A stretch of DNA of 36,276 nucleotides from Candidatus Micrarchaeia archaeon (GCA_038874215.1 JAVZCV010000011.1:1-36276); one strand, 5' to 3'. Shown: positions 1 to 36,276, counted from the first letter of the stretch. Notes: generated by a model not told the origin, from the letters alone. Numbers and translations: made by a program.

Positions 1-592
1 CGGTCAATTGTATGAACTTTAATAGCGTTTTCTCAGCAACGAGAAGTAAACTAACTGCCGTAATAGAAGAGATTGCAAAATTCGTTGCGTTGTGCAGAGG
101 GACCAAGCCTGCTCTCGGGCTTTCTGATATGAATTGGGATATTATGGCAAGCGTGAATATTGCGTTGTAGTTAAAACCCGAGATTCTGCTTATGAGATAA
201 TCTATCTCTACAAGTTTTAGATATATCTGTGTTAGTGAAAGCCTGTCCACGCCAGGATTTCCATCAACATCACCAGTCCAAACAAGACCATCCAAGAATC
301 TGTTTGCAACCTGAAAATAATCGGTTGCGCCGGGCGATATGAATGTAATAAGGGAGTTTGTAAGTGCAAGGAAAAAAAGTATGTTTCCTACTACGAATGC
401 GCTTATCATGACTTCTCTAAGCTCTACTGTAGCCCATGCCTCAACCTCCTTTATTTGAAAACCTCTGCCAATCATGTATGCAAGCGCAACGAAAAAAAGT
501 GATAGGAGAATGGCGATGATTGCTATCGGAACCCAATTATAAGCACCAGCCGATATCCAAAGCGAGTAGGCAACCTGGTCAAAGGGCAGCAT
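1..592 (-). CDS. Multi-pass membrane protein of unknown function (partial, runs off the left edge)
   Basis: Not in the ORF track. Manual translation from ATG at 592: MLPFDQVAYSLWISAGAYNWVPIAIIAILLSLFFVALAYMIGRGFQIKEVEAWATVELREVMISAFVVGNILFFLAL..., open to the window edge with several hydrophobic segments. Confidence 0.7.
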   Translation of the reverse strand, partial: MLPFDQVAYSLWISAGAYNWVPIAIIAILLSLFFVALAYMIGRGFQIKEVEAWATVELREVMISAFVVGNILFFLALTNSLITFISPGATDYFQVANRFLDGLVWTGDVDGNPGVDRLSLTQIYLKLVEIDYLISRISGFNYNAIFTLAIISQFISESPRAGLVPLHNATNFAISSITAVSLLLVAEKTLLKFIQLT

Positions 593-644
593 CGCTGATA
601 TTTAGAACACGTAAATAAAAAACTTTATTGTTGGATAGAGAGTT

Positions 645-1472
645 TTAGGGAATTTTGGTATTATAGAAGAGCAGTAGCACGATGGATAGGAGAATGAGGA
701 GAATAAGGAGTATTGAAAAAGTAAGGATTAGATATCCCGTTCTTCCCTTAACAAAAACAGGCAGGAATATTAGAATAGCAAGCAGGATAACCATAGAGAC
801 AGTGAGCGCCGAAAGGCTCATTTTACCAAATTTTAGCGCTGGTGATAGACCATCACTTTGTAAATCAAGCTTTGACTCTATGAATATATTCGGAGATCTC
901 TCTACCAGTATGGAAGCGTTATACGAAACACACACAACATTAGAAACAATGTTTAAAGCTGAACGGTTGAAAATGAGTGGGGTTTTTGCATTTATTGTGG
1001 AGTCTTTTATACTATTGAACGAGGAGGAGAGGAGCAAAATGCCGATTGTCGTGTTTGATGCGTTTATTCGCTCTAATGAATTGAAGAAGGAGTAATTTAG
1101 TATAAGTCCGTTACCGCAATTCATTATTTTTGAATTCATTATTGCATTTTGTGAAGAGTTGGTGAAAATGATACAATTTTCAAATCCATCTACAATGCAG
1201 TTCTGTATGGATACGGAAGTCGCATTGTATACAAGAATGCCAGTAGCATAACCGTTTCCGCGTACCGGATAGCCCGCACAATTTATGGAGATACCACTGT
1301 GTTCTACCACGAGGCAATCAACACTGTTTTTGAACGTTGTGTTTTCGCGTACGTGCAGGCACGTTGAAGATGGTTGGGCAAAAAGAAGAAGCAGAAATAA
1401 AAGAGACAGATACAGGCGCAGACAACACAGGCAAGAACCCTGCCAAATTGGTGGGGGTTTTCCTATGCCCAT
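645..1472 (-). CDS. Membrane-anchored right-handed beta-helix (NosD/pectin lyase-like) surface protein
   Basis: N-terminal hydrophobic stretch, repeated GI.l..S..N.I.N..I beta-helix motifs (GILVYNATSVSIQNCIV, GILLLSSSFNSIKDSTI), two C-terminal TM helices. Start codon uncertain. Confidence 0.65.
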   Translation of the reverse strand: MGIGKPPPIWQGSCLCCLRLYLSLLFLLLLFAQPSSTCLHVRENTTFKNSVDCLVVEHSGISINCAGYPVRGNGYATGILVYNATSVSIQNCIVDGFENCIIFTNSSQNAIMNSKIMNCGNGLILNYSFFNSLERINASNTTIGILLLSSSFNSIKDSTINAKTPLIFNRSALNIVSNVVCVSYNASILVERSPNIFIESKLDLQSDGLSPALKFGKMSLSALTVSMVILLAILIFLPVFVKGRTGYLILTFSILLILLILLSIVLLLFYNTKIP

Positions 1473-1618
1473 ATGAACACTTACGCGCCAATTCCCATAT
1501 ATTACTTCCGCATATTTATCCTAGGCGACTCTGACGTTTTTATAGCTAAAAATGGAGATAAGCATCGCCTAAGGTCAGTTTTTTAAGGATTGGCTTTAAA
1601 GGCATTAGGCGAGCGAAT

Positions 1619-2632
1619 ATGGGTAGAGTCTTTATAGCAGAATTGATACTTTCGGTTTTTGCGATAGCGGCCATCCTTCATTTTGCAGGTTTTTGGAATG
1701 TCGTTGATGAACTGAAAAGAGCAGATGTTGGATGGTTTTTCTTTGCAATATTCTTTTATTTGCTAAATAACCTCGCGCTCTCGTATAGGATATACCTTAT
1801 GCTCTCATCGCTTGGAGAGAGGATTCAATATGTTAAAATAGTGTCATGCCATTTTGCGGGCATGCTCGCATCAGATTTCACTCCTGCGAGGAGCGGTTAT
1901 TTTGCTACCGCTGTTGCTCTTTCTTTCAACAAGGGTGTAGCCTCAGAGAAAGCGGTTATTTCAATACTTGGACCACAGGTTTTTGACTTTGCACTAAAAG
2001 TTGTTGTCGGCACTGTTGCAGTCGCATATCTTCTTTCTAATAAAGTTGAGGGGAATGCTGCAAGTTTTTTGGGAATAGGAATTGGCGTGATTGCGATATT
2101 CCTCATGTGCGCCACGATACTTCTGCTCCTATATTCAAAGAGATTTCTGATGTTTCTTCGGATTTGGGAAAAACTTCCGCTCGTTGGTTTCATGTTGAAA
2201 AAAATGCTTAACCTCGTTGAAAGAATGCAGAAAAATGCGGGCGTGCTAAAAAAGCTCTTCTGGCAACTACTCGGAATTCTAATCATAACATGGCTCTTCA
2301 AGGCATTAGAGTGGTTCTCGCTTGCCATGTGCCTTGGAATCACTGTTGACGAGAACCCTCTCGTTTTTTTCGCCCTTCTTCAGCCACTTATATCCCTTCT
2401 GCAATTCGTGCCTGCCCCAACGCTTGCTGGAATGGGGCTTTCTGAAGCTGGTGCGACGGCTGTGCTTATGGTATTCGGAGTTCCTGCTGGGAGAGCTGTT
2501 GCATTCGCCCTTCTTGCGCGTGGGGAAATGATGCTCGTGAATGCGATTGGGGGGATTTTTGAAATTATTGGAATTTTGAAAAAAGGAAAAAGTATTAGTG
2601 AGTTAGCCTTTGGCAACGCCCAGAGGAGTTAG
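1619..2632 (+). CDS. Lysylphosphatidylglycerol synthase TM domain / UPF0104 flippase-like membrane protein
   Basis: 337 aa, about 8 TM helices, FAGMLASDFTPARSG and PTLAGMGLSEAG motifs typical of the family. Confidence 0.8.
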   Translation: MGRVFIAELILSVFAIAAILHFAGFWNVVDELKRADVGWFFFAIFFYLLNNLALSYRIYLMLSSLGERIQYVKIVSCHFAGMLASDFTPARSGYFATAVALSFNKGVASEKAVISILGPQVFDFALKVVVGTVAVAYLLSNKVEGNAASFLGIGIGVIAIFLMCATILLLLYSKRFLMFLRIWEKLPLVGFMLKKMLNLVERMQKNAGVLKKLFWQLLGILIITWLFKALEWFSLAMCLGITVDENPLVFFALLQPLISLLQFVPAPTLAGMGLSEAGATAVLMVFGVPAGRAVAFALLARGEMMLVNAIGGIFEIIGILKKGKSISELAFGNAQRS

Positions 2633-4042
2633 TCGCGCGACTATTTTTGATATGCCAGCAAGCTCAACGCTTTTTACTACATCGTCAACATTCTTGTATG
2701 CACCTGGCGCTTCCTCCGATATGACCTGCCAGCTCGTCGCCTTTACTTCTATTCCCCTGCTTTCAAGAGCTTTCTTAACCTGCTCTCCTCTGTATGTTCT
2801 TATCGCCTCGTGCCTGCTCATAACCCTTCCAGAGCCATGCGCTGTTGAGCCAAATGTCTCTTTTAACCCTTGTGGGGTTCCAACGAGAACATATGAGGCT
2901 GTCCCCATACTTCCAGGAATAAGAACAGGATGACCAATTTCTCTATACTTGGCAGGAACAAGCGGATGGCCCGCAGGAAAAGCCCGTGTTGCGCCCTTGC
3001 GGTGCACGCATAGCCTCATCTTTTTTCCTTCTATCTCGTGCTCCTCTATTTTCGCAAGATTATGGCAAACATCATAAACCACATGCATGCCGAGCTCTTC
3101 CGCACTTCTTCCGAATATCTGCGTGAATGTTTCGCGTATCCAATGCGTCATAACCTGCCTGTTGCAGAAGGCGAAATTCACGGCACACATCATCGCCCCG
3201 AGATAGTCCTGCCCTTCTTTGGAATTTACGGGCGCACAGCAAAGCTCCTTATCTGGAAGGCTAATTTTGTATTTCTCTGATGCGCGCAACATCACCTGTA
3301 TGTAATCCGAGCATATCTCGTGCCCGAAGCCACGTGAGCCGCAGTGGAGCATTACGACTGCATTCCCTTTGACGAGCCCGAATGCGCGAGCAACTTCGGG
3401 GTTCATTATCTCGGAAACCTCCTGTATCTCAAGGAAGTGGTTGCCCGCTCCGAGAGTCCCGAACTGGGGGGCACCGCGCTTGAAAGCCTTATCGCTAACC
3501 TTTGATGGGTCTGCGCCCTTCATGCCCCCCTCCTCCTCGCAAAGTAGCGCATCTTCTTCCCATCCGTATCCTTTCTCTATCGCCCACCTTGCTCCGATAG
3601 AAACGGCCTCCTCAATCTCGCTCCTGCTCGCTCGTAGCTTGCTCGTGCTTCCAACACCAGAAGGCACATTTTTGAATAGGGCATTTATGAGCTCCTTCGT
3701 TTTTTTCCTAACCTCCTCTGCTGGAATATTTGTATTTATGAGACGAACTCCACAGTTTATATCATACCCAACTCCTCCAGGGGATATGATTCCTTCCTCG
3801 TAAGAGAATGCGCCAACGCCCCCTATCGGGAAACCATAACCCTCATGGCCATCTGGCATGACCATCGCATTCCCAACTATGCCGGGCAGTTTTGCGACGT
3901 TTTTAAGCTGCTCAAACGTCCTATCCCTCTTCATCTGTTCTACGATTTTATCAGTCCCGTAAACAACTGCGTGCGTTCTCATGTCTCCTGCTTTTCTAAT
4001 TAGCCATTTTGCTTCTCCGACTTTTTCAAGCTGCTCTGGCAT
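2603..4042 (-). CDS. rtcB: RNA-splicing ligase RtcB
   Basis: MPDGHEGYGFPIGG, GVGYDINCG, GTLGAGNHFLE, HCGSRG, HRKGAT, PGSMG, HGSGR and EEAPGAYK motifs; GGTG-N5-ATG RBS. Confidence 0.98.
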   Translation of the reverse strand: MPEQLEKVGEAKWLIRKAGDMRTHAVVYGTDKIVEQMKRDRTFEQLKNVAKLPGIVGNAMVMPDGHEGYGFPIGGVGAFSYEEGIISPGGVGYDINCGVRLINTNIPAEEVRKKTKELINALFKNVPSGVGSTSKLRASRSEIEEAVSIGARWAIEKGYGWEEDALLCEEEGGMKGADPSKVSDKAFKRGAPQFGTLGAGNHFLEIQEVSEIMNPEVARAFGLVKGNAVVMLHCGSRGFGHEICSDYIQVMLRASEKYKISLPDKELCCAPVNSKEGQDYLGAMMCAVNFAFCNRQVMTHWIRETFTQIFGRSAEELGMHVVYDVCHNLAKIEEHEIEGKKMRLCVHRKGATRAFPAGHPLVPAKYREIGHPVLIPGSMGTASYVLVGTPQGLKETFGSTAHGSGRVMSRHEAIRTYRGEQVKKALESRGIEVKATSWQVISEEAPGAYKNVDDVVKSVELAGISKIVARLTPLGVAKG

Positions 4043-4127
4043 AAATGCACCTATGAAGAGATTGATAAGAACGTTTTTAACTGCTACGCTCGTGTATTAA
4101 GATTGTTTCTCGTATTCGGGTGATGGC

Positions 4128-4967
4128 GTGGATAAAAGAAATCTTGCTTGGCTTGTTTTTTTGTTGATTGCTTTTGCAGGTTGCACTGGCAGTGAGAAGA
4201 AACAGATAAAGATAAGTGGCTCTGATACAATGGTTATACTTGGGCAAGCGCTCGCAGAAAGTTATATGGAGAAGAACCCCCAAACGGCGATTTCCGTGAC
4301 TGGTGGTGGTTCGGGCGTGGGCATAGCTGCTTTAATAGAAGGCACGATAGACATCGCTGAGAGCTCAAGGGATATGAAGCAGGAGGAAATTGAGAAGGCG
4401 AGGAGTAGAGGGGTTGAGCCATTTAAGACGATAGTGGCATACGATGGCATAGCAGTTATTGTAAATAAAAACAACCCCGTCAGCGAGCTGACGGTTGAGC
4501 AGATAGGCAAAATTTTCAGAGGAGAAATAATGAACTGGCGTGAAGTGGGCGGCCCTGACACACCCATATCAATTTACTCAAGGGAATCAACTTCAGGTAC
4601 ATATGAGTTTTTTAAGGAGCACGTGCTTGGGAAGAAGGATTACACAAATACTGCTAAGTATGTTGCAGGAAATGCGCTTATGGTTCAATCCGTAGCGCAA
4701 GATGTGAATGGGATAGGTTATGCGGGTGTCGCTTATGCAGAGCAAAGGAGCGATGTGAAGATAATCGGTGTCAAGAAAGATGCGGGTTCACCAGCATACA
4801 AGCCAACGAAGCAGACGGTCGCATCGGGCACATACCCAATAGCGCGCTCGCTCAACTTCTACACCAATGGCGAGCCGAAGGGAGAGGTAAAGAAGTTCGT
4901 TGATTTTGTTTTGAGCGATGAAGGGCAGGCAATAGTTGAGAATGTAGGATACTACAGGGTTGTTTGA
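4128..4967 (+). CDS. pstS: Phosphate ABC transporter substrate-binding lipoprotein PstS
   Basis: Lipobox IAFAGC; GSDT, GGGSGVG and RESTSGT motifs; first gene of the pst operon; GGGTGA RBS before GTG. Confidence 0.95.
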   Translation: MDKRNLAWLVFLLIAFAGCTGSEKKQIKISGSDTMVILGQALAESYMEKNPQTAISVTGGGSGVGIAALIEGTIDIAESSRDMKQEEIEKARSRGVEPFKTIVAYDGIAVIVNKNNPVSELTVEQIGKIFRGEIMNWREVGGPDTPISIYSRESTSGTYEFFKEHVLGKKDYTNTAKYVAGNALMVQSVAQDVNGIGYAGVAYAEQRSDVKIIGVKKDAGSPAYKPTKQTVASGTYPIARSLNFYTNGEPKGEVKKFVDFVLSDEGQAIVENVGYYRVV

Positions 4968-5836
4968 TGGTTGGAGGGAGATTTGAAAGAGGGATAGAGT
5001 TATTTTTGAAAGTAGTTGCATTTACGTCCGCTCTGTCCGTCTTTCTTATTCTTCTTTTCCTTTTCGTTGAGGCATACAGGATAGTTTTTTTCGTTAATCC
5101 TTTTGATATGCTGCTGGGTTTGGAGTGGCAACCTACTTCAGAAAATCCTCGTTACGGTATGCTGCCGCTCATCGCTGGTTCTCTGCTAGTTACTGTGTGC
5201 GCAATGCTCATATCAGTTCCGCTTTCTATTGCGACTGCTATATACCTATCAGAAATTGCCCCTTGGTGGCTTGGCGAGATGCTGAAACCAATAATAGAGA
5301 TTCTTGCTGGAATTCCGTCCGTTGTTATAGGCTTTTTTGCTCTTGTCGTGGTTGCGCCTGCCATATCAAGCATTTTCGGAGTTTCAAGCGGGCTCACTGC
5401 GCTTAACGGTGCGCTCATGCTTGCGATAATGGCAGTTCCTACTATAGAGAGCATAGCGGAAGATGGGATAAGGGCTGTTCCGAAGGGTTTGAGAGAGGCA
5501 TCTCTCGCTCTCGGTGCTACTAAATGGCAGACGATAAGGAATGTTGTGCTTCCATGCGCCATGCCGTGCATAACCACAGGGGTGCTTCTCGGGTTTGGGA
5601 GGGTGATAGGGGAGACGATGGTTGTGCTGATGGCAACGGGGAATGCGGCAATGATGCCAACAAGTCTTTTAGACCCTGTTAGGACTATGACTGCAACGAT
5701 AGCTGCTGAGATGGGCGAGGTTGCGCGCGGAACTCCGCACTACCATTCTTTATTCATGCTTGGGTTTTTGCTTTTCGTAATAACGCTTGCGATAAACACG
5801 ATGGGCAACATGATTTCGCGAAGGTGGGGAAGATGA
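4964..5836 (+). CDS. pstC: Phosphate ABC transporter permease PstC
   Basis: [23 protein letters not shown] and RVIGETM motifs; operon position. Confidence 0.95.
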   Translation: MMVGGRFERGIELFLKVVAFTSALSVFLILLFLFVEAYRIVFFVNPFDMLLGLEWQPTSENPRYGMLPLIAGSLLVTVCAMLISVPLSIATAIYLSEIAPWWLGEMLKPIIEILAGIPSVVIGFFALVVVAPAISSIFGVSSGLTALNGALMLAIMAVPTIESIAEDGIRAVPKGLREASLALGATKWQTIRNVVLPCAMPCITTGVLLGFGRVIGETMVVLMATGNAAMMPTSLLDPVRTMTATIAAEMGEVARGTPHYHSLFMLGFLLFVITLAINTMGNMISRRWGR

Positions 5837-6687
5837 TATGTGAGAAGACAAAGGAGAAAATAGCCTTCGTTGCATGCAGCCTTTGTGCTGCCGTTGTTGT
5901 TGCCGCGCTTGCAATTCTTATTTTTGATATAATCATGAATGGTGTGGGAACTATCTCGTGGGAGTTTATAACAGAGGCGCCGAGGAGGAGCATGAGCGAG
6001 GGAGGGATATTTCCCGCGCTTTTCGGGACATTCGTTATTTCTTTTGCCGCAATAGTGCTTGCATTCCCGATAGGAGTTCTTACTGCAGTTTACCTAACTG
6101 AATATTCAAAGGAGGATATGTTTGCGAGGCTGATAAATGCGGCGATAGCAAACCTTGCTGGCGTGCCTTCCATCGTTTTTGGACTTTTTGGTTTTGCAAT
6201 ATTCGTTACTTTCATGGGCTTCGGCCCGTCAATAATAGCGGGCTCGCTAACGCTTGCGCTTATGGCCCTGCCAGTGATAATAAAGACTTCGCAGGAAGCC
6301 ATCCTCTCTGTTCCGAGAGATTTTCGTGAAGCATCTCTTGCTCTTGGGGCTACGAAGTGGCAGACTGTGTGGAATCACGTTCTGCCATATGCTATGCCTG
6401 GGATATTGACTGGGACGATAATAAGCTTGGCGAGGATAGCAGGAGAGACTGCGCCCGTGCTTTTTACCGTGGCGGCATACTTTCTTCCCTCTCTTCCCAA
6501 CTCGCTGTTTGACCAAAGCATGGTTTTGACATATCATTTGTATATCCTTGCGACGCAGTCAATAAATCTTAAGAAAACGCTTCCGCTTCAATACGGTACT
6601 GCTCTTGTGCTGCTGATGCTCGTGCTATCTATGAACTTGGCTGCAATCTTGCTGAGAAGCCATTACAGGAGAAGATATAGATGGTAG
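5833..6687 (+). CDS. pstA: Phosphate ABC transporter permease PstA
   Basis: [23 protein letters not shown] and RIAGETAP motifs. Start placed at the ATG at 5833 (ATGA overlap with the pstC stop); the ORF track starts at 5824. Confidence 0.95.
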
Positions 6688-7439
6688 ACATCGCGATAAA
6701 AACTGAAAACCTTTCCATGTGGTACGGGGAGAAGCAAGCACTGAAAAACATAAACATGGAGATAGAGAAAAATAGAATCACGGCGCTGATAGGCCCGAGC
6801 GGTTGCGGTAAAACATCTTTTTTGAAGTGCATAAACAGAATGAGCGATTTGATACCGAATTGCAGGGTTGAGGGAAAGGTGTTCGTTGATGGCGAGAATG
6901 TGTATGGGGGTGGGGTTGATGTTGTAAAACTGAGGAGAAAGGTTGGCATGGTTTTCCAGATACCGAACCCATTCCCGAAATCAATATACGATAATGTCGC
7001 ATACGGGCCGAGAATACACGGGATTAAGGACAAGAAGGTTTTGGATGGGATAGTTGAGAGAAGTCTTCGGGAGGCGGCGCTCTGGGACGAAGTAAAAGGC
7101 GATTTGAAAAAATCTGCGTTAGATCTCTCAGGGGGGCAGAAACAGAGGCTGTGCATAGCGCGGGCTCTTGCTGTTGAGCCGAACATACTGCTCATGGACG
7201 AGCCGTGCTCTGCCCTTGACCCCATAGCAACATCAAAAATAGAGGAGCTGATAGTTGAGTTGAGCAGGAGATACACTGTCGTAATAGTTACACATAATAT
7301 ACAGCAGGCTGCAAGGATATCAAACTTCATGGGTTTCTTCTACATGGGTGAGTTAGTAGAATACGGCGAGACGACGCAAATGTTGAAAAAGCCCAAGCAG
7401 GAGCTCACAGAGAATTATCTTACTGGTAGGTTTGGGTAG
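6681..7439 (+). CDS. pstB: Phosphate ABC transporter ATP-binding protein PstB
   Basis: [36 protein letters not shown] and YLTGRFG C-terminus. Confidence 0.97.
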
Positions 7440-7447
7440 GTGGGATT

Positions 7448-8110
7448 ATGATGTCAAGAAAGTTGTTTGACAATGAGGTTGCGGGGATAAAGGATGAGAT
7501 AAAGAAAACTGCGGAGTTCGTTTCTACTGAAATAGAAAGAGCGGTAGATGCGGTTGAGAATTGGGATACTGAATTAGCAAAGGAGATAATAGAGAGGGAC
7601 GAGTTTGCCGATTCAGAATTCATAAAAGGCCAGGAAGTATGCGCAAAGCTTATAGCGAAGTATCAACCACTTTCTACGGACTTAAGGTTCATAGAGGCCG
7701 TAATCTCAGTTCTGGCAAACTTGGAGCGAACAGCTGATTATGCGGTTGATATCGCGCGCGTCCTTACATATTACAAGGAAAAACAGTTTATTACCAAAGA
7801 AAGTATCGGGATTATGAGAGAAATGCAGAAGAAGGGCTGTGAGGCTTTAGTAAAGGCTGTTGATGCTTTTGTGGAAGAGAATATTGAAAAAACGAAGGAA
7901 GTGCATGAGCTTGAAAGGAAGAGCGACGAGCTGTACGCACATATGTTCGCTGTTCTTGAAGAGAGAATAAAGAAAAAGCCCGAAGCCTCTTACACGGCTT
8001 TCAGCGAAATTCTAATCGCAAGAGCGCTTGAGAGAGTAGGGGACAGGGCAGTCAACATAGCAAATAGGACGGCATACCTGATTACAGGAGATGCTAAATA
8101 CCTGAGATAA
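7448..8110 (+). CDS. phoU: Phosphate signalling/uptake regulator PhoU
   Basis: Two PhoU repeats (LERTADYA, LERVGDRA) and YQPLSTDLR; follows pstB. Confidence 0.93.
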   Translation: MMSRKLFDNEVAGIKDEIKKTAEFVSTEIERAVDAVENWDTELAKEIIERDEFADSEFIKGQEVCAKLIAKYQPLSTDLRFIEAVISVLANLERTADYAVDIARVLTYYKEKQFITKESIGIMREMQKKGCEALVKAVDAFVEENIEKTKEVHELERKSDELYAHMFAVLEERIKKKPEASYTAFSEILIARALERVGDRAVNIANRTAYLITGDAKYLR

Positions 8111-8111
8111 A

Positions 8112-8858
8112 TCAGTGTGCCTCAAAAAGAAGCTTGAACGCAAGCATAAGGATTAAGCCGATTATGAAGAATAGGAAGGCGGTTAGTGAGCGCTTTATAT
8201 CGTGCTCCCTATGTAGCTCTGGGATTAGGTCTGAGCTTGCAATGTATATGAAGCCTCCTGCTGTGAAAGGGAGGAGGAAAAGAGTAAAGCCTTCAACTCC
8301 TGCTGATAGATAATAGCCGAAAAGAGCGCCTATGATGGCAGTAAGCGCGCTTAGGAGATTGAAGGAAAGCGCCCTGAATTTTGTGAAGCCGCCGTATACA
8401 AGAACAGCAAAGTCTCCGAGCTCCTGCGGAACCTCGTGCACAACTACAAGGAAGGTTGTTATAATTCCAAGCTGAACGCTTGTAACATATGCAACGCCTA
8501 TAACGAGGCCGTCTATAAAATTGTGGAGGCCGTCGCCTATGAGGTTGAGGTATGTGAATGCATGCACATCACACTTGCCTTCATGGCAGTGCCTCCACCT
8601 AAGAATCCGCTCAAGGATGAAGAAAAGGATGAAGCCCGTAAGAAGATAGATAAAAACAAGCGTTGCGCCTGCTTTTTCAAGGGCTTCGGGAAGCATGTGG
8701 AAGAATGAACCGCCAAGAAGCGCACCCGCAGAGAAAGCAACCATTACGAAAATGATCCCATTTATGAGGTCCTCTTTCACGTGAAGAGTCAAAATACCTA
8801 CTAACGAGACGATTGAAACGATTATGCTACTTACCACCACGAGTAGGAGTTCATTCAT
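8112..8858 (-). CDS. ZIP family divalent metal transporter
   Basis: HNFIDG and HEVPQELGD metal-binding motifs, His-rich loop HCHEGKCDVH, about 8 TM helices. Confidence 0.92.
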   Translation of the reverse strand: MNELLLVVVSSIIVSIVSLVGILTLHVKEDLINGIIFVMVAFSAGALLGGSFFHMLPEALEKAGATLVFIYLLTGFILFFILERILRWRHCHEGKCDVHAFTYLNLIGDGLHNFIDGLVIGVAYVTSVQLGIITTFLVVVHEVPQELGDFAVLVYGGFTKFRALSFNLLSALTAIIGALFGYYLSAGVEGFTLFLLPFTAGGFIYIASSDLIPELHREHDIKRSLTAFLFFIIGLILMLAFKLLFEAH

Positions 8859-8867
8859 TGCATCTCC

Positions 8868-9317
8868 TTACGGTATGAATTCCCCCATATCCTTAACAAC
8901 GTTTAGAATCACGTGGGTATTCGTTTTTTCCACGCCCGCAAGTTTTCTTATGCTTTTTATAAGCCTGCTTAGTTCTGCCCTGCTTTTGCACATTGCAATA
9001 ACAACCGAATCAGTTTCGCCTGTAACATCATAAACTGCAACTACGCCAGCCATGTTTTTTATTTGCTCCTGCACTTTCAGTATATCGCCCCTTATGGATA
9101 TCTCCACCATCGCCATGAATTCATAGCCCATTTTCAGATAGTCTATGTCTGCCACATATCCCTTTATTACTCCTTCTCCCTCAAGCCTCCGCATACGCTG
9201 AAGCAACGTTGCTGGATGCATGCCAAGCTTCTTAGCGAGCTTTCTCGCAGAAAGCCTGCAAGAGCGCCTAAGCTCATGGATTATTGCCGTATCCTTTTCA
9301 TCAAGATTGTTTGCCAT
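8868..9317 (-). CDS. Lrp/AsnC family transcriptional regulator
   Basis: LDEKDTAII...LAKKLG...RMRRLEGEGVIKGY HTH domain and a RAM domain with YDVTGETD; ends 9 bp upstream of the ZIP gene. Confidence 0.93.
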   Translation of the reverse strand: MANNLDEKDTAIIHELRRSCRLSARKLAKKLGMHPATLLQRMRRLEGEGVIKGYVADIDYLKMGYEFMAMVEISIRGDILKVQEQIKNMAGVVAVYDVTGETDSVVIAMCKSRAELSRLIKSIRKLAGVEKTNTHVILNVVKDMGEFIP

Positions 9318-9417
9318 AAAAACACTGGAAGCAATGAGTTATATCGGGCAATATTTTTATGTGTTTTTTATTTCTTGTGGTTTGGTTAAGCCAAAAACAG
9401 CAATCATCTAATCCTCA

Positions 9418-10377
9418 CTACCTGTATGCTAACTGCACACCAGATATAATGAATATGAACAGGCAATAAAGGAGGAGGAGTACGATTCCCTCATTCCTGC
9501 CTATAATTTTCCGCGTAGAGAGAATATAAACGACAACAAGATTAACTAGAAGAAGGGAGAGTACGAGCGTCATGAAAACCGCAATGTTCAGCAATGAAGG
9601 GCTGAAAAGCGCGGCAGAGCCAAGCACGAGCGTGAGGTTTGTCATGCAGCTTCCGAAGGCGTTCCCAAGCGCAAGGGATGGACGCTTTTTCCTGAAGCCA
9701 GTAGTTATTACAGCCAGCTCTGGAAGCGAGGTGCCTACAGCAACTATCGTTGCGCCTATGAATGTTTTTGATATTCCTATGGTGTCCGCAACCTTCACGG
9801 AAGAATCAACAACAAGCCCTGCGCTTATTATAACCCCCATTATTCCGATGCAGAAGAGCAGAAAGGCGTGAAGCGCTTCGTGTTTTGTTATGCTTTCTGA
9901 GTTATTGGATTCAATGCCTATTTTCTTTGAGAGTAGGTAGTAAACGTAGAAACTGAATGTTAGAAGGAGCACTATTCCCTCAATGCGACCTATTCCCTCG
10001 CGTAGCAGAAGCAATATGGATATTGCAGAAGTTATTAAGAGTATATTCAAAAGTCGTGGGACTTCTTTGCGTTGTATTGGCACGCCGTACAGAGATGCGC
10101 TTACGCCGAGGATTATGCAGATGTTCGCTATGTTTGAACCGAAGGCGTTTCCTATGGCTATCGCTCCCTCATGGGCAGAAGCAGCGGATATTGAGACGGA
10201 GAGTTCTGGAAGGGTAGTAAAAACAGACACAAAAACAAACCCGACTGCAAGCTCGCTTATGCCGAAGAAACGCGATAGCTTTGTTGCATTTGAGATAACA
10301 AGCTCTGCTGTTTTCCCGAGAACTGCAAGTGATATCAGGAGGGTTAGGAAGTCCCATAATATGGAGGGTAGTGGCAT
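9418..10377 (-). CDS. Ca2+/Na+ (CaCA, YrbG-like) antiporter
   Basis: Two alpha repeats: TTLPEL...GNAFGSNIAN and GTSLPEL...GNAFGSCMTN. Confidence 0.92.
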   Translation of the reverse strand: MPLPSILWDFLTLLISLAVLGKTAELVISNATKLSRFFGISELAVGFVFVSVFTTLPELSVSISAASAHEGAIAIGNAFGSNIANICIILGVSASLYGVPIQRKEVPRLLNILLITSAISILLLLREGIGRIEGIVLLLTFSFYVYYLLSKKIGIESNNSESITKHEALHAFLLFCIGIMGVIISAGLVVDSSVKVADTIGISKTFIGATIVAVGTSLPELAVITTGFRKKRPSLALGNAFGSCMTNLTLVLGSAALFSPSLLNIAVFMTLVLSLLLVNLVVVYILSTRKIIGRNEGIVLLLLYCLFIFIISGVQLAYR

Positions 10378-10412
10378 CTAAATAAAAACGCATGATGGAT
10401 TTAAATTGTTAA

Positions 10413-10733
10413 TCAATCCTGCAACGCATCTTTAAGGTCTTTTTCTGAAATCCCAACACCAGGTATTGCTGAAAGCCTTCTTATCTCCTTTCCATCTACG
10501 AATAAAAGGACTGTCGGCACGCACTCTATTTTGTATTTCTCCCAAAGAGGGTTTTCATCTTCGTCAATAGCAACAAGAAGACCCTCCCAGCTCTCAGATG
10601 AACCGACAGCGCTACGAAATACTGGCAAAAAGCGCATGCAAAATGGGCACCAGTGTGCGAAGAAGAGAACGGCGAGCCTTTTCGCTTTTCTTATTTTTGC
10701 ATTTAGGTCCGCCTCGGAAGATATCTCATCCAT
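10413..10733 (-). CDS. Thioredoxin family protein
   Basis: FFAHWCPFC active site and cis-Pro motif CVPTV. Second ATG (10733) preferred because the first (10754) lies within the TATA run. Confidence 0.88.
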   Translation of the reverse strand: MDEISSEADLNAKIRKAKRLAVLFFAHWCPFCMRFLPVFRSAVGSSESWEGLLVAIDEDENPLWEKYKIECVPTVLLFVDGKEIRRLSAIPGVGISEKDLKDALQD

Positions 10734-10752
10734 GGATGGGAGTTTGGCAAAC

Positions 10753-10763
10753 ATATATATAAA
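10753..10763. promoter_or_regulatory. Putative bidirectional TATA element between thioredoxin and GNAT
   Basis: ATATATATAAA centred at 10758, about 25 bp from both ATG 10733 (-) and ATG 10784 (+). Confidence 0.55.
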
Positions 10764-10783
10764 CCAACCGCCAAGGAGAGAGC

Positions 10784-11233
10784 ATGCGAATCAGAAAATA
10801 CATGAAAACGATGGTTGGGGCAGTGTCGCCACTTTTGTCAGAGGCAACGCAGGGTTGGGAGGAAGAGTGGAGACAGGAGATTTTCAATCTCTATTCCCGA
10901 TATTCCCGCACATTGGGAGAAGCATACGTGGCGGAGGACAAGGGTGAGATAATCGGTACTATTTTTCTTAAGAGATGCGTGCGTGCTCTGGTGATATACT
11001 TTCTTGCTGTAAGCAAAAAACGGAGAGGGGAGGGAATAGGGAAGGCTCTTGTGCGGATGGCTGAGAGAATCGCCGCCCGTGAGAAGAGAATCCTGCGCGT
11101 TGACGTGGAGAATAAATGCAGTAACGAGCGCTTCTATGAAAAACTTGGATTTAGAAAGTGCGGCAGAGTTGAGAATTTTTACATGGAAGGCGATGACCAG
11201 ATTTTCATGTGGAAGAAGCCCGCGGGAAGATAA
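10784..11233 (+). CDS. GNAT family N-acetyltransferase (RimI-like)
   Basis: LAVSKKRRGEGIGKAL acetyl-CoA motif A and NERFYEKLGF motif B. Confidence 0.9.
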   Translation: MRIRKYMKTMVGAVSPLLSEATQGWEEEWRQEIFNLYSRYSRTLGEAYVAEDKGEIIGTIFLKRCVRALVIYFLAVSKKRRGEGIGKALVRMAERIAAREKRILRVDVENKCSNERFYEKLGFRKCGRVENFYMEGDDQIFMWKKPAGR

Positions 11234-12446
11234 AGCCGAGGACGGAATCCATTTTTCGGATTGCTTGAAGCGCATTCTTTGCGTTCCTTTTCCCAAGCTT
11301 TTTTTTCTTCGCAAACCGATCAAGCCTATTTACTAGAGAGCAGAGGGTTTTTATCGCCCGTGGGATGTCAAAATCGTTGTTTATGTGTGCGCTGAATTCT
11401 TTCATCGCATTTGCTATGATATTATCTGCTTCATAATTTTCAGATGAGAAAATGTTTTGTGCAAGGGTTGGGATAAGCCGCTTGCACTTGGCAAGCTCGC
11501 GTGCTGTTGCACGCAAACCGCTGAATGTGAAGTTTAGCCTTCTCCTGTAATGCTGCGTAAGGAAATATGCACGTATGGCATCGTAGCCATAGCCCATTCT
11601 GCGCAGGTCTCTAACAGTATATATGTTGCCGAGCGATTTGCTCATCTTCCTGCCATATACTATGAGGTGGCGCACGTGCATCCAGTATCTGGCGGGCATT
11701 CTTCCAGTTGCACATCTTGTCTGCGCAATTTCGTTTTCGTGGTGCGCAAATATGTTGTCAACCCCACCCACATGAATATCAAATGGTGCTCCGAGATATC
11801 GTATGCTCATCGCACTGCATTCTATATGCCAACCAGGCCTTCCTCTGCCCAACTTTGTGTCCCAGAAAACATCTCCGTCGCTCTTTCGCCAGCCTTTCCA
11901 GAGAGCGAAATCCCCTGCTTCTTGTGGCGAATAATCGTCTTTTAAAATTCGTTTATTTAGCTTGTTTTTGAACCTTGCATGCGAGAGCTTCCCATAGCCA
12001 CGGAAGCGTGAAACATCAAAAAACACATTGCTTTTTTCATCTGCGTATGCAAACTTTTTTCGCAGAAGTTTTCTTATCATGCTCACCATGTATGGAATGT
12101 TTTCTGTTGCGCGCGGGTAGTGGTCTGCGGGCAGTATGTTAAGGGCGCGTGCATATTTCATGAATATTCTCTCGTTTTTTCGCGCGATTCTCATCATTAT
12201 GCGCATTCTGCCGCGAGCCTCATGGACTGCCTTGTCCTCAACATCTGTTATATTCATGATGTGCCGAACCCTGTACCCATTGTATAGAAGCACCCGCTTA
12301 ACAACATCTTCAAAAACATAGGTGCGGAAGTTCCCTATGTGCGGTTCTGAATAAACGCTCGGGCCGCACGTGTAAATCCGAACCTCGTTCTTTCTAATCG
12401 GCACGAATCTCCTTTTCCTTCTTTTTAGAGTATCGTAGATGAGCAT
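11205..12446 (-). CDS. cysS: Cysteine--tRNA ligase-like protein lacking the C-terminal anticodon-binding domain
   Basis: YTCGPSVY, HIGN, GRPGWHIECSAM, HHENEIAQ and KMSKSLGN motifs; the protein ends just after the DALR helical bundle (DSVLGF) at 413 aa. Confidence 0.85.
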   Translation of the reverse strand: MLIYDTLKRRKRRFVPIRKNEVRIYTCGPSVYSEPHIGNFRTYVFEDVVKRVLLYNGYRVRHIMNITDVEDKAVHEARGRMRIMMRIARKNERIFMKYARALNILPADHYPRATENIPYMVSMIRKLLRKKFAYADEKSNVFFDVSRFRGYGKLSHARFKNKLNKRILKDDYSPQEAGDFALWKGWRKSDGDVFWDTKLGRGRPGWHIECSAMSIRYLGAPFDIHVGGVDNIFAHHENEIAQTRCATGRMPARYWMHVRHLIVYGRKMSKSLGNIYTVRDLRRMGYGYDAIRAYFLTQHYRRRLNFTFSGLRATARELAKCKRLIPTLAQNIFSSENYEADNIIANAMKEFSAHINNDFDIPRAIKTLCSLVNRLDRFAKKKKLGKRNAKNALQAIRKMDSVLGFIFPRASST

Positions 12447-13193
12447 TCATTTCGCCTGCTGTAAGCTTCCAAAGCTAAAAACGCCAATAACGCTCGTTAT
12501 TATGATGAAGAGAAATATCACTGTGGCATCGAAAATAAGCGGAAAGCTGCCCGAACCGAGCAGAATAACTCGGAGAGCATCAACGCCATATGTAAGCGGG
12601 TTGATTGAGCTTATGGGTTTTAGAAACGATGGCAGGTTTGAGATGTTGAAGAGGGCACCACTGAAAAAAAACATTGGCCACATGACGAAGTTTACAACCA
12701 AAGAAAAACCTTCTTGGCTTTTCATGTTCGCGCCTATTATTAGCCCCAACCCAGTCATAGCGAATGCTATCATGAAGAGAAACACTAGAGAGAGCAGGAA
12801 AGCGCTTGGTGAAATCGGAATGACGAAAACGGCACCTATGAATAGAAGAAAAAGTGCATGGAGCATTGCGTCTGTAACTCCTCCCAAAACTTTCCCGAAA
12901 AATATGCTGCTCCTTGAAACAGGGGCCACAAGGACCTCTTTTAGAAAGTCAAGCCTCCTGTCCCATATTATGTATAGGCCATAGAACATTGAGACGAATA
13001 GAACGGACATGCAAAGTATGCCTGGGAATATGAATGCACGATAATCGCCAGATATACTTTCTCCCATTCCGCTACCGAATATAAACAGCCAAAGAAGCGG
13101 TGATAGTATTGAAGAGGCTATACGCTCTTTCTCCCTCAGGAAAACCTTCGCCTCCCTTAACCATATGGCATGGACTGCGTATAACTCAACCAC
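12447..13193 (-). CDS. ABC-2 type exporter permease (DrrB-like)
   Basis: DRRLDFLKEVLVAPVSR, FFSGALF and NPLTYGVDALR motifs; 6 TM helices. Start placed at GTG 13193 behind a GGTG RBS; the ORF track starts at 13241. Confidence 0.9.
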   Translation of the reverse strand: MVELYAVHAIWLREAKVFLREKERIASSILSPLLWLFIFGSGMGESISGDYRAFIFPGILCMSVLFVSMFYGLYIIWDRRLDFLKEVLVAPVSRSSIFFGKVLGGVTDAMLHALFLLFIGAVFVIPISPSAFLLSLVFLFMIAFAMTGLGLIIGANMKSQEGFSLVVNFVMWPMFFFSGALFNISNLPSFLKPISSINPLTYGVDALRVILLGSGSFPLIFDATVIFLFIIITSVIGVFSFGSLQQAK

Positions 13194-14166
13194 GCGAATC
13201 ACCGAAACGGAAAACACGCTCTGCCCACGAGCCCTCCGCATCGCCTTCCCTTATCTCTTTGCCTGTGAAACGAAGGAAAACGTCGTTTAGAGTTACCGCT
13301 CTCACTTCAACAGATTCAAGCTTCCCGCACGCACCAAGGAGTTCCTGCAGGTTTGCGGCGGCGTTCTCAATTATCAGTTCAGCGTACTCCTCGCCATCGT
13401 AGAATTTCTTTTCAAACTTTTTTACAAACGGTAAAGCCGCTATGCTCCGCTCATCAACATGGCCTTTCAGCCTAACGATGTCTTCACCAACCGTCTTCTT
13501 TAGCTCGTTGGCCTTCCCAAGTGCGATTAATTTTCCATTGTCTATTATGCCTACACGGTCGCAGAGCATATCTGCCTCCTCCATGTAGTGAGTTGTCAGA
13601 ACAATTGTTGTTCCATTCTCGCCTGCAAGTCTCTTTATGTAGTCCCATATATTCTTCCTGCTTGCGGGATCAAGCCCAAGAGTCGGTTCATCCAAGAATA
13701 GAATTTCGGGGCTGTGCATGAGACCGCGTGCAAGCTCAAGCCGCCTTCTCATTCCACCCGAGTATGTGCTAACTCTGTCGTCCTGCCGTTCCTTCAGACC
13801 CACAAGCGAAAGCATCTCTTCAACCCTCTCTTCTATGAGGGTGCGGGGCATGCCGTAAAGCATCCCATGTAGTTCAAGATTTTCCCTGCCCGTCAGCATG
13901 TCATCAACACTCGGCTCCTGAAATACTATGCCTATCCTCTCACGAACTTTCCGTGGTGCTTTGCATATATCAAAGCCCGCTACTGTAGCAGTTCCTGAGG
14001 TTGGCTTTATGAGTGTGCAGAGCATGCTTATGAGTGTTGTCTTACCCGCACCGTTCGGTCCTAGAAGCCCGAAAACCTCGCCGCTTTCTATTTCCAATGA
14101 GAGGCTATCAACGGCTGTTGTATTGCCGTATCGTTTAGTGAGGTTTTCAATGTTTATGATTGGCAT
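13186..14166 (-). CDS. ABC exporter ATP-binding protein (DrrA-like)
   Basis: GPNGAGKTT, YSGGMRRR, LFLDEPTLGLDP, TTHYMEEA and C-terminal TLNDVFL motifs. Confidence 0.93.
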   Translation of the reverse strand: MPIINIENLTKRYGNTTAVDSLSLEIESGEVFGLLGPNGAGKTTLISMLCTLIKPTSGTATVAGFDICKAPRKVRERIGIVFQEPSVDDMLTGRENLELHGMLYGMPRTLIEERVEEMLSLVGLKERQDDRVSTYSGGMRRRLELARGLMHSPEILFLDEPTLGLDPASRKNIWDYIKRLAGENGTTIVLTTHYMEEADMLCDRVGIIDNGKLIALGKANELKKTVGEDIVRLKGHVDERSIAALPFVKKFEKKFYDGEEYAELIIENAAANLQELLGACGKLESVEVRAVTLNDVFLRFTGKEIREGDAEGSWAERVFRFGDSRG

Positions 14167-14376
14167 TGAAGGAATTACACTGATAAATTATAAAATGGTA
14201 AAGAATTTCTTTGGCCTTTTTATATGCGGGCTCGTCATAAGTCAAACTTCAACATAAGACGGAGATAGGGATATAAGTTTAGAAATTCAAGTTTTTGCGT
14301 GATAGAGTAGGGCGGCCGCCAGCCTCCAGCACACTGCTTTGCGATTGCAGACATTTAGGCGGCTGGGGGTGATTTT

Positions 14377-15327
14377 GTGGGAATGTGTAGTGTCTGCAAT
14401 ACGCGCCCGCTTGTTGCATTGTTAGTTATAGCATTGCTATTAACACTTGTGGAAGCAGCGAAGTATGAGAAGCCGTATCAGCCGGGGAAGGAAACATGCG
14501 CTAACGTGCTGGAAAGAGTATGCTACCAAAAGATGCACCATCCGATTGTTGTGGGGAATGAGAAAAAGGGCGAGTTCTCAACCCTGATCAATGCAAAGGC
14601 AGGGGAAAACATATGGAGAAACGTGTGCATGAGAGGAGAGATAATCGTCCAGAGCGTAGTGAGAGAAACTTCTCGCTGTCCTGATGGAGAAGAAATCGTT
14701 GAAATCTGCTTCAGACACAACAATAAGGAGATAATCCAGAGATATACTGGGGAGTGCTATGTGCCGCCCGCCCCGCCAGCGCCAGAGACCGAGCCAGGGA
14801 CCGAACCGCAGCCAGAGCCCGAGCCAGAACCTTATGAGAGGCTGTATTATCCGTGGGAAGTGTATATCTGCACAGAAAACCTAAAACTCTCATGCGAGGC
14901 GCATGCAAAACCACAGATGTTAAGAATAAAGGAGCTTGTGATGAGCAATCCGAACAGCAGGATGGACTTTTCGGGCTATGGCATGCAAATGCACCTCTAC
15001 CACAATTACACTTTTGTATCAAGAGATAGCGGTGGCTATTACTACGAATACAGAATATTCTACACATATGATATGAACGGTCAGGAAAAAGATTGGGCTG
15101 GAATTCTCTACAACGTCACATACAACGCAATGGGAGTTGAAAGTTTGGAGCAACACTATGGATACAGCTGGGGTGAAGTGCCAGATACGAGCACGCTTGG
15201 CCCAAACGGTGTTATAATGGATGTGGTATATCAGCCTGCAGAGGATGAAAGGTGCATGTGCCAGGACTATACGTATAACTCGTACAGAATTTTCGGATGC
15301 GAAGGGGCGTGTTGCAATAGGGGGTAG
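14377..15327 (+). CDS. Secreted cysteine-rich hypothetical protein with a Pro/Glu linker
   Basis: GGGGGTGA RBS before GTG; signal peptide ending in VEA-A; 15 Cys; PPAPPAPETEPGTEPQPEPEPEP linker between two domains. Confidence 0.7.
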   Translation: MGMCSVCNTRPLVALLVIALLLTLVEAAKYEKPYQPGKETCANVLERVCYQKMHHPIVVGNEKKGEFSTLINAKAGENIWRNVCMRGEIIVQSVVRETSRCPDGEEIVEICFRHNNKEIIQRYTGECYVPPAPPAPETEPGTEPQPEPEPEPYERLYYPWEVYICTENLKLSCEAHAKPQMLRIKELVMSNPNSRMDFSGYGMQMHLYHNYTFVSRDSGGYYYEYRIFYTYDMNGQEKDWAGILYNVTYNAMGVESLEQHYGYSWGEVPDTSTLGPNGVIMDVVYQPAEDERCMCQDYTYNSYRIFGCEGACCNRG

Positions 15328-15357
15328 GGGGCTTTGCCCCCTTTTATTTTTTTTTTT
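15326..15357 (+). terminator. Hairpin plus T-tract terminator
   Basis: AGGGGGC-TTT-GCCCCCT hairpin followed by a long T-tract directly at the stop codon, between convergent genes. Confidence 0.7.
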
Positions 15358-15363
15358 GAAAAA

Positions 15364-15657
15364 CTAAACGAACGGAAGCGATTTGAAAGGCTCGGGTTCG
15401 GGGTCTGGGCGAGGATTGAGGTTTTTCACTTCCCATAGGTATAGGCTTCTTGTGCTCACGCGCTCCATCTTCACAATTAGAGGTATGCTGTTTTCTTTCA
15501 GGAAAGCGTTTATCCTCTCCACAGTCCTTTCGTCTATCGGGTCGTTGTTTGACCAGCTGTATGAGGTTCTGTTTACAAGGCAGCTCACAATCAGGTTTGC
15601 ATCAAGTTCGGATGCGCCGATTGCTTTTAGCTTCTCGTACAGTTCGTTTGGGTTCAT
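15364..15657 (-). CDS. Hypothetical protein (97 aa)
   Basis: ATG preceded by a GGCGGTG-N5 RBS; protein-like composition; fills the gap between neighbours. Confidence 0.65.
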   Translation of the reverse strand: MNPNELYEKLKAIGASELDANLIVSCLVNRTSYSWSNNDPIDERTVERINAFLKENSIPLIVKMERVSTRSLYLWEVKNLNPRPDPEPEPFKSLPFV

Positions 15658-15752
15658 TTTTTCACCGCCGCCTGCAAATTGTGTTGTTGTTCCAAAATAT
15701 AAAGGTTGTGTTCGGGGAAACGTATTAATATGCGGGAGTGGTAAATTGCTTT

Positions 15753-17102
15753 ATGGTTCCTAACTCGCAGAATGAAACGGGAGAGACGAAGGAAACGAAG
15801 GTTGAGAAAACTGAGGAGAAGAAGAGCCTGAGATTTCTCTTCGTATCAATTGAGGGACTGATAGGAGACTTAGCGTGGCAAGTGAAGAAGGAAGGCCATG
15901 AGGTTAAGTACTACATTCAAGATAAATCGCAGAAGGATGTCTGCGATGGTTTTGTTGACAAGTGCGATGATTGGAAGGCTCTAAAAGACTGGGCTGATGT
16001 GATAGTTTTTGATGATGTTGGCTTCGGGCAGATAGCAGAGGATTTGCGAAAAGAGGGAAAGGCGGTAGTCGGCGGTTCTGTATATACTGATAGGCTTGAA
16101 AATGAGAGGGATTTCGGGCAGGAGGAGCTGAAAAAGGCGGGCGTGAGCGTTCTCCCGAGCTGGAACTTCACGGATTTTGATGAGGCGATTGATTTTGTGC
16201 AGAAAAACCCGATGCGCTATGTGATAAAGCCGAGCGGGAAGGCGCAGAACGAGAAGGAGCTCGCATTCATAGGGCAGGAGGAGGATGGAAACGACATAAT
16301 CAATGTACTGCAACGCTACAAGAAGAGCTGGGCAAAAAAACTGAATGCATTCCAGCTACAACGGTTTGCGCAGGGGGTTGAGGTTGCAGTCGGCGCATTC
16401 TTCAACGGAAAAGATTTCGTTTATCCGATAAACGTGAATTTTGAGCATAAGAGAATGTTCCCTGGGGATATAGGACCTAATACGGGGGAGATGGGAACTC
16501 TCATGTTCTGGTCTCCGCCGAATACGATATTCAATGAAACTCTTGGTAAGATGAAGGAAGCGCTTGCTGCATCGGGCTATGTTGGATATATAGACGTGAA
16601 CTGCATCGCGAATGCGCGCGGCATATATCCTCTTGAATTCACATCACGCTTTGGCTACCCGACGATAAGCATACAGATGGAGGGGGTTGCAAGCGAGTGG
16701 GGTACATTTCTTTACGGGCTTGCTACGGGGCAGACTCCAGAATTAAAAACGAGGAAGGGATTTCAGATTGGAGTTGTGATAGCGGTTCCTCCATTCCCAT
16801 TTACAGACCCTGCGGCATTCAGGAGGTATTCTGAAGAAGCGATAATAATATTCAAGAAGCCGTCTTTTGAAGGAGTTCATTTGGGGGATGTAAAACTCGT
16901 TGAGGGGGACTGGCGGCTTGCTGGGCAGTCGGGCTACGCTCTCATAATAACAGCATCGGGCTTGACTGTTGATGATGCGAGAAAGCAGGTTTACAAGCGC
17001 GTTGAAAACATATTGATTCCGAATATGTTCTACCGCACCGATATAGGTGAAAGGTGGGTGCGCGATAGCGATATGCTCCACACGTGGGGCTATCTCTACT
17101 GA
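15753..17102 (+). CDS. Phosphoribosylamine--glycine ligase-like (PurD-like) ATP-grasp protein, divergent family
   Basis: LENERDFG, YVIKPSG, EHKRMFPGDIGPNTGEMG, LEFTSRFGYP and YRTDIG match the GARS A/C domains; the canonical N-terminal GxGGREH motif is absent. Start is GTG 15738 or ATG 15753. Confidence 0.75.
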   Translation: MVPNSQNETGETKETKVEKTEEKKSLRFLFVSIEGLIGDLAWQVKKEGHEVKYYIQDKSQKDVCDGFVDKCDDWKALKDWADVIVFDDVGFGQIAEDLRKEGKAVVGGSVYTDRLENERDFGQEELKKAGVSVLPSWNFTDFDEAIDFVQKNPMRYVIKPSGKAQNEKELAFIGQEEDGNDIINVLQRYKKSWAKKLNAFQLQRFAQGVEVAVGAFFNGKDFVYPINVNFEHKRMFPGDIGPNTGEMGTLMFWSPPNTIFNETLGKMKEALAASGYVGYIDVNCIANARGIYPLEFTSRFGYPTISIQMEGVASEWGTFLYGLATGQTPELKTRKGFQIGVVIAVPPFPFTDPAAFRRYSEEAIIIFKKPSFEGVHLGDVKLVEGDWRLAGQSGYALIITASGLTVDDARKQVYKRVENILIPNMFYRTDIGERWVRDSDMLHTWGYLY

Positions 17103-17677
17103 TTCCCATCGTGCATGCATATCTTCTCGTAGTTCATCCTAACTCTTTTTAGTATTTCCGCAACCGCCCTTCCGAATCTCCTTGCCTTGTAAAAAGAAAC
17201 GCATGACTTCCCGTGTATGTTTCCTTCTATGGGGAGATTAAGGGAGAATGTCGGGTATTTCTTCCCGTATATTTGCGTCTCGTCCTTATGCCCTGTCTTG
17301 AAGCCTATTTTGAAGCCTTTTATTCTCGCAAGAATCCGCTTAAGCTCCTTCTTATTCACGTTGAATGGCCATTCCACATTCACATCTGCTTTTTTAGATG
17401 CCTGCGTGACATCAATAGGTATGTAGAGGGCTTTTCCTTCCCTCCGCATGACCTCTTTTGCGCCAGCCATGCTTTCCTCTTCTGCCGTTGTGAAGTAGAA
17501 TTTTATCCTCTTGTCTCTGACACGCGGCATAACAGAGCGGAGAACCTCTGCAACGCAGACAACGTTGTCAAGGTTGCCGTAGTAGTAGCGCCTCCTCCTT
17601 CTCCTTACGAAGGTTATCCTTGCAACCTTCCATACAAAATCAGAGTGAACAGAAATAACGATTTTACCTGGTTTCAT
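17096..17677 (-). CDS. Small M28/M42-like zinc metallopeptidase-fold protein, very basic
   Basis: Ordered metal-ligand motifs VHSD, GNLDN, FTTAEEE, IDVT and NIH. Confidence 0.6.
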   Translation of the reverse strand: MKPGKIVISVHSDFVWKVARITFVRRRRRRYYYGNLDNVVCVAEVLRSVMPRVRDKRIKFYFTTAEEESMAGAKEVMRREGKALYIPIDVTQASKKADVNVEWPFNVNKKELKRILARIKGFKIGFKTGHKDETQIYGKKYPTFSLNLPIEGNIHGKSCVSFYKARRFGRAVAEILKRVRMNYEKICMHDGNQ

Positions 17678-17755
17678 TATGGGAGATTATGCGATAAACT
17701 ACATAAAATTTGCCGAGAGGAGCGTGGATGTTTTATAAAACATGCGGCAAATGGC

Positions 17756-19102
17756 TTAAATTTCTATCCTATTTCCCTTCTCCACCAACTCAACTTTTGT
17801 TCCCGACTCCCTGAATAGCATGGGGTTTTCGGTATGCACTGGAAAGACGAGCTTGGGGGATATTTCTTTTATGGCGCTCATGACTTCCTGCCTGCTTAAA
17901 TGCCCGCTCGCATGGAGCTGGTGCCGCCTCATACCAAAATGAATTAGCCAGTTCTCAAGGATATCATCGGAAATAACTGAAATAGGGTCTTCTTCTATTG
18001 GTTCGCTCATTGAGTGTATGCATTCGCCACCATCTGGTCTTATATCTATGAGTTCGGTCAGGTGATAGAAATCAAGCTCAAGGATGACATTATTGAGGTT
18101 CTCGTGAACGTAGTCCGAGCCTATGCATTTTTCAATCATCTCTGCTTCCCATTTATTGTAGCGCAGCATAAGCCTGCAATAGACCTCAATGTTCTTGTCT
18201 GCGAATGGATCGGGAAGCGATATGTGTGGGTCGTCTTTAAGTGAAAGAAGTAGGTGGGCAGTCTTCATTGATATGACGAGTGTTTTTCCGCTCTCCTTCG
18301 CAAGGCCGTAGAATGTCATCATCCTGTCCAAATCCTTGGGATAGCGCATTGCAAGCACGAGGCCTTTCGCATTCTCAACTATTTTTCTGCTTTCCCTCCT
18401 TACAAATTCCTCTGTGTGGTTCTTCCTTTTTTCAACATCGGCTACGCGCGTGCCTTCTATTATGAGCGCTTCTGGCTCTGCGCACTTTGCCTTTTCTATG
18501 AACTCCTCGGTCATGTCTGCCCGTGGCCCATGCTTGCGGAAATCCCCAGTGTAGGCTATTACTCCGCCGCTCGTTTCAATTAGAAATCCATATGCGCCAG
18601 GCACAGAGTGGTCTACATGAATGGGCGTAACCTTCACTCCCCCCACATCAATCTCCTTGCCGCTCCTGAAAGTGCGGATGTCGGCTCCCTCTGGGAAGAA
18701 GGATGTTCGTGTCGTGATTGAGGTTGAGTCAAGTATGCGCTTCGTTGCATCGCCAAGGTATATGGGAATTTCTGGGTGGAGATAGTTCAAGTGCGCAACG
18801 TGATCAAAGTGGGCATGGGAGATGAAAACGCCGTCAAACTCGGGCTCTGAAAACTCAAGCTCCGTGTAGGCGAGCGCCTCCTGAGAGTATAGCCCTTTAA
18901 GCATAGGGATGAGTCCAAACTCAAAGTAGTCCCTGAGCCCGAACCTCTCGCGCGGAAAGAGGTAGGACTCGGGTATGAAGTAGTCATCAAGAAGCGAGAA
19001 TGACTGCCCAAAATCAAAGAACACCCTCGCACCCTTGTCCTCTACAAGGATTTTGTTCCCGCCTATTTCGTTTATTCCGCCGTAGAAGGTTAGGGATGCC
19101 AT
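17756..19102 (-). CDS. MBL-fold beta-CASP metallo-hydrolase (RNase J-like)
   Basis: LTFYGGINEIGGN, SHAHFDH, VDHS, YTGDFR, HASGH and PVHTE motifs. Start placed at ATG 19102 with a TATA-like TTTTAAAA at 19123-19130; the frame stays open upstream to the res stop at 19241-19243. Confidence 0.88.
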   Translation of the reverse strand: MASLTFYGGINEIGGNKILVEDKGARVFFDFGQSFSLLDDYFIPESYLFPRERFGLRDYFEFGLIPMLKGLYSQEALAYTELEFSEPEFDGVFISHAHFDHVAHLNYLHPEIPIYLGDATKRILDSTSITTRTSFFPEGADIRTFRSGKEIDVGGVKVTPIHVDHSVPGAYGFLIETSGGVIAYTGDFRKHGPRADMTEEFIEKAKCAEPEALIIEGTRVADVEKRKNHTEEFVRRESRKIVENAKGLVLAMRYPKDLDRMMTFYGLAKESGKTLVISMKTAHLLLSLKDDPHISLPDPFADKNIEVYCRLMLRYNKWEAEMIEKCIGSDYVHENLNNVILELDFYHLTELIDIRPDGGECIHSMSEPIEEDPISVISDDILENWLIHFGMRRHQLHASGHLSRQEVMSAIKEISPKLVFPVHTENPMLFRESGTKVELVEKGNRIEI

Positions 19103-19188
19103 AAAGTGATTGTGTGGGGGTATTTTAAAAAAAGTGGTAGTAAATGCGCTTACGAATTTTATTGATTGGTTGGACGCCACAAAATCTG

Positions 19189-19298
19189 CTTTCAGCAATT
19201 CAGAAAAAGTCTGATATTCGTGTTCCATACGAGAGGATTCTCATTTTTTTACATTCACAACTTTCAGCAATTCAGAAAAAGTCTGATATTCGTGTTCC
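19189..19298. repeat. Perfect 38-bp direct repeat, two copies with a 34-bp gap (72-bp period)
   Basis: CTTTCAGCAATTCAGAAAAAGTCTGATATTCGTGTTCC at 19189-19226 and 19261-19298. Confidence 0.95.
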
Positions 19299-21769
19299 TG
19301 AAATACTTTTTGGTCTATTCTAACGAAATTCCAGGAATTGCCAGTCAGTTGTGTGAGGTCCTCACACCATCGTTTTGCTCGTGCATCTTTTATTTTTGTC
19401 TCTATATCCACGATCCCCTTAGTTTCAATAAAATAATATTCGCCGCCGGTTGTAAGAGCAACAAAATCCGGGTAATAATGGCTAAGAAAGCCTGCTGAAG
19501 TCAGATATTCTACAAAAACGTGTAATTTGCGCTCAGGAAGCTTCGCGAATGCTTTTATATCTGGGGCATTATCCAGAAACTTTGAAAAACTAACTTCTAG
19601 GTCATTTTCGCATGGCTGGTAATTAAAAACAGAGTGGTTTGCCGGGTAAACCTGACGCGACCAAACGAAGGGTTTTGTATCTTTGAGTTCAAGAATTTCC
19701 AAAATTTTTGGCTTTTCCTCTTTTATTGAGATTTTCTTAAGCACATCAGAGAATAAGCTTACAAGAAAATTTTCTGATGGGGGTTCGCTCAGGACGAAGA
19801 GCACACGCGGGTCATCTAAATCAACCTTCTTTTTGAAGAATTTGTTCTGGACGTATTCCCTTACTATAGGGTAGAGATAGGGGAAATTTGTCATACGTGG
19901 TAATTTAACTTCTTTCAAAATTTTTGTAGTGTAGTAGGAGATTACGGACTCTGAATTTTGAGGTACGGGAAGAGTCCATTTCTTTTCCATAACTACTTTC
20001 CTAGTAATAATATCTTCGGCGATATATTTTGTTTTTAATATTCTTTTTTCCAAATCAAAGTTCCCCTTAGGTAGTTTATTCAAGTCAATTTTACTAAAAT
20101 CAAGTTGCCTTCTCCCAATCCTAGGCGAGATTATTGGTATGGAAATATTGTACTTATGTCTACTCTCCTCTACAAGAATAGTGGTCAACGAAACCGGCTT
20201 ACTAACATCAAAGGTTGCCAACGTGATCCCCTCTTCTTTTTCTAATTCTTTAATCACTTCTGTAAGTCCTTCTGGGCCTATTACCTCAAGCATATTAATT
20301 AGGTTATCCGGCGTACCTTGCGGTTGATCCGGGAACATCTTTCTTAGCCCTCTTCCAATAACCTGCTCCGGGAGTACTTTGCGTTTTGATGTATAGGAAC
20401 GAAGCCCAACGATGATTGTCACATTCCTAACATCCCACCCTTCGTTGAGCATCAGAACACTGACTATCGCATCGTATTCTTCGCTCTCGTCAATGTTTCT
20501 TGCGGCTGCGCGGGCTTTATCCAAATCCTTCTCTATAATATCTCCTTTTAGGTTTGTGTGAATAAGAAGAACCCGCCCCTTCAGATCCCTAAATCTTTCT
20601 AGATATGCTGCGACTTCGTCCGCTGCATCTGTATTCTCACACATTATAAACAAAATTGGCCTCTTCCCAACTTTTTGAAGGATCTTTTTATACTCCCTCC
20701 ACCTCTCTACGCCCGCATCAATCCATGCTTTGTATCTTGTCTCGGCCTTATGGGAGGAAATTTCTCTTGCGTTCTTCAGAATTCCTTTTAGGGGGCGCTT
20801 TACAATGTTTGTTCTGATAGCCTCCTCAAGCGTAAAGTCTGTTATTATCCACGGAAACAGAGTGCCAGTTTCTGTTTTGGGAGTTGCTGAAAAGTCCAGC
20901 TCCAGCGCAATTTCCTTACCTGTTTTTTGAACGAGCTCTTTGTGTAAGTTTAAGAGAATTTTTTTCCACGCTTTTTCAAAATTGTAGATGTGGTGCGCCT
21001 CGTCTTTCAATATAGCTATGTTTGGACAAATTGTCAAAACCTCACGTATTCTGTTTGTTTCGCTTATTTTATCTCTCTTTACTTCTGTCAATCCAAATAC
21101 ATTATCAATTTCTACTTTCCTATCTCTTTCTTCCAGCTGTTGGATGTTAGTGAGAAAGAGAACATACTCCGGGAGAGTAGTGATAGGGTCATCCCTTAAA
21201 ATAATCTTAAGGTTCCATTCGTTCATCCATTCTGGTGGTATGAATGGCCATTCTCTGAAAATCTTGTTTTCCTCAAAGTCTCTCTTCAATCTCTCATAAA
21301 CTATGATGTTAGGGGATATAAGGAGGAATTTTGATGGATACTCATCTTTATTTTCAAATCTATTGTTGAAATAGCTCCAAACGATCGCCATCGCCATTAC
21401 AAAAGTTTTTCCAGAGCCCGTAGCCATTTTAAAGGCGTACAGGGGGTACTGGTCCACACTCGGGTCATAACCATGCATCGGTCCAGATCCAAACTCACGT
21501 GCCAAGTCAAAAAAAGTAGTCTTTTTGAGAACCTCTCTAACGTATATGAGTGTTTCTATAGCTTCTCTTTGTGCAAACCAAAACTCCACGGGCTCTCCAT
21601 TTTTCGTGTGTTCCTCTACAAACCAGTATTCCAGCAATCGCCTCGTTGTATTGGTAACATGCGGATAGCCGTTTTCTCGCCAACTATAAACCACATCTCT
21701 GAGCTTGTTTACCAAATATGCTTTGCTTGGCTTCCTTTGAGTGGGAGTAAGAATGTCAGTAGGTTCCAT
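19241..21769 (-). CDS. res: Type III restriction enzyme Res subunit (SF2 helicase-like ATPase plus PD-(D/E)xK nuclease)
   Basis: MATGSGKT, DEAHH, SATP, MLNEGWDV, QVIGRGLR and YYPDF...IETKG motifs; downstream of mod. Confidence 0.92.
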   Translation of the reverse strand: MEPTDILTPTQRKPSKAYLVNKLRDVVYSWRENGYPHVTNTTRRLLEYWFVEEHTKNGEPVEFWFAQREAIETLIYVREVLKKTTFFDLAREFGSGPMHGYDPSVDQYPLYAFKMATGSGKTFVMAMAIVWSYFNNRFENKDEYPSKFLLISPNIIVYERLKRDFEENKIFREWPFIPPEWMNEWNLKIILRDDPITTLPEYVLFLTNIQQLEERDRKVEIDNVFGLTEVKRDKISETNRIREVLTICPNIAILKDEAHHIYNFEKAWKKILLNLHKELVQKTGKEIALELDFSATPKTETGTLFPWIITDFTLEEAIRTNIVKRPLKGILKNAREISSHKAETRYKAWIDAGVERWREYKKILQKVGKRPILFIMCENTDAADEVAAYLERFRDLKGRVLLIHTNLKGDIIEKDLDKARAAARNIDESEEYDAIVSVLMLNEGWDVRNVTIIVGLRSYTSKRKVLPEQVIGRGLRKMFPDQPQGTPDNLINMLEVIGPEGLTEVIKELEKEEGITLATFDVSKPVSLTTILVEESRHKYNISIPIISPRIGRRQLDFSKIDLNKLPKGNFDLEKRILKTKYIAEDIITRKVVMEKKWTLPVPQNSESVISYYTTKILKEVKLPRMTNFPYLYPIVREYVQNKFFKKKVDLDDPRVLFVLSEPPSENFLVSLFSDVLKKISIKEEKPKILEILELKDTKPFVWSRQVYPANHSVFNYQPCENDLEVSFSKFLDNAPDIKAFAKLPERKLHVFVEYLTSAGFLSHYYPDFVALTTGGEYYFIETKGIVDIETKIKDARAKRWCEDLTQLTGNSWNFVRIDQKVFQEHEYQTFSELLKVVNVKK

Positions 21770-22223
21770 TTTTAAGTCCTCCGGCCTTCTCTAAAAAATC
21801 AATGTATTCTTCAGGTAAATTGTGTTGTCTAGCACCATTGAGTATATATTGCATATAACTTTTTGATGGCTTTAAATTCGTATCAGTCATATCATTTTTA
21901 GCGATATAAACTTGTGCTTTTATTTCTGTCCCATCACTACGAATAACAGTGATCGCTTGTCTATCATAATGGGTTGGGTAGCCCTCATATTCATCCAATT
22001 TTAGAATATCGGTCTCTTCAATTTCATAAATTACGCCGTAGACTTTAGAATTTTTATTGGGTACTATATTAGCGTATCCTTCGCCCTTATTAGGAGCCTT
22101 TTTATTAAAAACTAATTTCCACATTTTAATATAACCGATACTCTCAGAAAAAATTTTTACGCCCCTCTTTAACATTCTGTCCCTGTCCATGTTTGAACCA
22201 TAAGCAAAATAGAGGATGCTCAT
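21756..22223 (-). CDS. Gamma-glutamylcyclotransferase (GGCT/AIG2-like) family protein
   Basis: YFAYGSNM, VYGVIYEI, LDEYEG (catalytic Glu position) and PSKSY motifs. Confidence 0.9.
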   Translation of the reverse strand: MSILYFAYGSNMDRDRMLKRGVKIFSESIGYIKMWKLVFNKKAPNKGEGYANIVPNKNSKVYGVIYEIEETDILKLDEYEGYPTHYDRQAITVIRSDGTEIKAQVYIAKNDMTDTNLKPSKSYMQYILNGARQHNLPEEYIDFLEKAGGLKNGTY

Positions 22224-24136
22224 TTTATTTTCACCTTTACAATTTTGCTCGTATCGTTCCCAAAGATGTCTACAACCTTGACCATAATTGCATATTCGCC
22301 TTCTTTTTCATATCTTTTTGAAGCTTCTAAGTCAATTTTAGGGTTCTTCTTCGTTCTGTATGTTTGCCATTGGTTATGGAAGGTGTCTCCGCGATAATCC
22401 CAATCAACTGCCCAATAGTCAATTAGATCATAGTATTTCTTTATGCTGTCCTTTATCTCATCAAGCCAAGGTGATGGCGGAACCTGAAAATCGCTAATTT
22501 TTATAGTAACCTGAGTATCTTTTACTTTAGTCTCAATCTCTAAATATGAAACTTCATTAAATCTTATCTGGTCAAGCAGGCGTTTATCTATAACCTCTTC
22601 CGGCACTTTTAACAGCCGTAAATCAAATCCAACGAGTGCAGATTTTATCTCGTTCACAGACGGAATTTGAATAAGCCGCAAATCAATTCCTTTCTCTTTT
22701 GCCAAGCGTTTTGCAAGGTCATTGACCTCATAGCTCCACTCCCAGCCAAGAAGATCCAAACTATTAAAACCGTTCTCGGCGCACTCCAAAACTGTCATTC
22801 TTACCTCATCCATAGTAACTGGAGCATTTAGAGAACTAACATGCACTAATCTGTTTCCCTTCTTGCCATGAATATACCTAAAACCGCTTACTGGCTGCGC
22901 CTGATAAAGTTTCAGCATAAAACTCAAGTATTCATCTGGTTTTTCTTGCCAGTAGCCAACCTCATAGCTTCCAATATTCAAAATTTCAAAAGGTCGTGCT
23001 GGCTGACCATAGTTCTTCTTGTTTTCGTCTAACAGGTCTTTTGAGTTATGAATTTCCAGCAGGCGCTTTCTCGTTGTGTGAATTGCAAACTTTGATAAAT
23101 CGCAGCCTATCCATCTTCTGCCGAGTTTTTCTGCAACCGCTAAGGTTGTGCCTGAGCCACAAAAGAAGTCGGCGACGATGTCGCCTTCGTTAGTCGATGT
23201 TTCTATAAATAATTGTATTAGTCCTTCAGGTTTTTGAGTGTCATATCCAATTCTTTCAGCGGAAACATTTATCACTGGTTTACAATAAATGGTTCTTATC
23301 TTATCATTTGAAACTATGTTTATATCTCCTTCAATAACATCTCTTAGAATAACATCTGCGTAGTATCTACCTTCTTTATCTTGTTTTGGACTAAAAAATG
23401 CTTTTTCATAATAGATTCTTTCATAAAATCTTTTAAATTTATTTGTAAACTTTTCCATATTTTTTGCATAAAATAGTAAAATATCATGTTTTCTTGAAAA
23501 TCCTGCCTCTTTGGTTGGTGCACCACCCGTTCTATAACTCCATATAATTTCATTCACTAAATTATCATATCCAAAAATTTCATCTAAAGCACATCTTAAA
23601 TAATGGCTTGTCCGATAGTCGATGTGGATGATAAGTGCCCCATTTTCATTTAATAGTTCTTTCATCAAAACTAATCTCTCATACATATACTTCAGATAGG
23701 ATGCCATTCCTCCGCTCCAAGTATCTCTGTAAGCTTTTTCCTCTATTATGGACGGTTCTTTTGTTACTTCCTCATCCCCAACTTTTGTTTTAACCGTGAA
23801 ATCAGCACCAGTAAAAAACGGTGGGTCAATGTAAATCAGGTTAATTTTTCCCGCAAACTGTCCAAGAAGTGAGCTCATCACGAGCTTGTTATCACCCCAA
23901 ATGAGCAGGTTCTTCCAGTCTTTTGGATAGTTGGCTGGCCAGGCATCTTCAGGGAAGAGTTTTTGTGCGATTAGGCCTTTGGCACGAGGGGCGTTGATAG
24001 TTTCAACGGTTTGAAAAGGAAGGTTGGGGCGATCAACAGTGATAGTTGCCTTTTTTCTTATTTCAAAATACTCTTTGAACCATGATTCTGGATATTTGCC
24101 GTTCCAGAGGAGTTCAACATATTTGTTATTTTCCAT
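22220..24136 (-). CDS. mod: Type III R-M Mod subunit (beta-class amino-DNA methyltransferase, probably m6A)
   Basis: LIWGDN, IYIDPPF (motif IV), YDTQKPE and DFFCGSGTT (motif I) in beta-class order; long C-terminal extension ending VKVVDIFGND. Confidence 0.92.
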   Translation of the reverse strand: MENNKYVELLWNGKYPESWFKEYFEIRKKATITVDRPNLPFQTVETINAPRAKGLIAQKLFPEDAWPANYPKDWKNLLIWGDNKLVMSSLLGQFAGKINLIYIDPPFFTGADFTVKTKVGDEEVTKEPSIIEEKAYRDTWSGGMASYLKYMYERLVLMKELLNENGALIIHIDYRTSHYLRCALDEIFGYDNLVNEIIWSYRTGGAPTKEAGFSRKHDILLFYAKNMEKFTNKFKRFYERIYYEKAFFSPKQDKEGRYYADVILRDVIEGDINIVSNDKIRTIYCKPVINVSAERIGYDTQKPEGLIQLFIETSTNEGDIVADFFCGSGTTLAVAEKLGRRWIGCDLSKFAIHTTRKRLLEIHNSKDLLDENKKNYGQPARPFEILNIGSYEVGYWQEKPDEYLSFMLKLYQAQPVSGFRYIHGKKGNRLVHVSSLNAPVTMDEVRMTVLECAENGFNSLDLLGWEWSYEVNDLAKRLAKEKGIDLRLIQIPSVNEIKSALVGFDLRLLKVPEEVIDKRLLDQIRFNEVSYLEIETKVKDTQVTIKISDFQVPPSPWLDEIKDSIKKYYDLIDYWAVDWDYRGDTFHNQWQTYRTKKNPKIDLEASKRYEKEGEYAIMVKVVDIFGNDTSKIVKVKIK

Positions 24137-24241
24137 GATGGACCCCTTTAAAATACATAATTGATAGAATATATAAGTATATTGGGTTGGCGGTCTCTAT
24201 TGAAGAGGGGATCAATTTTACCGGATCGTGTAGCACTCCGA

Positions 24242-25435
24242 TTAAAGAAAATCAGTGATATCTCTCACTTTTTCTTCTCCATCAAACTTCACGCGGTCTG
24301 GTACAAATACAAAAAAATCTCCGAACTCTCCGAGCTTGTCTTTAAGCATCTCAATATCTTTCTTATCCGCTTGACCCCACCTCACTTCGCCCACGAGGGA
24401 TGGCTTTTTGAATTTTAGCAGAAATATGTCAATTTCTTTATCCTTTTCTAAAAAGATAGCTTCCCTGAGCCCATACTTCTTTGCTATATATTCGCGAACC
24501 GACGATTCAACGAGCCGCGGAATAAGCTCATTTATTATTAAATGCGTCTTTTTCATTGTTGCTTCCTCGCTGTAATTGTATTTTTCATCTGCGTAAAAGT
24601 ATGCTTTCATCAACGGCGAAACAACATCATAGAAGTAGTCTTTTTTGTTTGCTATTAATATGCGCTTTACAAGCCCAAACTCGGTGAGGTTTTTTAGGTA
24701 CTGTTGTATCATCGTTGAGCTTTCTTTCTTTATCAAACCACGCACGAAAAGATAGTTTGCTATCTCTCCTGCTTTGTTCTTGCCTGTAGAGATGGCTCTT
24801 AGTATCCCTTCGTATACATTGGAGATACTTTTCTCCTCTTCTAGGAATATCTCACCTATAAGGGCCGGCACAGTGTGCTTTGTAGTCAGAAAAATTTCGC
24901 CCAGTATTTCTTGCGCGCTCTTTCCTTTTTTTACGTATTCAAGAGCAAGCGGTTCTCTACAAAAGACTGCAAGCTCAAGCGCCTCCCGCTTCCCAAATCC
25001 AAGACTGCGCAGTTCAATAAAGCATGCATCTAAGGGCAATAGACTAAGTTGGATTTCTGCAACGAGTCCGAGCAGTGGTGATTTCGCAGCCAGCATCCTC
25101 CTGCTGAGATACAATGTTGAGGAAACGAGAATAAATTTCCCTCCTCTTCCTATTGAATGAAGAAAGTCAAGAAACTCGTCCCCAAGTCGGTGGAACTCGT
25201 CTATAACGATTGTTTTTTTATTTTTTGCATATTCGCGAAGCAGCTCCTCAAATGTTTCATAGCTCAATTGCCTTTCATTTATTATAGTTCTGTTTCTCTT
25301 TACGAAATAGTAGCTGTCAAAATCAACAAAGTTCTTTACGAGGAAGGTTTTGCCAGTTTTTCTTCTCCCATAGAGAAGAACCCATTTAGGGATTTTATTT
25401 ATAAGTTGTGCCTCCTCTCTTCTTATGATAATCAT
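24242..25435 (-). CDS. Archaeal ATPase (P-loop + wHTH + DUF234-like/PD-(D/E)xK-like C-terminus)
   Basis: LLYGRRKTGKT Walker A, IVIDEFH Walker B, HTH-like YLKNLTEFGLV, C-terminal EIDI...GEVRW. Start is ATG 25444 or 25435; TATA spacing favours 25435. Confidence 0.85.
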   Translation of the reverse strand: MIIIRREEAQLINKIPKWVLLYGRRKTGKTFLVKNFVDFDSYYFVKRNRTIINERQLSYETFEELLREYAKNKKTIVIDEFHRLGDEFLDFLHSIGRGGKFILVSSTLYLSRRMLAAKSPLLGLVAEIQLSLLPLDACFIELRSLGFGKREALELAVFCREPLALEYVKKGKSAQEILGEIFLTTKHTVPALIGEIFLEEEKSISNVYEGILRAISTGKNKAGEIANYLFVRGLIKKESSTMIQQYLKNLTEFGLVKRILIANKKDYFYDVVSPLMKAYFYADEKYNYSEEATMKKTHLIINELIPRLVESSVREYIAKKYGLREAIFLEKDKEIDIFLLKFKKPSLVGEVRWGQADKKDIEMLKDKLGEFGDFFVFVPDRVKFDGEEKVRDITDFL

Positions 25436-25465
25436 GGTTATCATAATGAATGTTATCTTTATAAA
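25423..25465 (-). promoter_or_regulatory. TATA box plus 24-bp palindromic operator-like site over the ATPase start
   Basis: TTTATAAA at 25458-25465; TTATGATAA-T-CATG-G-TTATCATAA at 25423-25446. Confidence 0.6.
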
Positions 25466-25485
25466 GTTATGGAGGTAAAAAGAAG

Positions 25486-25605
25486 CGCCTTGGCCGGGAT
25501 TCGAACCCGGGTCGCCGGCTGTCTGCTCTGGAGCAGCCCAAAGAGCTGCGGTTTCCTTTGAACCTCACGACAGGCCGGAATGCTGGTCCACTACACTACC
25601 AAGGC
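25486..25605 (-). tRNA. tRNA-Asp(GTC) with a 47-nt intron at position 37/38 (25521-25567); CCA not encoded
   Basis: GCCTTGG/CCAAGGC acceptor stem, CCGGC/GCCGG anticodon stem, CCGGG-TTCGAAT-CCCGG T arm. CTGT/GCAG central helix with an ACA bulge. Mature length 73 nt. Confidence 0.93.
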
Positions 25606-25820
25606 ATGTTGGCCATATCCACTAACCAACGCAGTTAGTAATTTGCAATTATGCTTATATAGTTTGTCCAGTCTTTGCGGGCAGAGTTTTGGTAGCGTTT
25701 GCTATTTCTGATAGTCCGTCTGCTTCTCCTGTTGTGCAAGAAAATTGCATGCTACGTGTATGAGTTTGGGGGATATATCTGTAGAACCATTGAGGTGGCA
25801 GATTAACGTATAAATAGAAA

Positions 25821-25915
25821 TCCCGCCAGGGTGATTTGAACACCCAACCTGTCGGTCCCCGCATACATTGGAACAAGCTACAGCCGACCGCTCTGCCAAA
25901 TTGAGCTATGGCGGG
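25821..25915 (-). tRNA. tRNA-Tyr(GTA) with a 21-nt intron at position 37/38 (25857-25877); CCA not encoded
   Basis: CCCGCCA/TGGCGGG acceptor stem (C1-G72, archaeal Tyr identity), GTCGG/CCGAC anticodon stem, GGGTG-TTCAAAT-CACCC T arm. Relaxed BHB with CTGT/GCGG. TATA at about 25939-25946. Confidence 0.93.
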
Positions 25916-25982
25916 ATGATTATATTTATTATCGGATTTTTATATATATTAATCAATCGCCGAATGAATGACGCCCAAAAGA

Positions 25983-25990
25983 TTTATAAA
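25983..25990 (+). promoter_or_regulatory. TATA box for the acidic microprotein gene
   Basis: TTTATAAA preceded by a purine-rich BRE-like AAAAGA; RBS GGGGGTG at 26026-26032. Confidence 0.6.
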
Positions 25991-26037
25991 TTATCCGTAA
26001 TACAACAATCACGTTTTTGGTTTACGGGGGTGTAGAA

Positions 26038-26199
26038 ATGCCAGGTAAGAAAGATGTTGATGAAGAAGATGAGGAGGAAGAAGAGGAAGAAGATAAAGAG
26101 AAGGATGAGGAAGAAGAAGAGGAGGAGGAGGAAGAAGAGTGGGATGAAGAGGACTTAGAGGATTTTGATGAGGAGGAAGAAGAGGAAGAGGACTTTTAG
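26038..26199 (+). CDS. 53-aa polyacidic (Asp/Glu-rich) microprotein
   Basis: MPGKKDVDEEDEEEE...WDEEDLEDFDEEEEEEEDF; GGTG-N5-ATG RBS, own TATA box, downstream T-tracts; mixed GAA/GAG/GAT codons. Confidence 0.75.
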   Translation: MPGKKDVDEEDEEEEEEEDKEKDEEEEEEEEEEEWDEEDLEDFDEEEEEEEDF

Positions 26200-26353
26200 T
26201 TTGATACAGTAAACTTGTTCCTTATCGGATCCTCCGGTTTCTCTACTTTTTTTGTGGTTTTCTTTATAATCCGTTTTATCCTTATTTTTGAAAGAGGTAT
26301 TATCCGCGGTTTTTTCTTTTTGGCTGGCATAGTGGTTTTTCTCTGATTAAAAT

Positions 26354-29300
26354 TTAATAATCATTCCTTTGTGGGGGGTTCATTGGTATTACTTTTGGCT
26401 CGGGAGGTTTCTTCGGTTTTCTGAGCATAACGAACGAGACTATGACGAGCAGGGCTATGGAGATGAGCACTATAGGTAGAAGGTTGTTCTCCTCTTTTGG
26501 TATCCTGCTTATAACGAATGTAACCCGCTTTGAAACATATGAAGAAAGGAGTATGGAGTCCGCAAGCCTCCCTTCTTTTTTTGCGCTTTCTGACTGCTCA
26601 AGAATCGCCTGGAGAGAATTTATCTCATCGGAGTACTGCGCATTTCGCGGTGCAACTTCTTTCAGCTTCTTCAGCTGGGAGCTGGCAAAGGCGAGGGATA
26701 TGTTGGCTTTTTCGTTTAATTCTCTGAGGCTGTTTATGAGGCTTGCCCTTGCGCTAACAACTTCGCCATACTCTTCCTCTGCGATTCTGAGGTTTCTTGC
26801 ATTCTCAATTACGAATTTGCTCCTGTTCTTAGAGTTTTCAAAAAGATTCTCAAAGGTGTTTGACAAATGCCTCAGCTGGCTTGAAACATCGGGAAAAGTA
26901 AAGCCCGAGAGATTTACGCCTGAATCCTTAACAAGGTTTTTGTCAACGGTTATTCTCATCGCGTTGTTGAATAGATTCTCGTTGTATGCGAGCGATTGCT
27001 TCAAGTTTTGGAATGAGAGAGACATGTTTTCAAAATGCCTATATATGTCCGATGCGCGGGAATTAATGCTGGTCTCTGTTTGGTTAAGCATGCCTCTGCT
27101 CATGTTCAATTGGACGAGGGCGGTAGCACAATCCGACTCTGAAATGTATCTGCCTGCGGCAGCAATCTTGGTTTCAATGTTAGAAATGTCTGATACTAAT
27201 TCGGTTGTATCTGCAAGCTGCGAGAGCAGGAGCGCTTCCCTTTTCCTCTCAGCAGTCTCATTCAGCAGTGTGTCCCTTTGGGATATTGCAATTTCGCAGA
27301 GGGTTGTGTTCTCAAGGATTTCCAGAGCGCGGTATAGCTCGGTGGTTGAAAAGTTCTCCAGGGCGCGCCTCTCATAATCGTAGGAAAGGTTGATAAGTTT
27401 TTCAATATCGCGTGCGTTTTCATCCATGCCGAGCGAATCCAAGGTTCTGGCAGTTTCAAATGCCTTCTCTCGCGTCCTGTTGAGAAGCTCCGATTGCGAG
27501 AGGAATGTCTGTGATGGCTGCTGTGGTGTCGCCTCCATTTCCCTGAGTGCATACAAGGCATTGAGTGCCTCAGAACTTATTCCCATATTGGATATGTTTT
27601 CAACGGACTGGTTCATAAGCAAGGATTGGTTGAGCATCGTCTCTATGAGGGATGTTTCATTGTGCACTTTATAAGAGAGAAGATATTCCTCAACCGCGCG
27701 GGGTATAAGCTTTCCGATGGTCCACCGAACAATCCATGCATCACCGATTTTTGTTGTTGATAGGTCCTCGGGCCTTTCGCCCGTCTTTAAATTAACCACA
27801 CGTATGTCTGAAATCGTACCAGGTTCTATTAGAACTATGGGGACTGATGAAAGCTCAATATCACGCGATAAAACGCGTATTGTGCATAAGGTAGTGCTAT
27901 CAAGAGTGCAGTTTCTCGAAATTGAAAATGGGTTGGGGTATGCAGTTTCAACGAACAACTGATTTTCTCCTTCTTTGAGCCCTCTTGCACGCACGACCAG
28001 ATTGTTGTCCTTCACATACGCATCGCACTCAATTCCGTTAAAGAAAACCCTATGGGATGATGGCGTTGAGGGCAAATTCAGGATTGCGGTTAGCAGAGGG
28101 GCTTCTGATTTTGAATGTATTTTTATTGACTCCTGTACGATGAGTTCATCTTTTGATATGTGTTGGCTCGTTTTCCTTCCTGTTGTCTGGGCGATTTTCT
28201 GCTTGGTTTTGAAAACGATGCGATAGTATCCTTTCGCCTCAATATCCGCCTTAATCGTAATTCGGCTGGCCGTAATCGCGATATCTTTTATCTGCGCTGG
28301 TTTTGTGTAGATGTCAGCACCCAAAAGTTCGTATCCTTGTGATAGCGGAATGTCAAGCAGAACAGAGGAGGATGCGAAGGGCAACGGGTTCCTTAGCAAT
28401 AATTCTATTGTAACTTTTGTATTTTCATCAAGAAGCAGTGTTTCATCAAAATGTTTTGAAAATGTAAACTCAATATTTTCAGCTATTATATCGGGCTTGC
28501 GCTTTTCAATAGAGAGAATAATGTTTGTGTATATTCTGTCAATTTCCGCATAATGGCCGAGAGTTGATTCTGGAGGAAAGTCTTCTCCCACAACAAAACG
28601 CTCGCAGAAGAGAAATTTATCGCGCTCGCTCTCGCTCATGTATTCTGTAAATTCTAACAGATAATTGCGTTTCTCAGTAAGATTGTACTTAGAATGAGCC
28701 CTCTCGTAAATTTGTCCTATGAGTTTCTCAGCGTTCTGCGCTATTTGGAGTAGTATTTCTTCATCCGCAAAATCTAGTAGAGCGGATGCTTCCTGTAAGT
28801 AGTTTTCTTCGTAGGAGACATCTAGTTCATCCCGCTTTGCTTTTTCTATAGTCTCTTTAAGTTGGTGGAGAGCATCTCTTGCATTCAGCGTCATTTTTGC
28901 CTCACGCAATGATTTTTCTGATAGAAGAAGGGAGGCGTTGCCGAACATGAGAAGAGCCTTGAAACGGAGTTGGAGCGTGCGCCCTTCGTTCGTGTAGCTT
29001 TTTTCTTCAGCCTCCTCGCAGAGCCTCACTCCTTCCTCATAAAATTTTCGGGATTGGTTGAGGGCGGCTGCCTCCTCATAATTTTTTGGGACGAAGGAAT
29101 TGATTTTTTCCTCAGTACTCTGCTTTTCTGCATTGACTAATTGCTCGGAGTTTTGAATAAGAAGGCGGACGTCTTCTTCAGCAAGCAACAGTTCTACATA
29201 TGCACGGTTTGTTTTTGAAAGAGCTTCTCTAAGAAGCACTATGGCTTGGCCGATATGCCATCGCTTTTTTGAGCCATAGACCGACTTCGCGTCCCTGATT

Positions 29301-30340
29301 AACTCGTGAGAGCCCTTTTCAAGACCGCGCCTTAGCAACAGGTCTTTTGCCACAACAAGTCTCTCGCTTGGTGCTCGGAAAATTGTTTCGTTGCTCGCAA
29401 AGGCGAATACCATCTTGGCGTCAATTAAGGAGTATCCTCTATCCTCGGCGCGCTTAATCGCATCAAGAGCATCGCTTTCATTCATCTCAGCCCAGAATAG
29501 CAGTTCCTCATACTCCGCTATCATATCGTGGTATGCCGCCCTTACCTCCTTGTCTATCACTATTGACATGTTGAGCAAGCCGTTTGGCCCGATAGAGTTG
29601 TTTATTGCCTTGGAATACGCATAAGTATCGCTAAAATCAAAACTCCCATTCGCAAATTTTTCCCTTATGTCTTTTGTTAGATATAGCGTTTTGGAGTAGA
29701 GCGATGCGAAATCGTTTTTCTCGCTTATGTTTTTTTCCCCAGATTTTGCAAGAATTTCCATCAGCATTGAATATGTGCCCGAGCTTTTGCCGGTATATCC
29801 TTCGTAGCCGGCACCAGCATATTCAAGAGTTGCAACTGCCTCGGCAATTCTTTCAAGCGCACTGTTTATTGAAGCGTCGGATGAGATTAGCGCATCCCTG
29901 GCATTGTCCAGTGTTGATTTGTAATTGGGAATTGAAACAAGGTAGTATACTTCCGCACTGGATATAATTAGGGGGGACATCGGCAACGGATGGAGTAAGA
30001 TAAGAGCGATAGATAGAGAACGAAACTGCTCTGCTCTGCCCTTTGCGATTCTGGCAGCATATATTTTTGTCTGTGCATTCTCCATATATGTAAGGGACTT
30101 TTGGAAATTCTTCTCATCGGAAGGCGTGAGATTGAGATCGCTTCTTTCAGTTATATTCACGTTGTCAATATACAATTTTGCAACCATATCTTCCATCGTG
30201 CCCGGAAAGACGAGCGTATCGTCTGACCAGAATGCGTTGAAATCTATGGGTAGCTTCTCTATGCTGGAAAAGGAGTTGTTGATGGCGTAGGACTCCGAAA
30301 AAAGGAGAACGAGAAAAAGGGTAGCGATTGCAAGACGCAT
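26354..30340 (-). CDS. Very large membrane-anchored surface protein (helical/coiled-coil with a central beta-rich region)
   Basis: Signal peptide MRLAIATLFLVLLFSESYA from ATG 30340, C-terminal TM helix plus KPKKPPEP tail, many N-x-S/T sequons. The ORF track starts at 30415. Confidence 0.8.
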   Translation of the reverse strand: MRLAIATLFLVLLFSESYAINNSFSSIEKLPIDFNAFWSDDTLVFPGTMEDMVAKLYIDNVNITERSDLNLTPSDEKNFQKSLTYMENAQTKIYAARIAKGRAEQFRSLSIALILLHPLPMSPLIISSAEVYYLVSIPNYKSTLDNARDALISSDASINSALERIAEAVATLEYAGAGYEGYTGKSSGTYSMLMEILAKSGEKNISEKNDFASLYSKTLYLTKDIREKFANGSFDFSDTYAYSKAINNSIGPNGLLNMSIVIDKEVRAAYHDMIAEYEELLFWAEMNESDALDAIKRAEDRGYSLIDAKMVFAFASNETIFRAPSERLVVAKDLLLRRGLEKGSHELIRDAKSVYGSKKRWHIGQAIVLLREALSKTNRAYVELLLAEEDVRLLIQNSEQLVNAEKQSTEEKINSFVPKNYEEAAALNQSRKFYEEGVRLCEEAEEKSYTNEGRTLQLRFKALLMFGNASLLLSEKSLREAKMTLNARDALHQLKETIEKAKRDELDVSYEENYLQEASALLDFADEEILLQIAQNAEKLIGQIYERAHSKYNLTEKRNYLLEFTEYMSESERDKFLFCERFVVGEDFPPESTLGHYAEIDRIYTNIILSIEKRKPDIIAENIEFTFSKHFDETLLLDENTKVTIELLLRNPLPFASSSVLLDIPLSQGYELLGADIYTKPAQIKDIAITASRITIKADIEAKGYYRIVFKTKQKIAQTTGRKTSQHISKDELIVQESIKIHSKSEAPLLTAILNLPSTPSSHRVFFNGIECDAYVKDNNLVVRARGLKEGENQLFVETAYPNPFSISRNCTLDSTTLCTIRVLSRDIELSSVPIVLIEPGTISDIRVVNLKTGERPEDLSTTKIGDAWIVRWTIGKLIPRAVEEYLLSYKVHNETSLIETMLNQSLLMNQSVENISNMGISSEALNALYALREMEATPQQPSQTFLSQSELLNRTREKAFETARTLDSLGMDENARDIEKLINLSYDYERRALENFSTTELYRALEILENTTLCEIAISQRDTLLNETAERKREALLLSQLADTTELVSDISNIETKIAAAGRYISESDCATALVQLNMSRGMLNQTETSINSRASDIYRHFENMSLSFQNLKQSLAYNENLFNNAMRITVDKNLVKDSGVNLSGFTFPDVSSQLRHLSNTFENLFENSKNRSKFVIENARNLRIAEEEYGEVVSARASLINSLRELNEKANISLAFASSQLKKLKEVAPRNAQYSDEINSLQAILEQSESAKKEGRLADSILLSSYVSKRVTFVISRIPKEENNLLPIVLISIALLVIVSFVMLRKPKKPPEPKVIPMNPPQRNDY

Positions 30341-30650
30341 ATATGAAAATGGGGAAAACAAATATAAAAGTGGGGGTTTTGAGGGAACAGCTGGTGGTAA
30401 AAAAGAGCCCCACATAAGCGAGCTTTATAGGGCGAGAGAAGAAGTATGGGAAAATAAAGAAAAATTGATGAGCATGGGGGATGATGCGACCGTTTGGTTG
30501 ATGTTGGCATTCCCAAATTTTGGGGGGGGCATATAATGGTATTGCAACAGGGACGGCTGTTAAGTTAAGGCGCCGAGGCATTCTGCCCGCATCTATGAGC
30601 CAGATGTTGGGTAAATATAAATGTTTGCGGGATAAATACGTTGGAGGAGT

Positions 30651-31259
30651 ATGGGGGAATTCAACAAGGAGGAAGGAGAGGAGCTCGTTAGGCATGCGAG
30701 GAATTCAATAGAGATGTACCTTGATAGAGGAGTAGTTATTGACGATGAGCCAAAAAACGAGAAATTTAGAGAAAAGCGAGGTGTGTTTGTAACCTTAGAG
30801 ACTTTTCCTGAAAGAGAATTGCGTGGTTGTATAGGTTATCCGCTCCCTTTCAGACCCCTGTGGAGAGCAGTAACCGAATGCGCCATAAGCGCTGCAGTTG
30901 GAGACCCCCGTTTTAATCCTGTTAGGAAAGAGGAGTTGGATAAACTTGTGGTTGAAGTAAGCGTGCTCACAGAACCAATGAGGATAGTTGCAAAGCCCGA
31001 GGACCTTCCAAAAGCGATAAAGGTTGGAGTGGATGGTCTAATTATAGAGAAAGGCGGTTATTCGGGATTGCTTCTCCCCCAAGTTCCTGTGGAGTGGGGG
31101 TGGAATGAGGAGGAGTTTCTCTCGCACACATGCATGAAGGCGGGTCTACCGAAAGATGAGTGGAGAAAAGGTGGATGTGATGTTTACAAATTCACAGCAC
31201 AGGTTTTTTCAGAGGAGAGGCCGAGGGGGGAAGTTTTTATCAAAAAACTGGGTGATTGA
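30651..31259 (+). CDS. AMMECR1 domain protein (AmmeMemoRadiSam protein A-like)
   Basis: GVFVTL, LRGCIG, DPRF, EVSVLT, GLLLPQV and KAG motifs. Confidence 0.93.
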   Translation: MGEFNKEEGEELVRHARNSIEMYLDRGVVIDDEPKNEKFREKRGVFVTLETFPERELRGCIGYPLPFRPLWRAVTECAISAAVGDPRFNPVRKEELDKLVVEVSVLTEPMRIVAKPEDLPKAIKVGVDGLIIEKGGYSGLLLPQVPVEWGWNEEEFLSHTCMKAGLPKDEWRKGGCDVYKFTAQVFSEERPRGEVFIKKLGD

Positions 31260-31271
31260 ATTATTGTTAAA

Positions 31272-32066
31272 GTGAATGGTAAAAGTGCGATATTAATTCC
31301 CGAGGAGTTAGCTGGAAAAGTAGGTGAAAATTCGGATTTTGAATTTTTTGAAATTTCGGGCGGGATATGGGTTTTAATTGATAGGAAGAAGCTTGGTGGG
31401 TTGGTTGAGAGGTTAAAGCCAGTAATAGAAAGGTATGAGAAAGAAGTTGAAAAAAAGAAAGAAGTCCTTAACGATGAGGAGCTTGCCGTTTTGAGAAAAC
31501 TTGAGAGGTATAGGTTCGTGGAGAGGATACCAGAGATTGTTGATAAAAGCCTTACGCAAAGGGAAGCCGAAGTTCTTGCGAGTCTAATCAAAAAGGGCTT
31601 CGTAACAGTTTTTAAGAGCAAGAAGTACAAAAAAGGCGTCTATAACATAGCGGATGACATATTCACGGCGGCTAGAAAAAAGACGGCGATGGAGAAAAAA
31701 AAGTCAGGATGTGAGGAGAGGAAAACGGAACAGTGCAAAGATCCACTTGAGAGGGATGGGTACCTGATAGTTGAAAAGGAAGAGGAGGCAAAAGAGATTT
31801 CAAAGAAACTTGAGGAAAGAATAAGGAATGGGGAGATAAGAGGGGTACGGGGTTTTGATAAGAAGTTTTATGTTGTTATAAGCGATTTTCTCGCAAAAAT
31901 GCGGGTGGAGATAAACAGGGTATTGAAGGAAAAGCCAAGTACAGTTGAGGAGATAGCAAGCAAAGTTGGTACTGCGAATGAGGCTGTTCGTGCTATTCTT
32001 GAGATAATGCGTGAGGAAGGGGAAGTCGTTGAAAAGAAAAAAGGAATGTATGCACTCGTAGAATGA
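31272..32066 (+). CDS. Hypothetical protein with an AbrB-like N-terminus and winged-helix-like segments
   Basis: VNGKSAILIPEEL resembles the AbrB/SpoVT strand-helix start; C-terminal TVEEIASKV...VRAILEIMREEGEVVE is wHTH-like. The true start may be ATT 31260. Confidence 0.65.
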   Translation: MNGKSAILIPEELAGKVGENSDFEFFEISGGIWVLIDRKKLGGLVERLKPVIERYEKEVEKKKEVLNDEELAVLRKLERYRFVERIPEIVDKSLTQREAEVLASLIKKGFVTVFKSKKYKKGVYNIADDIFTAARKKTAMEKKKSGCEERKTEQCKDPLERDGYLIVEKEEEAKEISKKLEERIRNGEIRGVRGFDKKFYVVISDFLAKMRVEINRVLKEKPSTVEEIASKVGTANEAVRAILEIMREEGEVVEKKKGMYALVE

Positions 32067-32070
32067 GGGA

Positions 32071-33249
32071 TTGAAGTTGATGTATGTTATAAAGGATTCA
32101 ATACATGGAGGAATAAGGATAGCGGAAGAGGAAAAGGCACTTATAGACTCTTCAGAGTTCCAGAGGCTCAGGAGGATAAGGCAACTTGCTGTTGCTTATC
32201 TTGTATATCCTGGCGCAAACAACACGCGTTTTGAGCATTCGTTGGGAACTATGCATCTGACTGGAATGATATGCGAACACCTTGGGTTAGAAAAGGAGGA
32301 GAACTTCCTTAGAATCGCCGCACTGCTCCATGATATCGGCCATTGCGCCTTCTCTCACGAAGCTGAAAGAGTACTGGATAAAACTCATGAAGAGATAATG
32401 AAGGTGAAGATAAAGGAGACTGAGATAAGAGAAATTTTGGTTGAAAATGGGTACTCCGCGGAGGATATAATCAAGCTTTGCATGGGGAGGGGATTCGGTT
32501 CTATCATATCGTTTGGTCTTGGACCGGATAGGATGGACTATTTGCTCAGGGATTCCCATTACACAGGGGTTGCATACGGAATAATAGACGCGGAGAGGAT
32601 AATTGAAACGATGGGTTTTGATGATGATTTGCCCTATGTGGATATAGCGGGCCTTGAGGCTGCGGAATCAATGCTCATAGCGCGCTTTATGATGTTCTCA
32701 ACCGTATACTACCACCACACAGTGAGAATCGCAAGCTCAATGCTCAGAAAAGGTATTGGGATGGCGCTTCGCGAGGGTGTGATAGATGAAAATAAGCTAA
32801 TGGGTAGTGGTGACGAAGAAATCATGCATGAGATGAGGATGGCGGGTTTTGAAATAGTTGAACGTCTCTTGAATAGAGACCTTTACAAGAGAGCGTACGA
32901 GATAAGCTGGAGTAGGATAAGAGAGAAATTGGGGGTGAGGGAAATTAAAAAACTTGAGAGAGAGGTGGTGGACTATTCAGGCTGCGAAGAAGAGGATGTT
33001 GTTGTAGATGTACCCTATGGGTACGGGGATATTGGAAAAATTCCTGTAGGGACAGGAAATGCGAAAAAGGACATAAAGGATGTTTCAGATATAGTGAGGT
33101 CTTTGGATAAAGCAGAGGAGATGAGAATGACGCTCATAGTTGCTACGATAAAAGATAGGGTTGATGGGGTAAGAAAGGCCTGTGAAAAACTTTTCGGTAT
33201 TAAATACGCAGAATTCCCTTATTCAAAAGAGCGCCGACAACGAAAATAA
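32071..33249 (+). CDS. HD-domain phosphohydrolase (dNTP triphosphohydrolase/SAMHD1-like family)
   Basis: FQRLRRIRQL, TRFEHSLG, LLHDIGH, DRMDYLLRD and VYYH motifs. Confidence 0.92.
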   Translation: MKLMYVIKDSIHGGIRIAEEEKALIDSSEFQRLRRIRQLAVAYLVYPGANNTRFEHSLGTMHLTGMICEHLGLEKEENFLRIAALLHDIGHCAFSHEAERVLDKTHEEIMKVKIKETEIREILVENGYSAEDIIKLCMGRGFGSIISFGLGPDRMDYLLRDSHYTGVAYGIIDAERIIETMGFDDDLPYVDIAGLEAAESMLIARFMMFSTVYYHHTVRIASSMLRKGIGMALREGVIDENKLMGSGDEEIMHEMRMAGFEIVERLLNRDLYKRAYEISWSRIREKLGVREIKKLEREVVDYSGCEEEDVVVDVPYGYGDIGKIPVGTGNAKKDIKDVSDIVRSLDKAEEMRMTLIVATIKDRVDGVRKACEKLFGIKYAEFPYSKERRQRK

Positions 33250-33379
33250 AAACTATGAAACCAACTGTGAACGCAACCAAAACTCGCGGGTCAAATTTCG
33301 GCCCTCCCGTTTCTGTATCGTAAAAACGGATGATTCCTGTTGAACTTGTAGGGGTTGTTATCTTCGTGGTTTTTGCCAT
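33200..33379 (-). CDS. secG: Preprotein translocase subunit Sec61beta
   Basis: Not in the ORF track (59 aa). Manual translation MAKTTKITTPTSSTGIIRFYDTETGGPKFDPRVLVAFTVGFIVFIFVVGALLNKGILRI matches the archaeal Sec61beta pattern GxxRF/Y...P plus one TM helix. Confidence 0.9.
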   Translation of the reverse strand: MAKTTKITTPTSSTGIIRFYDTETGGPKFDPRVLVAFTVGFIVFIFVVGALLNKGILRI

Positions 33380-33436
33380 GTGGAAAATTGAGGATTGTTA
33401 TATTAAAATATGTTGCGATCGTTTTATGGTGCGGCT

Positions 33437-34774
33437 ATGTTCGGGACATCTGGAATAAGGGGGCGAGTAAGCGAGGAGATAACGCCAGAACTTTTTTTTA
33501 GAATTGGTTCCGCTATTGGAAAGGATGTGGTTGTTGGGAGAGACACGAGAAAGACGAGCTTTATGCTTGAGAGCGCGCTCATCGCTGGTATTCTATGCTC
33601 AGGGCATGATGTTTCTTCTGTTGGGATAGCGCCAACGCCAACAGTAGCCCTTGCGGCAAAAAAAAGAAAGGAATATGGTGCTGTGATAACTGCGTCGCAC
33701 AACCCTCCGGAATACAATGGGTTGAAGATAGTGGATGGGTTGGGAAAAGAGATAAGCAGGGAGGAGGAGAGGAGGATAAGCGCCTTGGCGGAGAAAGGAG
33801 TGTATTATGCAAGCTATGAAAAAGTCGGGGACTTTGAGGTAGTAGATAATGCAGTTGATGAACACATTGATACTGCTTTGTCTTTCGTTGATGTTGAGAA
33901 GATAGAGAAGAAAAAACCGCTTGTAGTAATTGATTGCGGAAACGGTGCAGGTTCTGTTATAACCCCGTATGTGTTGAGGAAGGCTGGGTGTAGGGTATTG
34001 AGTGTAAACAGCGAGGTAAGCGGCTATTTTAATAGGCAATTGGAGCCTACGGAGAACAGCCTGCAAGAAATGCGGTCCGTTGTTGTTTCATCGGGAGCGG
34101 ACATTGGGATAGGGCACGATGGGGATGCAGATAGGGCAGTTGCTGTGGATGAAAGAGGTGAGATGATTGGGCTTGACAGGCAGCTTGCGCTTATGTGTAG
34201 GCGGGTTCTTCGGAATTCATCAGGAAAAATAATAACTACTGTTGAAGCTTCTCTGTGCGTGAGGGAGGCTGTTGAGGATGCGGGAGGCAAGATTGAGATA
34301 ACGCCCGTAGGAAGCGTAAGGATTGCGGAAAGATTGCTGGAGAAAGGGGGTATTTTCGGGGGAGAGCCATGCGGCGAGTACATCTTCCCAAATGAAATTT
34401 TAGTTCCTGATGGGGTTCTTACTGCGCTGAAACTCGTAGAGATGGTATGTGAGGAGGGCAAAGCAAGTAAGCTGAAGTCTGAGATAAGGGCATACCCTAT
34501 TAAGAGGGAAAAGTACCCATGCAGAAAAAAAGAGGAAGCGATGGAAAAAATCGTCAGTGAGATAGAAGTTTTTGAAGGGGAAGTGAACAGAGAGGATGGG
34601 ATAAGGATTGATGAGGATGGGTGGTGGATGCTAATAAGACCATCGGGCACAGAACCTGTAATAAGGCTGACATGCGAGGCGAAGGATAAAAAGAAATTAG
34701 AGGAGATTTTCGGTAAAGCAGATAGAATTGTGCGGAGGTGCTGTCTTGAAAGCGGTGGTGCTGGCGGCGGGTGA
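33437..34774 (+). CDS. glmM: Phosphoglucosamine mutase / alpha-D-phosphohexomutase
   Basis: FGTSGIRG, TASHNP, DGDADR, GGEPCG and IRPSGTEP motifs; adjacent to a glmU-like gene. Start at ATG 33437 behind GGTG-N5; the ORF track starts at 33410. Confidence 0.88.
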   Translation: MFGTSGIRGRVSEEITPELFFRIGSAIGKDVVVGRDTRKTSFMLESALIAGILCSGHDVSSVGIAPTPTVALAAKKRKEYGAVITASHNPPEYNGLKIVDGLGKEISREEERRISALAEKGVYYASYEKVGDFEVVDNAVDEHIDTALSFVDVEKIEKKKPLVVIDCGNGAGSVITPYVLRKAGCRVLSVNSEVSGYFNRQLEPTENSLQEMRSVVVSSGADIGIGHDGDADRAVAVDERGEMIGLDRQLALMCRRVLRNSSGKIITTVEASLCVREAVEDAGGKIEITPVGSVRIAERLLEKGGIFGGEPCGEYIFPNEILVPDGVLTALKLVEMVCEEGKASKLKSEIRAYPIKREKYPCRKKEEAMEKIVSEIEVFEGEVNREDGIRIDEDGWWMLIRPSGTEPVIRLTCEAKDKKKLEEIFGKADRIVRRCCLESGGAGGG

Positions 34775-35993
34775 GGGAAAGAGGCTACGGCCGCTTACTT
34801 ACACAAGGCCGAAGTGCATGATACCGCTGGGTGGTAAGCCTATACTTGAGCATGTGCTTTTGACTGTGAAGGAGGCAGGGATAAAGGAAGCCATTATAGT
34901 TGTGAAGTACATGGAGGAGAAGATAAGGGGCTATTTTGGCGATGGGAGTAGGTTGGGAATGAAGATAAGGTATGTAAGGCAGGGAGAGGTATATGGTACA
35001 GGGGCAGCATTCATGTGCGCCCGCGATTACGTTGATGATGATTTTCTTGGAATTGCTGGGGATATAATAACCGAAGCAAGGGCTGTTAGGAGGGTTGTTG
35101 AGGAAGATAATGCAGAGGTGGTAATGGCGCTTAAGGAAGTTGATGACAGGGAGCAGTTCGGTATAGCAGAGCTGAAAGGGGAGAGAGTAGTGAAGTTCGT
35201 TGAGAAGCCGCCAGGGCATCTGCCTGGGCTTGCAAACTGTAGCATATACCGAATGGGAATTGGGATATTTGATGTTTTAGAGAAATGCGGGAGGAGCACA
35301 AGGAATGAAGTTGAGATAACTGATGCGATAAAGAAACTAGTTCTAAAAAGGGAGGTTAAGGGTATCGTTTTGAAGAAAGGCGAGTATTGGCTTGATATGG
35401 GAATGCCTTGGCAGATATTCAACGCAAACGAGTTCATACTGAACAGGATGAAGGAGAAGAAGGGGGAGATAGAGAATAGCGTGGTGAAGGGCAAGGTTAT
35501 AATGGGCAAGGGGGCGAGGATATATAGCAGTTATATTGAAGGACCGCTTTACGTGGGTGACGGGACAGAGATAGGGCCGCATGCGTACATACGAGGCGCA
35601 ACGAGCATAGGAAAAAACTGTGCAATAGGGGATTCAACGACTATAAAAAACAGCATACTTTTAGACGATGTAAAGGCAAAGCATCTTACGTATATAGGAG
35701 ATAGCATAATAGGGGAGGGATGCAATTTCGGTGCCAGCACGCAAATAGCAAACTATCGGTTTGACGGAGGATATGTAAAAACGGATGTTAACGGTAAAGT
35801 GGTAGTGAGCGATAGGAGAAAGTTCGGGACTGTGATAGGGGATTTCACGAAAACGGGTGTTCTCAGTTGCGTTATGCCTGGGAAGACAATCGGGGATAAC
35901 TGCTGGATTGGTGCGGGTGTTGTGATAGACAGGCCGATAGGTAGGAACATGAAGGTTTTTCTTCAACAGAAACTCAAAATCATGAAGAGATGA
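34746..35993 (+). CDS. glmU: Bifunctional sugar-1-phosphate nucleotidyltransferase/acetyltransferase (archaeal GlmU-like)
   Basis: LAAGEGKRLRPLT...PK, EKP, and hexapeptide left-handed beta-helix with HLTYIGDS. TTG 34746 follows a GGAGGTG RBS. Confidence 0.88.
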   Translation: MKAVVLAAGEGKRLRPLTYTRPKCMIPLGGKPILEHVLLTVKEAGIKEAIIVVKYMEEKIRGYFGDGSRLGMKIRYVRQGEVYGTGAAFMCARDYVDDDFLGIAGDIITEARAVRRVVEEDNAEVVMALKEVDDREQFGIAELKGERVVKFVEKPPGHLPGLANCSIYRMGIGIFDVLEKCGRSTRNEVEITDAIKKLVLKREVKGIVLKKGEYWLDMGMPWQIFNANEFILNRMKEKKGEIENSVVKGKVIMGKGARIYSSYIEGPLYVGDGTEIGPHAYIRGATSIGKNCAIGDSTTIKNSILLDDVKAKHLTYIGDSIIGEGCNFGASTQIANYRFDGGYVKTDVNGKVVVSDRRKFGTVIGDFTKTGVLSCVMPGKTIGDNCWIGAGVVIDRPIGRNMKVFLQQKLKIMKR

Positions 35994-35994
35994 T

Positions 35995-36276
35995 ATGGCA
36001 AGGCTTATAGTTGGCGTTGACCCTGGCACAACGTTTGCTTTTGCTGCTTTTGACCTTAATGGCAATTTGGTTCGTGTTTTCAGCGAACGAGACATAGGAA
36101 GGGATAGGATCGTAGAGGAGATAAGTAGGTGGGGGGATGTCTCAATTATAGCGACAGATATGGCTGAGGCACCCGAAAGCGTTGTGAAAATAGCAGCTTA
36201 TTTCAATTCCCGCTTATATACTCCGCCCCGCGACCTCCGCTACAAGGAGAAGAGAGAGCTTGCGTGCGAGTGGGAG
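35995..36276 (+). CDS. DUF460 domain protein (RNase H-like fold), partial
   Basis: Manual translation MARLIVGVDPGTTFAFAAFDLNG...IIATDM...LYTPPRDL; runs off the right edge. Confidence 0.85.
   Translation, partial: MARLIVGVDPGTTFAFAAFDLNGNLVRVFSERDIGRDRIVEEISRWGDVSIIATDMAEAPESVVKIAAYFNSRLYTPPRDLRYKEKRELACEWE

Follow-up and report, generated by a model that had tools for sequence, protein, structure and literature searches.

Gene content of the locus

We examined a 36,276-nucleotide stretch of DNA from a Candidatus Micrarchaeia archaeon (the window), in which a gene for a cysteinyl-tRNA synthetase (CysRS)-like protein without the anticodon-binding domain (ABD) lies among genes for an ABC transporter, a GNAT acetyltransferase and a thioredoxin. 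The CysRS-like gene (short cysS; 11205–12446, minus strand) encodes 413 amino acids that match tRNA-synt_1e with 324.7 bits. Two ABC genes lie upstream on the same strand. The first gene of the unit (13186–14166; 326 aa) encodes a DrrA-type ATPase with a DrrA1-3_C domain (PF00005, 121.9 bits; PF13732, 32.5 bits), and the second (12447–13241; 264 aa) a DrrB-like ABC-2 permease with about six transmembrane segments as judged by hydropathy. The ATG of short cysS directly abuts the permease stop codon, the junction reading AAA TGA ATG, and the abutting codons suggest that short cysS is co-transcribed with the ABC genes. The gene for the small GNAT (10784–11233, plus strand, 149 aa; PF13508, 59.5 bits; PF00583, 56.4 bits) is convergent with short cysS and overlaps it by 29 bp according to the coordinates. 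It is followed by a gene for a thioredoxin with a WCPFC active site (10413–10754, minus strand, 113 aa; PF00085, 44.9 bits). All five ORFs and both junctions had been described in a sequence-only reading of this DNA; they are present at these positions, and Pfam and NCBIfam concur on the identities.

The GNAT and thioredoxin genes diverge from an AT-rich spacer (10755–10783; TTTATATATA) which is a candidate archaeal TATA region that may function as a promoter. Because this AT-rich element lies upstream of the thioredoxin gene, the latter is likely a separate transcription unit at this locus. The true start of the thioredoxin is probably Met8, at position 10733, and the alignments of its homologues begin at residues 7–10. 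A gene for an Lrp/AsnC-type regulator (8868–9317, minus strand; PF01037, 56.5 bits) is found 1.1 kb beyond the thioredoxin gene.

A CysRS that ends before the anticodon-binding domain

The short CysRS scores 392.8 bits on the cysS model TIGR00435 (cut-off 340), matching only profile positions 1–397 of 466. The chain finishes with the final helix of the helical bundle, where E. coli CysRS has residue ~394, and stops exactly where the ABD would start. The canonical ABD, which we took as PF23493 with R423, R427, D436, R439 and D451, is missing from the protein, and a search of the genome for PF23493 returned no match apart from the full-length cysS. The same end point is found in 70 intact members of the family.

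The catalytic site is well conserved. As had been noted from the sequence, the protein in the window retains the zinc ligands, W205, HIGN and KMSKS. In E. coli numbering, C28, C209, H234 and W205 are present in all 55 family members compared and E238 is present in 54 of them, the H-x-G-N and K-M-S-K-S motifs are retained across the family, and 75 of the 104 columns conserved in full-length CysRS are also kept in the short form. HIGN should not be taken as a sign of divergence from full-length CysRS, because 46 of the 47 nearest full-length CysRS carry H-x-G-N. Other positions have changed throughout the short family. G166 and K175, both in the acceptor-facing CP loop, are 97–100% conserved in full-length CysRS; in the short family K175 is replaced by Q and G166 by N or D, with G in just 6 of 55 short forms compared with 97% of full-length ones. 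R168, H206 and P233 are altered as well. Two of the changes, T31S (55/55) and P233S/A (51/55), adjoin zinc ligands. A motif that is new to the short family reads DDYYQxEAGDF, and basic residues are newly fixed at E. coli positions 167, 171, 258 (100% K/R), 300 and 301.

All 70 short-family members examined are strongly basic, with a pI of 9.3–10.5 and a net charge of +17 to +45 (pI 10.3 and +43 for the protein in the window). The net charge is about +30 for the family and about 0 or negative for canonical CysRS. The surplus is mostly in the N-terminal Rossmann half (+14 compared with +2) and the SC-fold (+12 compared with +1.5 to +4). Such an extreme positive charge is more in keeping with RNA or another polyanion as the substrate than with an uncharged amino sugar.

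An old paralogous family in the Micrarchaeia

The short CysRS had been read as a paralogue, and the genome does contain a second, full-length cysS on contig C25 (568 bits, profile positions 1–464). SepRS and SepCysS were also searched for in the genome, and neither was found. The two forms coexist throughout: a full-length cysS accompanies the short form in 18 of 18 near-complete genomes, made up of all 13 short-form genomes of the order with a completeness of 90% or more and all 5 short-form genomes tested from other families. Together with the conserved gene neighbourhood described below, this upholds the paralogue reading, as the short CysRS is not the sole CysRS.

Trees were built from short and full-length CysRS sequences. 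A single branch separates 36 short from 33 full-length rows in the IQ-TREE analysis (SH-aLRT 98), and FastTree gives the identical split with 55 short and 77 full-length rows. Across 66 genome pairs the short form has a median identity of 46.9%, compared with 52.3% for the full-length enzyme, which indicates that the short form is under constraint. On the basis of these sequence comparisons, we consider the short CysRS to be one old family that has spread vertically through the class Micrarchaeia.

Conserved linkage to an ABC-2 exporter

The ATPase scores 363.4 bits on the drrA model TIGR01188 (cut-off 312.45). The permease scores 205.6 bits on the drrB model TIGR01247, under the cut-off of 223.05, and 130.3 bits on PF01061 (cut-off 26.9). 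No gene for a substrate-binding protein was found among the ORFs scanned. The pair thus has the make-up of a DrrAB-type ABC-2 exporter, a DrrA ATPase and an ABC-2 membrane subunit without a binding protein, and the direction of transport is presumably export.

The proposed association with the ABC genes is borne out in relatives, where a DrrAB-like pair is found beside short cysS in 30 of 32 informative lineages. Orthologues of the ATPase (47–71% identity) lie upstream of short cysS, and those of the permease (45–66% identity) are adjacent to it. There are three arrangements. The co-directional order ATPase-permease-short cysS is that of the window. Among informative loci of the order, 13 of 16 share it and one more has it interrupted by a 1.6-kb Fic insertion; in other families it is seen at 9 of 14 loci. 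The reversed order, cysS-ATPase-permease, occurs in two loci (L180/L181), and in the remaining five loci of family f22 a diverged ABC-2 pair is convergent to short cysS. None of 77 other metagenomic cysS loci, nearly all of them full-length, has an ABC-2 permease nearby. In two genomes (G022 and G024) short cysS has been relocated away from the ABC pair. Just upstream of short cysS in three f22 loci is the translation gene aEF-2, whose product is not SelB-like. Gene linkage by itself makes the product of the short CysRS only a candidate cargo of the exporter.

The remaining neighbours are less constant. The GNAT, which is RimI-like by profile search, is found at the locus in 8 of 32 lineages (including L260, L261 and L266) and is missing from 24; within the order, just 5 of 29 genomes have an orthologue, always at the short cysS locus. 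The thioredoxin is linked to the unit in 11 of 32 lineages, the window and ten others, and in two loci (L178 and L179) its orthologue is beside the ABC pair alone. The proposed module of an ABD-less CysRS with an ABC exporter, a GNAT and a thioredoxin is supported to the extent that it recurs across a whole archaeal class. Additionally, an Lrp-type regulator often flanks the ABC/short cysS unit in relatives, the genes adjoining it in L044, L049, L261, L177, L178 and L179.

Possible functions of the short CysRS

We propose that the short CysRS is a putative cysteine-activating ligase whose acceptor is anionic and either exported or on the membrane side, and we assign this reading a probability of roughly 45%. 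Cysteine and ATP would form enzyme-bound Cys-AMP at the intact zinc/HIGN/KMSKS site. Anticodon recognition would have been abandoned, and the enzyme would work with the adjacent DrrAB-like exporter, passing the cysteinyl group to an acceptor outside the translational tRNA-Cys pool. An anionic or membrane-proximal acceptor is the most likely, and would account for both the net charge of the family, about +30, and the Arg and Lys residues newly fixed near the active site and the CP loop. The ABC-2 pump would export or flip the cysteinyl product, and in some lineages the locus-specific GNAT may acetylate the cysteinyl amine and the linked thioredoxin may handle the thiol. Some evidence points away from a ligase of this type: the protein scores far higher as a CysRS (392.8 bits) than as MshC (219 bits), and most CysRS-conserved residues are kept, those of the tRNA-binding domains among them. 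Also at odds with it are the lineages without a GNAT, the separation of cysS from the ABC genes in G022 and G024, and the aEF-2 neighbour. We found no genes for the biosynthesis of an amine acceptor; of 29 genomes of the order, two have PIG-L-type deacetylases.

The enzyme may instead act on RNA, through auxiliary charging of tRNA-Cys via U73 and the acceptor stem, charging of a dedicated non-canonical tRNA, or cysteinylation of an RNA base; we regard this as possible, if rather doubtful. For tRNA-Cys, electrostatics may substitute for the lost ABD. The score above the cysS cut-off is consistent with such an activity, as is the retention of most CysRS-conserved residues, including those of the SC-fold and helical bundle, whose known role is tRNA binding. 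The basic surplus in the SC-fold and N-terminal half of all 70 members would suit tighter tRNA binding equally well, and the position of aEF-2 ahead of short cysS in three loci hints at translation. There is also precedent in the ABD-less CysRS* with its CP1 changes (PMC5389517), and U73 alone is sufficient to confer Cys identity on minihelices (PMC9976931). However, the conserved acceptor-loop residues G166 and K175 have been replaced, and an exporter operon has no obvious tie to translation. Using ARAGORN at 33 short cysS loci we found no abutting tRNA gene, only tRNA-Asp genes 2.6–4.4 kb away in three loci, and Rfam searches revealed no RNA family near short cysS in seven sources. The tRNA-Cys(GCA) gene instead abuts the full-length cysS in eight loci of relatives. 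The most contiguous relative (G019), in which ARAGORN identified 36 tRNAs within 42 Rfam tRNA hits, has a single tRNA-Cys(GCA), adjoining the full-length cysS, and no suppressor. Detection of tRNAs is poor in this lineage, with 16 found in the genome studied here, and a hidden tRNA partner is therefore conceivable.

A more specific form of the ligase proposal, which we think unlikely as it stands, places the tRNA-independent enzyme at the anionic inner surface of the membrane. Docked there, it would transfer cysteine directly to an envelope polymer precursor or to the head group of a phospholipid, and the ABC-2 pump would then flip the product. In GNAT-carrying lineages N-acetylation would precede outward flipping. 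If true, these host-dependent DPANN archaea would thereby display a thiol on their surface. The CysRS scaffold, known from tRNA charging and from mycothiol synthesis, would then have a third biochemical role, one analogous to lipid aminoacylation but derived from an aaRS and independent of any aminoacyl-tRNA transferase.

The locus might also protect its host cell from a natural inhibitor of CysRS, for example a mimic of cysteinyl-adenylate, by combining an efflux pump with an insensitive or decoy CysRS copy, which we judge quite unlikely. MccE and RimL acetylate an aminoacyl-nucleotide, and the GNAT of some lineages may do likewise; it is RimI-like and restricted to the short cysS locus. The pump resembles DrrA/DrrB, a drug-type ABC-2 system, the short CysRS always coexists with a housekeeping CysRS, and the substitutions next to the zinc ligands are fixed family-wide. 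However, a replacement synthetase would be expected to retain the ABD, and the family is ancient and vertically inherited across the class while resistance genes are typically patchy. The linkage of the thioredoxin would also go unexplained. We know of no natural CysRS inhibitor, and none turned up in our literature searches, which were aimed at other topics.

The mycothiol-like route raised in the sequence-only reading fares worse. The short CysRS would be an orthologue of MshC, joining Cys to GlcN-inositol, and the GNAT would acetylate the product. Length and domain make-up do match MshC, Foldseek gives TM scores of 0.79–0.81 to it, and a GNAT and a thioredoxin are close by. However, the short CysRS reaches 219.2 bits on the MshC model TIGR03447 (cut-off 485.1) and the GNAT 22.8 bits on the MshD model TIGR03448 (cut-off 163.1), PDB matches are stronger to CysRS (250–295 bits) than to MshC (155 bits), no MshB/PIG-L deacetylase (PF02585) was found in the genome, with matches in only two of the 29 genomes from the order, and 24 of 32 lineages are without the GNAT. 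We therefore consider it very improbable. There is a negligible chance that the protein is a sole, minimal CysRS, which its score above the cysS cut-off would allow but a full-length cysS is present, or a decaying gene fragment, which the shared end point, conserved catalytic residues, single-branch family and constrained divergence rule out.

Databases name the short-family proteins plainly as cysteine--tRNA ligase, a label that probably mis-states their role. Our literature searches returned no paper describing the family, and Table 1 of a 2022 review of aaRS duplications gives just two functions for CysRS paralogues, MshC and CysRS* (PMC9437257); the short CysRS would be a third such family. 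The Micrarchaeia are genome-reduced DPANN archaea, and that a second CysRS-derived enzyme and a pump are kept in genomes of about 1 Mb implies an important cysteine-related task. Depending on the acceptor, the enzyme would represent either a tRNA-independent chemistry new to the aaRS or a synthetase that acts without reading the anticodon.

Comparison with known systems

The locus resembles the neighbourhoods of predicted MetRS-paralogue peptide ligases (PMC2922099) in having a class I aaRS paralogue and a GNAT in a conserved context; tRNA independence was read from gene context there. The amino acid, partners and lineage differ, and both cases are predictions. GluQRS/YadB, a truncated GluRS which glutamylates queuosine in tRNA-Asp, is likewise a paralogue that has the catalytic core but no ABD and is found alongside the full enzyme (PMC9437257). 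It belongs to another aaRS family, and nothing found here points to an RNA base as the acceptor of the short CysRS.

CysRS* of the selC*-selB*-cysS* locus of Desulfobacterales, which we compared by description, is also a second CysRS without an ABD and with a changed CP1 loop. This loop reads the first acceptor base pair, and the enzyme is thought to charge selC* tRNA-Cys(UCA) (PMC5389517). Unlike CysRS*, the short CysRS is archaeal and ABC-2-linked and has no linked tRNA or SelB-like factor; selC* and selB* are absent from its flanks, which hold ABC, thioredoxin and GNAT genes. MshC (PDB 3c8z, 8hfm) shares with the short form a length of about 410 amino acids, the lack of an ABD and, in some lineages, a GNAT partner. 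However, the short CysRS is archaeal, strongly basic and exporter-linked, and is without an MshB-type deacetylase.

Canonical H-x-G-N CysRS (TIGR00435; PDB 8qhp, 1li5/1u0b) and the short form are alike in fold all the way from the Rossmann domain to the end of the helical bundle (TM 0.82–0.89). The canonical enzyme is 41–49% identical to the short form and has in common with it the zinc-thiolate pocket, W205, HIGN and KMSKS. The short form differs in lacking the ABD, in the replacement of G166, K175, P233 and T31, and in its new basic residues. Additionally, it is encoded with an ABC-2 exporter and never with tRNA-Cys.

A short CysRS-like gene beside an ABC exporter

All five genes placed here by the sequence-only reading are borne out as open reading frames, and Pfam and NCBIfam agree on their families. 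They encode a thioredoxin with a WCPFC motif (10413-10754, minus strand), a 149-amino acid GNAT (10784-11233, plus strand), a 413-amino acid CysRS-like protein (11205-12446, minus strand), an ABC-2 permease (12447-13241, minus strand), and an ABC ATPase (13186-14166, minus strand). The CysRS-like gene, hereafter short cysS, overlaps the convergent GNAT gene by 29 bp as judged from the coordinates, and its start codon joins the permease stop codon in the sequence AAA TGA ATG. Against the cysS equivalog model TIGR00435 (cut-off 340) the protein reaches 392.8 bits, over positions 1-397 of the 466 in the profile only. Its score on the MshC model is 219.2 bits, for which the cut-off is 485.1.

The thioredoxin gene is preceded by an AT-rich spacer, TTTATATATA, which is common to the divergent GNAT gene, and its start is probably Met8. 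Given this spacer of its own and the probable start, the thioredoxin gene in the window is probably transcribed separately rather than within the predicted operon.

Several other genes lie nearby. A 316-amino acid ORF divergent from the ABC ATPase (14377-15327, plus strand) encodes a hydrophobic segment at its N-terminus, numerous cysteines and a linker of the PEPEPEP type; Pfam gives no match to it, and the 17 loci examined in the order contain no homologue. A diverged PurD-like ATP-grasp protein (15738-17102, plus strand; GARS_A, 55 bits) is encoded 1.5 kb from the ABC ATPase. A copy with 68% identity adjoins the thioredoxin/ABC unit of one related locus (L260, 2-1063) and is absent from the other loci examined. 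A ZIP zinc transporter gene (8112-8858, minus strand) is found a few kb from the unit, and a 29-31% identical homologue is likewise found in loci L045-L047.

A full-length CysRS in the same genome

The genome whose contig C11 is the window (1.13 Mb in 38 contigs, 91% complete) also carries a full-length cysS at 10243-11640 of contig C25, with a 478-amino acid open frame scoring 568.4 bits over profile positions 1-464. The anticodon-binding domain (ABD, PF23493) occurs in this genome only within that gene, and a separately encoded ABD was therefore rejected. SepRS and SepCysS were also rejected, with best matches of 36.9 bits (cut-off 380) and 26.7 bits (cut-off 365). Because the genome has a full-length cysS containing its only ABD and lacks SepRS and SepCysS, the short protein is not a minimal sole CysRS, which removes the main alternative offered by the sequence-only reading. 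The full-length gene also accompanies the short form in all 13 of the order's short-form genomes with a completeness of 90% or more, and in 5/5 tested short-form genomes of two further families, f11 and f22.

Distribution and phylogeny of the short form

The best 45 database matches to the short protein (P0002-P0046) are 384-448 amino acids long, share 45-68% identity with it, and uniformly lack PF23493. The next 74 matches consist of 73 proteins of 465-501 amino acids with PF23493 and one of 486 amino acids (P0083) without that annotation. Within the order, a complete short copy is present in 15 of 29 genomes, and fragments at contig ends are present in three more. Twelve sampled genomes of other orders have the full-length gene only. 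A class-wide scan of 301 genomes identified further short forms in f11, where 8 of 23 genomes have one, and in f22, where 6 of 50 do; the scan took in one genome flagged as unpublished (G297), on which no result rests. The source names of family members are mostly Micrarchaeia or Micrarchaeota. Three short-family clusters (P0012, P0013 and P0017) are labeled Methanobacteriota, Hadarchaeum or Hadarchaeaceae. Both trees described below place P0012 and P0013 within the crown of the short clade beside the window's protein, as does the FastTree phylogeny for P0017, and these labels may reflect gene transfer or binning error.

A single branch separates 55 short from 77 full-length rows in a FastTree phylogeny (support 100), and 36 from 33 rows in an IQ-TREE phylogeny under LG+C20 (SH-aLRT 98). 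A scan of genome contigs with the short protein returned almost exclusively bacterial and other archaeal full-length CysRS, which were used for the tree and not for synteny. Since both trees are unrooted and contain neither MshC, the CysRS paralogue of the mycothiol pathway, nor CysRS*, the ABD-less second CysRS of the selC*-selB*-cysS* locus, a single origin of the short forms is the simplest reading of the sequences rather than a proven one.

The order's resident full-length enzymes, 27 of 30 of which are of the H-x-G-H type, group with the E. coli enzyme and share 33-41% identity with the short protein. The latter is more similar (41-49%) to the H-x-G-N-type CysRS of other archaea and FCB-group bacteria, and is therefore not a recent local duplicate. 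Median identity over 66 genome pairs is 46.9% for the short form versus 52.3% for the full-length enzyme, and the sequences indicate a protein under constraint rather than in decay.

Association with ABC-2 exporter genes

We compared the flanks of every obtainable short copy with the proteins of the window. The ATPase (DrrA-type), the ABC-2 permease (DrrB-like) and short cysS are adjacent and co-directional in 13 of 17 loci from the order. One more locus (L052, genome G012) has the same gene order broken by a 1.6-kb insert; a Fic/DOC-family gene (6697-7620, plus strand) lies there between the permease and short cysS. The ABC pair is missing beside short cysS in L046 (G024) and L047 (G022). In these two genomes it is located elsewhere, followed by a thioredoxin and a convergent Lrp-type regulator. 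Genome G007 (98% complete) has the ABC pair and an Lrp-type regulator, and no short cysS. The remaining locus, L057, stops at a contig edge and was left out of the count as uninformative.

The co-directional predicted operon is also found in 9 of 14 loci from the other families, namely all eight f11 loci and L264. In the remaining five, all from f22, a diverged DrrA-like ATPase and a 260-amino acid multi-pass membrane protein are convergent to short cysS. The membrane protein is 25% identical to the window's permease (pairwise E 4e-6) and matches the ABC-2 profile weakly. A third arrangement, short cysS followed by the ATPase and then the permease, occurs in L180 and L181, which represent one metagenome lineage. 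In total, 30 of 32 informative lineages have an ABC-2 pair adjoining short cysS (the window, 14/16 loci of the order, 14/14 loci of other families, and the metagenome lineage). Among 77 other cysS loci used as a control, nearly all with full-length genes and a few cut by contig ends, there are no ABC-2 permease matches, and weak ATPase matches appear in only five. The linkage first noted in the window is thus conserved, and we regard it as the strongest single fact concerning the function of the short CysRS.

The GNAT linkage proved narrower. Its orthologues are convergent and downstream in 8 of 32 lineages and missing from the locus in the rest. Within the order they occur in only 5 of 29 genomes, and because all five are at the short-cysS locus, the GNAT is a locus-specific accessory rather than a housekeeping gene. 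Eleven of 32 lineages have a thioredoxin orthologue flanking the unit. In L049 it lies immediately downstream, and in L053-L055, L260, L261 and L267-L270 the thioredoxin and ATPase genes are divergent. Three f22 loci (L262, L263 and L273) have short cysS just downstream of aEF-2 on the same strand, a translation-gene context unlike the ABC operon of other lineages.

Conserved and altered residues

We aligned 55 short forms with 77 full-length CysRS including that of E. coli, whose numbering is used here. Residues C28, C209, H234 and W205 are kept in every short form and E238 in 54 of 55, and the H-x-G-N and K-M-S-K-S motifs are present throughout. In six f11 loci (L266-L271) the fourth zinc ligand (E238) is Thr and P233 is Asn, with C28, C209 and H234 kept. 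Full-length enzymes have 104 columns outside the ABD with a conservation of 85% or more, of which the short forms keep 75; at a threshold of 99% or more they keep 44 of 51. In all members the final helix of the helical bundle is directly followed by the C-terminus.

Other positions have changed. T31 is Ser in all 55 short forms, K175 is Gln in 39, and P233 is Ser or Ala in 51; R168, H206, L155 and N273 are partially changed. At G166, a position with 97% conservation among the full-length enzymes, the short forms mostly have Asn or Asp. Both G166 and K175 are in the CP-domain loop, where the short family has an invariant motif of its own, DDYYQxEAGDF. In D. tiedjei CysRS the MSGA residues 164-167, with which G166 aligns, are tied by Mukai et al. 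to how the first acceptor base pair is recognized (PMC5389517).

An AlphaFold model of the short protein is confident (pLDDT 86, pTM 0.89). Its best predicted structural matches are CysRS (TM 0.82-0.89), with MshC slightly lower (0.79-0.81), and by sequence it matches CysRS entries in the PDB at 250-295 bits and MshC at 155 bits. Modeling the short CysRS and the ABC ATPase as a complex (score 0.00, mark 0.32) gave no evidence for or against an interaction.

The short forms are also strongly basic. The 55 aligned members have a pI of 9.29-10.45 and a net charge of +17 to +45 (median +31), with the window's protein at pI 10.33 and +43, compared with medians of +0.5 for 30 full-length enzymes from this order and class and -7 for 47 others. 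Fifteen further short forms from f11, f22 and a metagenome are similar (pI 9.5-10.2, +23 to +37). The N-terminal Rossmann half carries +14 versus +2 in full-length enzymes, the SC-fold +12 versus +1.5 to +4, and the helical bundle +3 versus -3 to -7. Position 258 is Lys or Arg in 100% of short forms and 0% of full-length enzymes, and other newly fixed basic residues are at positions 167, 171, 300/301 and 371-373. This surplus, together with the newly fixed residues, points to a polyanionic partner, whether RNA, a phosphorylated molecule or the surface of a membrane.

tRNA genes

A tRNA-Cys(GCA) gene accompanies full-length cysS in eight relatives. Seven of these (L022-L025, L027, L028 and L034) have it immediately upstream in the same orientation, and in L032 it is about 750 bp away. 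ARAGORN identified no tRNA gene abutting short cysS in 33 loci, its sole calls being tRNA-Asp genes in L045, L046 and L047, at distances of 2.6-4.4 kb, and Rfam identified no RNA family near short cysS in seven sources. Genome G019 has 36 tRNAs by ARAGORN within 42 Rfam tRNA hits, including a single tRNA-Cys and no suppressor. A partner tRNA may have been missed by this census, since intron-rich or permuted genes go undetected.

In the window's own genome, 91% complete, ARAGORN or Rfam (RF00005) detects only 16 tRNA genes, too few for a usable census and most with introns; genes with several introns and split or permuted genes may be numerous among the tRNA genes of this lineage. This observation takes in 25485-25605 and 25820-25916 of the window, and the window's tRNA-Asp(GTC) gene, for example, has a 47-nt intron. 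On contig C36 (approximately 5270-5380) we identified an apparent circularly permuted tRNA-Cys(GCA) gene. Its 3' half (T arm, acceptor 3' strand and U73) precedes the 5' half, which comprises the acceptor 5' strand, the D arm and the anticodon loop CTGCAGA, by about 25 nt, and the predicted precursor fold pairs the acceptor, T, D and anticodon stems. A tRNA-Cys anticodon arm also has a blastn match on contig C1 at about 117.5 kb, where tRNA-like halves are not apparent by eye. As just 16 tRNAs are detected and the genome's own tRNA-Cys is apparently permuted, the short CysRS could have a partner tRNA that is hidden.

Possible functions of the short CysRS

As its catalytic site is intact, the short CysRS almost certainly still makes Cys-AMP. 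We favor a reading, at a probability of roughly 0.45, in which the cysteinyl group would then pass to an acceptor outside the translational tRNA-Cys pool and the product would leave the cytoplasm or the inner leaflet. This reading is favored by the loss of the ABD, the substitutions in the acceptor loop, and the constant presence of a canonical CysRS, as well as by the exporter linkage kept through three arrangements, a GNAT confined to the locus and a recurrent thioredoxin.

A tentative second explanation is that the protein acts on RNA, either as an auxiliary or dedicated synthetase, as CysRS* is, or as an RNA modifier such as GluQRS. The charge pattern of the short forms and their retained SC-fold and helical-bundle residues are consistent with this role. 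For minihelix charging by CysRS, U73 alone is enough (PMC9976931). It is improbable that the locus is a resistance module against a CysRS inhibitor, in which the exporter would be the pump, the short CysRS the refractory copy and the GNAT the acetyltransferase. The mycothiol-like route proposed in the sequence-only reading is very hard to sustain, as the MshC and MshD models both score below their cut-offs and PIG-L-type deacetylases occur in only 2 of 29 genomes and are absent from the window's own.

Our literature search, which covered the main texts of papers, found no description of an ABD-less CysRS in Micrarchaea or of its linkage to ABC genes. Among known systems, the CysRS paralogues listed in a 2022 review of aaRS duplications are CysRS* and MshC only (PMC9437257).
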